Below are positions 1 through 64,000 of a DNA stretch of 64,000 nt, piece after piece (positions within the stretch are counted from its first letter, which is position 1; each line of letters begins with the position of its first letter). Position numbers and translations under genes: made by a program. The notes beneath the pieces were generated by a model. That model was not told the DNA's origin and searched no databases. It saw nothing but the letters and a program-made list of their open reading frames with translations. The DNA lies in assembly GCA_017522205.1 (NCBI GenBank), contig JAFWZS010000079.1:5928-69927 (forward strand), written 5' to 3'. The stretch is from Clostridia bacterium. GTDB taxonomy: Bacteria > Bacillota > Clostridia > Oscillospirales > Acutalibacteraceae.

Positions 1-676
1 TGTCGTTGGCAATACAGAATTTCACTACCTCGTTTCTGTAATCTGAGGGCACACCGCAAAGGAAAATTGCATCAACGGTTCTGAGTGATTCAAAAAGCTC
101 CTGAAGAGAAGTCTTTTCGCAGTTGAAGGTACGCACAACGTTGAAACGGTTTTTCATGCTACGGATATTCTTAAGTGAATAGTAGGAATCCACATTGCCG
201 AAAAGTACAATGGTTTTCTTCGGAATATGAATTGAGAAATAAATCTTGTTTGCAAGAAGACACCATACAACTGCAAAAAGTGAAAAAGCAACGAACATTC
301 CGATAAAGGGCCAGAGAGATACAAGACGGTAGCTCAGAAGTGAGAACATTACATAAGAAAAACCCTGAAGGAAGCCTATGGCAATTATCTGAGAGAATAC
401 AAGGTCGGAAACGGGAGCAGTACCCACCGCAAAGCCGCCGTAAACATTTACGAATGAGGAGTAAATTGCAACGAAAAGAGCAAGAAGGAGATAGTTACCC
501 ATTCTGAAGAAGGGGGTGGGAATAAAGGGGTTGAAATGTGTCAGCCACACGAAGTAAAGTATAAGACTGAAAAGGGCAATGATTCCGCCCTTAAAAAGGT
601 ACATTACAAGCTTTTCCTTCTGATATCGCTTTTTCCTTGCTTTATCTGCCTGAGTCATAATTTCATTAGTATCCAT
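1..676 (-). CDS. polyprenyl glycosylphosphotransferase-like sugar transferase, N-terminal part (rest of gene lies beyond window start)
   Basis: My own minus-strand translation from ATG 674-676 gives MDTNEIMTQADKARKK..., with several hydrophobic helices. These are followed by a Rossmann-like block (KTIVLFGNVDSYYSLKNI...VDAIFLCGVP) as in EPS/WbaP-type initiating transferases. It is absent from the ORF track because it is truncated. Confidence 0.5.
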   Translation of the reverse strand, partial: MDTNEIMTQADKARKKRYQKEKLVMYLFKGGIIALFSLILYFVWLTHFNPFIPTPFFRMGNYLLLALFVAIYSSFVNVYGGFAVGTAPVSDLVFSQIIAIGFLQGFSYVMFSLLSYRLVSLWPFIGMFVAFSLFAVVWCLLANKIYFSIHIPKKTIVLFGNVDSYYSLKNIRSMKNRFNVVRTFNCEKTSLQELFESLRTVDAIFLCGVPSDYRNEVVKFCIAND

Positions 677-875
677 ATCATTAACCTCTTGGGTATTTTT
701 GTTTATAGTAAAGCTGAAACTTTAAATTTAACTTATATACAAGTCAATTCTACCACAAAGATTCATTCTTGTAAAGATTAGTTAAGAAAGTGATAAAAAC
801 AAAGAATAGTGTTGACTTGCTTTTCTTTGAGTGTTAGAATACTATTATATAAAAAAGGAGAAAAGGAGTTTTATT

Positions 876-2306
876 ATGAAACCAAACAAAAATCCACTCT
901 GGCAAACCAACAGTATCGAAAGAAAAAGCTATTACAGCTATTTCTTCGGTCAGAATATGATTTACAATATGCTGGCGGCATACCTTACCACCTACCTTGT
1001 GTTCAAGGAAATTGACCCCGTAAAATCAGGTATGATCGTTACTATCGTAAAAATCTGGGACGCAGTAAATGATGCAATCTTCGGCGTTATCTTCGATAAG
1101 GTTAAATTCAAAAGCGGAAAGAAGTACATACCCTGGCTGAAAATTGCCTGCGCACTTACACCCGCTGCAACAATCGCTGTATTTATTATTCCCTCAGCAG
1201 CTTCTGAAGTTGTAAAGCTTATCTGGTTCGCTCTGGCTTATATCGTGTGGGATACAGCTTACACAATCTGTGACGTACCCGCTTTCGGTATTATCACAGC
1301 TATGACAAGCAATATCGAAGAAAGAAACACTGTCCTTTCACTCAAGGGCATCACCGGCGGTATCGGTTCAGCTCTTACAACAGTTCTCGTAACTCTTCTT
1401 ATCGGTCAGACAATCAATATCGGTTACGGCCCCACAGCAGTTATTATTGCAATTGTTGCTGCTGCAACTATGTTCCCCGTATGCTTCAAGTGCGAAGAAA
1501 GAAACAAGGCTGAGGAAGAGGAGCAGTTCACCGTAAGAAGTATGATGAAATATGTAATCAGCAACAAGTATCTTCTTATCTACTACATCGGTTACATTTT
1601 CTATTCAGGCGCACAGACCTATACAGCACTTCACCTTCTCACAGCTTACTACATTTTCGGCAACGAGCTTATCTCCCTTGTAACCGGTACGGTTGCGGCT
1701 GTTCCCCAGCTTATTATGGCTCTCTTTGTTCCGAAAATTATCAGAAAAATTGACAAAACAACTCTCTTCAAGCTTTCAACAATTGCGGCAATTCTTCTTT
1801 CAATTCCCGTTTGCTTTGCAAGAGAAAACCTTGTTCTTTTCATCGTTACCTTTATGCTTCGTTCAGTTCCTCTCGGTATTATCGGCGTTCTCGCATTCAC
1901 CTTTACTCCTGACTGTGCAGAATACGGTCAGTTCACAACAGGTACAGAAGCTAAGGGTATCACCTTTGCAATCCAGACCTTTGCAGTTAAGCTTTCAGCA
2001 GCAATTTCAAGCGGTTTAGGTCTTTTCCTTCTCGGTCTTTTCAATTTCAGAACAGAGTTTGAAGGAATTGAAATCAAGGGCTTTGCAGACCTTCAGGCAG
2101 CAAACGCAATTGCTCTTCAGCCCGACGGCGCACTTGACGGTCTCTGGTTTACCTACAATGTTGTACCCATTATCGGTCTTGTAATCGCCCTCGGCATCTG
2201 GAGTCTTTACAGACTTAAGGACAGCGACGTTCAGATTATGGCTGACTGCAACATCGGTAAGATTTCAAAGGAAGAAGCTACAGCAAAGCTTTCAAGAAAA
2301 TACTAA
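876..2306 (+). CDS. glycoside-pentoside-hexuronide (GPH)/MFS cation symporter
   Basis: About 12 predicted TM segments and the GPH-like motif WDAVNDAIFGVIFDK. AAGGAG RBS lies 8 nt before ATG 876, so the track start at 831 is probably too early. Confidence 0.8.
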   Translation: MKPNKNPLWQTNSIERKSYYSYFFGQNMIYNMLAAYLTTYLVFKEIDPVKSGMIVTIVKIWDAVNDAIFGVIFDKVKFKSGKKYIPWLKIACALTPAATIAVFIIPSAASEVVKLIWFALAYIVWDTAYTICDVPAFGIITAMTSNIEERNTVLSLKGITGGIGSALTTVLVTLLIGQTINIGYGPTAVIIAIVAAATMFPVCFKCEERNKAEEEEQFTVRSMMKYVISNKYLLIYYIGYIFYSGAQTYTALHLLTAYYIFGNELISLVTGTVAAVPQLIMALFVPKIIRKIDKTTLFKLSTIAAILLSIPVCFARENLVLFIVTFMLRSVPLGIIGVLAFTFTPDCAEYGQFTTGTEAKGITFAIQTFAVKLSAAISSGLGLFLLGLFNFRTEFEGIEIKGFADLQAANAIALQPDGALDGLWFTYNVVPIIGLVIALGIWSLYRLKDSDVQIMADCNIGKISKEEATAKLSRKY

Positions 2307-2337
2307 GAAAGAAGCTCCCGAAAGGGAGCTTCTTTCT
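2307..2337 (+). terminator. intrinsic terminator hairpin
   Basis: gaaagaagctccc-gaaa-gggagcttctttc, a 13-bp perfect stem directly after the stop codon. Confidence 0.65.
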
Positions 2338-2342
2338 TAGTA

Positions 2343-2589
2343 AAAGTTAAGAGTTAAAAGTTGAAAGTGGAAATGTGGGGAGCAAAGCTCCGATTATATC
2401 CGCTTTTACAAGCTTGAAACGGACAGCTTTATTCCGCCAAATCAGAGTGAAGCCGTAGGGGCGACCATCGGTCGTCCGATCAAAATCAATTCTTTATCCT
2501 ATATAACCTGATTATCTCCGCAGACTATTGCTTCAATTCTACGCAAACATAAATTTGCGACCACTTCTCAACTTTCAACTCTTAACTTT
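2343..2589 (+). repeat. ORF-less palindromic element, copy A (AAAGTT-hexamer arms plus shared core)
   Basis: Arms 2343-2370 (aaagttaagagttaaaagttgaaagtgg) and 2561-2589 (ccacttctcaactttcaactcttaacttt) are inverted repeats. Core motifs ccgattatatcc, tttattccg, gccgtaggggcgaccatcggtcgtccgat and tccgcaga are shared with the copy at 42111-42365. Confidence 0.75.
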
Positions 2590-2626
2590 GCAGAATAAAA
2601 CCGCCTCAAGGGCGGTTTTATTCTGC
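2590..2626 (-). terminator. intrinsic terminator (16-bp stem) overlapping stop of lipoprotein gene
   Basis: gcagaataaaaccgcc-tcaag-ggcggttttattctgc. Confidence 0.75.
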
Positions 2627-2896
2627 CGTCAGGCCATTCTGTGTTTCATCTGTGGTGTCAGTGGTGTCACCTGTGGTATTCTCTGTGGTGTCCTCGGTTG
2701 ATTCTTCCTCGGTGCTTTCATCTGAAAGAGCCTCAGAAAGATTTTCGGAAAGGCTTTCGCCAATATCACTCATCATAGTTGCACCGTCGTCAAGCATAGA
2801 GGTCACGTCATTCATCGTATCGTCACCGCAGGCGGCAAGTGTGAAAAGGGCAACCACAACACCGATTACAAGAATCAAAGAAACTGCTTTTTTCAT
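2618..2896 (-). CDS. small acidic lipoprotein (hypothetical)
   Basis: Signal peptide with lipobox (LAAC|GDD) and a D/E/T-rich mature part. GGAG RBS upstream. Confidence 0.55.
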   Translation of the reverse strand: MKKAVSLILVIGVVVALFTLAACGDDTMNDVTSMLDDGATMMSDIGESLSENLSEALSDESTEEESTEDTTENTTGDTTDTTDETQNGLTAE

Positions 2897-2999
2897 TGAG
2901 ATATCTCCTTTTTGGCTTTGTTTTACAAAACTTATCTGTGTTGTAAACCTATGCTTATTATTATCTCTTTATGCGTTTTTATGCAAAATTTTGTTTAAT

Positions 3000-3032
3000 G
3001 TGAAAAGCAGCCGTCCGGTAAAGCGGCTGCTT
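3000..3032 (-). terminator. intrinsic terminator after YfhO-like gene
   Basis: aagcagccg / cggctgctt 9-bp stem, followed by a T-run on the minus strand. Confidence 0.6.
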
Positions 3033-3059
3033 GAATCTTTTGCTCGTCGGGTCGGGTTC

Positions 3060-5102
3060 TCATTTTCTTTTTTTCTTTTCATAAAGAACAAGTACCACAA
3101 AAATGAGCATCGAAAAAATACTTATGATTGCTCCCTCTTTGATTCCCGGCACGGTGTAAGACAGTTCAACTTCGTGTTCACCCTCGCTTATCTCAAAGCA
3201 AAGAAGATAGCCTGCCGCCTTTTGTGTGGCAACGCTTTCACCGTCAAGTGTTACACTCCAGCCCTCATCATAGGGAATTGAGAAAAGCATTACACCGTCT
3301 TTTTCAGCTTTTACCGTTCCTTTTATATCGTCGGTATCGAACTCTGTAAGGTTGAAGCCGTTTCTGTGAAGGTAGCTTATAGCTTCATCATAGTTTTCGC
3401 TGCCGCCGCTTACAATAGAATTGAAAAGTGCTTTCTGTGCCTCTTTCCCCTTTTCATATTCTTCAAGGTCGAGGCTTATTACGTCTCCTTCCGAAAGATA
3501 GCCGAGAGGCAGAGCATCTTCATTTACTTTTACGCTGAGACGCTCATTTTCGTTTTCATAGATGAGCTTTTCTTTAAGAATATACTTTATGCCGAAAAGG
3601 TCGTCTGTCATCTGAGTACCTGTGTAATGGGTGCTTACTCTCAGAGCGTAGCGCTCCATTCCGAGATTTTCGAAAAACTTATATGCGTCGGCAGTCATAG
3701 TTGAGGAGTAATAGCATATACCGTTATAGGTGCATTGCTGAGGCAGATTGTTTTTCTTTTCCCCCGTCCACTCCATACGGTAAAAGCCGTCGTCGGCAAT
3801 GCTTTTCTTAACCGTTTCAAATGAGCTTTCATATCTCTGCAGAGAATCAAGACGGCTCGCCCAGGTGTTGCCCTGAAAAACTGTGAAAAAGCTAATCGAA
3901 ACACCTGCAATCGCAACCACCGAAACGGCAGAGAAAAGAGAGTCTTTTTTTAACTTCAGACCTTCTCCGCCCTTTGAAGCAAGGGAAAGAATCAGGAAAA
4001 TTAAAAGAAAGCTCTGTCTTGCAGGAAGCTGATTGGGAAAATGAAAGCCGTGCCAGACAAATTCACCTAAATTTATGCTCATTGAAATAAGCATAAAGAA
4101 GAAAAACAGAAATGAAACAAGTCTTTCCCTTTTCGCTACCTTTTTAAGAAAGAAGAACACCGTCATAAGCACTAAGGCAAAAACCGAGCAGTAGAGATTT
4201 GGTGCTCCGTATTCAAGAGAGATTTTCTGAAAAGGCAAAAACTGACGGAGAAGCTCAAAAAGAGTATATTTAACCTGAATTCCGTCTGTAAATCCAAGGT
4301 CGCTTGCCATTGTAAGGGAAAGTGCTTTTACCGTGGGCAGAAGCACAACGGCTGCTATGCCCCCTGCCACAAGGGATGAAAAGGTGAAAAGCACACCTTT
4401 TTTTATTATGTGGGTGAGTGTGTGCTTTTCTCTGAAAGCAAGGTAGAGAAAATAGAGACAGAGGAAAAGACACACCATATAGCCGATATAAAAGCAGCTC
4501 CATATTGAAAGAAAAAGGGTGATTACATAAAGAACGATTCTGTCTTTTTCCCACAGCTTTTCAAGACCGAGAATCACAAGGGGCAGAAGCATTATAACAT
4601 CTGTCCACATAAGCTGATTTATAAAGGCCAACATATACTGGCTCAAGGCATAAGAAACAGAAAGAGCAGTATAAAGGAAAAACCGTTTGTTGCTGTTTTT
4701 CTCTTTGCCTGTTTTTATAAGATAAAGGGAGAAGAAAAGTCCCGATAGTGCGAATTTAAGAATCACAAGCAAATCTATTGCAACTGCCTGAAAGCTGTGA
4801 GGTACGAGATAAACAAGCAGCCACAAGGGACTGTTGGTATAATAGGCATTCTGCGCCCACAGGTTGAAACCGAGAGCGCCCGAAAAGCTGTAGAAAAGCT
4901 CGCCGTTTCTGATTGCCTCGGTCATATTCATCAGCATGGGATAATACTGTGAAAAGCCGTCCATTGAAATTATGCTTCTTCCTCCGAAGGGTGCAAGCTC
5001 CTTAAAGGCGAAGCTTAAAAGCACCGTAAGCATTGGTATTGTAAAGGAATAAATAAGTATAAGGTGGTTGGTTTTAAGTTTTACCTTTTTCAGAGCTTTC
5101 AC
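3060..5102 (-). CDS. YfhO-family polytopic membrane protein (putative glycosyl transferase/flippase-like)
   Basis: 680 aa with many TM helices and a soluble C-terminal domain. The N-terminus (FGGRSIISMDGFSQYYPML) is typical of the YfhO family. Confidence 0.6.
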   Translation of the reverse strand: MKALKKVKLKTNHLILIYSFTIPMLTVLLSFAFKELAPFGGRSIISMDGFSQYYPMLMNMTEAIRNGELFYSFSGALGFNLWAQNAYYTNSPLWLLVYLVPHSFQAVAIDLLVILKFALSGLFFSLYLIKTGKEKNSNKRFFLYTALSVSYALSQYMLAFINQLMWTDVIMLLPLVILGLEKLWEKDRIVLYVITLFLSIWSCFYIGYMVCLFLCLYFLYLAFREKHTLTHIIKKGVLFTFSSLVAGGIAAVVLLPTVKALSLTMASDLGFTDGIQVKYTLFELLRQFLPFQKISLEYGAPNLYCSVFALVLMTVFFFLKKVAKRERLVSFLFFFFMLISMSINLGEFVWHGFHFPNQLPARQSFLLIFLILSLASKGGEGLKLKKDSLFSAVSVVAIAGVSISFFTVFQGNTWASRLDSLQRYESSFETVKKSIADDGFYRMEWTGEKKNNLPQQCTYNGICYYSSTMTADAYKFFENLGMERYALRVSTHYTGTQMTDDLFGIKYILKEKLIYENENERLSVKVNEDALPLGYLSEGDVISLDLEEYEKGKEAQKALFNSIVSGGSENYDEAISYLHRNGFNLTEFDTDDIKGTVKAEKDGVMLFSIPYDEGWSVTLDGESVATQKAAGYLLCFEISEGEHEVELSYTVPGIKEGAIISIFSMLIFVVLVLYEKKKRK

Positions 5103-5111
5103 CTGCCTTTT

Positions 5112-6431
5112 TTATTTTACAATAACTTCCTTTGATTTCAGGTACTTGTTACACTTGTCCGTACCGCTTTTTACGATAGCCATTGTCCTTTCATAGGAAG
5201 CCTTTGCCTGACTTAAGCCGTCGGTTGATTTGTTAAGTCCCAGCTTTTCAGCCTTGCCGTCCATATTTTTTGAAAGAGGTACTATGTTATATACCTTTTT
5301 TCCGCCTGAGGAGTAAACGTGTACCCAGGTAGGAATGCTTTTTACACTTTCAAAAACGACTTTTCCGTCGCTGTATTTTGAAAAGGTCATTTCAAAAACG
5401 AGACCGTCTTCCGTGTGGCCGGTTTTAAGTCCCATATAGGCTCTGCGCTGATTTGAAAGCACGTTGCCGAGAGAGTATACGCAAACTGTCTTATGCTTTT
5501 TATCTGTTGAAGTGAGAAGGTCAACAGGTTGAACAACGTGGGGATGTCCGCCGATAATTACATCCACTCCCATATCGCAGAGCTTCTGTGCAATTTCCAT
5601 CTGCTTTGCGTTTTGCGTCAGCTGATATTCTTCACCCCAATGAAGATAAACCGTAATAACCTCCGCACCCTTTTTCTTCATTTTTTTCATCTGAGCACTG
5701 AGGTCCTCATAGAAGGGTGCAAGGTTTGAGGGCTTGAACGAATTGATAAGAGGAGCTGTTTTGCTGTCAACGGAAATACCGTTGAGGGATTTTCCGCCTG
5801 ATGACGGTGTTTCAAAGGTATAGCAGACAATGCCGAAATCGATGTCGTTTACCTTTGCAATGAGATACTTCTTATCATCTTCACTCTGTCTTGTACCTGT
5901 GTAAGCAAAGCCTTTTTCCTTAAGTACTTTTTGTGTACGGATAACACCGTCATAGTTTTTGTCAAAGGTGTGGTTATTTGCGGTGAGAAGGCAGTCAACA
6001 CCTGCTTTTTTTAGTGAATCTGCAATCTCGTCGGGTGAATTGAAACGAGGGAAACCGCTGTAGGGCTTGCCTGAGCCCGCAAGAACAGTTTCAAGGTTGG
6101 CTACAAAGTAATCGCTGTCTTCAATAAGAGAATCCGTATAAGTGAAAATGTTGTCGAAGTTGTAGCCGTCAGCCGTTTTTGCTGCATTGAAAATAGGAAT
6201 GTGAATCAGCACGTCACCTGCAGAACGGATTGTTGCCGTTGAGGTGATATGGGGTGGCGGTGGCTCTGTGGTTGTGGGAGCTTCTGTTGTGGTGGTTGGT
6301 GCTGCTGTGGTGGTAGGCTGAATAAAACCCGTATTTTCACCGAGTGTAAGCACCGCACCGAAGGTGAGTATTGCCGCAACAACTGCCAGAATGACAACTA
6401 CGGCAGTTTTGGTAGTATTTTTCTTAGCCAA
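5112..6431 (-). CDS. CapA-family (poly-gamma-glutamate capsule synthesis / metallophosphatase-like) protein, membrane anchored
   Basis: N-terminal TM segment, Thr/Pro linker, then CapA-like blocks (ANLETVL, LLTANNHTFD, GGHPHVVQP). Confidence 0.75.
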   Translation of the reverse strand: MAKKNTTKTAVVVILAVVAAILTFGAVLTLGENTGFIQPTTTAAPTTTTEAPTTTEPPPPHITSTATIRSAGDVLIHIPIFNAAKTADGYNFDNIFTYTDSLIEDSDYFVANLETVLAGSGKPYSGFPRFNSPDEIADSLKKAGVDCLLTANNHTFDKNYDGVIRTQKVLKEKGFAYTGTRQSEDDKKYLIAKVNDIDFGIVCYTFETPSSGGKSLNGISVDSKTAPLINSFKPSNLAPFYEDLSAQMKKMKKKGAEVITVYLHWGEEYQLTQNAKQMEIAQKLCDMGVDVIIGGHPHVVQPVDLLTSTDKKHKTVCVYSLGNVLSNQRRAYMGLKTGHTEDGLVFEMTFSKYSDGKVVFESVKSIPTWVHVYSSGGKKVYNIVPLSKNMDGKAEKLGLNKSTDGLSQAKASYERTMAIVKSGTDKCNKYLKSKEVIVK

Positions 6432-6435
6432 AAAA

Positions 6436-7230
6436 TCATCCCCTAATCTTATGGTTACTTCTTATGGTTATTTCTTCGCTGTAGAGTGTTTTCTCTTCTC
6501 CGTTTTCTGTGAGAATCTGAAGCTGAAGCCGTTCATTTATGCCGAGAACGGTGGCACTGTAAAAGTTTTCCTTTTCTCTTACGGTGATTTCTTCACCCAC
6601 ATAGAGAAGCCTTTTTCTGTATTCCTCAAAAAAGGTCACCTTGGGCATACTATTATAATAAGAGAGAAACTCCCTTAAGAATACTCCCACAAGCCTGTCC
6701 CTTTCAGCGGAAGAAACCTTTTCCTTTAAAGCACCGGCAATATCCTTGATTTCCTCGTTGAAGCCATCCTCAGGCTCAGTCAGGTTTATGCCGATACCTA
6801 CGATAACGTAATCGGTTTTGTCCGAAGATGAAAATGCCGCCTTTGTGAGAATGCCTGCGACCTTTCTGCCGCTAAGGTAAATATCGTTTACCCATTTGAT
6901 ATCAGTTTTCACCGAAAGAACCTCTTCGATTGCCCTTGCCGCCGCAACAGCGGCCATAGGAGTAAGAAGATTGCAGTCCTCCGGCAGAAACGACGGGCGA
7001 AGAAGAATACTCATATAAATTCCGTTGCCCTTTGGCGAGTGGAAGGTTCTGCCCATTCTTCCCTTGCCGCCTGTCTGACTTTCAGAAAGCATAACGGTGA
7101 CTTCTTTTTCACCGTTTCTTGCAAGGTCAGCAAGCTCGTCGTTGGTTGAGGTTACCTCTTCTTCAAAGATAAAACGGACTTTGTTATTATATTGTGAAAG
7201 CTCGTTTCTGATTATCTGTTCGTTATACAT
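6436..7230 (-). CDS. birA: biotin--[acetyl-CoA-carboxylase] ligase (no N-terminal HTH)
   Basis: GGKGRMGRTFHSPKGNGIYMSILLRP biotin/ATP-binding loop; 264 aa. Confidence 0.85.
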   Translation of the reverse strand: MYNEQIIRNELSQYNNKVRFIFEEEVTSTNDELADLARNGEKEVTVMLSESQTGGKGRMGRTFHSPKGNGIYMSILLRPSFLPEDCNLLTPMAAVAAARAIEEVLSVKTDIKWVNDIYLSGRKVAGILTKAAFSSSDKTDYVIVGIGINLTEPEDGFNEEIKDIAGALKEKVSSAERDRLVGVFLREFLSYYNSMPKVTFFEEYRKRLLYVGEEITVREKENFYSATVLGINERLQLQILTENGEEKTLYSEEITIRSNHKIRG

Positions 7231-7233
7231 ATT

Positions 7234-8286
7234 TTATTCCGTTTCTTGTTCACCTGTTGATTTGTATACCATAGGATTTTCATAATCCTTATATTCTTTG
7301 TCAAAATCTTCATTGTAGTTATCCTGAAGCCACATATATCTGTCGCCCTTCGAATCTTCATAGACAAAGCAGTAATAATTTTCTTCGTCATATTCACCGT
7401 CTCCGAGAGGATAAGCGGCTGAATAATTTTCAAGAAAAGCTTTCTTTGCGTCTTCGGGCAGCTTGCCATCTGTCCTGACAAAGGTTTCGTCAAAGTAATA
7501 AACAGACTGAAAATCTTCTGAAATTATTATGTCGGGTTCTGAAGAATTTGCCCAGGCACCGATTAAAACAAATACTCCTACAATGAGAAGAACCTTCAAA
7601 ATACCTGTCAGACAGCCGTGCTTTTTCTTTTCTTCTGTTTCTTCCTCAGTTATTTTATCCATATAGAGTATTCTTTCGGTAACGGACATACTGTAAAGCT
7701 TGTTGAGCTTCTTTTTAATTACACTGTCCGAGGCCTGGAGCTTGATATAAAGGTATTCGGGAATAAAGAAAAACCAATCCACAAGAATGAGTCCCGAGTT
7801 GACAAAGAGAAGAATGTTTCTGTAAAGTCTGAGAAACTTTTTCTTGTTAGTAGGCTCTGCCTTTTTAACGGTAACCGTTCCCTCTGAGGCTATAATGTGC
7901 GGGAACATATATCCTACAGGCATCAGATCAAAAAACTCGGCAATTTTATTGTCACCTGAAACATCGCAGCCTTCTGTAAAATCAATATTGACGTCACCTG
8001 AAATATTATTGATTTCATAAGTGACCTTAAGATTAAGTCCTATATCGGGAACCTTTTCAGCGAACTTCTTTGCAAGCTTCATTAAAACTCTTTCCTTGAA
8101 GGTTTCGGGCTTTTCTTCCTCAAAGCCGTCAAGCAGGTCTATAGCACTTGCTTCAGCGGTAAGCTCAATTTTGTTTCCGAACACGGGAATTTCTGCACTT
8201 CCTCCGGGTGCGACAGTAGCTTTCTGTCCGCCGCAAGACACAATAATACTCTGAAGCTCAATTTTATTGTTGACAATAAGATACAT
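7234..8286 (-). CDS. hypothetical membrane protein
   Basis: Long ORF, first gene of the birA-capA-yfhO operon, with internal TM segments. I recognise no family. Confidence 0.45.
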   Translation of the reverse strand: MYLIVNNKIELQSIIVSCGGQKATVAPGGSAEIPVFGNKIELTAEASAIDLLDGFEEEKPETFKERVLMKLAKKFAEKVPDIGLNLKVTYEINNISGDVNIDFTEGCDVSGDNKIAEFFDLMPVGYMFPHIIASEGTVTVKKAEPTNKKKFLRLYRNILLFVNSGLILVDWFFFIPEYLYIKLQASDSVIKKKLNKLYSMSVTERILYMDKITEEETEEKKKHGCLTGILKVLLIVGVFVLIGAWANSSEPDIIISEDFQSVYYFDETFVRTDGKLPEDAKKAFLENYSAAYPLGDGEYDEENYYCFVYEDSKGDRYMWLQDNYNEDFDKEYKDYENPMVYKSTGEQETE

Positions 8287-8446
8287 TTAAGTATTCCTCC
8301 CTTAAAACAGGACATTTTATACGATAGTTATAATAAAGTATACCACAGAAAAAATCCCATTACAAGAATTTAACCTTTCTTTAGTACAGTTTTAAGGTGT
8401 TGTAAGAATTAAATAGTCAACAAACAGTAAAATTTTCCTTTTTCTA

Positions 8447-8475
8447 TTGAAATAAAATATAAAAGATAGTATTAT
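8447..8475 (+). promoter_or_regulatory. sigma-A type promoter candidate for Fe-ADH gene
   Basis: TTGAAA-17 nt-TATTAT. Confidence 0.45.
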
Positions 8476-8523
8476 AAAAGATAGCAAAGCAAAAGCTATT
8501 ATATTTTGAAAGGATGATTTCAG

Positions 8524-9729
8524 ATGTGGCAGTTAAAAAAAGCCTTTTTCAGAGCATATCAGTCAGTATTTAAGATTGCTATGTTTGCTTTTGACTGGTC
8601 AGAACCCGAAACCCTTGAGGGCCCCGGTGCAATCCGCAAGCTTCCCGAGTTCATTAAGAGTAAGGGCGTAAAAAAAGTTCTTATCGTAACAGATAAGGGA
8701 CTTATGGGCATTCACCTTCTTGATTCTCTTTTTGAAGAGATGACAAAGGCAGGCGTTGAGTATGTTGTTTATGACGGCACAGAACCCAACCCCTCAATTG
8801 AAAACATTGAAGATGCACGTCAGCTTTATGTTGACAACGCTTGCGAAGGTCTTATCGCTTTCGGCGGCGGTTCACCCATGGACTGTGCAAAGGCAGCAGG
8901 TGCAAGAGTTGCTAATCCCAGAATCCCCGTAAAGAAAATGCGCGGTGTTCTCAAGCTCGTACATAAGCTTCCTCCTCTCTTTGCCGTTCCCACAACAGCA
9001 GGTACAGGCTCAGAGGTTACACTTGCAGCAGTTGTAAGTGACCGTAAGACTCACGAAAAGAACGCTATCAATGACCCGAGACTCAGACCCAAGTACGCAG
9101 TGCTTGACCCCGAGCTTACAACAGGCCTTCCTCCTCACATTACTTCAACAACTGGTATGGATGCCCTCACTCACGCAGTTGAGGCTTACATCGGCAGAAG
9201 TAACGTAAAGTCAACAGAGATGTACGCTGAAAAAGCTACAAAGATGATTTTCGAATCACTTGAAACAGCTTACAACGACGGCAAGAACGTTGAAGCAAGA
9301 GAAACAATGCTCAAGGCTTCATACTATGCAGGTATGGCATTCACAAGAGCTTATGTAGGTTATGTTCACGCAATCGCTCACAATCTCGGCGGTTTCTACG
9401 GCATTCCTCACGGCCTTGCAAATGCAGTAATCCTTCCCTACGTTCTTGAATACTACGGTGAAACAGCTCATGCTCGTCTTGCAAAACTCGCAGTAATTGC
9501 AGGCGTTAAGACAGACGGCACAGACAAGGAAAAGGCTGAAGCATTCATCGAAGCTATCAAGCAGATGAACAAGAACATGAACATTCAGGATAAGTTCGAT
9601 TGCATCAAGGAAGAAGACATTCCCACAATCGTTAAGCGTGCGCTTAAGGAAGGCAATCCCCTTTATCCCGTACCGAAGATTATGGATGCAGCAGACTGCG
9701 AAGCAGTAATCAGAAGACTTATGAAATAA
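8524..9729 (+). CDS. iron-containing alcohol dehydrogenase
   Basis: Fe-ADH blocks (GGGSPMDCAKA, PTTAGTGSE, HAxAH-type metal ligands HAVEAY / HAIAHNLG). Confidence 0.85.
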   Translation: MWQLKKAFFRAYQSVFKIAMFAFDWSEPETLEGPGAIRKLPEFIKSKGVKKVLIVTDKGLMGIHLLDSLFEEMTKAGVEYVVYDGTEPNPSIENIEDARQLYVDNACEGLIAFGGGSPMDCAKAAGARVANPRIPVKKMRGVLKLVHKLPPLFAVPTTAGTGSEVTLAAVVSDRKTHEKNAINDPRLRPKYAVLDPELTTGLPPHITSTTGMDALTHAVEAYIGRSNVKSTEMYAEKATKMIFESLETAYNDGKNVEARETMLKASYYAGMAFTRAYVGYVHAIAHNLGGFYGIPHGLANAVILPYVLEYYGETAHARLAKLAVIAGVKTDGTDKEKAEAFIEAIKQMNKNMNIQDKFDCIKEEDIPTIVKRALKEGNPLYPVPKIMDAADCEAVIRRLMK

Positions 9730-9756
9730 AAAACCGCCTTCGGGCGGTTTTTTTAT
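9728..9756 (+). terminator. intrinsic terminator
   Basis: aaaccgcc-ttcg-ggcggttt followed by T7. Confidence 0.8.
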
Positions 9757-9758
9757 TT

Positions 9759-9971
9759 AGAGTTAAAAGTGGAAAGTTGAAAGTTAAAATAAACCCTTCC
9801 ACCGCTAAAGCGGTCCCCCTTTTCCTCCGGAAACGGGCACCCTTTTGTCTGCTTCGCAGACATTTCCTCTATTAGGGGAAGTACCTTTCAGGGACGGCAA
9901 GGCTAAGGTTATATGATTTTAACGCTTCCTCCGATTGTAGTCGTTTTGAAACCATCTCAACTTAAAACAAC
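9759..9971. repeat. palindromic element, copy B (variant with core motifs in permuted order)
   Basis: Left arm agagttaaaagtggaaagttgaaagttaaaataa and a degenerate right arm ttttgaaaccatctcaacttaaaac. It shares cttcgcagac, cctttcagggacggcaag and ctccgattgtag with copy C, but in a different order. Confidence 0.55.
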
Positions 9972-10012
9972 AGTCCGCCGAGGAGTTAATCTCATTCGGC
10001 GGACTTTCTTTT
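9972..10012 (-). terminator. hairpin terminator (usable in both directions)
   Basis: agtccgccg ...16 nt... cggcggact, with T-runs on both sides. Confidence 0.5.
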
Positions 10013-10018
10013 GAATGA

Positions 10019-10354
10019 TTATTTCTTAAGGAACTTAAACAGTGAAGCAAACCATCTGAACAATGCAGTAAGGAAGCTCAAAAGGGTTTTCGGTTCGTCG
10101 GTTCTGTTGTCGGCTTCTTCTGATGCTTCCCATTTTTCTGTGTGGCAGTTTTCCTCTGTCATTTTAGCCATTGTGTCGGTGTCATCTTTATTTACGCCGT
10201 CATTGAACATACTTCTTATGTGGAAAAGCTTATTTCCCTCAGCGTCGTACATAGGCTCACCGTCACCGAGAATACGGATAACGGGAATCTGGCTTCTTGA
10301 TGATTCAGGATCAAAACCTGTTGCAAACGCAGGAATTACTGAAGAAAAAAGCAT
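10019..10354 (-). CDS. small secreted protein (hypothetical); start codon uncertain
   Basis: The ORF continues in frame upstream as KIKKLISVLLVVL-MLFSSVIPAFA, a complete signal peptide, but no ATG/GTG/TTG precedes it. See findings. Confidence 0.45.
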   Translation of the reverse strand: MLFSSVIPAFATGFDPESSRSQIPVIRILGDGEPMYDAEGNKLFHIRSMFNDGVNKDDTDTMAKMTEENCHTEKWEASEEADNRTDEPKTLLSFLTALFRWFASLFKFLKK

Positions 10355-10476
10355 TAATACAACAAGTAAAACAGATATAAGTTTTTTTATTTTATGTTAC
10401 CACCTTTCTATTTCAGGATTTTAACATATTTTACCTGCTTTGTCAGTTTAAAAAGGTCGAGATGGCTTAAATGAAC

Positions 10477-10519
10477 AATGAATAGTACAAAAAGAAAAAG
10501 TCACACTTTCGTGCGACTT
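10477..10519. repeat. 43-bp direct repeat, left copy (duplicate of tRNA-Arg terminator region)
   Basis: aatgaatagtacaaaaagaaaaagtcacactttcgtgcgactt, identical to 11070-11112. Confidence 0.9.
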
Positions 10520-10874
10520 ATTTCTCGTTATTTTTAGCAGTATTAATCGATGAAATCAACATTCGTTTTATTTGAAGGCAATCATTAAGCAAGGACTGGC
10601 CTTCTTTTGCTGATATATATTCAGACATAACAAGTAGTTTTAGCCAGTATTCCGTTTCGGCAGTTTCTTTTAACGCTATGTGCATTTTTGCAATAAAATC
10701 AGCTCTGCTTTGTCCGTAATTGCCTTCGTTTATATTTGCACCAATACTTGTTCCGCTTCGAACAATCTGTTTTGAAATAATTGTTTCTTTATGGTTTTTT
10801 ATGAGATATTTATGTAGCTTTATGATTCTTGAGGCGAAGTAAATTGATTTGTCAATTAAAGCGTTCTCTTTCAT
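10518..10874 (-). CDS. four-helix-bundle protein (23S rRNA intervening-sequence protein / Avd-like family)
   Basis: Hallmark RSGTSIGANINEG...S.ADFIAKMHIALKETAETEYWLKLL; 118 aa. Confidence 0.85.
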   Translation of the reverse strand: MKENALIDKSIYFASRIIKLHKYLIKNHKETIISKQIVRSGTSIGANINEGNYGQSRADFIAKMHIALKETAETEYWLKLLVMSEYISAKEGQSLLNDCLQIKRMLISSINTAKNNEK

Positions 10875-10971
10875 GCGACCAACTCCTTTTTTTACATAAT
10901 AACATAAAAAGCAAGTTAAATCAATCGGTCTGTGCGGACTGTAACTGACTCAATCCACAATGCTGAAGCGC

Positions 10972-11078
10972 CATTATTCATTATTCATCAGCGAAGCGGC
11001 TTCATTATTCATTATTCATTAAGAAAAGTCGCAAGAGTACGAATGAATAATGAATGATGAATAATTAATAATGAATAG
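10972..11078. repeat. ATTCATT-heptamer arm set (two cattattcattattcat units plus inverted gaatgaataatgaatgatgaataattaataatgaatag)
   Basis: 10972-10988 and 11003-11020 are complementary to 11041-11078. The spacer contains a GCTTCGC motif also seen in the hexamer-arm elements. Confidence 0.7.
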
Positions 11079-11112
11079 TACAAAAAGAAAAAGTCACACT
11101 TTCGTGCGACTT
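11070..11112. repeat. 43-bp direct repeat, right copy (includes the tRNA-Arg terminator hairpin)
   Basis: Identical to 10477-10519. The hairpin agtcacac-tttc-gtgcgact plus a T-run on the minus strand lies directly 3' of the tRNA. Confidence 0.9.
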
Positions 11113-11119
11113 TTCTTTT

Positions 11120-11196
11120 TGGCGCGCTGTAAGGGACTCGAACCCCTGACCTACTGGTTCGTAGCCAGTCACTCTATCCAGCTGAGCTAACAGCGC
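11120..11196 (-). tRNA. tRNA-Arg (anticodon ACG)
   Basis: The reverse complement GCGCTGTTAGCTCAGCTGGATAGAGTGACTGGCTACGAACCAGTAGGTCAGGGGTTCGAGTCCCTTACAGCGCGCCA folds as a cloverleaf. The anticodon loop is CT-ACG-AA and CCA is encoded. Confidence 0.9.
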
Positions 11197-11214
11197 ATTT
11201 TTTATTGCCAAAGT

Positions 11215-11243
11215 ATATTATCACAAATGCTTCGCCTTGTCAA
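11215..11243 (-). promoter_or_regulatory. sigma-A promoter of tRNA-Arg
   Basis: TTGACA-17 nt-TAATAT on the minus strand, about 20 nt upstream of the tRNA 5' end. Confidence 0.6.
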
Positions 11244-11296
11244 GACTAAAAATGAAAAAATCCTCTTGCCTTTTAAAAATATTATTGTATTACTAT

Positions 11297-11325
11297 TTGC
11301 CTTTGCGGTTATTTTATGGTATAAT
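11297..11325 (+). promoter_or_regulatory. sigma-A promoter candidate for ABC-F gene
   Basis: TTGCCT-17 nt-TATAAT. Confidence 0.5.
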
Positions 11326-11358
11326 TAGCCGATAATGACTTTAAAGGATGTGAACAGT

Positions 11359-12960
11359 ATGATAAGCACCAACAATGTAACTCTTCAGTATGGCGGAAGA
11401 GAGCTTTTCAAAAGCGTTTCAATTAACTTCACAAAAGGCAACTGCTACGGCCTTATCGGTGCAAACGGTGCAGGCAAATCAACCTTTCTTAAAATACTTT
11501 CAGGTGAAATCGAACCTAACAAGGGCTATGTTACAATCACTCCGGGTGAAAGACTTTCTGTTTTAAAGCAGGACCACTTTGCCTATGACGAATACAGCGT
11601 AATACGTACCGTGCTTATGGGCAATCCTAAGCTTATTGAAATTATGGATGCCAAGGAAGAGCTTTACGCAAAAGAAGAATTCACAGAGGAAGACGGTATC
11701 AGAATCAGTGAGCTGGAAGAGGAATTTGCCGAAATGGACGGCTGGAGTGCTGAAAGTGATGCAGAAATTCTCCTCAACGCTCTTGGTATTCACAACGAAT
11801 TCCACTACAGTCTTATGAGTGAACTTGACGGTGACCAGAAGGTTAAGGTGCTTCTTGCTCAGGCTCTTTTCGGAAATCCCGACATTCTTCTTCTTGACGA
11901 GCCTACCAACCACCTTGATGTTGCGGCAATCAACTGGCTTGAAGAGTTCCTTATGAACTTTGAAAATACGGTTATCGTAGTCAGCCACGACAGACATTTC
12001 CTCAACAAGGTCTGCACACATATTGCTGACTGCGACTTCGGTAAAATCACCATGTATGTGGGCAACTACGATTTCTGGTACGAATACACCCAGATGGCTC
12101 AGAGACAGCTTCGTGAGCAGAACAAAAAGGCTGAGGCAAAGAAAAAAGAGCTTCAGGAATTCATTGCACGGTTCAGCGCCAACGCTTCAAAATCAAAGCA
12201 GGCAACAAGCCGAAAGAAGCTTCTTGAAAGCCTTGTTATTGAGGATATGCCCGTTTCATCAAGACGCTTCCCCTTTGTAGAATTCAAGCCTGACAGAGAA
12301 ATCGGTAACGATATGCTCCTTGTTGAAGGACTTTCAAAAACCGTTGGCGACAGAAAAGTGCTTGACAACGTAAGCTTCACCATAAGACCAAACGAAAAGG
12401 TTGCTTTTGTGGGTACTGATGCCGTTGCAAAAACCACCTTCTTCAAAATTATTACAGGTGAGCTTGAGCCTGACGAAGGCTCATTCAAGTGGGGCGTTAC
12501 AACCTCACAGAGCTACTTCCCCAGCGACAATTCAGAATTCTTTGACGGAGTTGACGACAGCCTTATTGACTGGATAAGAAACTACTCAGACCTGCAGTTT
12601 GAAACCGACGTAAGAGGCTGGCTCGGCAGAATGATGTTCTCAGGTGAGGAAGCTACAAAATCTGCAAAGGTGCTTTCCGGCGGCGAAAGAGTGCGCTGTA
12701 TGCTTTGCAAAATGATGCTCAGCGGTGCAAACGTGCTTATTCTCGATGAGCCTACCAACCACCTTGACCTTGAGTCAATTACTGCTCTCAACAACGCTCT
12801 TATAAAGTTCAAGGGTGCTCTGCTCTTCACCTCTCACGACCATCAGTTCGTGCAGTCGATTGCAGACAGAATTATTGAGTTCAGACCTGACGGAATTTAC
12901 GACAAGAAAGAAACCTACGATGAGTTCCTTGAAAACAACGAGCTTCTCATTACCAAATAA
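11359..12960 (+). CDS. ABC-F family ATPase (YkpA/YbiT-like translation factor type)
   Basis: Two ABC cassettes (GANGAGKST, LSGGE..., LLLDEPTNHLD twice) joined by a charged linker, with no TM domain. The start is set at ATG 11359, after the AAGGA RBS and the -10 box. Confidence 0.85.
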   Translation: MISTNNVTLQYGGRELFKSVSINFTKGNCYGLIGANGAGKSTFLKILSGEIEPNKGYVTITPGERLSVLKQDHFAYDEYSVIRTVLMGNPKLIEIMDAKEELYAKEEFTEEDGIRISELEEEFAEMDGWSAESDAEILLNALGIHNEFHYSLMSELDGDQKVKVLLAQALFGNPDILLLDEPTNHLDVAAINWLEEFLMNFENTVIVVSHDRHFLNKVCTHIADCDFGKITMYVGNYDFWYEYTQMAQRQLREQNKKAEAKKKELQEFIARFSANASKSKQATSRKKLLESLVIEDMPVSSRRFPFVEFKPDREIGNDMLLVEGLSKTVGDRKVLDNVSFTIRPNEKVAFVGTDAVAKTTFFKIITGELEPDEGSFKWGVTTSQSYFPSDNSEFFDGVDDSLIDWIRNYSDLQFETDVRGWLGRMMFSGEEATKSAKVLSGGERVRCMLCKMMLSGANVLILDEPTNHLDLESITALNNALIKFKGALLFTSHDHQFVQSIADRIIEFRPDGIYDKKETYDEFLENNELLITK

Positions 12961-12984
12961 TATAGCACAAACAAGGAGATACCC

Positions 12985-13683
12985 ATGATATATGTAATCG
13001 GCGACATTCACGGCGACAAAGAAAAATTCGACTCAATGATGGAAAAGCTCAGTCCTACAGATAAGGACACCGTGTTTGTTCTCGGAGATGTAATTAACAT
13101 CGGCAACAGCTCAGTTGAGCTTCTTCAGGATATGATGTACAGAGCAAACGTCTATCCCGTTCTCGGCGAACACGAGTATATGGCAAAGAAAATTTTCCCT
13201 CTCATCTGCGGATTTTCAACAATCGATGAAGCAAAGGACAACCTTTCAGGTGAAGACAAAGAGCTTTTCCTTAAATGGCTCTCAATGAAAAGCGAAAAGA
13301 CAACCGAGGATTTCCTTTCTCTTGATGAAGAAGGAAAAGAGAGTATAATCGACTATCTTTCCGAATTCGAAGCATACGAAGAAATTTCTGCAGGAGGCAA
13401 GGATTTTGTTCTCTGCCACTCAGGAATTGACGGCTTCGAGGAAGATAAAGACCTTTCGGAATATGACGAAGAGGCTTTCGTTTATGCCGACACCGACTAT
13501 AACAGAATTTACTTCCCCGACAAGTATCTTGTAACGGGCCACACACCAACTGCACTTATTGACAGAATCCTTACGGGTAAGGTTTATTCAAAAAAAAGAC
13601 ACCTTGCAATTGACTGCGGCTGTGGTTACGGCGGAAGGCTTGCTGCCGTTTGTCTCGACAAGCTAAAGGTTTATTACATTTAA
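12985..13683 (+). CDS. metallophosphoesterase (Ser/Thr phosphatase-like)
   Basis: N-terminal IGDIHGD and LGDVIN motifs, GHT near the C-terminus. Confidence 0.7.
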   Translation: MIYVIGDIHGDKEKFDSMMEKLSPTDKDTVFVLGDVINIGNSSVELLQDMMYRANVYPVLGEHEYMAKKIFPLICGFSTIDEAKDNLSGEDKELFLKWLSMKSEKTTEDFLSLDEEGKESIIDYLSEFEAYEEISAGGKDFVLCHSGIDGFEEDKDLSEYDEEAFVYADTDYNRIYFPDKYLVTGHTPTALIDRILTGKVYSKKRHLAIDCGCGYGGRLAAVCLDKLKVYYI

Positions 13684-13715
13684 AATTATAGATGTATATA
13701 AAGGAGATGTGCAAA

Positions 13716-14891
13716 ATGTATGATTTCGATGTAATCAACGACAGAAGCAACACCAACTGCCTCAAATTCGACTTTGCAAAAGAAAATAATATGCCCGACG
13801 ACCTTGTTTCAATGTGGATTGCTGATATGGACTTTATGGCTCCCGAATGCATCTCTGATGCTCTCAGAGAATATGTGAACAAGGGAATTTTCGGCTACAG
13901 CGACCCCAAGGATGATTACTATGAGGTGGTTATTGCCTGGTTCAAAAAGCACTTTGACTGGGAAATTAAAAAAGAGTGGATTGTAAAAACTCCCGGTGTT
14001 GTTATTGCTCTCGCTCTTGCAGTAAGAGCTTTCACGGAAAAAGGCGACGCTGTAATTATTCAGCCTCCCGTTTACTATCCGTTCTATAATGTAATAAGAA
14101 ATAACGAAAGAAAAATCATTGAAAGTCCCCTTATCTATAAAGACGGTTCATACTCCATCGACTTTGAGGATTTTGAAAGCAAAATCAAGGAGAACAACGT
14201 AAAGCTCTTTATTATGTGCAGTCCTCACAACCCCGTTTGCAGAGTGTGGACAAAAGAGGAGCTTAAAAAGCTTGGTGAAATCTGCAAGAAGTACGGTCTT
14301 TATGTTGTTTCTGACGAAATTCACTGCGACTTCGTTTATCCCGGTTTTGTGCATACACCCTTTATGCTTGCCTGCCCCGAAATGGCAGACAGAACCGTTA
14401 TCTGCACAGCGCCCAGCAAGACCTTCAACATTGCAGGTCTTCAGATGTCAAACATCGTTATACCCGGTGAGGAAACAAGAGCTCTCTATGAAAAAGAGGT
14501 GCTTTCAGGCGGTCACACCTGCAGCAACGCCATGGGCATTATCGCTGCAAAGGCTGCTTATGAGGGCGGCGAAGAATGGTATAAGGAATGCTTCAGCTAT
14601 ATAAGAGGAAATCTTGACTACGTGCGCTCATTTGTAAACGAAAACCTTCCCGGAATCAAGCTCATTGAGCCTCAGGGTACATACTTTGCGTGGCTTGACT
14701 GCTCAGGTCTCGGTATGAATAAGGATGAACTTAACGAGTTCATCGTAAAAGAAGCTAAGCTATGGCTTGACGGCGGTCATATCTTCGGTGAAAGCTCTGA
14801 GCTTTTCCAGAGAATTGTACTTGCCTGCCCGAGAGCTACAATTGAAAAGGCGATGGAAAATCTCAAAAAAGCAGTGGACGGTTTAAAATAA
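13716..14891 (+). CDS. MalY/PatB-type PLP-dependent C-S lyase (class I/II aminotransferase fold)
   Basis: N-terminus DRSNTNCLKFDF and the SKTFNIAG lysine block. AAGGAG RBS precedes ATG 13716. Confidence 0.8.
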   Translation: MYDFDVINDRSNTNCLKFDFAKENNMPDDLVSMWIADMDFMAPECISDALREYVNKGIFGYSDPKDDYYEVVIAWFKKHFDWEIKKEWIVKTPGVVIALALAVRAFTEKGDAVIIQPPVYYPFYNVIRNNERKIIESPLIYKDGSYSIDFEDFESKIKENNVKLFIMCSPHNPVCRVWTKEELKKLGEICKKYGLYVVSDEIHCDFVYPGFVHTPFMLACPEMADRTVICTAPSKTFNIAGLQMSNIVIPGEETRALYEKEVLSGGHTCSNAMGIIAAKAAYEGGEEWYKECFSYIRGNLDYVRSFVNENLPGIKLIEPQGTYFAWLDCSGLGMNKDELNEFIVKEAKLWLDGGHIFGESSELFQRIVLACPRATIEKAMENLKKAVDGLK

Positions 14892-15059
14892 AAACAAATT
14901 TTGAATCGATGGTGTTTTCACAACACAAATTGTTAAAGTGTTGTTAACATAACTTCAAAACTGTTGACGACTTCGTGTAAAAGGGATAGTATAATAGGCG
15001 TAACGAAAAATGATAACTTTTCATTTTCATAGTTGCCTCATTCAAATTCCTTCAAAAGT

Positions 15060-15087
15060 CGTCGGCAGTTGCCGGCGATTTTTGTTT
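15060..15087 (+). terminator. terminator-like hairpin in the queH leader
   Basis: cgtcggc-agtt-gccggcg (7 bp including one G-U) followed by atttttgttt, 40 nt upstream of the queH start. Confidence 0.45.
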
Positions 15088-15126
15088 AGCAGGATTCATA
15101 TAATTAAGATAAAAGAGGTGAGCAAG

Positions 15127-15750
15127 GTGCGTCAGTATCAGAAAGAGCTTGACAGAATTATTGAAGAAAACGGAAAAAACGGCGTGGTGCCCTCTCTTCT
15201 TCTTCATTCCTGCTGTGCCCCTTGCAGCAGCTATTGTCTTTCCTATCTTTCAGAGTATTTCAGAATTACGCTTCTTTATTATAACCCCAACATCTATCCC
15301 GAAGAGGAATATTTCAAAAGGGTAGAGGAGCAGAAGCGACTTATAGGGGAGATGGATTTTAAAAATCCCGTCTCTTTTATAGAAGGAAGCTTCGACCCAA
15401 AAGAGTTTTACTCGGCGGTGAAGGGTCTCGAAAAATGCAAAGAGGGTGGAGAACGGTGCTTTAAGTGCTATGAGCTTCGTCTTCGTGAGGCGGCAGAATA
15501 TGGGAAAAAGGGCTCTTTTGATTACTTCACCACAACCCTTTCCATAAGCCCGCTGAAAAATGCGGCAAAGATAAACGAAATCGGTGAAAAGCTGGCTGAG
15601 GAATACGGTATCAGGCATCTGCCCTCCGATTTTAAAAAGAAAGACGGATATAAAAAAAGCACCCTTCTTTCAAGGGAGTACGGACTTTACCGGCAGAATT
15701 ACTGCGGCTGCGTATTTTCAAGGTCTGACTCAGATAATAATTCAGAATAA
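15127..15750 (+). CDS. queH: epoxyqueuosine reductase QueH
   Basis: LLLHSCCAPCSS, GGERCFKCYELRL, TTTLSISPLK and YRQNYCGCVFS blocks. GTG start after a GAGGTGA RBS (start uncertain). Confidence 0.8.
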   Translation: MRQYQKELDRIIEENGKNGVVPSLLLHSCCAPCSSYCLSYLSEYFRITLLYYNPNIYPEEEYFKRVEEQKRLIGEMDFKNPVSFIEGSFDPKEFYSAVKGLEKCKEGGERCFKCYELRLREAAEYGKKGSFDYFTTTLSISPLKNAAKINEIGEKLAEEYGIRHLPSDFKKKDGYKKSTLLSREYGLYRQNYCGCVFSRSDSDNNSE

Positions 15751-15781
15751 AAAAATTATATAAATATAAAGGAGAATTTTT

Positions 15782-16405
15782 ATGGCAACAATCAATGCAC
15801 AAAGAGACGACAACAAATCACTTTTCAGCATTCCCTACGGTTTATACCTTGTAACAAGCTCCCTTAAGGGAAAGCTTAACGGCCTTATTGTAAACACAGT
15901 TACTCAGATTACCAACACACCTAACCGTGTTGCAGTTACAATAAACAAAGCAAACTATTCCCACAGGATAATCAAGGAAACAGGTATTCTTAACGTAAAT
16001 TGCCTTACTACGGAAACCCCCTTTTCCATCTTCAAAAACTTCGGCTTTCAAAGCGGTGTTGACAAGGATAAGTTTGAGGGCATTTCCTACTCCCTCAGCG
16101 AAAACGGTCTGCCCGTGCTTAATGATTATGTAAATACATTTATCTCACTTAAGGTTACCGACTATGTAGACTTTGATACTCACGGAATGTTCATCTGCGA
16201 AATCACCGACAGCGGTATCATTAACGACAAGGAAACCGTAACCTACGGCTATTATCAGAAGAACATAAAGCCAAAGCCCGAAGAGAAAAAGTCAAAGGGT
16301 TATGTCTGCAAAATCTGCGGCTACGTGTATGAGGGAGAAGAACTGCCGGAGGACTTTATCTGCCCGTGGTGCAAGCATCCTGCATCAGACTTTGAGAAGA
16401 GATAA
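15782..16405 (+). CDS. flavin reductase domain fused to C-terminal rubredoxin
   Basis: C-terminus YVCKICGYVYEG...FICPWCKHP (two CxxC pairs) and an N-terminal flavin-reductase-like fold. Confidence 0.75.
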   Translation: MATINAQRDDNKSLFSIPYGLYLVTSSLKGKLNGLIVNTVTQITNTPNRVAVTINKANYSHRIIKETGILNVNCLTTETPFSIFKNFGFQSGVDKDKFEGISYSLSENGLPVLNDYVNTFISLKVTDYVDFDTHGMFICEITDSGIINDKETVTYGYYQKNIKPKPEEKKSKGYVCKICGYVYEGEELPEDFICPWCKHPASDFEKR

Positions 16406-16474
16406 AATATATCTTGCTTTTCTTTTGAAAATATAATAGAATAAAGGAAAGAAAAAACGGAAGGAAATATAATT

Positions 16475-17371
16475 ATGAAAACCTTTTACAAAAGCGTAAC
16501 AGAAGCCCTCGGCGATGAACTGACCAAAGCTCTTGCTATCGCACTTTGCATTATTCTTCTTTTCACAGGCGGTTATTTCACAGGAAGCATCACAAGCCCC
16601 AAGGCAGACGAGGACACCCCCGTTGTGAATGTTCCCGAAACCTCCCAGACAACAACACCCTCAACAGCGCCCACGACAGCTCCCACAACTGCTCCCACCG
16701 TTGCACCCTCAGAAAACGGTAATGAAGATGCAACAACCGCTCCCTCAGAAAACAAGGGTGCAATGACAACAGCTGAAATCGTAAAGCTTTATAACGACAG
16801 CGCAAACAAGGTTAAGACAAACGCTACAAAGGTTGTAAAAAATTATGAAGACAGAGAATTCAACACCGAAACCCTTGTTGTTCCCGGGGTTCTCAAGGGT
16901 CTTGTAAACACAATCGTTCCCAAGTTTATGGGTGATGATACCGAGCCTATCGAATATGTAGGCACAGATGCAATCAAGGAAAGCTTCATCGTTCCCGGTC
17001 AGGACTATGTAAGCGCACTTACAGAAGCTGATGTTGTTGAAGCTACCTGCACAGACAACGGCACGGAATATGAAATTATGATCAAGGTGAAGGACGAAAC
17101 CAATCCTGTTCCCGGAAAGGGCGTAGGTGCAGCCTTTGACGTAATTGAAACCGGCGACATCACATCAAGCGAATATGCAAGCATGCTTGAAAAGTTCGAC
17201 ACCAATTATTTCAACTGTGTTCTTAAGTGTAAAATTGACAAAGCCAGCGGAAATATGACCTGGGCAAACTATATGACACCCCTTCGTATGGACATCGTTG
17301 CAAACATGATGGGAACTCACAACGTTTCTGCAGAGATTTCATTTGAAAAGGATTATAATATTTTCTATTAA
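16475..17371 (+). CDS. membrane-anchored hypothetical protein with Thr/Pro linker
   Basis: N-terminal TM segment, TTTPSTAPTTAPTTAPT linker and an unassigned globular domain. Confidence 0.5.
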   Translation: MKTFYKSVTEALGDELTKALAIALCIILLFTGGYFTGSITSPKADEDTPVVNVPETSQTTTPSTAPTTAPTTAPTVAPSENGNEDATTAPSENKGAMTTAEIVKLYNDSANKVKTNATKVVKNYEDREFNTETLVVPGVLKGLVNTIVPKFMGDDTEPIEYVGTDAIKESFIVPGQDYVSALTEADVVEATCTDNGTEYEIMIKVKDETNPVPGKGVGAAFDVIETGDITSSEYASMLEKFDTNYFNCVLKCKIDKASGNMTWANYMTPLRMDIVANMMGTHNVSAEISFEKDYNIFY

Positions 17372-17436
17372 GCAAAAAACGGCCAATTTCCCTGCGGATC
17401 TTGGCCTTTTTGATATTAATTTTACGGAGATGAGAA

Positions 17437-19488
17437 TTGATGAAAAGATTTAAGCGTATTCTCTCGGTTGTGCTTTCACTGGTAATTCTCGGCAGTCTTG
17501 CCATACCTGCATTCGCAGCAGAGGAAACAGGCATCACCGACCTTTCAGCGACGGTAAGTATAGGCGAAAAACTGCTTTCTGTATCATGGTGGGAAGCATC
17601 GGGCAAGCACTTTCTGTTTCTTCCCGCAGATGCAGATTTATCGGCTGTCACTCTGAATTTCACAGCTTCATCAGAGGTAACTTTTGACGGCGAGGCACTG
17701 CCCGACGGTATGGCTCTTAAGCTTGAAGAGAAGAAAACCTACAACCTTTTGTGCTGTGAAAATCAGTATTCTCTTACTGTGCTCAGATCGGAAAACATCC
17801 CCTCAATGCATATCACAACTGTCTCAGGCTCCATGGATGCCGTTCATGCTGACAAATCCCATAAGGAAGAAGCTTCAGTTGTTATTTCTTCCGACGGAGA
17901 AATCGTTCTCGAAAAGGACCTTGAATATATCAAGGGCAGAGGTAACGCCACCTGGGTTAATCCGAAAAAGCCGTACAATATCAAGTTCGATAAAAAAACA
18001 GACCTCTTCGGTATGGGCAAAGCAAAAAAGTGGACACTTCTTGCAAACTATCTTGATAAAAGTATAATCAGAAACCATATAGCCTTTTCACTGGCTGAAC
18101 AAATGGAAATCCCCTTTACCTCAAAGCACATTTATGTAGATTTATATATCAACAACGAATACTACGGAAACTATATTCTTTGCGAAAGTGTTGAGGTTGG
18201 CGAAACAAGAGTTGATATAGCAGACCTTGAAGGTGCAACAGAGGATGCAAATCCCGATATTGAGCTTGATGAGTGTACTCCCGGCGGTGACAGAGAAGCG
18301 GACTACCTTAAGCTTAAGGCTGACACGCAGAAATGGTACAACATACCTAACAACCCCGATGACATCACCGGCGGATATCTTCTCGAATATGAGCTTAACG
18401 ACAGATACATAGACGAAGCAAGCGGTTTTATTACTAGCCGTAATCAGACGATTGTTCTTAAAAACCCCGAATATGCAAGTGAAGCTCAGGTTAAATACAT
18501 AAGCTCATTCTATCAGGAGTTTGAGAATGCAGTTTATTCTGCTTCAGGATACAATGAAAAAGGCAAGCATTACACCGATTATATCGATGTGGAATCCTTT
18601 GTAAAAATGTATCTTTTCCAGGAATATTCAAAAAACCTCGACGCAGCTATCACCAGCTTCTATATCTATAAGGATGCAGGCAGCGATAAATTTGTAGCTG
18701 CACCCGTATGGGACTATGACAGAGCTTTCGGTGATTCGTACCACCGTTTCGGAATGGATAACGGTACTCCTGACGGCTGGTGGGCAGGTGTAATCTTCCA
18801 CTTCAGACCCGGCGCTGTCAACTCTCTTCCCACAGTCCTCAATGCCCTTTACCGACACGATGACTTTTTCGGTCTTTCTTCTCAAAAATGGACAGAGGTT
18901 TCTTCAGAGATTCTTAGTGACTCTTACATAAAAGAGCTTGGGGATTATTCCTTACTTCTCAAATCTTCGGCAACGATGAATGCTTTGAGATGGAATCTTT
19001 TTTCTACCAACGACACCGCAACAGTAGAAAATGAATATTTTGCTTTTGTAAAATCTAAAGTTATTGATTTCCTTACAAACAGAAAGACGTTTCTCGATAA
19101 AGGCTTTTCTGCTGACTCGGTGAGAATTTTTTATGAAGCCAACGGCGGAAAGGGCAATATGCTTAACGAAGGAGCTGTTCTCACAGGCGAAAGCATAACC
19201 CTTCCCTCTTGCGCATTTACTCATTCCTCGCTGATTTTTGATTCGTGGAACACCAAGGCAGACGGCAGCGGAACAAAATATAACCCCGGTGACACACTCA
19301 CTCTTGAAAAGACAAAAATCACATTCTATGCACAGTGGAAGGAAAAGCCTCAGCCTCCTGCACAGCCTGAGCCTCCCGCACCGCCGAAGCCACCCGAAAA
19401 AGAACCCGGCTTCTTTGAAAAGCTTATGCAAAGCATCCGTGACTTTTTTAATAGAATCAAAGAGTTTTTCGAAAATCTTTTCTCATAA
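17437..19488 (+). CDS. CotH-family kinase-like protein with Listeria-Bacteroides (InlB-B type) repeat and Pro-rich tail
   Basis: Signal peptide; CotH blocks (PYNIKFDKK, KKWTLLANYLDKS, DLYINNEYYGNY); a FYEANGG...FDSWNTKADGSG...FYAQW repeat. Confidence 0.75.
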   Translation: MMKRFKRILSVVLSLVILGSLAIPAFAAEETGITDLSATVSIGEKLLSVSWWEASGKHFLFLPADADLSAVTLNFTASSEVTFDGEALPDGMALKLEEKKTYNLLCCENQYSLTVLRSENIPSMHITTVSGSMDAVHADKSHKEEASVVISSDGEIVLEKDLEYIKGRGNATWVNPKKPYNIKFDKKTDLFGMGKAKKWTLLANYLDKSIIRNHIAFSLAEQMEIPFTSKHIYVDLYINNEYYGNYILCESVEVGETRVDIADLEGATEDANPDIELDECTPGGDREADYLKLKADTQKWYNIPNNPDDITGGYLLEYELNDRYIDEASGFITSRNQTIVLKNPEYASEAQVKYISSFYQEFENAVYSASGYNEKGKHYTDYIDVESFVKMYLFQEYSKNLDAAITSFYIYKDAGSDKFVAAPVWDYDRAFGDSYHRFGMDNGTPDGWWAGVIFHFRPGAVNSLPTVLNALYRHDDFFGLSSQKWTEVSSEILSDSYIKELGDYSLLLKSSATMNALRWNLFSTNDTATVENEYFAFVKSKVIDFLTNRKTFLDKGFSADSVRIFYEANGGKGNMLNEGAVLTGESITLPSCAFTHSSLIFDSWNTKADGSGTKYNPGDTLTLEKTKITFYAQWKEKPQPPAQPEPPAPPKPPEKEPGFFEKLMQSIRDFFNRIKEFFENLFS

Positions 19489-19495
19489 TAAAACA

Positions 19496-19531
19496 GAAAA
19501 ACAGCGTGCCGACCGGCACGCTGTTTTTTTA
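19496..19531 (+). terminator. intrinsic terminator
   Basis: acagcgtgcc-gacc-ggcacgctgt followed by T7. Confidence 0.85.
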
Positions 19532-19593
19532 TAGCAATATTATGTTTTTCTTTTTAAATACCGGCGTAGTTCTCTGTGCTCGGTTCTCATTTT

Positions 19594-20634
19594 TTACGGA
19601 ATAACAAAGCCGACCTTTTTCATAACCTTAGTAAGGGTTCTGTCGGAAATTCTTGTTGCAAGCTCTGCACCCTTTGCCTGAAGATTTTTAAGCTCTGCGG
19701 TGTCCTTCATATAATAATCGAACTTTTCACGAACGGGGCGAAGCTCTTCAATTACTGATTCAGCAACAGCGACCTTGAAATCACCGTAGCCCTTGCCTTT
19801 GAATTCTGCTTCAATCTGCTCATTGGTAAGACCTGTGCAGCAGGAGTAAATGCTCATAAGGTTGTTTACGCCTTCCTTACCCTCGCCGTAATATACACCG
19901 CCCTCGCTGTCGGTAACGGCACTTTTGATTTTTTTCATAATCTGCTCGGGTGTGTCAAAAACAGAGATGTAGCTTTTGGGGTTGGGGTCAGATTTGCTCA
20001 TTTTCTTTGTGGGATCCTGAAGGCTCATTACTCTTGCGCCGCTCTTTCCGATATAGGGATCGGGAATGGTGAAAGTCTTGCCGTAAATTCCGTTGAAGCG
20101 GTTTGCAATGTCTCTTGCAATTTCAAGGTGCTGCTTCTGGTCTGCACCAACGGGTACAAGGTCAGCCTGATAAAGAAGAATGTCCGCAGCCATAAGCACG
20201 GGATATGAGAAAAGCCCTACGTTGATATTATCAGCGTGTGAAAGTGACTTATCCTTGAACTGTGTCATTCTTGACATTTCACCGAACTGTGTGTAGCAGT
20301 TAAGAATCCATGCAAGCTGAGCGTGGGCAGGAACCTGACTCTGCAGGAAAATGATGCTCTTTTCGGGGTCAAGACCGATTGCAAGAAGAAGTGCGAACAC
20401 CTCGTTACTCTGCTGTCGGAGCTTTTTCGGGTCCTGTCTCACGGTGATTGCGTGTAAATCTGCAACGGCAAAAGCACCGTCAAAATCATCAGCAAGTGCC
20501 TTCCAGTTTTTAAGTGCACCAAGGTAGTTGCCCAGGGTGGGAATACCCGAGGGCTGAATACAGGAGAGAATTTTCTTTTTTCTTTCGGGCTGAGTGTTCT
20601 CAGCAGTAATGATTTTTTCTTCCATTTCTGTCAT
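19594..20634 (-). CDS. trpS: tryptophan--tRNA ligase
   Basis: Class I motifs (PSGIPTLGNYLG, KMSKSD) and TrpRS length. Confidence 0.9.
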   Translation of the reverse strand: MTEMEEKIITAENTQPERKKKILSCIQPSGIPTLGNYLGALKNWKALADDFDGAFAVADLHAITVRQDPKKLRQQSNEVFALLLAIGLDPEKSIIFLQSQVPAHAQLAWILNCYTQFGEMSRMTQFKDKSLSHADNINVGLFSYPVLMAADILLYQADLVPVGADQKQHLEIARDIANRFNGIYGKTFTIPDPYIGKSGARVMSLQDPTKKMSKSDPNPKSYISVFDTPEQIMKKIKSAVTDSEGGVYYGEGKEGVNNLMSIYSCCTGLTNEQIEAEFKGKGYGDFKVAVAESVIEELRPVREKFDYYMKDTAELKNLQAKGAELATRISDRTLTKVMKKVGFVIP

Positions 20635-20644
20635 CCTTTCGATA

Positions 20645-20875
20645 ATAAAAAAACCTGCTCCGAAAAAGGAACAGGTCTGTCTGTTTTAGCCACCTTTTTT
20701 CACGTACATTTATACGCTCTCATCATAACGGTTAGAGTTTCCGTCGACGCCTACTCTTTTTTCGGGCCGCCCTCACAAGTCCATTCGTCTTTTCTTTCAC
20801 TGCTGCTTTCCACCCTCTGCAGCTCTCTGTAAGCTTCCGTAAAGATTACTACTCTTGTTCATCGGTTTAATTTAT
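20645..20875 (-). promoter_or_regulatory. T-box leader, Trp specifier
   Basis: On the minus strand: AGAGAG stem-I base, GAA-TGG-A specifier (TGG at 20781-20783) and an F-box-like AACCGTTA. An AGGTGGCT T-box core is followed by the terminator cctgttcc-tttttc-ggagcagg plus T7. Confidence 0.7.
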
Positions 20876-20882
20876 TGTAGCC

Positions 20883-20911
20883 ATTATAAACCAACGGCTT
20901 TGTTTTGTCAA
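20883..20911 (-). promoter_or_regulatory. sigma-A promoter of trpS leader
   Basis: TTGACA-17 nt-TATAAT (consensus) on the minus strand. Confidence 0.65.
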
Positions 20912-20914
20912 GAT

Positions 20915-21349
20915 TTACAGATACTTTTTGAGGCTGTCGCTGAGGTTTTCCTCTTCATTTATAAGGCGTTTTGCAAGGCGCTTTGATTTGTCGTCAGCCT
21001 CGGTGTAATCGTTGAGATATCCCGTCAGCTGCTTGATTCCCATATTGCATCCGTCAAGAATAAGGGAAGCAATGGTTTTATCACTTTCGTTCATCATCAT
21101 TTTCATATTGATTTTTGTCCACGACATCATTTTTGCCATAGGCGACGGGTCTTTTCCGTCACCCTCAATTTCATCGAGATATTCTTTTATGTCCTGAATA
21201 ATCAGCTCGTGTTCCTCTGTACTTTTTGTAAGCAGAGCCAACAGATCCTTTGATTTTACGTTGTCAAGAACCTCTTTGATTGAGCTTACGGCAGTTTTTG
21301 TTCCTGCGTCACATTCTTTTAAAAGCTTAATTGTATCCTCGTTTGGCAT
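20915..21349 (-). CDS. hypothetical all-helical cytoplasmic protein
   Basis: 144-aa ORF with a GGAG RBS. The helical, acidic sequence fits no family I can name confidently. Confidence 0.45.
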   Translation of the reverse strand: MPNEDTIKLLKECDAGTKTAVSSIKEVLDNVKSKDLLALLTKSTEEHELIIQDIKEYLDEIEGDGKDPSPMAKMMSWTKINMKMMMNESDKTIASLILDGCNMGIKQLTGYLNDYTEADDKSKRLAKRLINEEENLSDSLKKYL

Positions 21350-21418
21350 ATTGAATCACTCCTTTGCTTTTAGTATTGACGGAAAACGGGGCGGTGATAC
21401 AGGGGAAATGAGTTAAAC

Positions 21419-21527
21419 CGGTGAGTGGGGCGCCGATTGAGCAGTTTCCTTCAGGGAAACTGCTCAGTTCCGCCGAAGGCGGAACGCCCCCGGATTTTTC
21501 CGGGGGCATCGGCGCCCCTGCCCACCG
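21419..21527. other. GC-rich perfect four-way-junction palindrome (candidate structured RNA or DNA cruciform element)
   Basis: Outer stem 21427-21437/21508-21518 encloses three abutting perfect hairpins (21438-21466, 21467-21485, 21486-21507). An extension pairs 21419-21423 with 21523-21527. Confidence 0.6.
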
Positions 21528-21615
21528 CAGGAGAATGACTTGCCTTTTTCTCTGAGCCCCGACCTTTAAAGCACAATTTAAGTGGCTCTGCTATATTCTA
21601 AAGTGAATTAAACTG

Positions 21616-21644
21616 TTGCATTTTAAGTAAATAGATGTTAAAAT
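21616..21644 (+). promoter_or_regulatory. sigma-A promoter candidate
   Basis: TTGCAT-17 nt-TAAAAT, 30 nt upstream of the TTG start at 21675. Confidence 0.5.
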
Positions 21645-21674
21645 GTATCTATTAACCTAAAGGAGGTTTTCGTT

Positions 21675-23156
21675 TTGGACGAACTTAAAAAAGATGAAAT
21701 CCTTGAAGAATCCGAAGAAGCAGTTGATGCAGAAGCACCTGCAGAGGAAACCGTCGAGGATGTAGAAACTGATTTTTCAGAAGAAATTCCTGAAGCAGAA
21801 GAAATCGTAGAAGAAAAATCCGAGCTGGAAGCTGAGCTTGAAGAAATCCGTGACATGTTCCAGAAGGAGCTTGATGCAGCTTCTGACGGCACAGATGAGG
21901 TTCTCATTCAGGAGCTTGAGGATGAAGCTGAAGAAAGCGAAGAAGAGGAAGAATTTGTTCCCTGCGACTGCTGCGGTGAAAATCCCCGTTCAGTTTCCTA
22001 CGGTGAGGATTATCCATACTGTGATTCCTGCCGTGAAGCTATGAAGCGCTATCCCCTCAGATTCAGCGGCTTTCTTACTCTTGTTATCAGCCTTGCACTT
22101 ATTGCAGGCACAGCTTATTTTGCAATGCCCACAATTGACAGCTGGATTCCTACCCTTGAAAGCGTTTCTCTTTATAAAGAGGGTAAGCTTTACTCTGCAA
22201 TTGAATCCTCATACTCCGCACTCAATTCTTCCGACAAAGAAAATATTTCAAAAAAGCTTGTGCGTGAAACAATTGATGCTTATGTTGCTACAGGCTATTA
22301 CAATGATGCAGTCGGTCTTATTGAAATGTTCTTTACTGAAACAGAGCTTAAAATGCCCTGGAATGCAAAGTACAATAAAATCATAACAGAAAACACAGTT
22401 TTACAGGAAACATATTATACTGTTTCAGATATAATCGAACCTGTTGCCAACGGCAAAGAGTACGACTACGACACCATTATAGCTTCTCTTGACGCACTTA
22501 AGGAAGTGAATCCCAAAGAGGAAGGCACAAGCACCGTTACAGAAAAATACAACGAGGTATTCATTGAATACTACAAATATGTTGTAATGAGCGTCAACGG
22601 AAAGAGCGTTGAAGAGCAGCTGGCTCAGCTTAAAAAAGTCCACGAAATCGGAGAGGGTTATGAATGGACTTACCTTTCAAACCTCTGCGGCATTGCTGCA
22701 AGAGCAGGCGACGAGGAAACAGTTAACGAGGCTTTTGAAAAGGCAATCGAAATCAACAAGGAAGACGTGAACGCTTATATTGCAAAGGCAAGCTACTACC
22801 GTTTCCTTGAAACTCCCGACGCTGACAAGATTCTTGAAATCTGCGCTGAGGCTGCGAAGAACTCCTACGGCGGCGACGTTTCCTATAAGCAGTATGAAGC
22901 AATTGCTTACCTTATCAAGGGTGAGGGTGCTATGGCTCTTGAAGCAATTGAAGAAGCAATTTCATCAGTTTATACCGTTCAGAGCTGCAACCTTTATGCG
23001 CTTTGCGGACTTTACAACGGCAACACCGATATTTACGATGAAATGAAGGATGTGCTTGAGGGCGCAGGATACGAACTCAGCCCCCTTGTTGAAAAATACA
23101 AGAAGGGCAAAATCACAATCGCAGAAATTATCGCTGACAACGGAGGTGACATCTGA
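21675..23156 (+). CDS. hypothetical protein: acidic N-terminus, CxxC..CxxC zinc ribbon, TM segment, TPR-like helical domain
   Basis: TTG start 9 nt after an AAAGGAGG RBS. CDCCGEN...YCDSC motif, one TM segment and a helical repeat region. Confidence 0.5.
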   Translation: MDELKKDEILEESEEAVDAEAPAEETVEDVETDFSEEIPEAEEIVEEKSELEAELEEIRDMFQKELDAASDGTDEVLIQELEDEAEESEEEEEFVPCDCCGENPRSVSYGEDYPYCDSCREAMKRYPLRFSGFLTLVISLALIAGTAYFAMPTIDSWIPTLESVSLYKEGKLYSAIESSYSALNSSDKENISKKLVRETIDAYVATGYYNDAVGLIEMFFTETELKMPWNAKYNKIITENTVLQETYYTVSDIIEPVANGKEYDYDTIIASLDALKEVNPKEEGTSTVTEKYNEVFIEYYKYVVMSVNGKSVEEQLAQLKKVHEIGEGYEWTYLSNLCGIAARAGDEETVNEAFEKAIEINKEDVNAYIAKASYYRFLETPDADKILEICAEAAKNSYGGDVSYKQYEAIAYLIKGEGAMALEAIEEAISSVYTVQSCNLYALCGLYNGNTDIYDEMKDVLEGAGYELSPLVEKYKKGKITIAEIIADNGGDI

Positions 23157-23677
23157 TGACAGGACTTTACATTCTCGTAAGATACCTCACATTCCCCGGT
23201 GCAATTATGAAGGGCTTCTGGCAGCAGGTTGTCTGCCGAATTTGCAAGGTTCCCGTTGAGGATAACAGATACCTGAGAAATGACGAAATGTGCGGCAATA
23301 TTGAGCACGAATTTATGCCGAAGGCAAGAGGCGCATTTGCACTCTGTTTTGTACCCGCTTTTATGAATGCACTTCTCTGCACCTTACTTATAGTTGTTCC
23401 CGAAATCGTTCTTCTTTTCGGTATCGGCGGTATTCCTCTTAAGGTTCTGAGTGCAGTTTCTCTCTGGTTCGGTATTTCCCTTTACCTTAACAGCTATCCC
23501 CTTATTGAGGATGCTATCAATATGATGAGCAAGGTTTACAAAGAGGGCAACATTCTGCAGAAGATTTTCTATGCACCTGCAGCAGCTCTTCTTTACATCG
23601 GTGCTTATCTTGAAAGATACAACATCACTCTCCTTGCTGTTGTTGCAGGAGCAGTTGCACTTGCTGTTTTGTTCTGA
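23156..23677 (+). CDS. hypothetical integral membrane protein
   Basis: Start overlaps the previous stop (TGATG). 3-4 TM helices. Confidence 0.45.
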   Translation: MTGLYILVRYLTFPGAIMKGFWQQVVCRICKVPVEDNRYLRNDEMCGNIEHEFMPKARGAFALCFVPAFMNALLCTLLIVVPEIVLLFGIGGIPLKVLSAVSLWFGISLYLNSYPLIEDAINMMSKVYKEGNILQKIFYAPAAALLYIGAYLERYNITLLAVVAGAVALAVLF

Positions 23678-23684
23678 TGAATAC

Positions 23685-23714
23685 TCCCTTTCCGCTTGTG
23701 AAAGGGAGTTTTTT
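23685..23714 (+). terminator. intrinsic terminator
   Basis: ctcccttt-ccgcttgtg-aaagggag followed by T6. Confidence 0.75.
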
Positions 23715-23715
23715 C

Positions 23716-23744
23716 TTGACAAATGTCATTTGTTGTATTATTAT
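23716..23744 (+). promoter_or_regulatory. sigma-A promoter of glyQS
   Basis: TTGACA-17 nt-TATTAT. Confidence 0.6.
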
Positions 23745-23793
23745 AGGTTAGTATATATTTTTTAGAATTATTATCCGAAAAGGAGTTTTTAAA

Positions 23794-25179
23794 ATGCTTA
23801 CCAACAACGAAAAATCAATGGAAAAGCTTGTTGCTCTCTGTAAGGGCAGAGGCTTTGTATATGCAGGTAGTGAAATCTACGGCGGCCTTGCAAACACATG
23901 GGACTACGGCCCTCTCGGTGTTGAGCTCAAGAACAACATCAAGAAAGCATGGCTCAAGAAATTCGTTCAGGAAAATCCCTACAACGTAGGTCTTGACTCA
24001 GCTATTCTTATGAATCCCCAGACATGGGTTGCTTCAGGTCACCTTGGCGGTTTCTCAGACCCTCTTATGGACTGTAAGGAATGTAAGACAAGACACAGAG
24101 CTGACAACCTTATTGAAGCTTTCGACGGCACAAACGTTGCAGGCTGGTCAAATGAGGAGATGCTGAATTACATCAACGAAAAGAACATCTGTTGCCCCGA
24201 CTGCGGTGCTCACAACTTCACAGATATCCGTCAGTTCAACCTTATGTTCAAGACCTTCCAGGGTGTAACTGAGGACAGCAAAAACGAGCTTTATCTCCGC
24301 CCCGAAACAGCTCAGGGTATTTTCGTAAACTTTGCAAACATTCAGAGAACAACAAGACGCAAGGTTCCATTCGGTGTTGCACAGATCGGTAAATCATTCC
24401 GTAATGAAATCACACCGGGTAACTTCATTTTCCGTGTTCGTGAATTCGAACAGATGGAGCTTGAATTCTTCTGCAAGCCCGGCACAGACCTCCAGTGGTT
24501 CGACTATTGGAGAAGCTACTGCCGTGACTGGCTCTACTCACTTGGTATGAAAGAGGAAAATCTCCGTCTTCGTGACCACGATAAAGACGAGCTTTGCTTC
24601 TATTCAAAGGCAACAACTGACTTTGAATATCTCTTCCCCTTCGGTTGGGGCGAGCTTTGGGGCGTTGCCGACAGAACAGACTACGACCTTACTCAGCACA
24701 TTAACACTTCAGGTAAGGCTCTCGACTACTTTGATCCTACCACCAACGAAAGATACATTCCCTACGTAATCGAGCCCTCTCTCGGCGTTGAAAGACTTTT
24801 CCTCGCAGTTATGACAGAGGCTTACGACGAAGAGGTTGTTGATGCAGAAAAGAACGACAGCAGAGTTGTGCTTCACTTCCATCCTGCACTCGCTCCCTAT
24901 AAGGCAGCCATTCTTCCTCTTTCAAAGAAGCTCTCCGGTGAAGCTGAAAAGGTTTACCACGAGCTTCAGAAGAAGTTTATGGTTGAATTTGACGATGCAG
25001 GCTCAATCGGTAAGAGATACCGCCGTCAGGATGAAATCGGTACACCTCTTTGCATTACCTTCGACTTTGAAAGCCTTGAAGACGGTTGCGTAACAGTTCG
25101 TGACAGAGACACAATGCAGCAGGAAAGAGTTGCTATCTCAGACCTTGCAGCATATATTGAAAAGAAGATTGAGTTTTAA
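23794..25179 (+). CDS. glyQS: glycine--tRNA ligase (dimeric class II type)
   Basis: N-terminus [24 protein letters not shown], class II motifs, 461 aa. Confidence 0.9.
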
Positions 25180-25186
25180 TCAAAGT

Positions 25187-25218
25187 AAAAAGAAGTCGGC
25201 AAACGCCGACTTCTTTCA
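25187..25218. terminator. bidirectional terminator between convergent genes
   Basis: aagaagtcggc-aaac-gccgacttctt. Confidence 0.75.
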
Positions 25219-25221
25219 GTT

Positions 25222-25683
25222 TTATTCGTATTTTTCAATTAGCTCCTCGAGAATTTCTGCCGCATCATAGACCGCTTTTGCACAGGGTCTTTTAGTATAA
25301 TACTCAGCGTTTCTTTCGTCGGGAGTTGCGCTTTCCTTTTTTTCTGCCGCAATTTTCAGCATTTCACGGCAGATTATTGTGCCGCCGTGCCTTTCCTTAA
25401 AAAGGTCACAGAACTCACGGACAAGCTCGTAATTTGCCTTTTTTCCGTCGCTGTCGTTTCCGTTTTCTGCGGCTTTGACTGAGCCTAAAACCATAACTGC
25501 ACCGCTGACTGCTCCGCAGACCTCACGTTGTCTGCCCACACCGCCACCAAGACCGGCTGAAATTTTTTTGGCTGCGTCTTCGCTGATACCGAAACGGTCA
25601 GCAAAGGCCATAAACACACTCTGAGAGCAGTTGTAGCCCTCCATAAAAAGCCCCAGGGCTTTTTCTTTTTTGCTGTCTTTCAT
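25222..25683 (-). CDS. C_GCAxxG_C_C family redox protein
   Basis: GYNCSQSV, VCGAVSGA and C-terminal Cys spacing typical of the family. Confidence 0.7.
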   Translation of the reverse strand: MKDSKKEKALGLFMEGYNCSQSVFMAFADRFGISEDAAKKISAGLGGGVGRQREVCGAVSGAVMVLGSVKAAENGNDSDGKKANYELVREFCDLFKERHGGTIICREMLKIAAEKKESATPDERNAEYYTKRPCAKAVYDAAEILEELIEKYE

Positions 25684-25686
25684 TTT

Positions 25687-26334
25687 TTATCCTATAGGTG
25701 TCACAAGTGAGCTGCTTCTTACAACCGCAAGAGACGCTCCCGAACCTGATCCTTTCTGCTTATAAACTCTGTCAGCTGAGGGATAAGACATTTTCAGATT
25801 TTTATATCTTGCCCCTGCAATTCTCAGCTGAAGCTCACCCAAGGTCGGCAAAAGAAGATTTGCAAAGCTCTGACCGGTTGCTGTTTTCCATACTGCAAAG
25901 GTAAAATGCATACAGTTTTTGAAAAAATTCCAATCATTGAGAGAAAGAATTTTATCGCTTACCTTCTTAAGCGTATCGCCTGAGATTTTTTTAGTGATTG
26001 AATAGAAATCATGGTCACCGTATTTGTTGATACAGTGAGATTCAATATTATAATATACACCCTTGCCGTCATCTCTTGTGTTTGCAAAGGTACCGATTGA
26101 AACGCCTTCACCTACGGGTACCCAATAAGCCCCAACCTGAATAGGTCTGTCGGAAATATTATGTATGTATATCCATGTGTGTCCGAAAGAAGGAACTTCT
26201 TTATCTCTTGAGCAAACTGAAATTTCAGCGACAATTTGCTCACCGCTGTCTGCCGCAAAGGCGGGAAGTGCCACTGTAATAATAAGAACAAGACTTAAAA
26301 CTGCTGATATAAATCTTTTAAGGGATTTTTTCAT
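25687..26334 (-). CDS. secreted hypothetical protein
   Basis: Signal peptide ending ALPAFA. No family recognised. Confidence 0.45.
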   Translation of the reverse strand: MKKSLKRFISAVLSLVLIITVALPAFAADSGEQIVAEISVCSRDKEVPSFGHTWIYIHNISDRPIQVGAYWVPVGEGVSIGTFANTRDDGKGVYYNIESHCINKYGDHDFYSITKKISGDTLKKVSDKILSLNDWNFFKNCMHFTFAVWKTATGQSFANLLLPTLGELQLRIAGARYKNLKMSYPSADRVYKQKGSGSGASLAVVRSSSLVTPIG

Positions 26335-26413
26335 TTTCTTTTTCCTCCGAAAGGGTATTTTTTAATTGCCTTTAAAGTTTATACCCCGTTTGTTTAGGAT
26401 TCTTTAAAACAGT

Positions 26414-27136
26414 TTAAATCTTTGGTATATTACTGAGCTTTTCTATGAGAGCTTTCGCTGAATTTTCTTTAAGCTCAATTTCGCACTTTTCAGTCATAAG
26501 CTTCTCCAGATAATGAGCATCGCTGCTTCTTAAAAGATATCTGTTTTTTGTTTCGGCATATTTCTCTCTGTAAAGCTTTTCGTCAGCTTCATAAGTAAGC
26601 TCAAAAGCCGGTGTTTCAAGCCCCAAAGGAAAATCACCGAGGGCCGAAATAATGCTGTAGGAGTTTCTGTCAATATGTGCAGGGTACCATAATCCGCCGT
26701 AGTCCTTCATAAGCTCGTCAAGGCCTTCAATGCTTATTCCCGAGGCAGTTGTGAGAAGTAAATCAAAGGAGCCGAGGATGTTATCCTTTTCATCCATTAT
26801 GTATTGGTTGCCGAAAATTTTCTCTCTGTTTTTTACGGGCGGAAGAGTTGATTTTACATAGTCCGAAAAAGAGAGAGCGTTTTTAAGCCCGGGGAAAAGA
26901 CAGATACAATGAATTTCTTCACTTGTGCAAAGCTCCATACCCGGCACAACCGTAAGTCCGATATCCTCTCCCACCTTCATGGCACTTTCACAGTTGAGGC
27001 AAGTGTTGTGGTCGGTAAGTGCAATAATGTCACAGCCGCAGATTTTTGCCATATTAACGAGATTGTAGGGTGTCATCTCGTTGTCACCGCAGGGTGAAAG
27101 ACAGGAGTGGATATGTAAATCATAACTGAGCTTCAT
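26414..27136 (-). CDS. PHP-domain phosphoesterase
   Basis: N-terminus DLHIHSCLSPCGD...ALTDHNT. Confidence 0.75.
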   Translation of the reverse strand: MKLSYDLHIHSCLSPCGDNEMTPYNLVNMAKICGCDIIALTDHNTCLNCESAMKVGEDIGLTVVPGMELCTSEEIHCICLFPGLKNALSFSDYVKSTLPPVKNREKIFGNQYIMDEKDNILGSFDLLLTTASGISIEGLDELMKDYGGLWYPAHIDRNSYSIISALGDFPLGLETPAFELTYEADEKLYREKYAETKNRYLLRSSDAHYLEKLMTEKCEIELKENSAKALIEKLSNIPKI

Positions 27137-27459
27137 AAGAGCTTTGAAATTTCAATTGCAAGGTCATAGGCACTTTTTTCACTCTGGAAAACGGGAATCG
27201 ACATTGCCTCTGCCTTAAGTCTTGCATCCTCGTCAAGAGGTGCATTTTCCGTGAGCACCACGCATGCGCAATCGGAAAGCACACAAACCGCAATTGAGTT
27301 GATGTTGCCCATAACCGTCAGCCATACGTCATTTTCTTTTATACGGGACATAACCCAGGAAAGAAGGTCACCGCAATAGCAGCCTTCCGCATCTCTTTCA
27401 CTGTCGCCTTCTACGAGTACCTTAAGATTCAGCTTTTCTGAAAGCTCTTTAACCTTCAT
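27133..27459 (-). CDS. DRTGG-domain protein
   Basis: Start taken at MKVKELSEKL (ATG 27457-27459, GGAGAGGAG RBS). The 175-aa track ORF would overlap the upstream gene by 200 nt. Confidence 0.65.
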   Translation of the reverse strand: MKVKELSEKLNLKVLVEGDSERDAEGCYCGDLLSWVMSRIKENDVWLTVMGNINSIAVCVLSDCACVVLTENAPLDEDARLKAEAMSIPVFQSEKSAYDLAIEISKLL

Positions 27460-28777
27460 CGTTTTTCTCCTCTCCCACTTCTTCATTAATAACCTTGCTT
27501 CTGAACGGAGCAGGCAGCCAGTCTGTGTTGCCCCCAAGCTGAAGCTTTGAAAGCACACAGTCAGTTTCCTCAGCATAGCCTCGGACAATATCGTCAGCGA
27601 GAGCTCTGCATGAGGGTGCACCGCAGATTCCGCAGTCAAGGCCGGGAAGTGAGGCTTCAATTTTTTTAAGCTCTGACATCATACGCATAGCTTTTACAAC
27701 ATTGTCGGCAAGCTTAAGTGCCGGTGAGGGTGTAACCTCTTCGGTGAGACTTAACTCTTCAAGTTCATATTCGTTTCTGATGCTGTTGCAGGAAACGGGC
27801 ATAAACTTACGAAGGCGCTGAATTCGTGCCTTTGCCACAAAGGGATTTTCAACCGTAAGCACACCGCCTACGCAGCCGCTTGTGCAGCAGTTAAGCTCAA
27901 TGAAATCAAGGTCATTAAGCTTTTCATCTTCAAGCTCTTCGAGCACATTGATAACGTTTCTTATGCCGTCAGCAGCAAGATATCTTTCCTTTAAAAGACC
28001 TGCTGCTTCACCGCCGCTGCTTGCCCAGCCTACACCGATAATGCCCGAATCATTGATAACCTCAACATCCTCCAGTTTCAGCTTATCCATATTCTGAACA
28101 AGCTGAGGATAGATATCCTTAATTGCAATTGCACCGTCAACGCCGCTTTTACTGTATCCCAAGGGATTTTTAAGTGCCGTTCTTTTTGCAGGGCAGGGTG
28201 AAATGAAGAATACACCGATTTCTTCATCCTTAAGTCCCGTTTCCTTAATTGCTTCTTCACGTGCAATTCTTGCCGCAAAGTCAACGGGCGCAAAAAGCGG
28301 CAGAAGATTAGGGATAAGATTTGGAAAACGGATTCTGATAAGTCTTACAACTGCAGGGCAGGCGGTGGAAATAACCGGCTTTTTAAGTGTGTCGGTTTCC
28401 ATCATCATTCTCGTTGCGCTGCTTATGTATTCAGCCGCCTTGCTGACTTCAACGACCTTGTCAAAGCCCAGCCTTTTAAGTCCCGTCAGCACATAGTCAA
28501 CATTTTCAAGGTTGTTGAACTGACCGTAAAGTGCCGGGGCGGGCAGGGCAATGTTGTATTTATATTTTGTTGTTTCCTCCAGACGCTCCATAACCGCATA
28601 CTTTGCATGCTGAGGACAAACTCTTATGCACTCACCGCAGTCAATGCATCTGTCGGAGATTATGTACGCCTTTTTGTTTCTGACACGGATTGCTTCCGTG
28701 GGGCAACGTTTGATACAGTTTGTGCACCCCACACATTTTTCGTCATCAAGGCGAACTGAGTGGAATATTTTTGCCAT
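27449..28777 (-). CDS. [FeFe]-hydrogenase-like Fe-S protein (2x[4Fe-4S] ferredoxin domain + hydrogenase large-subunit C-terminal-like domain + C-terminal CxxCGxxxC Fe-S domain)
   Basis: CVGCTNCIKRCP / CIDCGECIRVCP ferredoxin motifs. H-cluster-like segments STACPAVV, ISPCPAKR and NCCTSGCVGG. C-terminal LDCGICGAPSCRALA. Confidence 0.7.
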   Translation of the reverse strand: MAKIFHSVRLDDEKCVGCTNCIKRCPTEAIRVRNKKAYIISDRCIDCGECIRVCPQHAKYAVMERLEETTKYKYNIALPAPALYGQFNNLENVDYVLTGLKRLGFDKVVEVSKAAEYISSATRMMMETDTLKKPVISTACPAVVRLIRIRFPNLIPNLLPLFAPVDFAARIAREEAIKETGLKDEEIGVFFISPCPAKRTALKNPLGYSKSGVDGAIAIKDIYPQLVQNMDKLKLEDVEVINDSGIIGVGWASSGGEAAGLLKERYLAADGIRNVINVLEELEDEKLNDLDFIELNCCTSGCVGGVLTVENPFVAKARIQRLRKFMPVSCNSIRNEYELEELSLTEEVTPSPALKLADNVVKAMRMMSELKKIEASLPGLDCGICGAPSCRALADDIVRGYAEETDCVLSKLQLGGNTDWLPAPFRSKVINEEVGEEKNDEG

Positions 28778-28796
28778 TTTGTTTTCTCCTTTTAAT

Positions 28797-29048
28797 CAGA
28801 GTTGAGAGTTGAGATGTGGGTCACTTCGTTCCGATTGTAACCCCTCTGTCATACTGCGTATGACATCTCCCCTTTCAGGGGCGACAAGTTACAGATACCG
28901 TAGGGACCGGCGACCTCGACGGTCAGAATCACAATCTGCTCTTTACCCTATACAACTTGTTTTTCTTCGCAGACTGATGCTTCATTTTTACAGAAGCATA
29001 AACCTGCGTCCTTATTTCAACTTTCTACTTTCCACTTTTTACTTTTTT
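28797..29048 (+). repeat. ORF-less palindromic element, copy C (inside an operon)
   Basis: Arms cagagttgagagttgagatgtgg (left) and ccttatttcaactttctactttccactttttactttt (right). Core motifs are gggtcacttcgttccgattgta, cctttcaggggcgacaag, ccgtaggg and cttcgcagact. Confidence 0.75.
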
Positions 29049-29053
29049 GTGGT

Positions 29054-29479
29054 TTACTCAATATTAACCGAAAGCTTCAGCGTTGTTCCAACACCAAGCT
29101 CAGTTTCAATTTCAAAGCTGTCGCTGTATTTCTTCATATTCGGCAGACCCATACCTGCTCCGAAACCAAGTGAACGGATGTTGTCGGGTGCAGTTGAATA
29201 GCCCTCCTTCATAGCAAGACTTACGTCCGCAATACCGGGGCCTTGGTCTGCGAGAACCATATTTATTTTATCTTCAGTGATTTCAACATCGATTTCACCG
29301 CCGCCTGCGTGAATAACCATATTGATTTCACCCTCATACATGGCAATTGCCACGTTTCTTATAGCATTGGGTGAGATACCCAGCTGCTTCAGAGTGCGCT
29401 TGACATCACCGGAGGCTGCTCCGGCTCTTGTAAAGTCGTCACCCGGCACTACATAGTGAAGCTTTATGCTTTCACTCAT
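29054..29479 (-). CDS. HATPase_c-type ATP-binding protein (anti-sigma-factor-kinase-like)
   Basis: G-box region LGFGAGMGLPNMKKY and GVGTTL; 141 aa. Confidence 0.7.
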   Translation of the reverse strand: MSESIKLHYVVPGDDFTRAGAASGDVKRTLKQLGISPNAIRNVAIAMYEGEINMVIHAGGGEIDVEITEDKINMVLADQGPGIADVSLAMKEGYSTAPDNIRSLGFGAGMGLPNMKKYSDSFEIETELGVGTTLKLSVNIE

Positions 29480-29826
29480 TTTCCGCTGCCTCCACGAAGT
29501 CCTTTTTCATAAAGGCGGCCGCAGGAAGTAAACATTTCAAGCTCAGTGCAGAGCATAACCATATCACGGTCCTCTGCCATTTCAATCATATCAAGTGTAG
29601 GTCTCTTGCCTCTTACAAAAACGATACAGTGCATATCCATCATTTCGGCAGTTCTTACCACCTGAGGATTTACAAGACCTGTAAGAAGAACGGCCTGCTC
29701 TTTTACAAAAGCAAGAACATCGCTCATCATATCGCTTCCGCAGGCAGAATTTACTGCTCTGTCCATAAGGTCGTCACGGCAGATGATTTCTGCCTGAAGA
29801 ATTTCTTTAATGTCGTTTACGGTCAT
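29476..29826 (-). CDS. DRTGG-domain protein
   Basis: Paralogous to 27133-27459 (LLTGLVNPQVVRTAEM.. block). 4-nt overlap with the next gene. Confidence 0.65.
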   Translation of the reverse strand: MTVNDIKEILQAEIICRDDLMDRAVNSACGSDMMSDVLAFVKEQAVLLTGLVNPQVVRTAEMMDMHCIVFVRGKRPTLDMIEMAEDRDMVMLCTELEMFTSCGRLYEKGLRGGSGK

Positions 29827-29847
29827 GATTTTTGTCTCCTTTTTATT

Positions 29848-30490
29848 AAAGTGGAAAGTTAAAAGTTGAAAGTTGAAATAAGGGTCGCTTCGCTCCGATT
29901 ATAGCCGCCTTTATTAAATTATCATTTTTAACTTTTCCCGCCAAATAATATTTGTTTTTTACGGCTCGTCATACTCATCTGTGCCACACATTGTTTTTGT
30001 TGTTGCCATAAGTATTCTTTTAAGCTCAGTGCAATCATTCTTCACAGAACAATATTCTTTTTCGTTTATATACTGAGTTTCATAAAGTAGTTCAAGCCAA
30101 TATAATGTTTCATTGCTTTCTTTAAGCGCAATATATATTTTTGCAAGAAAATCCTTTGAACTCATTGCGCATTCACTTTCTGCTATGTTCGAGCCTATGC
30201 TTGTTCCGCATCTGAGAAGTTGCTTAGATATCACATACTCTTTTTTCTCTTCGGTAAGGTATTTGTAAAGATTTATTATCCTGATAGAAAATTTAATGCT
30301 TTTTTCTTTAGCTACGTTATCTTTCACGTTTTTTTCCTTCCATATCAATTTAATCATTATGTAACCTCATCCGTCAAAAGCTCAATTGCTTCGGCGGAAC
30401 AAAAATGAAAATTCTCAGCCAAGTTGAATCGGGTATAATCGGAACGAAGTGACCCTTATTTCAACTTTTAACTCTCAACTTTCAACTTTT
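29848..30490. repeat. palindromic element, copy E: long inverted arms enclosing a four-helix-bundle gene (candidate autonomous/IVS-like cassette)
   Basis: 29848-29903 versus 30434-30490. The inner 32 nt have 2 mismatches, and the outer part is AAAGTT/GAGTT hexamer repeats. Confidence 0.8.
29959..30357 (-). CDS. four-helix-bundle protein (23S rRNA intervening-sequence protein / Avd-like family)
   Basis: RCGTSIGSNIAESECAMSSKDFLAKIYIALKESNETLYWLELL hallmark; 132 aa. Confidence 0.85.
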   Translation of the reverse strand: MIKLIWKEKNVKDNVAKEKSIKFSIRIINLYKYLTEEKKEYVISKQLLRCGTSIGSNIAESECAMSSKDFLAKIYIALKESNETLYWLELLYETQYINEKEYCSVKNDCTELKRILMATTKTMCGTDEYDEP

Positions 30491-30530
30491 TGTTTACAAA
30501 AAGCAGCCTTTTTAAGGGCCGCTTTTTTAA

Positions 30531-31121
30531 TCAGATATATTTGAAATCGGCCTTTTCGATTTCTTTTTCGATAATGTCAACGGCAAGGTTCCAAACGGTT
30601 TTACCTGCATTCACAAAGCCGTCTTTATTTTTTACTGAGCAAAGCATTGCAAAGGCTTCACCGATATTCTCTGAAAGGTTGCCGCCCTTTTGTACTGCAA
30701 GGTAGTAGAAGGTGAAGGCCGCACCGTTTTTAAGGTTGTCGTAAAAGCCGGGTGATTTCTTTTCAATGCAGTCATACATTGTTGCAATTGCCGTGGTTGT
30801 GATTATTGAAACGGGAATTTCAAACTGAAGCACGGTTTCAGCAGTAAACACAAGAAGCACCTTTATCTGATAGAGAATATCCGAAGCAAAATATCTCGGT
30901 GCAAGGTGATCCTTAAGGTCAACGATTATGCCGTCCTCACCCTTGGGAGTGATTGTTGCAAGAATTTCACCGAGCTTTCTCGCTTTATCAATATTGCCGT
31001 TGAGACGGTGTGTCATAACCTCGTCAAGTGTTCTTGAAATTTCCTTTGCACTGCTGTCAAGGTCATTTTTTGAGTTGTAAATCTTTACATCGTTTTCACT
31101 CATGGTTATCTGTCCAGACAT
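30531..31121 (-). CDS. hypothetical protein
   Basis: 196-aa ORF. No family recognised. Confidence 0.45.
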   Translation of the reverse strand: MSGQITMSENDVKIYNSKNDLDSSAKEISRTLDEVMTHRLNGNIDKARKLGEILATITPKGEDGIIVDLKDHLAPRYFASDILYQIKVLLVFTAETVLQFEIPVSIITTTAIATMYDCIEKKSPGFYDNLKNGAAFTFYYLAVQKGGNLSENIGEAFAMLCSVKNKDGFVNAGKTVWNLAVDIIEKEIEKADFKYI

Positions 31122-31162
31122 AAGTCTGTTCCTTTCTTAAGTTGGTGAACATAATCGCCAAC

Positions 31163-32035
31163 TTATTTTTCCGCTGCAGTTGCCTTGCGCTTTCTGCGCT
31201 TTTTAGCCTTATAGGAAAGAAGCTGAGAAAGTGCCTCCTCGGTAGGTCCGTATTCACCGATCTTAAGGGGATAAGCGTTGAAGCCACCGTGGAAATCACT
31301 GCCGCCCGTCATAAGCAGACCGTGCTTCTTTGCGGTTTTGATAAGTGCTTCCTGCTGCTCGGGTGTATTTTCGGGATGCCATACCTCAACACCGTCAAGG
31401 CCGAGAGGAATAAGCTCCTCAAAAAGCTCAAAATTATCGTAGAAACCGGGATGGGCAAGAACTGCAATACCGCCTGCCTCGTGAATTGCTTCAATAATTT
31501 CTGCAGGGTCGGGGTATGTAGGATCCATTGAAACATTCAAGGGTGAAGCCTTTGTGAAAAGCTTTTTGTGAAGGTCACCGAAAATTTCAGTTGTATAGCC
31601 GCATTCCATAAGAGCCTTCAGAATATGCTGCTTGAAAATATTGGTTGAGCCCTGAGCATTTCTTATAATGAAGTCTTCAGCAAGAGGAAATTTGTTGGCT
31701 ATCTTTTTAACCATGATAACTCCTGCTCTTTTTCTTAAAAGAGAGTTGCTCTTGCAAAGTCCCTCAAGACGCTCGGGTGTATCGGGAAGGTAGCAAAGGA
31801 TGTGAACCTTTGAATTTCTCTTTGCGTCCGTTGCAGAAAACTCGACACCGGGAATTACGGTTACCCCATATCTTTTGCCGATCATCTCTGCTCTTACGGT
31901 GCCGGCAAGGCAGTCGTGGTCAGTAATTGAAATTGTGGAGACACCTGAATTTTTGGCAAGAATAATTATATCATCAATGCCCATTGTGCCGTCGGAAAGT
32001 TTTGTGTGAATGTGTAAATCTGCTTTCAAAATCAA
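31163..32035 (-). CDS. PHP-domain phosphoesterase (TrpH/YciV-like)
   Basis: ADLHIHTKLSDG...ISITDHD...AHPG blocks. Confidence 0.75.
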   Translation of the reverse strand: MILKADLHIHTKLSDGTMGIDDIIILAKNSGVSTISITDHDCLAGTVRAEMIGKRYGVTVIPGVEFSATDAKRNSKVHILCYLPDTPERLEGLCKSNSLLRKRAGVIMVKKIANKFPLAEDFIIRNAQGSTNIFKQHILKALMECGYTTEIFGDLHKKLFTKASPLNVSMDPTYPDPAEIIEAIHEAGGIAVLAHPGFYDNFELFEELIPLGLDGVEVWHPENTPEQQEALIKTAKKHGLLMTGGSDFHGGFNAYPLKIGEYGPTEEALSQLLSYKAKKRRKRKATAAEK

Positions 32036-32143
32036 TTCCCCGTTTCTTTTTTTCGTGACCGTTTTCCTTTCAAATATTTGTAAATTTTCGTTTTTTGCCG
32101 AAAATAAGGTCTACTACTCTATACTACCCTATATTATACTATT

Positions 32144-32186
32144 AAAAAATTCCTTTTTCAAGATGAAAAAAGGAATTTTTGTTTTT
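32144..32186. terminator. bidirectional terminator hairpin
   Basis: aattccttttt-caagatg-aaaaaggaatt flanked by A/T runs. Confidence 0.7.
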
Positions 32187-32201
32187 ATTTATTCACTTTT
32201 T

Positions 32202-32909
32202 TTACATATTTCTGAGTAATCTTGCGAGAATATTCAGAAGAAGCTCAGTAAGGCAGCTCTCTTTTCTGTTGTTCATTTCGCGGTAGTCCTCAACCGAGCT
32301 GTCGTCTGCGTCGTCGCTGATTTTTCTTAAAGAAAGCATAGGGATTTCTGCCTTGTCGCAAACGGAAGCAATTGCCGCAGTTTCCATGTCGAAGGCCTCG
32401 ATTCCGAAGCACTCCTTATAGTAATCTTTTTTCACCTTATCTGTGAGGAAAATGTCGCCTGTACCTGTGGGTGCGGCAATAATTCCTTCACTTTGGAGGG
32501 CATAGGAAAGAAGTGTTTCGTCTGCCTTATAGATGTATCTCTGACCGTCTGCCTTTACACCGGGACCGTAGCCGATAGCCGTAAGGTCAAAGTCACATTC
32601 CACGTGGCTTGTTGCAGCAATCATATCCTCTCTTTTAAGACGTGAAACTGCACCTGAAAGTCCTGCGTTGAGGATATAGTCCGCCTTGTCCTCACCGATT
32701 AAATATGCAGTTGCTGCAGCGGCGTTGCTTTTTCCGATTCCGCACTTTACCGCAATAATTTTTATCTTGTTTTCACCTTCAGAAAGAAAGGTTACAACAC
32801 TGTCGTTTCCGTGTCTTTTTTCTTCCCTGTGTTCTTTATCCTTTATTCCCGAAAGAAAAGGTGCATATTCCATTTCATCGGCAAAAATTATGCCAACCGT
32901 CTTTTCCAT
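32202..32909 (-). CDS. mtnN: 5'-methylthioadenosine/S-adenosylhomocysteine nucleosidase family protein
   Basis: PNP/UDP-1 fold blocks (CGIGKSNAAAAT, LNAGLSGA, FDMETAAIASVC). Confidence 0.7.
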   Translation of the reverse strand: MEKTVGIIFADEMEYAPFLSGIKDKEHREEKRHGNDSVVTFLSEGENKIKIIAVKCGIGKSNAAAATAYLIGEDKADYILNAGLSGAVSRLKREDMIAATSHVECDFDLTAIGYGPGVKADGQRYIYKADETLLSYALQSEGIIAAPTGTGDIFLTDKVKKDYYKECFGIEAFDMETAAIASVCDKAEIPMLSLRKISDDADDSSVEDYREMNNRKESCLTELLLNILARLLRNM

Positions 32910-33136
32910 TTTCTTTTTTCTTCCTTTCGCTTCTTTTTCTCTGTTTTATGATTTTACCACAGCTTATGCTCTTATGTCAACGAAATCACGGATGCATAAA
33001 ATAAAATAGGGGGAAATATCCGCCGAACGTTTTTCCGGTGCATTTCTGCCTTGACCTGCCGGAAGCTGCACTTTTAAAAAGGTGTGCGTTCTGCTTAATA
33101 TATATGAGATAAAGTTCATATTTTTCTCAAAATCCA

Positions 33137-33165
33137 TTGCATAAACTTCTTGTTTCTGTTATAAT
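33137..33165 (+). promoter_or_regulatory. sigma-A promoter candidate
   Basis: TTGCAT-17 nt-TATAAT. Confidence 0.55.
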
Positions 33166-33210
33166 GTGTAAAGTTAAATAGTAAATTATACTTAAAGGAG
33201 TTTCAGAATA

Positions 33211-33567
33211 ATGAAAAAAACCAACAAAATTTTTGTTTATGCAATTTGTATTCTTCTCTCTGCACTTATTGCATCTGCAACACTTATGGCAGGAGCAACA
33301 GACACTGTCGCTGAAGAAACAACCGCATCAACACTTCCGTCTATCTCAACGGTTACAACCACACAAAAAGAAATTGATGAGATTGTGGAAGACTTTATCA
33401 GTGACAAAGGTCTTGACGACGACCTTTCAGAAATGGGCGATGACATCAGAGATTTCAGTGGCGGCGCTTCAACTTTCCTTCATAATCTCATTGAAGTTTT
33501 TGAAGATATCCGTTTTGCAATTGTTAAGTTCATTGAGCAGGTTTTCAAGTTTGATTTCATTAAATAA
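33211..33567 (+). CDS. small secreted hypothetical protein
   Basis: Signal peptide and an AAGGAG RBS. The overlapping +2 frame ORF (33233) has neither. Confidence 0.5.
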   Translation: MKKTNKIFVYAICILLSALIASATLMAGATDTVAEETTASTLPSISTVTTTQKEIDEIVEDFISDKGLDDDLSEMGDDIRDFSGGASTFLHNLIEVFEDIRFAIVKFIEQVFKFDFIK

Positions 33568-33667
33568 TTCTGCCTGTTGTTTTTTCCGGTGATACAGAGG
33601 TATTGCCGGATTTTTCTGTCCAATAATATAAAGTGACAGTTACTCTTTTTTATAACTCTCTGAAAGG

Positions 33668-35053
33668 ATGAAAAAAGTGAAAGACTCTTTCCGCTCAGCT
33701 TTGCCTTACTATAAAAGAATGCTCACTATTGCCGTACCGATTATGATACAGTCCGGCATTACCAATTTTGTCAGCATGATTGACAACGTTATGGTGGGCA
33801 GGGTAGGCACCTTGCAGATGACCGGCGTTTCAATAGTCAATCAGATAATTATGGTGTTCAACCTCTGCATTTTCGGCGCAATGTCCGGTGCAGGTATTTT
33901 TACCGCACAGTATTACGGCAAAAAGGATAACGACGGCATAAGAAACACGGTGCAATATAAAATTATCACTGCCCTTATTATTTCCGCTTTCGGCATCGGA
34001 GCCTTCGTTTCAATGGGTGATTTTCTCATAAATGCCTATCTTCAGGGTGAGGGCTCACCGGAGGATATATCCCTCGTTTCAGAGTATGCAAGAGGCTATC
34101 TTCAGATTATGCTTTTAGGTATTGTTCCCTTTGCTCTTTCAAATGCATATTCTTCATCCTTAAGAGAAACAAGCGACAGAATTATTCCTATGATTGCCAC
34201 AATTTCTGCCGTTTTCACAAATTTCATTCTCAACTACTGTCTCATTTTCGGTAACTTCGGCTTTCCCCGTCTCGGTATAAAGGGTGCGGCAATTGCAACG
34301 GTTATTTCCCGTTTTGTTGAGCTTTTCATTCTTATGCTTTGGTCACATACTCACACAAAAAAATACCCCTTCATAAAAAAGCTTTATTTAAAAACTACTA
34401 TGACAAGAGAGGAAATAAGAAAAATTACACTTATTACTCTGCCTCTCATCATCAACGAAACCCTTTGGGCAGGGGGTATGGCTTTCCTTAATCAGTGCTA
34501 CAGTATAAGAGGTCTTGACGTTGTGGCGGCAATCAACATTGTTTCCACTCTCAGCAATGTTTTCAATGTTGTTTTTATTTCATCGGGCAGTGCCATCGGT
34601 ATAATTATGAGTCAGCTTCTCGGTGCAAAAAAGGTAAAGGAAGCAAAGGAAAACAGCATGAGGCTTATCTGGTTTTCCGTTTTTCTCGCTTTTATTATCG
34701 GAGTTGTTATGGCGCTTTTCTCACCCTTCTTCCCGAAAATTTATAACACCACCGATTCGGTACGCACTCTTGCAACAGAGCTTCTCTTTATTCTCAGCAT
34801 TTTTATGATGGTTCACGCCTTTACAAACGGCAGCTATTTCACCCTGCGCTCAGGCGGAAAAACCGTTATGACCTTTATTTTCGACAGCGGCTTTGTGTGG
34901 CTTTGCAGCGTTCCCGTGGCTTTCATTCTCAGCAGATTCACCGGTGTTTCAATTATTTATCTTTACATCACCGTTCAGGCTCTTGACCTTCTTAAATGTG
35001 TTCTCGGTTACATTTTTGTGAAAAAAGGCGTGTGGCTTAACACGGTGGTATAA
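33668..35053 (+). CDS. MATE-family efflux transporter
   Basis: 12 TM segments and the N-terminal PIMIQSGITNFVSMIDNVMVGRVG motif. Confidence 0.85.
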   Translation: MKKVKDSFRSALPYYKRMLTIAVPIMIQSGITNFVSMIDNVMVGRVGTLQMTGVSIVNQIIMVFNLCIFGAMSGAGIFTAQYYGKKDNDGIRNTVQYKIITALIISAFGIGAFVSMGDFLINAYLQGEGSPEDISLVSEYARGYLQIMLLGIVPFALSNAYSSSLRETSDRIIPMIATISAVFTNFILNYCLIFGNFGFPRLGIKGAAIATVISRFVELFILMLWSHTHTKKYPFIKKLYLKTTMTREEIRKITLITLPLIINETLWAGGMAFLNQCYSIRGLDVVAAINIVSTLSNVFNVVFISSGSAIGIIMSQLLGAKKVKEAKENSMRLIWFSVFLAFIIGVVMALFSPFFPKIYNTTDSVRTLATELLFILSIFMMVHAFTNGSYFTLRSGGKTVMTFIFDSGFVWLCSVPVAFILSRFTGVSIIYLYITVQALDLLKCVLGYIFVKKGVWLNTVV

Positions 35054-35107
35054 CCCCACTTGATTAATACATCAGAATTTGATATAATAACCCACGAGGT
35101 GTTAAAT

Positions 35108-35482
35108 ATGAAAATTCAGCAGTCAGCAGAAAATTATCTTGAAACAATTTTTGTCCTGACTAAAAGAAACGGTATTGTCCGTTCGGTGGATATTGCAAAT
35201 GAACTGGGTTTTTCAAAGCCCAGCGTCAGCATTGCTATGAAATCGCTGAGAGAAAACGGCTATATTGAGGTTATGGGTGACGGTCATATTGCTCTTCTCG
35301 AAAAGGGAAAAATAATCGCAGAAAAGCTTTATGAACGCCATACGGTACTTACAAACGCCATTGTTGCTCTCGGAGTAAGCGAAGAAATTGCTGCAGAGGA
35401 TGCCTGCAAAATTGAGCATATTATTTCAGAGGAAACCTTTGATGCAATAAAAAAACATTATAACACAAACATAAAAGCCTGA
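35108..35482 (+). CDS. DtxR/MntR-family metal-dependent transcriptional regulator (short form)
   Basis: SAENYLETIFVL...SVDIANELGFSKPSVSIAMKSLRENGYI. ATG 35108 follows a GAGGTG RBS. Confidence 0.8.
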   Translation: MKIQQSAENYLETIFVLTKRNGIVRSVDIANELGFSKPSVSIAMKSLRENGYIEVMGDGHIALLEKGKIIAEKLYERHTVLTNAIVALGVSEEIAAEDACKIEHIISEETFDAIKKHYNTNIKA

Positions 35483-35498
35483 GAACAAAACTCAGGCT
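35476..35498. terminator. bidirectional hairpin between convergent genes
   Basis: agcctgag-aacaaaa-ctcaggct. Confidence 0.55.
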
Positions 35499-35773
35499 TC
35501 ATCTTTTTTTATAAACATTTTTTCGGGATGATCAGCAAGAGCAAGAAGCTCAGAGGGTTCCATACCTAAAGCATCTGCAATGTTGAAGAAAATTTCTAAG
35601 GAAAATGGAGTTACCATTTTCGGTGCTTCAATTGTGCTTAGATGTGTTCTGCTTATGTTTGCTTTTTCAGCAAGCTGTTCTTGTGACATTCCAAGTAATC
35701 TTCTATAAGTTCCAATAGCAATTCCCAACTGTATAAATCTGTCTCTGTTAAGTAAATTTGGTTCTTTTTTCAT
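35492..35773 (-). CDS. XRE-family helix-turn-helix transcriptional regulator
   Basis: LGMSQEQLAEKANISRTHLSTIE HTH; 93 aa. Confidence 0.8.
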   Translation of the reverse strand: MKKEPNLLNRDRFIQLGIAIGTYRRLLGMSQEQLAEKANISRTHLSTIEAPKMVTPFSLEIFFNIADALGMEPSELLALADHPEKMFIKKDEA

Positions 35774-35840
35774 ATAATCACCTTCTATAAGATAATTATA
35801 TTTTTTAAATCATTTTATACTGCTAATAATTTAAAGCTGT

Positions 35841-35869
35841 TGACAAGTACAGTTTGCAGTAATATAATA
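35841..35869 (+). promoter_or_regulatory. consensus sigma-A promoter for SLOG-like gene
   Basis: TTGACA-17 nt-TATAAT, followed by repeated TAATTTGC motifs (possible operator). Confidence 0.6.
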
Positions 35870-35931
35870 TAATTGTAATTTGCTATTTTTATTTTTAATT
35901 TGCAAAAAATATTTAACAAGGAGTTGCTTAT

Positions 35932-36348
35932 ATGACCTGTTGTTTTATAGGACACAAAGAACGGGACATAAACGTTTTCACCAGTCTACTGTTTACAATA
36001 AGTAAATTAATTGAAGTCGACTGTGTGGATAATTTTTATATGGGAAACAACGGTTGGTTCGACCGTACGTGTTTTAACATTGTGCGTTCATTACGCAAAT
36101 ATAATCCCCACATAAAATATAATGTTGTCTTAGCTTATTATCCTGATGGCATTGTCGGATATGAAGACAACACTATTTATCCTGAAGGGCTCGAGCTTGT
36201 ACCGAAAAGATTTGCAATAAAAAAACGTAACGAATGGATGATTGATCACAGTGATTATGTGGTTTGCCACGTTACACACAACTTTTCAAATGCACATAAA
36301 TTCAGAGAATATGCAAAAAGAAAAAATAAAATAATTATAGATATATGA
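35932..36348 (+). CDS. SLOG/DUF1273 (YpsA-like) family protein
   Basis: N-terminal CCFIGHK, GNNGWFD and RNEWMIDHSDYVV blocks resemble the DUF1273 pattern (GHR, GGxxGxD, RNxWMVDxSD). Confidence 0.5.
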   Translation: MTCCFIGHKERDINVFTSLLFTISKLIEVDCVDNFYMGNNGWFDRTCFNIVRSLRKYNPHIKYNVVLAYYPDGIVGYEDNTIYPEGLELVPKRFAIKKRNEWMIDHSDYVVCHVTHNFSNAHKFREYAKRKNKIIIDI

Positions 36349-36350
36349 TG

Positions 36351-36386
36351 AAATCAGCCGGAAAAGCTCCGACTGATTTTTTTATC
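36351..36386 (+). terminator. intrinsic terminator
   Basis: aaatcagccgg ... ccgactgattt followed by a T-run. Confidence 0.6.
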
Positions 36387-37011
36387 TCACTTTATTTTTA
36401 CAGTAATCTCTCATTGAACAAATTTCACATTTTGGCCGCCTTGCTATACACACTGCTCTGCCGTGAAGAACGCATCTGTGACAAAAATCGTTGCTCTCCT
36501 CCGGTGGCAGTATTTTTTTAAGCTCCAGCTCAACCTTTTTCGGGTCTTTTGTCTCAACAAGACCTAAAAGATTTGTTATTCTGATAAGATGAGTATCTGC
36601 AACAACGGCAGGCTTTTTGTAGACATCGCCTACAATGAGATTTGCAGTTTTTCTTCCAACACCGGGAAGTTTTGTCAGCTCCTCAACCGTGTCGGGAAGC
36701 ACGCCGCCGTACTCATCACGAAGCATAATACACATATTTTTAATATCCCTTGCCTTAGCTCTGAAAAAGCCGCAGGAATGAACGAGTTCCTCAATTTCCT
36801 CTACCTCTGCATTGCAGAAGCTGTCTATATCGGGAAACCTTTCAAAAAGTGCGGGAGTAACCTTATTTACTCTTTCGTCGGTGCATTGTGCCGACAGACG
36901 CACCGCAATTATAAGCTGCAAAGGGTCGTCATAAACGAGGGAACAAATTGCATCGGGATAATCCTTTTTAAGTGCTTCAACACATCCAATTGCACGCTGT
37001 TTTTTTGTCAT
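36382..37011 (-). CDS. nth: endonuclease III
   Basis: HhH-GPD (LPGVGRKTANLIVGD) and a C-terminal 4-Cys cluster (C..ARRPKCEICSMRDYC). Confidence 0.9.
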   Translation of the reverse strand: MTKKQRAIGCVEALKKDYPDAICSLVYDDPLQLIIAVRLSAQCTDERVNKVTPALFERFPDIDSFCNAEVEEIEELVHSCGFFRAKARDIKNMCIMLRDEYGGVLPDTVEELTKLPGVGRKTANLIVGDVYKKPAVVADTHLIRITNLLGLVETKDPKKVELELKKILPPEESNDFCHRCVLHGRAVCIARRPKCEICSMRDYCKNKVR

Positions 37012-37026
37012 TATTTTTCACCTTTT

Positions 37027-37866
37027 TTAATCTGATTTTTTTAAGTTTCTGCGCCAGTGGAAAAGATACTGCTGAGCGATACCCTCGTTGCCCTTTATAC
37101 ACTTTGGAAGTCCGTCGGGATAAAGCTCTGAAACTATTCTTTTCACCCATACGTCAACGGGAAAAGCCTCTTTTTTTGAAAAGCCGTAAAGCAGAGTGCA
37201 CTCTGCAACCTTCGGACCAACACCTTTGATTTTCATCAGCTCCTCACGGGCTTCTTCAATTGGCATATCATAAATTTTCTGAAGGTCAATCTCTTTATTT
37301 TTAAGCTTTTGTGCCGCATCAAGAATATATTTGTTTCTGAAGCCTGCCTTTAATTGCGCAAGGTCTTCAAGTGTAAGAGTGCTTATTTTTTCATAGGTGG
37401 GAAATGAAAATTCTCCATTTTCGTTTTCTTCTCCGAAGGCTTTACAAAGGCGGTCAATTATGCCGCTTATTCTGGGAATATTGTTGTTCTGAGAAATAAT
37501 GAATGAGCAGAGTGCTTCCCAGGGCTCCTGCTTTAAAATTCTTATGCCGTAGTACATTTCAACGGCTTTTTTTATGTTTTCGTCAGGTGAGATTTTTTCG
37601 CAGATTTCTGCGTAATCAGTCTCCAGGTCAAAATAGGAGAGCCATATATTTTTAAATTCTTCTTCATCTGTGCCGTGAAAGAGATAACCCTCATCAATTT
37701 TTTCAATGAGAGCAGTTTTTCCCTTTACCGTACCTTTGATAAAGCCTTCCTCAGTTTTTGTCCATCTGAAGGCCTGACCGCAGAAAGCCGAAAGCTCAAT
37801 ATCAAGGCATTTTACATCTTTAAGAAGAATACCGTCCTTTGTTTTTTCGTAAAACACTTTTTTCAC
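37027..37866 (-). CDS. ogg: 8-oxoguanine DNA glycosylase / AlkA-family HhH-GPD glycosylase
   Basis: GQAFRW N-domain motif, IKGVGPKVAEC HhH motif and FPVDVWV. Confidence 0.7.
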   Translation of the reverse strand: MKKVFYEKTKDGILLKDVKCLDIELSAFCGQAFRWTKTEEGFIKGTVKGKTALIEKIDEGYLFHGTDEEEFKNIWLSYFDLETDYAEICEKISPDENIKKAVEMYYGIRILKQEPWEALCSFIISQNNNIPRISGIIDRLCKAFGEENENGEFSFPTYEKISTLTLEDLAQLKAGFRNKYILDAAQKLKNKEIDLQKIYDMPIEEAREELMKIKGVGPKVAECTLLYGFSKKEAFPVDVWVKRIVSELYPDGLPKCIKGNEGIAQQYLFHWRRNLKKSD

Positions 37867-37950
37867 CTCATTTTTATTATAACTTATGACGGATTTAAAA
37901 TCAAGAGACGGTAAGTTTTTGACATAATAACCTAATATTGTTTAAAACTC

Positions 37951-37979
37951 TTGACAGCACAAAATTTCTATATTAAAAT
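37951..37979 (+). promoter_or_regulatory. sigma-A promoter candidate of dnaA
   Basis: TTGACA-17 nt-TAAAAT, followed by an AT-rich 100 nt. Confidence 0.5.
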
Positions 37980-38080
37980 AGATTAGTGTAACTATTTATA
38001 TTGTATATTTAAATTTAAAGTTATTATATATATAAATAAATATAAGGCGAAAATAAAGAGAAAATTCAGGAGGTTAAACA

Positions 38081-39385
38081 ATGGATTCATTTGCTGAAAT
38101 CTGGCAGGTTGTTCAGGAAGAACTTAAAAACAGCGTTACTGAAGTTGCTTACAAGGTCTGGCTCAGTCCCCTTGAATTTCAGGGCTTCAAAGACGGAAAA
38201 ATTTATCTTTCAATTACCGAATTCAAACGCAAAATCATAATCGACAAATTTTCATATCTCATTGATTCAACCCTGGAAGCCGTTTTCGGTTTTCCCGTTG
38301 AGGTTGAATATGTTGTTCCCGATGAGCAGGTTAAAAACGAAAATTCAAAAAACGAATCATCCTCGGTGAACGATTACAACTACACATTCAAAAATTTCAT
38401 TATCGGCCCGTCAAACAAATTTGCCCACGCTGCTGCGCACAACGTTGCCTGCAGTCCCGGAATGGTCTATAACCCACTTTTCATTTACGGCCATTCAGGT
38501 CTCGGCAAAACCCATCTTCTTCTTGCAATTCAGAATGAAATCAAGGAAAGACGTCCCGACGCAAAGATAATTTATACAAGCGGTGAGCATTTTACAAACG
38601 AGCTTGTTTACTATATCGGTAACCACAACACCCATGCTTTTCACGACAAATACAGAAGCTGCGATGTGCTTTTAGTTGACGACATTCAGTTCATCGCAAA
38701 GGGTGAAACCGTTCAGGAAGAATTCTTCCACACCTTCAATGCACTTAATAGCAGCGGCAGTCAGATTGTTCTTACCTCAGACCGTCCTCCGAAGGAAATG
38801 ATGACCCTTGAAGAAAGACTCCGCACTCGCTTTGAAATGGGTCTTATTGCTGACATTCAGCCTCCCACTCTTGAAACAAGAATGGCAATTGTAAACAAGA
38901 AGTCAGATGATCTGGGGCTTAATCTTCCCGACGATGTTGTAAAGTTCATTGCTGAAAACATCAAGAAAAATATCAGACAGCTTGAGGGTACTGTAAAAAA
39001 AATCAAGGCTTATCAGGATGTTGAGGGTCTTAACCCCAGTCTGAATGTTGCAAAACGTGCAATCAAGGATATTATCAACGACAATAAGCCCTTGGGTGTT
39101 ACAATCGAAAACATTATTAACGAGGTTTCAAGAACCTTTGACGTTTCTGCCGCAGATATCCGTTCAGACAAGAGAAACGCAAACATTTCTCAGGCAAGAC
39201 AAGTTGCAATTTACATTGTTGAACAGGTTACAGGCCTTCCGCTTAAAACAATCGGCAACGAATTCGGAAACAAGCATCACTCAACAATCATCTATGCACT
39301 TAAGGAAATCAATGCAAAGCTTGAAAAAGATGCAGCACTTAAAGCAACTGTTGACGACATAATTAAGAACATAAACGAAAGCTGA
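38081..39385 (+). CDS. dnaA: chromosomal replication initiator protein DnaA
   Basis: Walker A GHSGLGKTHLL, the LLVDDIQF box and the C-terminal DNA-binding helix (HSTIIYALKEI). Confidence 0.95.
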   Translation: MDSFAEIWQVVQEELKNSVTEVAYKVWLSPLEFQGFKDGKIYLSITEFKRKIIIDKFSYLIDSTLEAVFGFPVEVEYVVPDEQVKNENSKNESSSVNDYNYTFKNFIIGPSNKFAHAAAHNVACSPGMVYNPLFIYGHSGLGKTHLLLAIQNEIKERRPDAKIIYTSGEHFTNELVYYIGNHNTHAFHDKYRSCDVLLVDDIQFIAKGETVQEEFFHTFNALNSSGSQIVLTSDRPPKEMMTLEERLRTRFEMGLIADIQPPTLETRMAIVNKKSDDLGLNLPDDVVKFIAENIKKNIRQLEGTVKKIKAYQDVEGLNPSLNVAKRAIKDIINDNKPLGVTIENIINEVSRTFDVSAADIRSDKRNANISQARQVAIYIVEQVTGLPLKTIGNEFGNKHHSTIIYALKEINAKLEKDAALKATVDDIIKNINES

Positions 39386-39386
39386 G

Positions 39387-39542
39387 TTTTCAACAGAGTT
39401 TTTAGTTTTCAACATAAGGTTTTCCACTCTTTTAACACGGGCAGTTTTATAGGTGTTGAAAACCCGATTTTTTCAACAAAAAGATTAACAATAAAAATGG
39501 CTCTGAATCTACAGGAATAAAGGAATTTTAAAGTTTTCCGCA
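39387..39542. promoter_or_regulatory. cluster of DnaA-box-like 9-mers (oriC, dnaA-dnaN spacer)
   Basis: TTTTCAACA at 39387, 39406 and 39470; TTTTCCACT at 39420; inverted TGTTGAAAA at 39454; TTTTCCGCA at 39534. All are 1-3 mismatches from TTATCCACA. Confidence 0.55.
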
Positions 39543-39552
39543 CATTTCACAG

Positions 39553-39600
39553 CCCCTACTACTACTACTATTAATATTCTTATTTATTTTTGATTTTTTC
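39553..39600. promoter_or_regulatory. GC cluster + DnaA-trio-like repeats + AT-rich unwinding tract
   Basis: cccc, then CTA x5 (39556-39570), then TTA ATA, then tcttatttatttttgatttttt. The complement reads 3'-GAT-5' x5. Confidence 0.55.
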
Positions 39601-39616
39601 GAAAGGAATGATTTTT

Positions 39617-40714
39617 ATGAAAATAATCTGCAACAGTGCAGAGCTTTCAAAAGCAGCCGCAAACGTTCAGAGAACAGTATCAGGCAAATCAACAATTCCC
39701 GCCCTTGAGGGTATTCTTATTGAAGCAGAAAACGGAAAGGTAACCCTTACCGGTTATGACCTTGAAGTAGGTTCAGTTATAGTTATTGATGCAGAGGTTG
39801 AAGAAAGCGGAAAGATTATTCTTGCAGCAAAGAATTTCTGCGACATTTTAAGAATGCTTCCCGATGAAACCGTTCTTCTTCAGTGCGATGAAAGAAATAT
39901 CTGCAAAATCAAAAGCGGTGAAACCGACTATTCACTTATCGGCACAGCAGCAAACGAATATCCTGAGCTTCCTTCACTTACAAAGTTCTCACCTGTTAAG
40001 ATGAATCTTAACCTTCTTAAGGATATGATTAAGAGAACCGTTTTCTCAGTTTCAACCGGTGAAAGAAATCCCGTTCATTCAGGTGTAAAGTTTGAAATTG
40101 AAGAAAATAAAATTGTTCTTGTTGCCGTTGACGGTGCAAGACTTGCAATAAGAAGAGAAACAATTGAAAGAACAGAAGAAGAAATTCTTAATTTTGTTGT
40201 TCCCGCAAAAACTCTCAATGAGGTTCTTAAGCTGAACGCTGACGAAGAAGCAGAAATTGAAATTCTTGTTGGGGACAGACACCTTATTTTCAAAATGGAA
40301 AACTATGAAATTGTTTCAAGACTTCTTGAAGGTAATTTCATTAACTATAAGTCTGCAATTCCTATGACATCTTCAACAAGAGTTGTGGCTGACACAAGAA
40401 GACTTATTGAATGCATCGAAAGAACTTCACTTATTATTACTGACCGTTCAAGCCCCGTTCGTCTTGTTGTTGATGAGGGTATTATGAAGTTTTCATCAGT
40501 AACTGCAATCGGTACTGCAACAGACAAGATGATTGCTGACATTGACGGCAGCAAGATTGAAGTAGGCTTCAATAACCGTTTCCTTATTGATGCTCTTAAG
40601 GCTACAGAGCAGGAAGAAATCAAAATTGAATTTGGTTCATCAAATCAGCCTATTATTGTGAAACCCTTAGAGGGTGAAGCATTCTTCTATCTTGTATTAC
40701 CCGTAAGAATTTAA
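39617..40714 (+). CDS. dnaN: DNA polymerase III beta sliding clamp
   Basis: MKIICNSAELSKAAANVQR... typical DnaN. ATG 39617 follows a GAAAGGA RBS. Confidence 0.95.
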   Translation: MKIICNSAELSKAAANVQRTVSGKSTIPALEGILIEAENGKVTLTGYDLEVGSVIVIDAEVEESGKIILAAKNFCDILRMLPDETVLLQCDERNICKIKSGETDYSLIGTAANEYPELPSLTKFSPVKMNLNLLKDMIKRTVFSVSTGERNPVHSGVKFEIEENKIVLVAVDGARLAIRRETIERTEEEILNFVVPAKTLNEVLKLNADEEAEIEILVGDRHLIFKMENYEIVSRLLEGNFINYKSAIPMTSSTRVVADTRRLIECIERTSLIITDRSSPVRLVVDEGIMKFSSVTAIGTATDKMIADIDGSKIEVGFNNRFLIDALKATEQEEIKIEFGSSNQPIIVKPLEGEAFFYLVLPVRI

Positions 40715-40761
40715 GGTAATATTTTTCATATAGAAAAATCGAAAAGAGTTGTAGAATAGAT

Positions 40762-41019
40762 ATGCAAAGAAAAATTAAGGTAAAAGTTAAAGTTGCCGAA
40801 AAAAATATCCGTGAAGTAAAAATAACAACACCTGACATCCGTCTTGATGCGGCGCTGAAGCTCTCTTCAGCAGTTTCAACCGGCGGCCAGGCTAAAATGG
40901 TTATTCAGGATAACATGGTAAAGGTAAACGGTGACGTATGTACTCTTCGCGGCAAGAAGCTTTCTGACGGCGATGAGTTCAGCTTTGACGGAAAATTCTA
41001 TAAAATTGTAAAAGAGTAA
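40762..41019 (+). CDS. yaaA: S4-domain RNA-binding protein YaaA-like
   Basis: STGGQAKMVIQDNMVKVNGDVCTLRGKKLSDGD S4 motif, in the conserved position between dnaN and recF. Confidence 0.75.
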   Translation: MQRKIKVKVKVAEKNIREVKITTPDIRLDAALKLSSAVSTGGQAKMVIQDNMVKVNGDVCTLRGKKLSDGDEFSFDGKFYKIVKE

Positions 41020-41023
41020 GAGT

Positions 41024-42112
41024 ATGAATGTTACTGAACTTGAAGTAAGAAATTTCCGCAACATAAAAGAGGCACACATTGAACCTCACAGCGGTGTAAA
41101 CGTATTTTTCGGCGAGAATGCTCAGGGAAAAACAAACCTTCTTGAAAGCATCTGGCTTTTTACCGGTTGCCGTTCTTTCAGAAGCTCAAAGGACAGTGAG
41201 CTGATTAATTTTAACAGCACAAAAGCTGAGCTTTCAATGGACTTTGAAGCCTGGAACAGAAAGCAGGAAGCCCACCTTGAAATAGGGGAGGGAAGAAAAT
41301 TTCTTCTTTCCGGTGTAAAGAAAAGCACCACACAGTTTATGGGCGAATTTCTTGCGGTTGTTTTTTCTCCCGTTCATCTTTCTCTTATTAAAGACGGTCC
41401 TTATGAAAGGCGCAGATTCGTTGACACGGCAATAAGTCAGCTGAAACCTAAATATGCGGCATCACTTGCTCAGTATAATAAAGCAATCCAGCAGAGAAAT
41501 GTGCTTTTAAAGGATCTTGTCTATCATTCTGAATTATATGACACTCTGGATGTATGGGAAGACAGAATTGCTTTTTTTGCTTCGGAAATTATCCGTCAGA
41601 GAATAGGCTACATCAACAAGCTTTCCCAGTATACCGATGAAATATACAGAGGACTTTCTTCAGGAAAAGAAAAGCTCAGTATAAGCTATAATCAGCAGAC
41701 TGTTGTTTTTGGTGACAGTAAGCAGGAGCTTTATGAAAATATGAAGGCTCAGCTTTTTGCCTCGAGAAAAAATGATATTATCTGCGGTTACACAACCGTA
41801 GGTCCTCACAGAGACGACATAAATGTTGAAATTGACGGTCTTGCGGCAAAAAGCTTCGGTTCTCAGGGTCAGCAACGCTCTGCCGCCCTTTCAATGAAGC
41901 TGGGTGAAGCCGCAGTTGTAAAGAATTTTTCCGACGAGCAGCCCGTTGCACTTCTGGATGATGTAATGAGCGAGCTTGATAAAGGGAGACAGAATTATAT
42001 TCTCAATCACATAAAGGACTGGCAGGTGTTTATTACCTGCTGCGACCCCTTAGCCGTTGAAGGTCTTAAATCGGGTAAAAAGTTTGAGATGAAAAACGGA
42101 CGCATTTATTAA
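41024..42112 (+). CDS. recF: DNA replication and repair protein RecF
   Basis: Walker A GENAQGKTNLLE, the SQGQQRSAALSMKL signature and LLDDVMSELD. Confidence 0.9.
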   Translation: MNVTELEVRNFRNIKEAHIEPHSGVNVFFGENAQGKTNLLESIWLFTGCRSFRSSKDSELINFNSTKAELSMDFEAWNRKQEAHLEIGEGRKFLLSGVKKSTTQFMGEFLAVVFSPVHLSLIKDGPYERRRFVDTAISQLKPKYAASLAQYNKAIQQRNVLLKDLVYHSELYDTLDVWEDRIAFFASEIIRQRIGYINKLSQYTDEIYRGLSSGKEKLSISYNQQTVVFGDSKQELYENMKAQLFASRKNDIICGYTTVGPHRDDINVEIDGLAAKSFGSQGQQRSAALSMKLGEAAVVKNFSDEQPVALLDDVMSELDKGRQNYILNHIKDWQVFITCCDPLAVEGLKSGKKFEMKNGRIY

Positions 42113-42365
42113 AAGTTGAAAGTTTAAAGATAAAAGTTGAAATAAGGTCGCATCTTTATTTCTCTGCAAACTTAAAACGATATTCTGCGGAATTTATTTG
42201 AGCATTAAAGGTAAAAAAGTAAATTTTAATCGGACGACCGATGGTCGCCCCTACGGCATCAATCTGCTCAGTCGGAATAAATATAAAAAATTTGATACTA
42301 AGTTGAAACGGATATAATCGGAACGAAGTGACCCTTAATTCAACTTTTAACTTTCAACTTTAAAA
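42111..42365 (-). repeat. ORF-less palindromic element, copy D (inverted orientation relative to copy A)
   Basis: Arms 42111-42150 and about 42322-42365. The reverse complement carries gggtcacttcgttccgattatatccg, tttattccg, gccgtaggggcgaccatcggtcgtccgat and tccgcaga in the same order as copy A. Confidence 0.8.
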
Positions 42366-42385
42366 AAATCCGGAGGATTTTTATT

Positions 42386-42640
42386 ATGTATCTACATTTA
42401 GGACAAAGTACGGTCATAACTCACGATGAAATAATAGGAATCTTTGACCTTGACAACACCACAGTTTCAAAAAAGACAAGAGACTATCTTTCAAAAGCAG
42501 AAAAAGAGGGCAGGGTAAACGTTGTTTCTTATGAACTGCCGAAATCCTTTATCGTATGTGGAGAAAAAGGAAATCAGAAGGTTTATCTGTCTCAGATTTC
42601 CACATCAACCCTTTTAAAAAGAACAGAAGAAAACTTCTGA
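42386..42640 (+). CDS. remB: DUF370 / RemB(YaaB)-like protein
   Basis: MYLHLGQSTVITHDEIIGIFDLD..., in the conserved recF-gyrB position. Confidence 0.75.
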   Translation: MYLHLGQSTVITHDEIIGIFDLDNTTVSKKTRDYLSKAEKEGRVNVVSYELPKSFIVCGEKGNQKVYLSQISTSTLLKRTEENF

Positions 42641-42653
42641 TTTAAATTATAAA

Positions 42654-42676
42654 TTATTCATCATTCATTATTCATT
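42654..42676. repeat. isolated ATTCATT-heptamer arm
   Basis: ttattcatcattcattattcatt, the same repeat unit as 10972-11020. Confidence 0.5.
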
Positions 42677-42695
42677 AAAAATGTAGGAGGTATGA

Positions 42696-44702
<2,007 letters not shown>

Positions 44703-44713
44703 GGTGACAGAAA

Positions 44714-45265
44714 ATGACATCTTATTCCATAGTGTTTAAAAAAAGTGACGCAGTAAATGTTCAGGCTATTTCCTTATGGCAGGAAAAATTCGGAATGCTC
44801 AGAACTTCCTTCCGTTTTGCCGTAATTTTCATTTTCAATGTTATTGCCGCTTTGCTTTCCTTTTTCTCAATGTATTTTGAAAAGGATTTTGACCTTATAG
44901 GAACAATACTTTTTGTTATTCTTCAGACAGCAGTATTCACCTTTATGATTGACAGAACGCTGAAGACGAAAATAGTTCCCGAAATGGCAAAAAATGCAGA
45001 TCTGAGAATAAAGGCCTGCTCCGACAAAACAGAGATTACCTTAAGAGAAGAAGACTTTGAGGTAAAGACTCAGTTTAAAAAAAGCAACTACTTTTACAGT
45101 GAAGTAAAAAGATGCTTTGACAGAGGCAATTTCTGTATAATTGTTGTAGATGAATACGCTTATCCCATTGTGATTTCCTATATTTCTCTCGAAGAAGGGG
45201 AAAAAGAGAGCTTTTCGGCTCTTCTTAAGGAAAAACTACAGGAAAAGTATGAAAGTGGGGTATGA
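44714..45265 (+). CDS. YcxB-like two-TM membrane protein (hypothetical)
   Basis: Two adjacent TM helices followed by a small beta-rich domain. Paralogous architecture to the next ORF. Confidence 0.4.
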   Translation: MTSYSIVFKKSDAVNVQAISLWQEKFGMLRTSFRFAVIFIFNVIAALLSFFSMYFEKDFDLIGTILFVILQTAVFTFMIDRTLKTKIVPEMAKNADLRIKACSDKTEITLREEDFEVKTQFKKSNYFYSEVKRCFDRGNFCIIVVDEYAYPIVISYISLEEGEKESFSALLKEKLQEKYESGV

Positions 45266-45789
45266 CGGCAAAAATGAAAAATTTTTCAATTACATTTACT
45301 CTCACAAAAGAGGATTATAAAAAGTTTTACCGCACAATAAACAATGCGCTTATGATGCAGAGACTGAAATATTCCGCAATAGTTCTTTTTATTGCTTTTA
45401 TCTTTACGGTGATGAACCTTTACAGTCTTGCAGTAACCGCCTTCTGTCTTATGTCGATTCTGTTTTTCCTCGGTGACATTATTAACCGTGTGTATATTCT
45501 CAGAATGAACGACAAGTCAAAAATAGGCAGAAGAAAAACCACCGTTGATTTTTACAGCGACCATCTTGAAATTCTCTGTCTTCCCGATGAAAATTTCAAG
45601 GGAAAAAGTGAAAGACATTATCCTCTTTCCACTGTAAAAATGGTGCTTCAGAACAGTGAATATATCTACTTCAAGTTTGAGGATTACACAACTCTCATAA
45701 TGCCCAGAAGAGATATAGAAAATGAAGCAAGTGAAAAAATTAAAAATATGATAGATAACCTTTATCCCGACAGATTCTTAGAAGAATAA
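45262..45789 (+). CDS. YcxB-like two-TM membrane protein (hypothetical)
   Basis: ATGA overlap with the previous ORF and the same architecture. Confidence 0.4.
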   Translation: MTAKMKNFSITFTLTKEDYKKFYRTINNALMMQRLKYSAIVLFIAFIFTVMNLYSLAVTAFCLMSILFFLGDIINRVYILRMNDKSKIGRRKTTVDFYSDHLEILCLPDENFKGKSERHYPLSTVKMVLQNSEYIYFKFEDYTTLIMPRRDIENEASEKIKNMIDNLYPDRFLEE

Positions 45790-45816
45790 TAATTCCGACG
45801 AAAAAATGGTGATATT

Positions 45817-48327
45817 ATGGAAACAAACGACTACGAAAATCAAACTATAATTGACGTTGACCTTAACAGGGAAATGCGAAAAAGCTTTCTTGACTACTCA
45901 ATGTCAGTTATTACCTCACGAGCTCTGCCCGACGTAAGAGACGGCCTTAAGCCCGTACACAGAAGAATTCTTTATACCATGCACGAAAACGGTCTTTATC
46001 CCGAAAAGGCCTTCCGTAAGTGCGCCGACACAGTAGGTTCAGTGCTTGGTAGCTACCATCCTCACGGTGACGCTTCAGTTTACGATGCAATGGTTCGTCT
46101 TGCACAGAAGTTCTCAACGAGATATGTGCTTGTTGACGGTCACGGTAACTTCGGCTCAGTTGACGGTGACCCACCGGCTGCTTACCGTTACACAGAAAGC
46201 AAAATGAGCAAAATCTCTATGGAGATGCTTACGGATATTGACAAGGATACTGTTGACTTTGCTCCCAACTACGACGACCGTCTCAAGGAGCCCACAGTTC
46301 TTCCCTCACGTTTTCCCAACCTTCTTGTAAACGGCTCAACAGGTATTGCCGTAGGTATGGCTACAAACATTCCGCCTCACAATCTCGGTGAGGTTATTGA
46401 CGGTATGTGTTATTTCATTGACCATCCGGAAGCAGAGCTTGAAGACCTTATGCAGTTCATCAAGGGTCCCGACTTCCCCACAGCAGGTATTGTTATGGGC
46501 AGAAGCGGTATCAGAGCTGCTTATGCAACAGGCCGAGGCAAAATCATTGTAAGAGCAAGAACTGAAATTGTTGAAAACAAAAACGGCAGATTTCAGATTG
46601 TTGTTTCTGAGCTTCCTTATCAGGTAAACAAGCGCCGACTTATTGAGAGTATGGCTGATCTTGTAAAGGATAAGAAAATTGAGGGCATTGCCGACATCAA
46701 TGACTACTCTAACCGTGAAGGTATGAGAATGGTTGTTGACCTTAAAAGAGATGCCAACCCCCAGGTTGTTCTTAATCAGCTCTTCTCCTATACACAGCTT
46801 CAGGTTTCCTACGGCATTATTATGCTTGCGCTTGTTGACGGAGTACCCAGAATTCTCACCCTCAAGGATGTGCTTTCACTTTATGTCAAGCATCAGGAAG
46901 AGGTTATCGTAAGAAGAACAAGATACGACCTTAAAAAGGCTCAGGAAAGAGCACATATCTTAGAGGGTCTTATGATTGCTCTTGACTTCATTGATGAGGT
47001 TATTGCAATTCTCCGTGCTTCAAAGGATCAGGCTTCAGGTAAGCAGGCACTTATGGACCGCTTCGGTCTTGACGAATTACAGGCAGATGCAATTGTTAAG
47101 ATGCGTCTCGGACAGCTGACAGGTCTTGAAAGAACAAAGATTGAAGAAGAGCTTGCTGCTCTCAGAGAAAGAATCAAGGAATTCAACGAAATTCTTGCTT
47201 CAGAGGGCAAGGTTCTTGAAATTATCAAAACTGAGGCTATGGCAATCAGAGATAAATTCTCAGACGACAGAAGAACAGAAATTGCTCAGGTAAGCGGTGA
47301 GGTTGACATTGAAGACCTTATCCCCGAAGAGCAGTGCGTATATACACTTACAAAGTTCGGCTATATCAAGCGTCAGCCCACTGAAACCTACTCAATTCAG
47401 AACAGAGGCGGCAGAGGTGTAAAGGGTATGACCACAAGAGAAGAGGACACAACCCAGACAATGTTCACCTGCTCAAGCCATGATTTTATTATGTTCTTTA
47501 CAACAAAGGGCAAGGTTTATCGTCTTAAGGGCTACGAAATTCCCGAGGGTAGCAGACAGAGCAAGGGTATGAATATAGTTAACCTTCTTCCTCTTGAAGC
47601 TGACGAAAAGATAAGCTCAATGATTAAGGTACCCGACTTCGGCGGAAAAGAAATCAAGTATCTCTGCATGGTTACACGTAAGGGTATTATCAAGAGAACT
47701 GACCTTGAGCAGTATAAGAATCTTCGTAAGAACGGTATTATTGCAATCAATCTTGATGAAGACGACGAACTTGCATGGACAAGACTTACCGACGGTAACG
47801 ACGATATTCTCGTTGCAACAAGATGCGGTATGTCAATACGCTTCAATGAAAATGATTGCCGTCCTATCGGCAGAACTGCACGAGGCGTTAAGGCTATTGA
47901 GCTTAAAGAGGGCGACGAAGTTATCGGTATGTGCGTAATCAGAGAAGGCGACGACGGCACGAGCAAGATTATGACTATTGCCGAAACAGGTCTCGGCAGA
48001 CGCAGCGAAACTGCTGAATACCGTGTTCAGACAAGAGCCGGCAAGGGCGTTCTCAACTATCATATTGAAAAATACGGTCTTGTTGCCGCAGTTGATATGG
48101 TAAACGATGATGATGACGTAATTCTTATTGCTTCAAACGGAATTATTATCCGTATTGCCGCAGAGCAGATCAACACTGTTTCAAGAACCTCAAAGGGTGT
48201 TCGTGTAATGAGAATCGGTGAAGAGGATAAGGTTGTTTCTGCAATTGCCGTTCAGAAGGAAGAGACTGACGAAACATCTTCTGAGGAAAATGCTGAGACT
48301 GAAGAAAAAGAGGACAGCGAAAACTAA
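45817..48327 (+). CDS. gyrA: DNA gyrase subunit A
   Basis: [12 protein letters not shown], the active-site region AAYRYTE, beta-pinwheel CTD repeats and an acidic tail. Confidence 0.95.
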
Positions 48328-48402
48328 AAGAAGAGTTGAGAGTTAAGAGTTAAGATGTGGGGCTTCGCCGATTATATCCATCTTAACCAACAGCAACTCT
48401 TT
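48328..48402 (+). repeat. minimal palindromic element, copy F
   Basis: aagaagagttgagagttaagagttaagatgtgg + ggcttcgccgattatatcc + atcttaaccaacagcaactcttt. It starts at the nucleotide after the gyrA stop. Confidence 0.6.
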
Positions 48403-48463
48403 ACCCTTGTTGACCGATTATTTTGCATTTTGCATTTTGTATTTATATAAAGGATTGATATAA

Positions 48464-49606
48464 ATGGCAAAGAATAAAAAAGATAAAAAGCCAAACCCCG
48501 TTGCGGCTTTTCTCTGGAAAGACAAAAGAAGAAGAGCAAAGAATTTCTATTTTCTTCTGATGCTTGTTGTGGCTCTGGCTGCAGTTGGTATGGGCTTTAT
48601 CGGTGAAAAGCTTGAAATTATGAATACCGGTGACGATGTGGTTGTTACCGAGCCTGCGGGTGACATTGTTTTTGAAGAAGAGGACCTTCAGATGATGGAG
48701 GCTATCAGCCAGGCAGGCTCACTCAACGACTATCTTTATCAGTGGGCTAATAACGGCGGTGAGCTTTACAGCAGTAAAAATGTGCTTAACGTTCTGCTTG
48801 TGGGTCTTGATTCAAAGGATGCTCTTGAAAACGGCGGAAGAAGTGACTCACTTATCCTCGTTTCCCTTAACAAGAAGGATAAGAAGATTTATATGACCTC
48901 ATTTTTCCGTGACACCTGGTGCTATATGAACACCGCAAACGGAATGTACAGCAAGATTAATGCTTCTTATTTCTATGGCGGACCTACGGGGCTTATTGAC
49001 ACAATTGAGAAGAATTTCAAGGTTGATATTGACTATTACGTTGCTGTTGACTTCTCTTCATTTGTGGATATTATTAACGCTCTCGGCGGCATTACAGTCG
49101 AGGTTCAGGAGTATGAAGCGGCATATATCAACCGCACAACAAAGCACACAATTGAGCACGGCCCTGCAGTAAAACTGAACGGTGCGGAAGCTCTCGTTTT
49201 TGCCCGTATCAGAAAAAGTGACGCAGACAGTGATGTCAGCAGAACAAGACGTCAGAGACAGGTTATAACCTCATTCATTGAAAGCGCAAAAGGTGCATCA
49301 ATTTCACAACTCAATGATGCCCTTGATATGCTTTTTAAGTATGTTAAAACTGACCTTACCCAGATGCAGATAATTTCCTATGCAACTCAGGCTCTTGCAA
49401 ATGGCTGGATAAATTATGACATTGAGCAGTATACTTTAAGTGACAGCGATGTGTTCAGAGCCGGTTACGTGGGCAATACGTCAGTTGTGTTCATTGACTT
49501 TCCCCTTGCGGCACAAAGGATACAAACCGCTATTTATGGGGATTCCAACGTGGTTCTTGATGAAAACAGAATCAAAATATTTAACCTTGTTTCAAGGTTT
49601 GCGTGA
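48464..49606 (+). CDS. LytR-CpsA-Psr (LCP) family protein
   Basis: N-terminal TM segment; NVLLVGLDS...GRSDSLILVSLN...SFFRDTW...INASYFYGGP...VDFSSFVDIINALGG. Confidence 0.8.
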   Translation: MAKNKKDKKPNPVAAFLWKDKRRRAKNFYFLLMLVVALAAVGMGFIGEKLEIMNTGDDVVVTEPAGDIVFEEEDLQMMEAISQAGSLNDYLYQWANNGGELYSSKNVLNVLLVGLDSKDALENGGRSDSLILVSLNKKDKKIYMTSFFRDTWCYMNTANGMYSKINASYFYGGPTGLIDTIEKNFKVDIDYYVAVDFSSFVDIINALGGITVEVQEYEAAYINRTTKHTIEHGPAVKLNGAEALVFARIRKSDADSDVSRTRRQRQVITSFIESAKGASISQLNDALDMLFKYVKTDLTQMQIISYATQALANGWINYDIEQYTLSDSDVFRAGYVGNTSVVFIDFPLAAQRIQTAIYGDSNVVLDENRIKIFNLVSRFA

Positions 49607-49617
49607 GGTAAATGATT

Positions 49618-50010
49618 ATGGATTATATCGGCACAAAGCACGAAGTTAAAATAAAGGTTACTGATGAGGTTACTGCGGCAAAAATGAAAAGCGGCTCTTT
49701 AGCCGTTCTTGCAACTCCCTTTATGGTTGCTCTTATGGAGCAGGCTGCAGCTGAGCTTTGCGAAAAATTTACACCTGACGGAATCTCAACCGTAGGTACT
49801 GCACTTAACATCAAACACCTTGCTCCGACACCTGTAGGAAGTGAGGTAAAGGTCGTTGCAGAGCTTCTTTCCTTTGACGGCAGAAAAGCCGAATTCAAGG
49901 TTGAAGCTTATGACGAAGCAGGCCTTATCGGTGAGGGTACCCATGAGCGCTTTACCATTAAAATTGACAAGTTTATGGAAAAGGCAAATGAGAGAAAAAT
50001 TAACATTTAA
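49618..50010 (+). CDS. hotdog-fold thioesterase family protein
   Basis: About 130 aa with the LATPFMVALMEQAA and GEGTHERF pattern. ATG 49618 has better RBS spacing than 49612. Confidence 0.55.
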   Translation: MDYIGTKHEVKIKVTDEVTAAKMKSGSLAVLATPFMVALMEQAAAELCEKFTPDGISTVGTALNIKHLAPTPVGSEVKVVAELLSFDGRKAEFKVEAYDEAGLIGEGTHERFTIKIDKFMEKANERKINI

Positions 50011-50034
50011 AATTCTATTTTAAGGAGAGCCGGT

Positions 50035-50730
50035 TTGTTGAAAAATGAATCGGCTGAGTTTCTTATGGCTAACTATGATTATGTGATTTTTGACTTTGAC
50101 GGAACGGTCGTTGACACAGGAGAAGGTATCCTTAAAAGTCTTCAGTATTCCTTTAAGGAGATGGGCAGAGAAGTGCCTGACCTTGACGATCTTAAAAAAT
50201 TCATCGGTCCGCCTATATACTATAGTTATACCACCTTTTACGGAGTAAGCGAAGAAGAGGTAGGAATGTATATTACAAAATACCGTGAACGCTATAAGGT
50301 GAAGGGTATTTACGAGTGTGCCCTTTATGACGGTATGCTCCAGCTTCTTGATGCACTCAAAGCAAAAGGTATAAAACTTGGAATCGCTTCGTCAAAGCCT
50401 CAGCATCTGATTTACAGCGTGGCGGACTATCTTAAAATTACAGATAAGTTCGATGCAATCGTCGGAGTGAAAATTGACGACAGTAACCACAGCAGCAAAA
50501 CTCAGCTCGTCCTTGACGCTATGGCTGAGATGGGTGCAACAGATAAAAGCAAGGTGCTGATGGTGGGCGACAGACTATTTGACATTGACGGTGCAGCCGG
50601 TGCAGGTGTGGATTCCTGCGGTGCAATCTGGGGTTACGGCAGCGAAGAGGAGTTCCGTGAGCATAATGCTACCTATATTGCATACAAAACGACAGATGTA
50701 TACGATTTGGCTATAAATAATGCTCAATAA
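50035..50730 (+). CDS. HAD-superfamily hydrolase (phosphoglycolate phosphatase-like)
   Basis: Motif I IFDFDGTVVDT, motif III K and MVGDRLFD. TTG 50035 follows an AAGGAG RBS; the alternative start is ATG 50065. Confidence 0.75.
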   Translation: MLKNESAEFLMANYDYVIFDFDGTVVDTGEGILKSLQYSFKEMGREVPDLDDLKKFIGPPIYYSYTTFYGVSEEEVGMYITKYRERYKVKGIYECALYDGMLQLLDALKAKGIKLGIASSKPQHLIYSVADYLKITDKFDAIVGVKIDDSNHSSKTQLVLDAMAEMGATDKSKVLMVGDRLFDIDGAAGAGVDSCGAIWGYGSEEEFREHNATYIAYKTTDVYDLAINNAQ

Positions 50731-50859
50731 GAATAATAACCCCTAAAAATATAGAATATATTTCACATTTCCGTTTCTGTTGGATAGAAATTTCGAAAAC
50801 GATGAACGGATAAATTAAATTAATTTTATCAAACGGTATTTTCAGATAAAAAGCAGAGG

Positions 50860-50891
50860 TTTTCAACATTTTTAAACAAAGGTGTTGAAAA
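50860..50891. promoter_or_regulatory. inverted pair of the TTTTCAACA 9-mer upstream of mnmG
   Basis: TTTTCAACA 50860-50868 and TGTTGAAAA 50883-50891, the same 9-mer as in the dnaA-dnaN spacer. Confidence 0.4.
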
Positions 50892-50911
50892 AGCAAAGGA
50901 AAGGATTTTCC

Positions 50912-52777
50912 ATGAAGTATTTTGCAAAAGAGTATGATGTAATTGTAATAGGTGCAGGCCACGCCGGAATTGAAGCCGGCCTTGCCGCTGCACGTCTCGG
51001 CAGTCAGGTTGGTGTGTTTACAATCAATATGGACTGGGTGGGCAATATGCCCTGTAACCCCTCTATCGGCGGAACGTCAAAAGGTCACCTTGTAAGAGAG
51101 ATTGATGCTCTCGGCGGTGAAATGGGTAAGGCTGCTGATGCCAATACCCTGCAGAGCCGTATCCTTAACTTAGGCAAAGGCCCTGCTGTACACTCCCTGC
51201 GTGCGCAGATTGACCGCAGACGCTACAGCGAATATATGAAGCACGTTATGGAAAAAGAAGAAGGCGTTGAGCTTGTTCAGGCTGAGGTTGTTTCCCTCAC
51301 AAGAGAAGGCGAAAAATGGCAGATTATTACTCAGCTTGAAGCAATCTATCACGCAAAGTGTGTGATTCTTGCAACGGGTACCTTCCTTGGCGGCAAAATA
51401 TATGTTGGTGATGTTGTTTATGACGGTGGCCCTGACGGAATGTTTGCTTCAACAAAGCTTGCTCAGTCCCTTAAGGAGCTTGGTGTTTCCACAAGGCGCT
51501 TCAAAACAGGTACACCTTCACGAGTAAACCGCAGAAGCATTAACTTTGACGGCCTTGAAAGACAGGACGGCGACCCTATAGTTGTGCCCTTTTCCTTTGA
51601 CGGTGAGTACACACCCCAGAATAAACTGCCCTGCTATATCACTTATACAAACGACAAAACCAAGGAAATCATCCTCAATAACCTTCATCGCTCACCCTTA
51701 TACAGTGGAAAAATCGATGGTGTTGGTCCCAGATACTGCCCTTCAATCGAGGATAAAATTGTCCGTTTCTCTGAAAAGCCCCGTCATCAGCTTTTTATTG
51801 AGCCCTGCGGTGAAAACACAGAGGAGATGTACCTTCAGGGTATGAGCTCATCGCTCCCTGAAGATGTGCAGCTTGCTTTCCTCAGAACTATCCCGGGTCT
51901 TGAAAATGTTCAGGTTATGCGTACTGCTTATGCAATTGAATATGACTGTGTTGACCCCATTTCCCTTAAAGCAAGCCTTGAATTCAAGGATTTTGACGGA
52001 CTTTACGGTGCAGGACAGTTCAACGGCTCAAGCGGATATGAAGAAGCTGCAGCTCAGGGACTTATTGCAGGTATCAATGCTGCGAGAAAAATAAAAGGAG
52101 AAGCGCCTCTTATTCTCGACAGAGCATCCTCTTATATCGGTACACTTATCGACGACCTTGTTACAAAAGGCTGCTCAGATCCCTACAGAATGATGACTTC
52201 ACGTTCAGAATACAGACTTTTGCTCCGTCAGGATAATGCTGATATCCGTCTTACAAAGTACGGTTATGATGTGGGACTTGTCAGTGAAGAGAAGTGGCAG
52301 AGATTACAGACAAAGCTGAAACTCATTGAAGAGGAAAAGGAAAGAGTATCTCTTGTGCCTGTTCCACCCTCAGAAAAGCTGAACGAGATGCTTGTTTCAC
52401 GTGAAACAACGCCGCTGACAACGGGCTGCAGACTTATAGAACTTCTCAAAAGACCTCAGCTGACCTATGAAGATCTTAAGGATTTCGATCCTGAAAGACC
52501 TGATTTACCGAGAGAAGTCTTTGAACAGGTGGAAATCAGTATAAAATATGAGGGATATATCAAGCGCCAGCTTGCCCAGGTTGATGAAATGAGACGACTT
52601 GAAGTGAGAAAGCTTGACCCCGATACGGATTATAAGACTATTACAGGTCTCAGAATGGAAGCTCAGGAAAAGCTGAACAAGGTTAAACCGGCAAATTTAG
52701 GTCAGGCATCAAGAATCAGCGGTGTCAGCCCTGCAGATATATCAGTGCTTCTTATATATCTGAACAGTAAAAAATAA
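50912..52777 (+). CDS. mnmG: tRNA uridine 5-carboxymethylaminomethyl modification enzyme MnmG
   Basis: [19 protein letters not shown] motif and full-length GidA similarity. ATG 50912 follows an AAAGGAAAGGA RBS. Confidence 0.95.
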
Positions 52778-52793
52778 TGTTTCACGTGAAACA
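52778..52793. promoter_or_regulatory. parS centromere site
   Basis: TGTTTCACGTGAAACA, a perfect palindrome matching TGTTNCACGTGAAACA, immediately after the mnmG stop. Confidence 0.85.
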
Positions 52794-52852
52794 TAAAGCT
52801 GGTTGGTATAATCCAAGATAGCCTTAAGTGTTGTTTTAAAAGGAGATTAACA

Positions 52853-53575
52853 ATGGAAACCTTTATTTCAAAGGAATTACTTAAAACCGAAGCTGCAAAA
52901 TTTGGTGTAAACTTAGATGAAAAAGCACTTGAGCGCTTCGATATATATGCAAAGCTTCTTGTAGAATGGAATGAAAAGATTAACCTTACAGCAATAACTG
53001 ACCCTGAAGGCATTGTTATGAAGCATTTTGTGGATTCACTTTCTCTGTTTTCAGCTATAGAAATTCCCGAGGGTGCAAAGTCAATTGATGTAGGCACAGG
53101 TGCAGGATTTCCCGGTCTCGCTATACTTATAGCCCGTCCCGACCTTAAAATCACACTTCTTGACAGCACAAACAAAAAGCTGAATGTAATAAGAGATATA
53201 CTGCAAAATCTTGATTTAGAGTGCGAAGTGCTTCATACCAGAGCTGAAGAAGCAGGACAGAACAAGTCTTACCGTGAACAGTATGACTTTGCAACAGCAA
53301 GAGCTGTGTCAAATCTGCGTGATTTAAGTGAATACTGTCTGCCATTTGTTAAAAAAGGCGGCACATTCATATCAATGAAAAGTGCAAAGGCTGAGGAAGA
53401 AATCGCAGAAGGCAGAAATGCTATAAAGATCCTCGGCGGAAATATAAAGGAAAAAAAGACATTTGAAATTGACGAAGCAGGGGAGAGAACTATTATTTTA
53501 ATTGAAAAGATTTCGACAACTCCCGCAAAATATCCCCGACCTTCGGCAAAAATTGCAAAAAATCCCCTCAGATAA
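52853..53575 (+). CDS. rsmG: 16S rRNA (guanine527-N7)-methyltransferase RsmG
   Basis: NLTAITDPEGIVMKHFVDS and DVGTGAGFPGL SAM motif. Confidence 0.9.
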   Translation: METFISKELLKTEAAKFGVNLDEKALERFDIYAKLLVEWNEKINLTAITDPEGIVMKHFVDSLSLFSAIEIPEGAKSIDVGTGAGFPGLAILIARPDLKITLLDSTNKKLNVIRDILQNLDLECEVLHTRAEEAGQNKSYREQYDFATARAVSNLRDLSEYCLPFVKKGGTFISMKSAKAEEEIAEGRNAIKILGGNIKEKKTFEIDEAGERTIILIEKISTTPAKYPRPSAKIAKNPLR

Positions 53576-53624
53576 TGTTTTTTCGGGTAAAACAAAGGGA
53601 TAAAATGTAAACCGAATAAGCTGG

Positions 53625-53677
53625 ACAACCTTTCTTTCATGTGCTATTCTGTAGCCAAAGAAAGGTTGTTTTGTTTT
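53625..53677 (+). terminator. intrinsic terminator (13-bp stem, large loop)
   Basis: acaacctttcttt ...19 nt... aaagaaaggttgt followed by tttgtttt. Confidence 0.6.
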
Positions 53678-53690
53678 CGGAGGTACATAA

Positions 53691-54530
53691 ATGAAAGAAA
53701 AACCACGCTCAGCGGGACAAGTCCTGCTGATACCAAGTGATTCAATATATCCAAATCCTAATCAGCCGAGAAAAGTATTTGACCAGAGTGAGCTTGTGAA
53801 TCTTGCAATCAGTATAAGAATGAACGGAATACTTCAGCCTATAACTGTAAGAGAAGTTGAAAACGGCTATGAACTGGTGTCGGGTGAAAGAAGACTGAGA
53901 GCTTCAAAGCTTGCAGGACTTCTCAATGTGCCCTGCATAGTGGTAGAGGTGAACTCACTTAAATCTGCAGTTTTTGCACTTATAGAGAACCTACAAAGGC
54001 AGAATCTCGGCTATTTTGAAGAAGCACTCGCCATAAACAAGCTTATGAAGGATTTCTCGCTTTCTCAGGATGAGGCCGCAAGAAGACTTGGAAAAGCACC
54101 GTCAACTGTTTCAAACAAGCTGAGATTACTCAGTCTGCCCGAAGAGGCAAGAAATCTCCTTTCAGAAAACGGTCTTTCCGAAAGACACGCAAGAGCTCTT
54201 CTCAGGCTTCAGGAGAATGAAATCACCGAGGTGCTTCAGAAGGTGATTGACAAAAAGCTGAATGTCACACAGACGGAAAAGCTGGTGGATGAATATGTAA
54301 ACAGAAGAAAAGAGCCACGTCGGCAGACGAAGATAATGTTTAGCGACGTAAAGATTTTTCTGAACACCATAAACAACGCCCTTGATACTATGCAGAAAGC
54401 AGGAATTAAGGCACAATTCCGACGTGAAGACAAGGAAGACAGCTATGTTTACTTTATAGAGATACCTAAAAAGTCGGTATATAAAGGAAACTCCGTCTCT
54501 GAAAAGGACGAAGACACAAATACGGCATAA
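53691..54530 (+). CDS. ParB-family protein, Noc-like paralog
   Basis: ParB N-domain (PNPNQPRKVFD, LQPITVR, SGERRLRASKLAG) plus an HTH. It is the first of two ParB paralogs flanking parA. Confidence 0.8.
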   Translation: MKEKPRSAGQVLLIPSDSIYPNPNQPRKVFDQSELVNLAISIRMNGILQPITVREVENGYELVSGERRLRASKLAGLLNVPCIVVEVNSLKSAVFALIENLQRQNLGYFEEALAINKLMKDFSLSQDEAARRLGKAPSTVSNKLRLLSLPEEARNLLSENGLSERHARALLRLQENEITEVLQKVIDKKLNVTQTEKLVDEYVNRRKEPRRQTKIMFSDVKIFLNTINNALDTMQKAGIKAQFRREDKEDSYVYFIEIPKKSVYKGNSVSEKDEDTNTA

Positions 54531-54583
54531 TAAAGTATTTATACTTTTTATGATCATATCTTTCTCTTTCACACCCCCAACAG

Positions 54584-54613
54584 AAAAACTCCGCTTATTT
54601 GGCGGAGTTTTTC
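54584..54613 (+). terminator. intrinsic terminator
   Basis: aaaactccgc-ttattt-gcggagtttt. Confidence 0.75.
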
Positions 54614-54723
54614 TCATTAAACCCTTTAAAAAAATATTTAGTTGTGATATAATATATGTCTACAACTCAGAAAACCTGTATTTTATATAAATATAATTCG
54701 ATTTTAGAAAGAAGGGATAGTGA

Positions 54724-55506
54724 ATGGGAAAGACAGTAGCAATTGTCAATCAGAAAGGCGGCGTAGGTAAAACAACAACTGCTGTGAACCTTGCCGCAAT
54801 TATAGGACATTACGGCTATAAGGTGCTTCTTGTTGACGTTGACCCTCAGGGCAATGCCACCAGCGGCTTGGGCATCAACAAAAGAGATGTAAAAGAATCC
54901 ACCTACGATATGATTGTAGGGGACGTAAAAGCCGAAAAAATAACAAAGACAACTTCCTTTAAAATGCTTGACCTTTTGCCGTCCAATATGAATCTTGCCG
55001 GTGCAGAGCTTGAGCTTGTTGACCTTGACGGCAGAGAAGCAAGACTGAGAAATGCACTTGCACCCGTGAAGGATAAATACGACTTTATCATTATCGACTG
55101 TCCGCCGTCCCTGGGACTTCTTACGGTCAATGTGCTTTGCGCTTCAGACAGCGTGATTGTACCCATACAATGCGAGTACTACGCCCTTGAGGGTCTTTCA
55201 CAGCTGATGAATACAATCAGACAGATAAAACGTCTTTATAATTCTTTTTTAGAATTAGAAGGTGTACTCCTCACAATGTTTGACGGCAGACTTAATCTTA
55301 CTCAGCAGGTTGTAAACGAGGTTAAACGCTTCTTCCCACAGAAGGTTTATGCAACGGTTATTCCACGTAATGTGCGACTTTCCGAAGCACCTTCCTTCGG
55401 TCAGCCTGTACACTACTACGACAAAAGCTCAAAGGGCAGCGTAGCATACGGCGAATTCACAAAAGAATTCTTGAAGAAAAACAACAAACGCCCGAGAGAA
55501 AAGTAA
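54724..55506 (+). CDS. parA: ParA/Soj chromosome partitioning ATPase
   Basis: Deviant Walker A NQKGGVGKTTT and DCPPSLG. Confidence 0.9.
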   Translation: MGKTVAIVNQKGGVGKTTTAVNLAAIIGHYGYKVLLVDVDPQGNATSGLGINKRDVKESTYDMIVGDVKAEKITKTTSFKMLDLLPSNMNLAGAELELVDLDGREARLRNALAPVKDKYDFIIIDCPPSLGLLTVNVLCASDSVIVPIQCEYYALEGLSQLMNTIRQIKRLYNSFLELEGVLLTMFDGRLNLTQQVVNEVKRFFPQKVYATVIPRNVRLSEAPSFGQPVHYYDKSSKGSVAYGEFTKEFLKKNNKRPREK

Positions 55507-55517
55507 GGAGATGAATT

Positions 55518-56384
55518 ATGGCACCTAAAAAGAAAAACGGCTTAGGCAAAGGTCTTGATGCTCTTTTTATTGATAACTCAACCGAGGACGTAAAAAGTGC
55601 AGTAAAGCTGGGTATCAACGATATCGAGCCTAACAGAGACCAGCCGAGAAAGCATTTTGACGAGGCAGCTCTCAGCGAGCTTGCAGACAGTATTGCACTT
55701 CACGGTGTAATTCAGCCTCTTCTTGTACGCCCCATTTCCGACGGCGGTTATCAGCTTATTGCCGGTGAAAGACGTTGGCGTGCTTCAAGACTTGCAGGCC
55801 TTACCGAAGTACCCGTAGTAATCCGTGAAATGACCGACAGCGAGGCTATGGAGCTGGCCCTTATCGAAAACCTTCAGCGTGAGGATCTTAACCCCATTGA
55901 AGAGGCAGAGGGCTACAAGCTACTTATGGATACCTACTCCCTTACTCAGGAAGAAGCGGCAGAGCGTGTGGGCAAATCCCGTCCTGCAGTTGCAAACGCA
56001 ATGAGACTTCTCTCTCTTCCCAAAGAGGTTCTCGACCTTATTAAAGAGGGCAGAATTTCCTCAGGTCACGGCAGAACACTTCTCGGTCTTAACGACAAAA
56101 GTATGATGCTTAAGCTCTGTAAGGAAATCGAGGAAAAGCAGATTTCCGTTAGACAGCTTGAAAGCATAATCAAAACCCTCAACAATCCCAAAAAGGATAA
56201 AGATGAAAAGCCTAAAAAGGCAAAGCGTGACCCATACTTTGATGAGTGTGAGCTCGCAATAAGACAGGAGCTTGGTAGAAAGGCGACAATTAACGTTAAC
56301 AAGGGTAACAAGGGTACTCTTGAAATAGAATTTTTCAGCAAGGAAGACCTGCAGTCGATCCTTGAAACATTAGCAAAATGGTAA
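55518..56384 (+). CDS. parB: ParB/Spo0J chromosome partitioning protein
   Basis: IEPNRDQPRKHFD, IQPLLVR, GERRWRASRLAG, the HTH and a C-terminal dimerisation region. Confidence 0.9.
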   Translation: MAPKKKNGLGKGLDALFIDNSTEDVKSAVKLGINDIEPNRDQPRKHFDEAALSELADSIALHGVIQPLLVRPISDGGYQLIAGERRWRASRLAGLTEVPVVIREMTDSEAMELALIENLQREDLNPIEEAEGYKLLMDTYSLTQEEAAERVGKSRPAVANAMRLLSLPKEVLDLIKEGRISSGHGRTLLGLNDKSMMLKLCKEIEEKQISVRQLESIIKTLNNPKKDKDEKPKKAKRDPYFDECELAIRQELGRKATINVNKGNKGTLEIEFFSKEDLQSILETLAKW

Positions 56385-56388
56385 CAGG

Positions 56389-56657
56389 TTTCGGAAGTCG
56401 AACCGAACAAGGTTTAACACGGTATATTTCCGCCAACCCTGCGTTAAAAATCCTCGCAATACGCAAGTATTGCTTGCGGTTTTCGCCTTGATTTGACGAA
56501 AAACTCCTCGTGTTAAACTCGAAGATCTTAAATGCCCGAGTTTTGGTGCATTTGGGATTTTCTTCGACGAAACAATACTCGCTGTATTGCGAGGAGAAAA
56601 AATTACAAAGGTGCCGGAAATCGGACATTTAAGACTTGTTTGATTCGACTTCCGCAA
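56389..56657 (+). other. unassigned multi-helix structured region upstream of serS
   Basis: Long-range pairings 56393-56411/56635-56653 and 56412-56421/56509-56518. Mutually exclusive 56451-56462/56584-56595 versus the local hairpin 56456-56473. Long hairpin 56519-56567. Confidence 0.5.
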
Positions 56658-56678
56658 CCTAAAAAAAGGAGCAGTAAA

Positions 56679-57947
56679 ATGTTAGATATAAGACTTATCA
56701 GAGAAAATCCCGAAAAGGTAAAAGCAGCAATGAAAACAAGAAACAAGGACATGGACGCCCTTGTTGACGAAATTCTTGAAATTGACAAAAAGGTTCGTGA
56801 GCTTACTCAGAAGGCTGATGCTCTCAAGGCTCAGCAGAACGCTGCAAGCAAGGACATTCCCCGCATCAAAAAAGAAGGCGGCGACATCAGCGAAATTATG
56901 ACAAAGATGAACGCCATCAAGGAAGAGGTTAAGGTTCTTGATGCTGAAAAGGCAGTTCTCGCTGAAAAGCAGAAGACAATGATGTACGAGTTTCCCAACG
57001 TACCCAGCTCAGAGACTCCCATTGGTAAGGACGACAGCGAAAATGTTGAAATCCGCCGTTTCGGTGAGCCCAGACAGTTCGACTTTGAGCCTAAGGCACA
57101 CTGGGATATCGGTGCAGATCTCGGCATTCTCGATCCCGAAACTGCTGCAAAGGTAACAGGCACACGTTTCCACTTCTATAAGGGCCTCGGTGCAAGACTT
57201 GAAAGAGCTATAATCAGCTTTTTCCTCAACACCCACACCGAACACGGCTACACTGAGGTATTCCCTCCATTTATGGTTAACCGTGCTTCAATGACAGGTA
57301 CAGGTCAGCTTCCCAAGTTTGAGGAAGACGCATTCAAGCTTACAAACGACTACTTCCTTATTCCCACAGCTGAGGTTCCCGTAACAAATATGTTCCGTGA
57401 CGATATTCTTGACGGCGCACAGCTTCCTATGTCATTCTGCGCATATTCAGCTTGCTTCAGAGCTGAGGCAGGTTCAGCCGGCAGAGACACAAGAGGTCTT
57501 ATCAGACAGCATCAGTTCAACAAGGTTGAGCTTGTAAAATTCACGAAGCCCGAGGAAAGCTACGCAGAGCTCGAAAAGCTCACAAACGACGCAGAAAGAG
57601 TGCTTCAGCTTCTCGGTCTTCCCTACAGAGTTGTTGCTCTTTCAAGCGGTGATATCGGCTTCTCATCAGCAAAGACCTACGATATCGAAGTATGGATGCC
57701 CTCTTACGGCAGATATGTTGAAATCAGCTCCTGCTCAAACTTTGAGGACTTCCAGGCAAGACGTGCATCAATCCGTTTCAAGAACGGCCCCAAGGAAAAG
57801 GCACAGCTTGTACACACTCTTAACGGTTCAGGTGTTGCAGTAGGCAGAACAACAGCTGCAATTCTTGAAAACTATCAGAACGCTGACGGAACAGTAACAA
57901 TTCCCGAAGCTCTGGTACCCTATATGGGAACAGACATTATTAAATAA
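56679..57947 (+). CDS. serS: serine--tRNA ligase
   Basis: [15 protein letters not shown], the coiled-coil arm and class II motifs. ATG 56679 follows an AAAGGAG RBS; the track start 56532 lies in the leader. Confidence 0.95.
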
Positions 57948-58009
57948 GAAAAGTTCTTTGGGTTCCCTTTCTTACAAGAAAGGGAACGCCCGAGCGGCGA
58001 GCTCATTAA

Positions 58010-58047
58010 AGAACATAAGAAATCCCTTTATCTATAAAACTGATAAA
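58010..58047 (+). terminator. terminator hairpin after serS
   Basis: aaatccctttatc-tataaaact-gataaagggattt. A second perfect hairpin lies at 57962-57987. Confidence 0.55.
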
Positions 58048-58085
58048 GGGATTTGTTGATATCAGACGGATTTTGAGGTGAGATA

Positions 58086-58862
58086 ATGAAGCATATCAAG
58101 CTTAAAAAAAGAGGTTTCAATTATTATACTGATTATACTGAAAAGTATCTCAACGAAACGCTGGAAGCCTACGGCTATAAGCTGTCGCTGAGAAAGGATA
58201 ATGCTAAAGGAAGCTTAGTTTTCACTTTTGATGAAAGCCCGTGGTTAACTGTTTCATCACCGAGTTTTAATATGCTTTCTGATGAAGCATTGAAAGAATT
58301 CGCTGAAAATCTGGCTGAAAAATTCAAAACCGTATATGAAATTGCATCAGAAGAGCCTACGGAAAAGTTTGAAGAGAGACACGAATATTACATAACTGAC
58401 GGTGTTGGTGCAATTGACGAACCTTTTTTCATTACAGAGGGTGAACCCTGTTTCGAATGGGTGACTATGCCTTTCAGACAAAACTATAATAAGCCTTATC
58501 ATATATCGTTTCAGAATTATGGCGGCATTAAAAAGGGACTGGTTGCAGAAATCACCGTTAAAAATAAAAACGCAGAAATCAAAGATTTCGAGCTCAGGAA
58601 AATGGACAGTAACGGCGAATTTGAAGCATTTAAAACTGAGCCCATAGTTGCGGAAAAACAAAACAGTAAAATCTATAGATTTGAATTTCCTGAATATGTA
58701 ATACCTGAGGGAATCAACAGATACAGTATAAAATTGATGGCTAAGAAAAAGCAGACAGAGTGCGAAAAAAGACGGATTTATGTCAGCTTTTTACCTGTTT
58801 GTGACTATGATGAAACAGCAGATGTTACAGAGGAAATAAGGGTAAGTTTAAAAGGTTTATAA
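58086..58862 (+). CDS. hypothetical protein
   Basis: 258-aa ORF with a GAGGTGAG RBS. No family recognised. Confidence 0.45.
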   Translation: MKHIKLKKRGFNYYTDYTEKYLNETLEAYGYKLSLRKDNAKGSLVFTFDESPWLTVSSPSFNMLSDEALKEFAENLAEKFKTVYEIASEEPTEKFEERHEYYITDGVGAIDEPFFITEGEPCFEWVTMPFRQNYNKPYHISFQNYGGIKKGLVAEITVKNKNAEIKDFELRKMDSNGEFEAFKTEPIVAEKQNSKIYRFEFPEYVIPEGINRYSIKLMAKKKQTECEKRRIYVSFLPVCDYDETADVTEEIRVSLKGL

Positions 58863-58871
58863 GCTGAAATA

Positions 58872-58900
58872 TTGACTTTCTTACTACACGGTAGTATAAT
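58872..58900 (+). promoter_or_regulatory. sigma-A promoter
   Basis: TTGACT-17 nt-TATAAT. Confidence 0.6.
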
Positions 58901-59016
58901 TGAAAAAAATATTGAAAGGCAGGCGGACAAAATGTCAATGATGATGGTCAACACACAATATCGGAATGCCCTTTTGTCCTTTTACTGCTGATATTGCAGA
59001 TATTATGAGTTTAAAG

Positions 59017-59052
59017 GCATCTCCGTAAATTTCGGAGGTGCTTTATTTTTTT
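59017..59052 (+). terminator. intrinsic terminator inside 5' leader of GNAT gene (attenuator candidate)
   Basis: gcatctccg-taaattt-cggaggtgc followed by tttattttttt, ending 1 nt before the GAGGTG RBS of the GNAT gene. Confidence 0.7.
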
Positions 59053-59064
59053 GAGGTGAAATAA

Positions 59065-59616
59065 ATGATATTTGAAGAGAAAAAAATCACATTAAAAAAT
59101 GGTATAACAGCCCTGTTAAAAACACCAGAAATCAATGATGCTGAACAGCTTCTTTCTTGCATTAAAACCTCAAGCGGTGAAACAGATTTCCTTTCCCGTT
59201 ATCCTGAGGATTGGGAAGGATTTACTGTGGAAGATGAAGAAAAGTGGATTTCCGACAATCGTAATTCAAACAACAACCTTATAATTGCCTGTTACATCGA
59301 CGGTAAGGTTGTAGGTTCTTGTGATGTTACATTCTTCAGTGATACGAAAACCTCTCACAGAGCGGGTCTTGGTATTGCCATAACCAAAAAGTACTGGAAT
59401 ATGGGTATCGGTTCTGCTATGTTCAGTGAACTTATAAAAATTGCGAAAGAACACAAGGGAACAGAAATTGTTGAGCTGGAGTTTCTGCAAGGCAACGAGA
59501 GAGGCAGGGCTCTTTATGAGAAATTCGGCTTTGAAGTTGTTGCTGTAAAACCGAAAATCTGCAAATTGAAAGACGGAACATATCAGGATTTGTTTTATAT
59601 GCAGAAATATTTGTGA
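59065..59616 (+). CDS. GNAT-family N-acetyltransferase
   Basis: Acetyl-CoA motif A region (IAITKKYWNMGIGSAMF) and an RALYEKFGF tail. Confidence 0.8.
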   Translation: MIFEEKKITLKNGITALLKTPEINDAEQLLSCIKTSSGETDFLSRYPEDWEGFTVEDEEKWISDNRNSNNNLIIACYIDGKVVGSCDVTFFSDTKTSHRAGLGIAITKKYWNMGIGSAMFSELIKIAKEHKGTEIVELEFLQGNERGRALYEKFGFEVVAVKPKICKLKDGTYQDLFYMQKYL

Positions 59617-59624
59617 GGTCAACA

Positions 59625-60116
59625 ATGAACAAAGCAATCATAATCGGCTGTCCCGGGTCGGGGAAAACAACCTTTGCAGAAAAACTGCAGAAATGCACAG
59701 ACCTGCCCCTTTATTACCTTGACGCAATCTGGCATAAGCCCGACAAAACCCATATTCCGAGAGAAGAATTTGACCAAAGAATAGCGGAAATTTTTGAAAC
59801 ACCAAGGTGGATAATCGATGGAAACTATAAAAGAACAATTGAAATGCGAATGAAGCAGTGCGATACGGTTTTCCTCTTTGATTTGCCCGTTGAAATGTGT
59901 CTGCAGGGAGTGACAGACAGAGTAGGCAAGGAAAGATACGATCTGCCCTGGCTTGAAACTCAGGTTGACCCCGAATTCAGACAGTTTATTGAAGATTTCC
60001 CGAAGGATACCCTGCCGTATATCTATGAGCTGATTGAAAAATACAAAGACGATAAAAGAGTAATTATTTTTAAATCGAGAGAAGAAGCAGACGGATTTAT
60101 AGAGGAACTGAGGTAA
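59625..60116 (+). CDS. P-loop NTPase (adenylate-kinase/topology-modulation FlaR-like)
   Basis: IIIGCPGSGKTTFAEKL Walker A at the N-terminus; about 165 aa. Confidence 0.6.
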   Translation: MNKAIIIGCPGSGKTTFAEKLQKCTDLPLYYLDAIWHKPDKTHIPREEFDQRIAEIFETPRWIIDGNYKRTIEMRMKQCDTVFLFDLPVEMCLQGVTDRVGKERYDLPWLETQVDPEFRQFIEDFPKDTLPYIYELIEKYKDDKRVIIFKSREEADGFIEELR

Positions 60117-60120
60117 AAAA

Positions 60121-60555
60121 ATGCGAATAATAAAATTCGAACCCAAATACCGTGATGACCTTATATTTATGATTCTTGAAGCAAAAAACGCCCTTGGCAG
60201 AGTACCGGGGCTTAACGAGGACTTGCTCGACATTCAGAAAAACTATTTTGATAAGGGTGATATGTTCTGGGTTGCTCTTGATGAAAATGACAGAGTTATA
60301 GGCAGCGTTGGATATAACTCAGTGGAAAACAGCGATGAAGCGGTGCTTCACAGACTTTTTGTAAAAGCAAATCTAAAGCATCAGGGCATCGGTACTGCAC
60401 TTCTGAAAAATGCGGAAGAGCACCTGAAAGGGGTAGGCAAAAAGTCGGCAATTGTACATCTCGGCAACAAGGAACAGTTTTTTGAGTCGTGGCAGTTTTA
60501 TCCCAAGCACGGTTATGTTGAGTTTGAGCCGGATTATATGAGAAAAGCTTTATAA
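60121..60555 (+). CDS. GNAT-family N-acetyltransferase
   Basis: RLFVKANLKHQGIGTALL motif A; 144 aa. Confidence 0.8.
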   Translation: MRIIKFEPKYRDDLIFMILEAKNALGRVPGLNEDLLDIQKNYFDKGDMFWVALDENDRVIGSVGYNSVENSDEAVLHRLFVKANLKHQGIGTALLKNAEEHLKGVGKKSAIVHLGNKEQFFESWQFYPKHGYVEFEPDYMRKAL

Positions 60556-60631
60556 CCTTAAGAAAATCGTAAGTTTTCTCCCATTGAAAAAACACCGCCC
60601 CTTACGGTATAATAAAGGAGAGGTGAAGAAT

Positions 60632-61066
60632 ATGAAAAAGAAAATACTTATTATTGCAATCGTTCTTTTGCTCGTCGGCGGTGTTTTCAGCCTTACTATT
60701 AAGCCCGTGAGAAACAAGTTTATAGACAGTATGATTCCGCAGATTTCAAAAACCGAAAACTGCTACTACACCGATGAGGATATTGAAAGTGCAATTGAGT
60801 GCGTCAAGGAGCGCTATAAAGAGAAGGATAAAAGGGTTATCCTTCTGAGACTTTACTTTGATGAAGAAGAAAGCAAGAAAAAGCTCAACGGCTATCATCT
60901 TGCAGAAACCAATGAAAAAGAAAACTTAATCTCCCTTTTCTGCGACTTCTATGTTCTGGAGGGCTTCGGGGGATATTCAACAGGAATCTATACCGGTTGG
61001 AGTGAGATTCTCGTAAGAGAAGAGGGCACCATGAACTGGGAGCATGTTGACGGCGGATATGCATAA
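60632..61066 (+). CDS. membrane-anchored hypothetical protein
   Basis: ATG 60632 follows an AAAGGAGAGGTG RBS. N-terminal TM segment. Confidence 0.45.
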   Translation: MKKKILIIAIVLLLVGGVFSLTIKPVRNKFIDSMIPQISKTENCYYTDEDIESAIECVKERYKEKDKRVILLRLYFDEEESKKKLNGYHLAETNEKENLISLFCDFYVLEGFGGYSTGIYTGWSEILVREEGTMNWEHVDGGYA

Positions 61067-61102
61067 AAGTTAAAAGTCCTTGCTTTTTTGCAAGGACTTA
61101 AT

Positions 61103-62053
61103 TTATTCTCTGAAATTATCAAAGCCTGTTTCTATTGTAACACTTACAGGGTTTTCTCTCGACGCCATTTTGCAGATTGCGCCTCTGTATCTGCCAAGGT
61201 CAACTGCGGAAATGTTTGTGTCAAAATACTTCCCGAAGGTGTCAAGATTTTCCTGTAGGGCATCTTCGTCTTCGGGGGAGAAGGCCTCCATACCCATAAG
61301 CACCATAATGTTGGAGATGTTCTCACTTAAATCCTTTGAGCAAAGGTAAAGGAAGTACCGCATAAACATAGATGGGGTGAGATTTTGTTCACCCTTTTCA
61401 ATGATGTAGCCGAGACCTTCATAGCTGTGGCTCACTCTTTCGGGAATGTTAATGTGTACGTCACCCAAAATGTCGCAGAACTTCTGGAAGGAATCCTCAT
61501 CGCCTACAAGATAACGCTCAATGCTGATGCCTGTATGTTCACCCACAGCCCACATAAGCTGCTTTGCGCCGCCCTCACTGTAGTGGTCAATAAGGGTGCC
61601 GCTGAAATCGCCTACACTGCAGGTTATGTTTTTGTTGAGAAAGGCAATGTTCATTGTGTTTTTTTCTGAATCCAGCCTTACAACTGCAATAAGATAAACA
61701 TCACGGCTTTCCTCGGCGTTGAGAAGCAGAAGAAAGTTACCCTTGATTTCATTTTTGCTTTCAAAAAAGCCGCCCACCTTTGAAGCCTCTGTTGTTTCAA
61801 TGGGTAGGGTCGTTTCGTCCTCAGGTTTATCTGTTACCTCGGAAATAACAACGGCAATTGAAACTGCGCTGATGAGGGCAACAACAATACCGAAAGCCTT
61901 AAGAATAAATTTTTCGCTGAAATTCCTTTGAAAAAGGCTTTCAAGGTGAAGCTTTTGCAAGAATTTTTTCAAGGGTTCAAAATCGAGATTAGAAATTATA
62001 TTTTCAAGACGCTCAAAAAGAGCCTCTATTTTTTCAATCATAATAATCACCAA
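61103..62053 (-). CDS. divergent LCP-like (LytR-CpsA-Psr) protein
   Basis: A TM anchor followed by a weak LCP pattern (NFLLLL...RDVYLIAVVRLD...MNIAFL...YSEGGAKQL...ISIERYLV..DSFQKFCDILG). Confidence 0.4.
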   Translation of the reverse strand: MVIIMIEKIEALFERLENIISNLDFEPLKKFLQKLHLESLFQRNFSEKFILKAFGIVVALISAVSIAVVISEVTDKPEDETTLPIETTEASKVGGFFESKNEIKGNFLLLLNAEESRDVYLIAVVRLDSEKNTMNIAFLNKNITCSVGDFSGTLIDHYSEGGAKQLMWAVGEHTGISIERYLVGDEDSFQKFCDILGDVHINIPERVSHSYEGLGYIIEKGEQNLTPSMFMRYFLYLCSKDLSENISNIMVLMGMEAFSPEDEDALQENLDTFGKYFDTNISAVDLGRYRGAICKMASRENPVSVTIETGFDNFRE

Positions 62054-62103
62054 AGGTATTATATCATATATTGTCGTAAGGTGTCAAAGAATAATTTATA
62101 AAC

Positions 62104-62152
62104 TAAAAAGAAAATGCCATTCCGTTTCTCAGTCAGCTTATGGAATGGCATT
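62104..62152 (-). terminator. intrinsic terminator
   Basis: aatgccattcc ...18 nt... ggaatggcatt, with a T-run on the minus strand. Confidence 0.6.
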
Positions 62153-62185
62153 ATTGATTTTTGCTTTGGTTTTGTAGTTTTCTCT

Positions 62186-62545
62186 TTAGCAAAGGGTTGA
62201 CAAAATTGATTCGATAAAGCCCGTAATCATATCGAAAAGTCCGCTGAGACAGCATTCGTCTTCCTCTGCCGGTGCAGTTGTTGCGGGTGCAGCGGTGGTT
62301 GTGGTTTCGGGCGGAAGCGTTGTGGGCTCGGTGGTGGGCTCTGTGGTTGTGGGAGCTGTTGTTGTTTCAGTTGTGGTTATCTCTGTGGTTGCAACAACGG
62401 GCTGCTCCTTCATGGGCATATTGACATTGATAGCTGAAAGCACACCGATTGCATAGCCTGTTGTGAAAAGCATAACTATGGACAGAGCTATTGCGAGAGC
62501 CTTTCTCTGTACTGAAGAAAACATTCTGCCTTTTGAACTACTCAT
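62186..62545 (-). CDS. small membrane-anchored Thr/Pro-rich protein (hypothetical)
   Basis: TM segment followed by a TTEITTTETTTAPTTTEPTTEPTT low-complexity region. Confidence 0.4.
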   Translation of the reverse strand: MSSSKGRMFSSVQRKALAIALSIVMLFTTGYAIGVLSAINVNMPMKEQPVVATTEITTTETTTAPTTTEPTTEPTTLPPETTTTAAPATTAPAEEDECCLSGLFDMITGFIESILSTLC

Positions 62546-62559
62546 TTTTTTCCTTCTCC

Positions 62560-63156
62560 TTACAATGAAATAATATCTATAATATTCGGATTATCCTTAA
62601 CCATAAGTCTCTTTATGAGCATATAGGTAAGCTGGGTGACATCTTCCTTTGACATAAGATCGGGATTTTCAAGCCAGTATCTGAGAATTCCGTAAAATCC
62701 GCTTGAAAGGAACATATAGAAGAAGTCGTATCTGATTTTTTTGTCTCCTGTGTGGAAACGTTGGAAGTATTTGAAGTTGAAATCGCTGTAAATTTTGCTG
62801 ACCTTTGTGGTAAAGGACACGGAATAATTCTTATCAAAAAGCATCAGCACAGTAGCTCTTCTTTCATCGAAGATGTTTATAAGTGATTCAACTGAAACAT
62901 AGACGTTTTCAGGAAAATCTACCTTTTCAATCATTTCAAGAAGAGAGACGATTTCATTAACTACATCGTCTTCAATGCTTCTCAATAAGTCGTTGATATC
63001 TTTATAGTGGAAGTAAAAGGCGTTTCTGCTGAGCTCAGCGTGGTCACAAAGCATTTTCACCGTAATTTTATTGAAAGGATATTCTTTTGCAAGCTCCGTG
63101 AGACTGGTTTCAAAAGCCTTTTTTGTACGCTTTACGCAGCTGTATTCTTTTGGCAT
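62560..63156 (-). CDS. TetR/AcrR-family transcriptional regulator
   Basis: N-terminal HTH (FNKITVKMLCDHAELSRNAFYFHYKD). Confidence 0.8.
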   Translation of the reverse strand: MPKEYSCVKRTKKAFETSLTELAKEYPFNKITVKMLCDHAELSRNAFYFHYKDINDLLRSIEDDVVNEIVSLLEMIEKVDFPENVYVSVESLINIFDERRATVLMLFDKNYSVSFTTKVSKIYSDFNFKYFQRFHTGDKKIRYDFFYMFLSSGFYGILRYWLENPDLMSKEDVTQLTYMLIKRLMVKDNPNIIDIISL

Positions 63157-63265
63157 AATGTCATTCTCCCTTCTTTTGTTTTATTTCAAACGAAAATCTC
63201 ATAATTGTGCCTTATGGTACAATATGTGCTTTTAATATAGCACAAAGAACAAGGTTTGTCAAATT

Positions 63266-63303
63266 AATAAAAATTATGAAGCGGACAAAAAAATCCGCTT
63301 CAT
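63266..63303 (-). terminator. intrinsic terminator
   Basis: atgaagcgga-caaaaaaa-tccgcttcat. Confidence 0.6.
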
Positions 63304-63308
63304 AGAGA

Positions 63309-63449
63309 TTACTTTTTTCTTTTTTCCTCGTTTTTGATTTCTGCCTCTTTTTCTTTTGGCTTTTTAAGGTATTCTGCAATAAATTTACCCGTTTCCTTGA
63401 AGTTATAGGGGTCGGGCTGAGCCTTGTATTTGTTTTTATTTTCGTTCAT
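63309..63449 (-). CDS. small lysine-rich hypothetical protein (46 aa form)
   Basis: AAGGGTGA RBS before MNENKNKYK. Weak support; it may not be expressed. Confidence 0.3.
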   Translation of the reverse strand: MNENKNKYKAQPDPYNFKETGKFIAEYLKKPKEKEAEIKNEEKRKK

Positions 63450-63500
63450 AAATATCACCCTTAAAAGTGTTCTCAGAAAAGAGAGATTTATCATAAAAAT

Positions 63501-64000
63501 TCAGACAATTTTTTCAGAAATCATTTTTTTGTAAGTGATAAATTCATTGGTTAAAAGCAGAGCATTGCTTCGGGGCTTCGGCAGGTCAATTCTGATTTCG
63601 TCGGTGATTTTTCCCGGCTTACCCGAAAGGATATAAATTCTGTCGGAAAGGAGAATCGCCTCGTCTATGTCGTGGGTGATGAAGAGGGTTGAAAGCTTAA
63701 TTTCCTCCATAATTTTAAGATACCATTCGTGAACTGCCGTTTTTGTAATGGTGTCAAGGGCACTGAAGGGCTCATCAAGAAGCGCAACACCCTCAGAGGA
63801 AAGATAGGTGCGAAGAAATGCCGCTCTCTGTCTCATACCGCCCGAAAGCTGATGAGGGAATTTTTTCTCTGTGTTTTCCAGTCCGAAAAAAGGGAAAAGC
63901 TCAGAAGCTTTTTTATAAGCCTCTTTCTTTTTCATTCCCTTGATAATAAGAGGCAAAGCCACGTTGTGAAGAGTGGTATAGTAGGGGAGAAGCAGATCCT
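63501..64000 (-). CDS. ABC transporter ATP-binding protein (NitT/TauT-like), C-terminal part; 5' end beyond window
   Basis: LSGGMRQRAAFLRT signature, LLDEPFSALD Walker B and the ITHD H-loop. The reading frame stays open to the window edge. Confidence 0.8.
   Translation of the reverse strand, partial: DLLLPYYTTLHNVALPLIIKGMKKKEAYKKASELFPFFGLENTEKKFPHQLSGGMRQRAAFLRTYLSSEGVALLDEPFSALDTITKTAVHEWYLKIMEEIKLSTLFITHDIDEAILLSDRIYILSGKPGKITDEIRIDLPKPRSNALLLTNEFITYKKMISEKIV

Follow-up and report, generated by a model that had tools for sequence, protein, structure and literature searches.

The element at positions 21427–21518 of the window, i.e., of the whole 64,000-nucleotide stretch of a Clostridia bacterium contig that was analyzed, belongs to a dispersed repeat family in which a closing stem encloses three abutting hairpins. 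We lean toward reading it as a relic of a REP/MITE-like mobile palindrome that has been kept perfect by template switching from arm to arm and is carried here as a passenger. The first-pass annotation of the locus offered two candidates, a novel structured RNA and a DNA-level cruciform or recombination site; the second of these is favored by the data described below, while the first found no support. It had also allowed that a hit to a repeat class would overturn the proposal, and this has come about in part, as the element has nine copies in its own genome and about 64 in seven species.

The element and its neighbors in the window

The genome concerned (G000) is a 1.45-Mb MAG of a member of the Acutalibacteraceae from the ruminant gut, 74% complete and with a GC content of 42%. 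Either strand of 21427–21518 folds into a closing stem and three abutting hairpins with zero linker nucleotides. The coordinates and pairings first described for 21419–21527 hold to the base, as do the stem positions, except that the stem of the second hairpin comprises 8 bp and not 7. The fold was correctly placed, yet the unit runs some 15–20 nt beyond it on each side, in a degenerate inverted repeat of AACCGGTGAG type that had been missed. The element is indeed GC-rich (0.57–0.62, vs. 0.26–0.40 in the flanks). For 21410–21535 the minimum free energy is −89.5 kcal/mol on the plus strand (z −10.4; matched by none of 200 shuffles) and −90.4 kcal/mol on the minus strand (z −13.2). The features are as follows:

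21415–21425, unstranded: outer degenerate inverted-repeat arm, left (aaaccggtgag), the left end of the unit, pairing imperfectly with 21519–21528
21419–21423 with 21523–21527, unstranded: outer-helix extension cggtg/caccg in the fold, across a small internal loop
21427–21437, unstranded: closing stem, 5′ arm GGGGCGCCGAT, recurring in 53 copies in seven genomes
21438–21466, unstranded: hairpin 1, of TG…CA type, 12-bp perfect stem, loop ttcag
21467–21485, unstranded: hairpin 2, of GTTCC…GGAAC type, 8-bp stem, loop gaa
21486–21507, unstranded: hairpin 3, 8–9-bp stem, loop (a)tttt(t), the equivalent of the AAC…GTT hairpin of other copies
21508–21518, unstranded: closing stem, 3′ arm ATCGGCGCCCC, pairing with 21427–21437
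21519–21528, unstranded: outer degenerate arm, right (tgcccaccgc), the right end of the unit
21616–21644, plus strand: likely promoter of the 493-aa gene (TTGCAT, 17 nt, TAAAAT), downstream of the element and outside it

The element lies 70 nt upstream of a minus-strand gene (20915–21349), whose 144-aa product gives a weak DUF2383 match, below Pfam's cut-off; trpS is located further left. On the other side, a plus-strand gene encodes a 493-aa protein without a Pfam match, and its likely promoter begins about 100 nt past the element. Directly right of the element, on the plus strand, a small hairpin GCAGGAGAATGACTTGC is followed by CTTTTTCTCT (21527–21553); it is terminator-like by consensus scan, and its counterpart in the sister species G009 differs in sequence. 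The stretch that holds the element is also found in contigs of at least 20 independent gut metagenome runs, and therefore it is not an assembly artefact.

At this locus only G000 and G009 carry the element, and in these two genomes alone the DUF2383-like gene stands between the 493-aa gene and trpS. The 493-aa gene's promoter block is conserved in G009 as well, and it is nearly unchanged in G050, G071, G072, and G084, where the element is absent; the promoter works without the element in these four sister species, which argues against the RNA first proposed. In more distant relatives the DNA upstream of DUF2383 is plain and AT-rich. Judged from gene order, the trpS/DUF2383/493-aa spacer is a hot spot of rearrangement. 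When the loci L343, L345, and L344 were compared, trpS was seen to stand directly before the 493-aa gene in G050 and G071; the DUF2383 gene of G084 lies at a distance of about 1.8 kb, with its relative orientation reversed.

The RNA proposal in its general form states that the element stabilizes or terminates transcripts from the 3′-UTR, as REP and BOX may do, and serves at the window locus as a 5′-UTR cloverleaf of the DUF2383 gene. In the window, the Rfam search that had been suggested gave no known family for the element: at gathering level the only match in the 64 kb is a tRNA (11123–11196), and there is no match to the element even at E < 10, the best score of a permissive scan of 21300–21700 being that of Chloroflexi-1 (16.2 bits vs. 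a threshold of 80 bits, E = 1.1). In three bovine-gut metatranscriptomes, contigs with a depth of 2–6 at this one locus begin at 21630–21638 and cover the 493-aa gene from there; none of them covers the element or DUF2383. The element is covered by one run of unrecorded type, and only DNA-type runs are listed for the 186-nt stretch that contains it. These data, thin as they are, give no support to a transcript across the element. In favor of the 5′-UTR version, a consensus scan, which was judged uninformative, found no clear sigma-70 promoter between the element and the DUF2383 start, and the element may lie in the 5′ UTR of that gene. On balance, the window copy would seem to be a passenger in a divergent spacer, with no sign that it controls either neighbor.

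Copies, architecture and genomic placement of the family

The genome-wide count that the first-pass annotation had called for, done by a regular-expression search of the G000 assembly, gave nine copies on nine contigs. They have a common closing stem, GGGCGCCGA[T/C] with [A/G]TCGGCGCCC, around three perfect hairpins that differ widely in sequence and length. When the same pattern was applied to 117 genomes of the genus, multi-copy matches were confined to G000 and six others, with 11 exact-stem copies in G009, 9 in G050, 3 in G071, 8 in G072, 1 in G074, and 12 in G084, so that the total of 53 comprises the nine of G000 and 44 from the six sister species. The reversed pattern, used as a control on the 117 genomes, gave zero matches; isolated single matches in other genomes of the genus fall in coding DNA, and no copies were found by pattern search in sixteen other genera of the order. 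A covariance model trained on 19 copies and run on the 117 genomes returned the same seven genomes only and about 10 extra copies with altered closing stems, which brings the family to about 64 copies in seven species. In the other 110 genomes of the genus the family was found neither by the pattern nor by the covariance model. The carriers form a tight subclade, as the identity of the DUF2383 protein is 96% for G009, 91% for G084 and at most 69% for all others.

Within G000 the four-way fold is almost confined to this closing stem. A structure-only scan of the whole 1.45 Mb of G000 recovered six of the nine copies and one unrelated nested palindrome, while a shuffled genome gave one match. 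Neither other closing-stem families (structure-only and mismatch-tolerant scans) nor degenerate copies (mismatch-tolerant scan) were found in G000. The unrelated palindrome, the sole other four-way candidate of the structure scan, lies at 34303–34408 of contig C61 and has CTCCCTC/GAGGGAG arms, a closing stem, three hairpins and 2 linker nucleotides. Carriage by phages was considered and rejected: at least 245 pattern matches in viral contigs, from two scans, all fell in unrelated GC-rich DNA, and the junction fold was absent among the matches listed. At three contig ends of G000 (C27:1–213, C69:1–192, and C6:7–172) there is a stretch of some 200 nt that matches the right flank of one G084 copy (L073) at 88% identity, which suggests an unassembled multi-copy element.

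The architecture is constant. All 53 exact-stem copies consist of a closing stem and exactly three hairpins, and the closing stem is GC-rich, 10–11 bp long (GGGCGCCGAY with RTCGGCGCCC). In the commoner order, termed T-type, the closing stem is followed by the TG…CA hairpin, the short GTTCC…GGAAC hairpin, the AAC…GTT hairpin and again the closing stem, and in 23 of the 27 T-type copies the junction has no unpaired nucleotide; the orientations with TG first and with AAC first are both common. Each hairpin is conserved over the two to four pairs at its foot, beyond which three or four Watson-Crick pair types alternate. In hairpin 1, for instance, the foot pairs T-A and G-C are kept in 25–27 of the 27 copies of T-type, with covariation in the distal pairs. 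From copy to copy the tips are scrambled in sequence, yet Watson-Crick paired. Since a looser consensus (e.g., TGAAGAnnATTTC) is still visible in the arms, the copies are homologous and not convergent.

Outside the closing stem, a degenerate inverted repeat of AACCGG[TC][GA]AG type extends for about 15–20 nt on each side; comparison of the flanks of the 53 copies gave the consensus (G)AT[GA]AACCGG[TC][GA]AG for the left arm and CTYRCCGGTT for the right one. The unit therefore has terminal inverted repeats of the kind expected of MITEs. The core (closing stem with three hairpins) measures 88–133 nt, and the whole unit, AACCGGTGAG-type outer repeats included, about 130–150 bp. Apparent outer stems of 190–235 nt, which gave the impression of a giant hairpin, turned out to be mostly T-runs, A-runs and arms that belong to the neighbors' terminators, outside the repeat unit. 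An attempt to orient copies by their flanks was given up, as the outer arms are too symmetric and degenerate.

By flank comparison the 53 copies reduce to 25 genomic sites. Among the 23 that could be classified, 13 are convergent, nine co-directional and one, the window's own, divergent, whereas a crude ORF map of the own genome gives 18% convergent and 22% divergent gaps (convergent enrichment p = 3e-5; divergent depletion p = 0.02). The family is thus extragenic and located mainly past the 3′ ends of genes and in convergent gaps, in the manner of REP-type repeats. The neighbors are unrelated housekeeping genes with no functional theme; they code for an aminotransferase, a tRNA-editing domain protein, MatE, CtsR, YhhN, GerA, YlmH, rubrerythrin, GluRS, HrcA, and a metallo-beta-lactamase fold protein.

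Such placement bears on the proposal that the repeats act in RNA. It is in keeping with a 3′-UTR role that only the window site is divergent, the other 24 of 25 being unclassed or adjoining one gene 3′ end or more. At a few sites (e.g., C71-type) the element is interposed between stop codon and terminator, or follows the stop at 8–30 nt; these copies must be transcribed and could act there. At one site a G050 copy with a T-run replaces the plain terminator of G071, and among co-directional T-type copies the AAC hairpin comes first on the sense strand in 10 copies vs. 2, which represent only about 5 vs. 1 sites. Against this, a canonical intrinsic terminator stands between the stop codon and the element at many loci, on one or both sides, so that the copies beyond it lie outside the transcription units. 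The element was not itself recognizable as an intrinsic terminator: the closing stem is not consistently followed by a U-tract, most of its 3′ flanks are rich in C (CCTGCC, CGTGCC, and the like), and a T-run occurs after it in few copies only, with separate canonical terminators flanking many copies. Many of the flanking terminators (L050, L052, L057, L061, L066, and L069) have a GGTGTGACAGCC-like 3′ arm or loop motif, and this on both sides of the element.

The enrichment between convergent genes, where supercoils accumulate, may alternatively suggest that the repeats serve chromosome topology or organization between convergent units, in which case it is the geometry of the junction that would be selected. 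A precedent for such functional DNA would be provided by the REP/BIME elements of E. coli, to which gyrase, IHF, and HU are known to bind, and REP-derived RNA has, together with HU, been linked to cruciform DNA (PMC4550694). Absence of the family from 110 of the 117 genomes implies, however, that it has no general housekeeping role, and close relatives whose sites are empty or hold a plain terminator show no visible consequence. We regard a topological role as rather doubtful.

Pairing, covariation and change at orthologous sites

Pairing within the family is nearly perfect. The 53 cores contain 2516 Watson-Crick pairs, 48 G·T and 64 A·C. In an alignment of 19 copies, 97.8% of the cells pair, 27 of 37 pairs have changed in both partners, and double-changed cells outnumber one-sided changes of the G-U type by 136 to 3; the covariation was reached by 0 of 500 shuffles, and slid registers came nowhere close. 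At co-directional loci the sense strand has 69 G·U vs. 51 A·C, i.e., there is no meaningful strand preference. Scarce G-U intermediates and equal folding of both strands fit a DNA palindrome and favor it over a typical RNA family. Taken with tolerated inversions of loops and interiors, with the position of most copies beyond terminators and with the metatranscriptome contigs that reach the adjacent gene and miss the element, this makes the 5′-UTR stabilizer or protein-binding cloverleaf RNA first put forward, and the RNA reading of the family as a whole, very unlikely. A role in RNA is possible for the minority of copies that are transcribed; it is not supported as the rationale of the family.

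Comparison of orthologous sites indicates how such pairing could be maintained. Thirteen of the 25 sites are common to 2–5 species, with coding flanks that are 73–98% identical; at these sites the closing stem and hairpin feet are kept and the tips are replaced, with pairing still perfect. The closest orthologue pairs differ by two kinds of change only, namely reverse-complemented loops and symmetric double substitutions. A loop of 8 nt is reverse-complemented between the C70 copy of G000 and that of G074, where flanks are 98% identical, and loops of 8 nt and 3 nt between G050 and G071 and between G050 and G072, respectively. At the window locus the whole interior is inverted in G009 relative to the flanks: the TG hairpin is found at the other end, as is the equivalent of hairpin 3, whose loop reads AAAAAT vs. 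ATTTTT in the window copy.

The closing stem also changes on both sides. In the G084 orthologue of the C70 site it reads GGGCAACCAT with ATGGTTGCCC, three pairs being changed in both arms; this variant was tried as the mark of a sub-family and is present at one G084 locus only. The other closing-stem variants comprise three that are compensated, one G·T, one decaying arm, and one copy without an arm. Before hrcA, about 100–150 nt from the copy, there is a CIRCE operator (TTAGCACTC, 9 nt, GAGTGCTAA; L348 and L349, G084:C43 and G071:C13), an ordinary one, which confirms the orthology of the C70-type site.

These changes are what polymerase template switching would produce. Such switching between the arms of an inverted repeat is known to homogenize the arms and invert the spacer, and it yields apparent compensatory changes in one step (PMC8604942, PMC8794818, PMC7202029). 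The fold would act at the DNA level, where either strand can form a perfect four-way junction, and wherever strands are single, as at replication forks or in supercoiled DNA upon extrusion, each arm may template its partner intramolecularly, so that arms are homogenized and what lies between them is occasionally inverted. This would account together for pairing that is perfectly Watson-Crick, for double changes that lack intermediates and for loops and interiors that have flipped. Copies would persist where they are least harmful, mainly in untranscribed gaps behind gene 3′ ends.

Inverted interiors might also be read as the work of a site-specific recombinase, with the conserved 10-bp inverted repeats recombining and the interior flipping as a switch. 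The inverted-repeat sequence is indeed conserved and common to many loci, both interior orientations are frequent in the family, and the window locus itself differs in this respect between G000 and G009. However, the interior carries no promoter-like sequence and is itself made of three palindromes, so a flip changes almost nothing; inversions occur also within single hairpins, where there is no conserved site, and most copies follow gene 3′ ends instead of preceding genes. Neither a recombinase nor a transposase gene was found next to any of the G000 copies. An inverton is, on this evidence, highly improbable.

On the most economical reading, the family spread once, as a non-autonomous nested palindrome of REP/MITE type, in the ancestor of the seven-species subclade, and would since then have been inherited vertically with occasional loss. 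Several sites filled in sister species are empty in G000, and orthologous sites that are empty or differently filled were seen in G000, G071, and G084. A comparison of occupied and empty sites (C71, C41, C72, C77, and C79) gave no consistent direct repeat of the kind left by MITE target-site duplication, the boundaries being blurred by divergence. No two G000 copies have hairpin tips in common that would point to recent mobility, and the sole near-identical pair within a genome (C78 and C136 of G050) is also alike in its flanks and hence represents a duplicated region or strain variant. As neither a transposase partner nor a target-site duplication nor a recently copied pair was found, we infer the mobile origin solely from the dispersed homologous copies. 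A search for Y1/RAYT (PF01797) found none in the carriers G000 (74% complete), G072 (95%), and G084 (96%); the domain is present in 68 of the 117 genus genomes, and a RAYT/IS200 link was discarded, as PF01797 across the genus does not track the carriers. At positions 5700–5960 of G000 contig C72, the site where G050, G071, and G084 have the four-way junction holds a different palindromic element with tandem GAAAGTT-type heptamer arms, and heptamer arm repeats occur also upstream of the G084 orthologue of the 493-aa gene (L344). It would seem that the same spacers are open to palindromes of different families.

Some observations go against template switching as the only process at work. No hairpin has been lost or gained in any of the 53 copies, the junction stays linker-free, and the closing stem is near-invariant over about 64 copies, although the flanks have diverged by 12–27%. 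This constancy is a hint of selection on the junction itself. The repeats could then be a Holliday-junction mimic that is bound or processed by a structure-specific host protein (e.g., HU, a RuvA/RecU-type protein, gyrase or a recombinase). Conservation of the junction-flanking pairs and closing stem with free tips speaks for this, as does the prevalence of compensation among the closing-stem variants. Yet no candidate protein is confined to the carrier species, and decaying and truncated copies exist. Binding or processing of this sort seems to us fairly doubtful, and the stronger proposal, that the linker-free junction is itself selected and read by a structure-specific protein as a new class of structure-encoded genomic signal, unlikely. 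A palindrome with a past mobile phase, maintained by template switching and without a cellular function, is the reading we prefer.

Relation to known repeats and significance

Small structured repeats of MITE type include BOX, RUP, and SPRITE of pneumococci, the neisserial Correia elements and enterobacterial ERIC. The present family resembles them in being non-autonomous and intergenic, with terminal inverted repeats and strong predicted folds. They are single long or modular hairpins with target duplications (e.g., TA in Correia), often found inside or just after transcripts and well documented as transcribed and affecting mRNA; to our knowledge, none of them is a linker-free four-way junction. 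A likeness exists also to integron attC sites, which combine conserved outer inverted repeats with a variable, sometimes branched center and in which the folded single strand matters over sequence. However, attC sites need extrahelical bases and strand asymmetry and stand in co-directional cassette arrays beside an integrase, whereas the copies described here are symmetric, perfectly paired, and dispersed singly with no adjacent integrase.

With REP, BIME, and REPIN sequences the family has in common that they are GC-rich extragenic palindromes, located behind gene 3′ ends or between convergent genes and foldable on both strands; these are thought to be mobilized as folded single-stranded DNA and are bound as DNA by host proteins (PMC3733652; PMC3184786). 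REPs are, nevertheless, single imperfect hairpins of 20–40 nt that are headed by GTAG or CGTC, number in the hundreds and are linked to RAYT (PMC3733652; PMC3184786), while the present unit is a 90–130-nt four-way junction with about 6 copies per Mb and no Y1 co-occurrence, and no GTAG or CGTC tetranucleotide head was found at its ends.

Among described elements, bcr1 of the Bacillus cereus group comes closest; it is a MITE-like, dispersed intergenic repeat of about 100–155 bp that was called "cruciform-like" (Okstad 2004 and Klevan 2007, summarized in PMC3184786). It also comes from Firmicutes, is non-coding and lineage-restricted, and has a closing stem around independent stem-loops with compensatory changes (PMC3184786). 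In contrast to the present family, bcr1 has two inner stem-loops, i.e., a three-way junction, and 5-bp direct repeats at its ends, is distributed in a non-conserved way from strain to strain, and is transcribed (PMC3184786). The family described here has three linker-free hairpins, no detectable direct repeats, positions largely conserved between species and no sign of transcription or of a likeness to bcr1 in sequence. In the literature on cloverleaf, four-way-junction, and nested-palindrome bacterial repeats, only papers on REP, MITE, and bcr1 and on mitochondrial repeats came up, and no published description of a linker-free four-way-junction repeat was found.

For the annotation of the window, the element is to be entered as a repeat copy and not as a riboswitch or leader of the neighboring genes. 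The family, with its approximately 64 copies at 25 sites in seven species, forms a natural data set in which apparent textbook RNA covariation is better explained by arm-to-arm copying of DNA, and this calls for caution in covariation-based discovery of RNAs in metagenomes. It may also become a model for quasipalindrome correction and hairpin-loop inversion in bacteria. One may ask what it would mean if junction geometry were selected after all. The repeats would then represent an unrecognized DNA-structure signal, e.g., an insulator that responds to supercoiling, or a landmark for recombination or replication where transcription units converge.

Follow-up and report, generated by a model that had tools for sequence, protein, structure and literature searches.

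Within the 64-kb window, the whole stretch of DNA that was analyzed, a minus-strand gene for a 132-aa four-helix-bundle protein (29959..30357; PF05635/TIGR02436, S23p family) was located between two inverted arms, and the resulting cassette at 29848-30490 was flanked by co-oriented protein-coding genes. Both the gene and the arms agreed with the preliminary description of the locus. The arms, measured at 29848-29907 and 30430-30489, are 60 nt long and 88% complementary, and their inner 32 nt differ at exactly two positions, as proposed, these being the covarying R/Y pair of a conserved 22-nt core. The arm repeats, previously taken for hexamers, proved to be heptamers of the unit ARAGTTR, with a start-to-start spacing of 7 and 17 matches against 0.07 expected. 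Each 60-nt arm is composed of about five tandem heptamers and the core.

Read in ORF sense, the cassette begins with the upstream arm (30456..30490, minus strand), about five tandem heptamers with the minus-strand sequence AAAAGTTG AAAGTTG AGAGTTA AAAGTTG AAATAA, which pairs with 29848-29881. It is followed by the 5' copy of the core, GGGTCACTTCGTTCCGATTATA (30434..30455, minus strand), and by the leader from core to ORF (30358..30433, minus strand), which has the 5'-module signature TCCG...CCGCC (nhmmer match 30457-30385) and a GAGG 8 nt before the ATG. The trailer after the stop codon (29904..29958, minus strand) corresponds, when read on the plus strand, to the leader of another 5' module in inverted orientation (nhmmer match 29880-29950, plus strand). 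The second, inverted core copy, GGGTCGCTTCGCTCCGATTATA (29882..29903, plus strand), pairs with 30434-30455 and lengthens the stem to about 60 bp. The downstream arm (29848..29881, plus strand), about five tandem heptamers AAAGTGG AAAGTTA AAAGTTG AAAGTTG AAATAA, stops a few nucleotides short of the RBS of the DRTGG gene, which starts at 29826. The core GGGTCRCTTCGYTCCGATTRTA occurred four times in the 64-kb window against 0.00 expected by chance. RNA folding of the element gave a minimum free energy of -176.7 kcal/mol (z = -10.55) and a closing stem of about 64 bp around the ORF.

The 132-aa ORF matched PF05635 (E 4.6e-29, 101.2 bits, cutoff 33.8) and TIGR02436 (107.2 bits, cutoff 24) by profile HMM, well above the curated cutoff, and residues 9-123 were homologous in sequence to PDB 2RLD (E 1.6e-39), a solved four-helix-bundle member whose structure contains five chains. 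The second family member of the window, ORF 10518-10874, scored 105.3 bits by profile HMM, and neither of the two proteins matched the PADLOC anti-phage defence HMMs. Comparison of ORF 29959-30357 with its orthologues gave a dN/dS of 0.07-0.11 at a dS of 0.9-1.45. Across orthologous loci of the cassette, the arms were 86-96% identical, and the downstream arm retained 53-55 of 57 nt in loci L236 and L237. The protein and the arms are conserved far beyond the neutral expectation. Because the same locus is occupied in related species and dN/dS is this low at a dS of about 1, the ORF copy at 29848-30490 is old, vertically inherited and under purifying selection, and not a recent insertion.

Copies with and without the gene

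The same arms and core had been claimed at five or more other sites of the window. Three clear ORF-less copies were recovered by nhmmer, and only two weak further ones (9924+ and 48359+). The copy at 28798..29050 (nhmmer 28816-29014, plus strand, E 2.5e-34), with arms, core and folded interior, separates the HATPase gene from the Fe-hydrogenase-like gene and is antisense to their operon. The copy at 2339..2592 (nhmmer 2375-2564, plus strand, E 1.8e-39) has a variant of the core, GGGGAGCAAAGCTCC, whose hairpin is paired throughout. The third (42105..42370, nhmmer 42336-42143, minus strand, E 3.6e-41) lies between recF and a small gene that precedes gyrB, and its left arm adjoins the RBS of the gene that starts at 42387. 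Of the weak copies, the one at 9756..10010 (plus strand, E 2e-4) is divergent or rearranged, with a heptamer array and the core-like CTTCCTCCGATTGTA about 170 nt further, and the one after gyrA (48330..48449, plus strand) is short and chimeric, combining a left arm (AGAGTTR)n and a degenerate core with a right array (GCATTTT)n that lacks complementarity to the left arm. A second ORF cassette (10470..11082, minus strand) comprises the 118-aa PF05635 gene (10518-10874) between heptamer arrays of the (AATGAAT)n type; it adjoins a tRNA-Arg gene and is bracketed by a 50-nt direct repeat. A solo (ATTCATT)n heptamer array (42653..42685) lies directly upstream of the gyrB RBS, and arms frequently adjoin an RBS.

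The search beyond the window revealed many more copies and filled/empty polymorphism between related species. The 22-nt core recurred in more than 115 stretches from many Oscillospirales MAGs, spanning many species, and was always preceded by heptamers whose sequence varied from copy to copy. Array lengths spanned 3.6 to over 20 units, with a median of about five repeats per arm. In 50 of 125 copies, the right arm was complementary to the copy's own left heptamers at 24 or more of 32 positions; the arms within a copy are complementary although the heptamer changes between copies. Relative to the ORF, the arms are polar, with 2.8% C in the upstream and 2.7% G in the downstream arm. ORF-less copies, about 113-300 nt long and about 40 times as numerous as ORF copies, retain arms, core and folded interior. 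The ORF-bearing L025, which has other heptamers, shares both the 5' and the 3' module with them, and the ORF-less copies therefore look like internal-deletion derivatives. Contigs of gut MAGs break at these repeats.

The family was searched by nhmmer, and stem pairs were scored by hand in place of a full 290-column covariance model. Covariation was found, with 20 stem pairs carrying double changes in the aligned copies. In the ORF-less fold, 83.8% of cells were paired compared to about 40% when the fold was slid, 31 pairs were changed on both sides, and none of 500 shuffles was equal. The interior helices are G.U-rich and fold on the ORF-sense strand only. A candidate pairing of GGGTCRC with a 3' GCGACC was not supported: R gives A.C in all GGGTCAC copies and covaries instead with the Y of the core. 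Among the mismatches of the heptamer stem, G.T (39) and A.C (43) showed no strand bias, so the arms alone do not prove constraint at the RNA level. ORF-less copies occurred in both orientations relative to tandem neighbors (38 ++ versus 27 --). Filled and empty sites were distinguished for L118 versus L119, L057 versus L102 (in both directions) and L055 versus L057/L102, with a scar in L100, and orthologous copies were kept between species in L052/L074, L050/L077 and L064/L106.

Heptamer-armed genes in other phyla and known systems

The same layout was observed far outside Oscillospirales. In metagenomes, 46 of 77 PF05635 genes were bracketed by inverted heptamer arrays under strict criteria; in viral contigs 13-14 of 19 were so bracketed, and heptamer arms accompanied 9-10 of 11 on plasmids from five phyla (including Nostoc, Dolichospermum, Euhalothece, Bernardetia, Treponema and Chlorohelix). 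Further cases were found in Methylomusa, Dysgonamonadaceae and a type III R-M operon; some PF05635 relatives lie between mod and res of such systems. At least five sampled phyla are represented, namely Bacillota, Bacteroidota, Cyanobacteriota, Spirochaetota and Chloroflexota, to which the published Coxiella IVS adds Pseudomonadota (PMC4990558). Period-7 arrays were locally enriched 9-fold, and more than 20 different heptamer units flanked proteins that were 55-65% identical. The upstream gene was co-oriented with the PF05635 gene in 29 of 31 cases, most cassettes lying inside ordinary operons such as carA/carB, glpK, hbd/ack and mod/res. The core common to the Oscillospirales copies was not found with the heptamer-armed PF05635 genes of the other phyla.

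The closest known counterpart is the 23S rRNA IVS, known from Coxiella and also from Leptospira, which shares the PF05635 family and an ORF in the loop of a long stem. In the helix-45 IVS of Coxiella burnetii, tandem heptamers of variable copy number precede the S23p start in a 28-bp terminal stem, whose first heptamer is the site of RNase III cleavage (PMC4990558). The window element resembles it in the stem heptamers just upstream of the start codon and, presumably, in its dependence on a host transcript. It differs in being located between protein-coding genes instead of in 23S rRNA helix 25 or 45, in a stem twice as long (about 60 bp) with the 22-nt core also inverted, in its abundant ORF-less derivatives and in the strong purifying selection on its ORF, which is decaying in the Coxiella IVS. 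At the gathering threshold, Rfam 15 found only tRNA in the window, and a permissive scan of 28700-30600 gave only a chance MIR390 match (E 0.55); what looked like a 23S motif in L086 proved to be a 14-mer matching by chance.

Cyanobacterial STRR sequences consist of tandem 7-bp repeats whose hairpins occur between the genes of operons, hupS-hupL among them (PMC2670836). The window elements share with them the tandem 7-bp units, the inverted, hairpin-capable arrays and the intergenic location, and the plasmid PF05635 genes of Nostoc, Dolichospermum and Euhalothece are bracketed by such arrays. They differ in phylum and unit sequences, and the Oscillospirales copies add a conserved core and a folded interior. 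STRR heptamers reportedly occur inside the RNase P RNA gene as well (Vioque 1997). The STRR accounts consulted, among them PMC2670836, describe the repeats without a link to a four-helix-bundle gene, and literature searches with PF05635, TIGR02436 and four-helix bundle plus heptamer returned only the Coxiella IVS paper (PMC4990558) and a DGR review.

The family also resembles MITEs, REP/BIME, Correia/CREE, RUP and BOX elements in its short, non-coding, multi-copy and intergenic copies with inverted ends and filled/empty polymorphism. For some small palindromic repeats, such as Correia elements, co-transcription and cleavage by RNase III are known. The window family differs from these in ends made of variable tandem heptamers, in the apparent lack of a fixed target duplication and in a full element that encodes no transposase but a four-helix-bundle protein. 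The Avd protein of diversity-generating retroelements has a homologous four-helix-bundle fold and is a pentamer (PMC10053308), and we know of no report of heptamer arms at Avd genes; neither an RT (Pfam) nor a TR/VR-like pair (repeat search) was detected in the window. Drosophila Foldback elements have arms of short tandem repeats in variable number, some copies with an internal gene and most without; they are eukaryotic and have much longer arms, and the likeness is an analogy that implies no homology.

Movement and competing explanations

In agreement with the preliminary description, no transposase, integrase or RT was found by Pfam in the 64 kb, and no HUH gene either; the whole window was covered, by tables of matching contigs for about 1-40 kb and by direct scans for 40-64 kb. 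Full-length relatives encode only the four-helix-bundle protein. In five usable filled/empty comparisons, no fixed target-site duplication was found; one gave GAAAG, one TT, each with 9-29 extra nt, and the others were ambiguous. The insertion junctions are imprecise, which argues against a classical transposase recognizing terminal inverted repeats. Conserved terminal repeats in common with a transposase-encoding element were not found, the termini being variable heptamers. Downstream of the Fe-ADH gene, a strain comparison yielded only an unrelated serine-recombinase island, with no empty site that was informative, and between L066 and the window, no clean empty site was seen because the synteny breaks there. 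An exact-protein look-up for gyrA gave no match. The suggested autonomous/non-autonomous (MITE-like) pair stands as far as ORF-less derivatives and filled/empty sites are concerned; it is an analogy only, and mobilization by the four-helix-bundle protein found no support.

The locus is probably an intact IVS-type hairpin cassette outside rRNA, in which a PF05635 gene lies between inverted arrays of about five heptamers and which is accompanied by MITE-like ORF-less copies. The earlier proposal of an interspersed family with an IVS/S23p-type, stem-enclosed ORF outside rRNA was upheld, Rfam finding no rRNA in the window. In the Oscillospirales lineage, the conserved 22-nt core is an additional feature of the cassettes. 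By analogy with the architecturally identical Coxiella 23S IVS, RNase III would cut the heptamer stem, freeing the ORF-bearing loop RNA and parting the flanking cistrons without destroying them, so that the elements would be tolerable in rRNA helices and in operons like carAB and dnaA-recF-gyrB-gyrA. The cassette would lack its own promoter and depend for its expression on read-through from the gene upstream. The heptamer arrays may evolve by slippage, since their copy number varies and they are internally homogeneous. Since ORF-less copies occur in both orientations but fold in ORF sense only, many of them cannot serve as sense RNA within host transcripts. The period of 7 is not accounted for by RNase III biology, and this counts against the explanation. 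On a more tentative footing, PF05635 genes and heptamer hairpins might form one ancient, phylum-spanning element class uniting IVSs, STRR hairpins and operon cassettes, whose pentamer would read its own arrays and whose spread might be transposase-free, e.g., through a single-stranded ORF-sense intermediate, as suggested by the G.U-rich interior fold.

Compatible with the IVS-type cassette, but making the interaction of protein and repeat central, is the somewhat unlikely proposal that the four-helix-bundle protein, whose solved relatives are homopentameric toroids, reads the heptamers, one subunit per 7-nt unit of ssRNA or ssDNA in a HutP- or TRAP-like manner, and that it autoregulates the cassette, controls neighbors via the ORF-less copies or mobilizes them. 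The median of about five repeats per arm would fit the five chains of 2RLD and the homopentameric S23p of Xanthomonas (PMC4990558), and the near-universal linkage of PF05635 to heptamer arrays across phyla, the strong purifying selection on the protein and the frequent proximity of arms to an RBS point in the same direction. Array lengths between 3.6 and over 20 units, however, depart from this match, and sequence-specific reading of more than 20 heptamer units by proteins 55-65% identical would need rapid co-evolution. The ORF-less copies of the window use the heptamers of the resident cassettes (AAAGTTG with the first ORF, AATGAAT with the second), but such a match within a genome is also expected from common descent. 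That the ORF-less elements are structured RNAs or mRNA signals serving the host (stabilizers, insulators, terminators or processing sites between cistrons), kept by site-wise selection and not selfish, is unlikely. Their interior helices are conserved and covarying with many G.U pairs, the 22-nt core is identical across many species, copies directly follow stop codons or terminators and closely precede RBSs, orthologous copies are retained between the species pairs listed above, and transcript stability or translational coupling has been proposed for STRR (PMC2670836). Against this stand both orientations relative to host genes, presence/absence differences, scars, solo and chimeric arms, the invasion of unrelated operons and the lack of an Rfam family match.

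An origin of the ORF-less copies as MITEs of a conventional DNA transposon or as REP/IS200-like single-strand hairpins, mobilized in trans by a transposase or HUH enzyme from another part of the genome with the four-helix-bundle gene as cargo, is improbable. The copies are small and numerous, have terminal inverted repeats and show filled/empty sites, all of which favors it, as do the arm mismatches without strand bias and the bottom strand of the core, which reads GCGAAGC or ACGAAGT with covarying closing bases; such sequences form a very stable DNA mini-hairpin. The outermost heptamers are, however, variable and the conserved core is internal, the opposite of end recognition by a transposase, no consistent target-site duplication was found, none of the four enzyme types was detected in the 64 kb, and PF05635 genes of other phyla have heptamer arms without a common core. 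Very unlikely is a role of the 5' module as a portable, outward-facing promoter, with GATTRTA as an opposite-strand -10 box (TAYAAT) driving the gene that adjoins the heptamer arm. Sites scoring 10/12 do use the core TATAAT at 29925..29898 (minus strand) and 30412..30439 (plus strand), and in three window copies the left arm lies beside the RBS of a gene reading away. The scan nevertheless found 9 sites against 5.2 +/- 2.0 expected, which is not above chance, a -35 at 16-18 nt is missing from the type-1 consensus, many copies point toward the 3' end of the adjacent gene, and GATTRTA is also accounted for as one strand of helix 3.

Significance for IVSs and operon repeats

To our knowledge, the origin, mobility and function of 23S rRNA IVSs and of the S23p ORFs in them have stayed unexplained over the roughly 30 years since they became known, and STRR hairpins are likewise unexplained. 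The data indicate a far larger population of cassettes to which both belong, in which a four-helix-bundle gene lies between inverted tandem heptamers. These cassettes reside in ordinary operons, even in the dnaA-gyrA cluster, and in gut and rumen Oscillospirales they are accompanied by large ORF-less families. What was an rRNA curiosity becomes a general, testable system with a selected protein, a likely ligand in the heptamer array and a predicted processing enzyme in RNase III, and the filled/empty sites offer material for studying movement. The elements are relevant to the annotation and assembly of gut MAGs and, since they occupy RBS-proximal sequence, to operon expression.

The four-helix-bundle element and its setting in the window

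The gene between the arms (29959-30357, minus strand) encodes 132 aa and matched PF05635 (E 4.6e-29), TIGR02436 and the solved four-helix-bundle (4HB) protein 2RLD (E 1.6e-39), as the preliminary description had proposed. The enclosing arms (29848-29907 and 30430-30489) are indeed inverted repeats, 60 nt long and 88% complementary, but the outer repeats taken for hexamers have a period of 7, with 17 matches to the pattern AAAGTTGAAAGTTRAAAGTT against 0.07 expected and starts spaced 7 nt apart. The 22-nt core GGGTCRCTTCGYTCCGATTRTA occurred 4 times in the window versus 0.00 expected. The 659-nt ORF-sense RNA folded at -176.7 kcal/mol (shuffles, -122.8 ± 5.1; z = -10.55), with a predicted closing stem of about 64 bp around the ORF. 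The finding is real and, except for the repeat period, its initial interpretation is supported.

An nhmmer profile recovered both arms as 5' modules (core plus TCCG...CCGCC leader), the window copy being a variant with an inverted 5' module in place of the 3' module, which doubles the stem length. Three full ORF-less copies (2375-2564, +; 28816-29014, +; 42336-42143, -) and two weak ones (9924 and 48359, both +) were also detected, so that of the at least five other ORF-less sites claimed before, three stood in full and two only weakly. The window contained 14 period-7 arrays, compared to 0 to 2 in shuffles; 13 were sites of copies, cassettes or solo arrays, the exception being 32902-32926. 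A second PF05635 gene (118 aa, 10518-10874, minus strand) is flanked by arrays of another heptamer, AATGAAT, and a solo array of this type lies immediately 5' of the gyrB ribosome-binding site (RBS).

The second cassette adjoins tRNA-Arg (11120-11196, minus strand) and is flanked by a 50-nt direct repeat (10470-10519 and 11063-11112, 96% identical) holding two heptamers and a terminator hairpin, which may have arisen as a long target duplication or as a remnant of insertion by recombination. Chimeric copies, with arms of different, noncomplementary heptamer types, were observed at 48330-48449 in the window (left arm AGAGTTR, right arm GCATTTT) and in two comparison loci, L044 (left AATTAAG, right the complement of GTGGCTC) and L116.

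No transposase, integrase or reverse transcriptase was present in the 64-kb window according to the Pfam tables of matching contigs for 1 to 40 kb and the gene content (recF, gyrB, gyrA, gidA, gidB, parA/B, serS and similar) for 40 to 64 kb, confirming the earlier reading. The genes dnaA (38081-39385) and dnaN come after an AT-rich stretch of palindromic sequence (37993-38034, in region 37900-40714), and the cumulative GC skew has its minimum at about 38 to 40 kb; the window thus spans the replication origin, with recF, gyrB, gyrA, gidA/B, parA/B and serS downstream. Strains that share an identical Fe-ADH protein (L212, L214, L215) diverge downstream of its gene (9730 onward), exactly within the terminator, where L215 carries a large serine recombinase and others radical-SAM genes. 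This strain-variable island is unrelated to the heptamer elements.

The core-bearing family in Oscillospirales

Species-level gut and rumen MAGs labeled Acutalibacteraceae, Oscillospiraceae, 'Eubacterium' and Ruminococcus yielded >115 stretches with the core. An ORF was present in only about 3 of about 120 copies, in line with the interspersed, largely ORF-less family envisaged at the outset. The size classes were minimal (~113-121 nt), intermediate (142-154 nt), commonest (~230-300 nt) and ORF-bearing (600-760 nt). Every copy has about four tandem heptamers 5' of the core, with a unit that varies by copy (AAAGTTG, AGTGTGG, AATTACG, AATGCAA, AATGAAT, AATTCGG, GTGGCTC, AGTTAGG and others). In 50 of 125 copies, a downstream stretch was complementary to the copy's own left arm at 24 or more of 32 positions, which, given the differing units, amounts to large-scale covariation between the arms.

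In locus L025, a PF05635 ORF lies between AATGCAA-type arms, and its 5' module and 3' module (TGCGG...CCGCGACC) are those of the ORF-less copies. Judged from these shared modules, the ORF-less copies look like internal-deletion derivatives of the ORF-bearing element. L025 also contains a tandem partial duplication (1015-1790), in which the 5' module and the first ~15 4HB codons precede a complete ORF element with the same arms. In L047 (4242-6696), a 2.45-kb segment with metallophosphoesterase-like and VanY-like peptidase genes (assigned by eye) is flanked by two inverted 5' modules and nested within another heptamer hairpin, of which L024 has only the outer right half. Close ORF homologs were mostly on contigs of <2 kb, and several contigs of the window's species stop about 90 nt past the ORF; since assemblies break at the arms, the elements are probably underrepresented in MAGs.

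On 16 copies, RNAalifold found compensatory changes on both sides of 20 stem pairs. A hand-built structure, scored on 18 "type-1" ORF-less copies (alignment A3), had 83.8% of cells paired, compared to 38 to 48% with partners slid by 1 to 3 columns, and 31 pairs changed on both sides; the observed values were reached by 0 of 500 shuffles. Four features beyond the heptamer stem were supported: a mini-hairpin within the core with a covarying closing pair (A-U in 9 copies, G-C in 8), an interior helix of GATTRTATCCGT with ACGGATAAAATC, a CCGCC/GGCGG helix, and a 3' CGCAG...CTGCG hairpin whose inner stem covaries. Because G.U pairs are frequent in the interior helices (13 of 18 copies at one position), these helices form on the ORF-sense strand only. 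A strand bias of mismatches was sought in the heptamer stem and none was seen (G.T 39, A.C 43).

Comparison of flanks between related species revealed filled and empty sites. A 118-nt element precedes an RBS by about 10 nt in L118 at a site empty in L119; L057 has a 276-nt copy where L102 has none, and vice versa; and L055 is filled at a site empty in both L057 and L102. L100 has only an 18-nt heptamer scar versus a full copy in L015. Junctions were imprecise, one with flanking GAAAG and 29 extra nt including a terminator-like hairpin, another with TT alone in common and 9 extra nt carried in, a pattern unlike that expected if inverted ends were cut at fixed points.

Related species carry the window ORF at the same locus (PHP, 190-aa gene, 4HB gene, DRTGG, HATPase, Fe-hydrogenase-like), with proteins 83 to 88% identical, dN/dS of 0.07 to 0.11 at dS 0.9 to 1.45, arm-plus-core segments 86 to 96% identical, and leader and trailer unalignable. 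The shared locus, low dN/dS at this dS and conserved arms indicate that the copy is old; either protein and arms are both maintained or the arms are homogenized against other copies.

Heptamer arms around PF05635 genes in other lineages

Far outside the Oscillospirales lineage, PF05635 genes were bracketed by inverted tandem heptamers without the 22-nt core. Such arms were found at all three of a Methylomusa anaerophila chromosome, a Dysgonamonadaceae contig and a gene between mod and res (type III restriction-modification [R-M]), at 46 of 77 metagenome loci under strict criteria (at least 22/28 complementary and period-7) with about 20 more showing weaker arrays, on 13 to 14 of 19 viral contigs (protein identity down to 38%), and at 9 to 10 of 11 plasmid loci from isolates (Nostoc punctiforme PCC 73102, other Nostoc, Dolichospermum, Euhalothece, Bernardetia, Treponema and Chlorohelix). 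The density of period-7 arrays was 2.44 per kb up to 200 nt from these ORFs, versus 0.27 per kb in the remainder of the loci. The median arm had about five heptamer units. Arms upstream of the ORF were nearly devoid of C (2.8%), and those downstream nearly devoid of G (2.7%). The upstream neighbor was co-oriented at 29 of 31 loci, and host sites included carA-carB, glpK with a glpD-like gene, hbd-ack, an ABC transporter pair and mod-res.

Defense loci seem to be frequent hosts of 4HB genes, which lay between cas2 and cas1, mod and res (type III R-M), and a helicase-related gene and an N6-methylase (L244 from Anabaena cylindrica pANACY.01, L126-L131, L137 and L248); PADLOC had no model for the 4HB protein. 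In Nostoc sp. UHCC 0870 (L250), the arms are perfectly complementary over 21 nt, and the periodicity is broken in both by a ~25-nt insert resembling the small dispersed repeats reported in Nostoc.

A probable IVS-type cassette outside rRNA

Coxiella burnetii's 23S rRNA intervening sequence (IVS) is 428 nt long, lies in helix 45 and comprises an S23p ORF, a 28-bp terminal stem and, just 5' of the start codon, two to three GACAGAT heptamers in tandem and a further, degenerate one, their number differing among strains; RNase III cleaves this stem at the first heptamer (Warrier et al. 2016, PMC4990558). Cyanobacterial short tandemly repeated repetitive (STRR) heptamers form hairpins of 7-bp repeats between genes, e.g., hupS and hupL, with function unknown (PMC2670836), and are also present in the gene for RNase P RNA (Vioque 1997, through a citing paper). 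The literature, incompletely covered, yielded neither a general link of the 4HB family to heptamer arms nor a description of such cassettes in operons, which is absence of evidence only.

The likeliest reading of the window locus is an IVS-type cassette, which differs from the IVS/S23p element in lying outside rRNA with MITE-like derivatives, as first suggested. From the architecture, the context and the Coxiella precedent, we infer that the cassette would be expressed through read-through from the upstream gene and that the heptamer stem would be an RNase III substrate, whose cutting would spare the flanking cistrons any harm from the insertion. Within Oscillospirales, the ORF-less copies represent derivatives that either spread or disappeared. 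They occur in either genomic orientation, which, together with the sense-strand-only interior fold, suggests that this fold belongs to an intermediate making new copies rather than to each resident copy. Xanthomonas S23p is a homopentameric toroid, as cited in PMC4990558, and a candidate role in which a pentameric 4HB protein reads five heptamers fits the numbers. Of broader interest is the association of PF05635 genes with heptamer arms across phyla.
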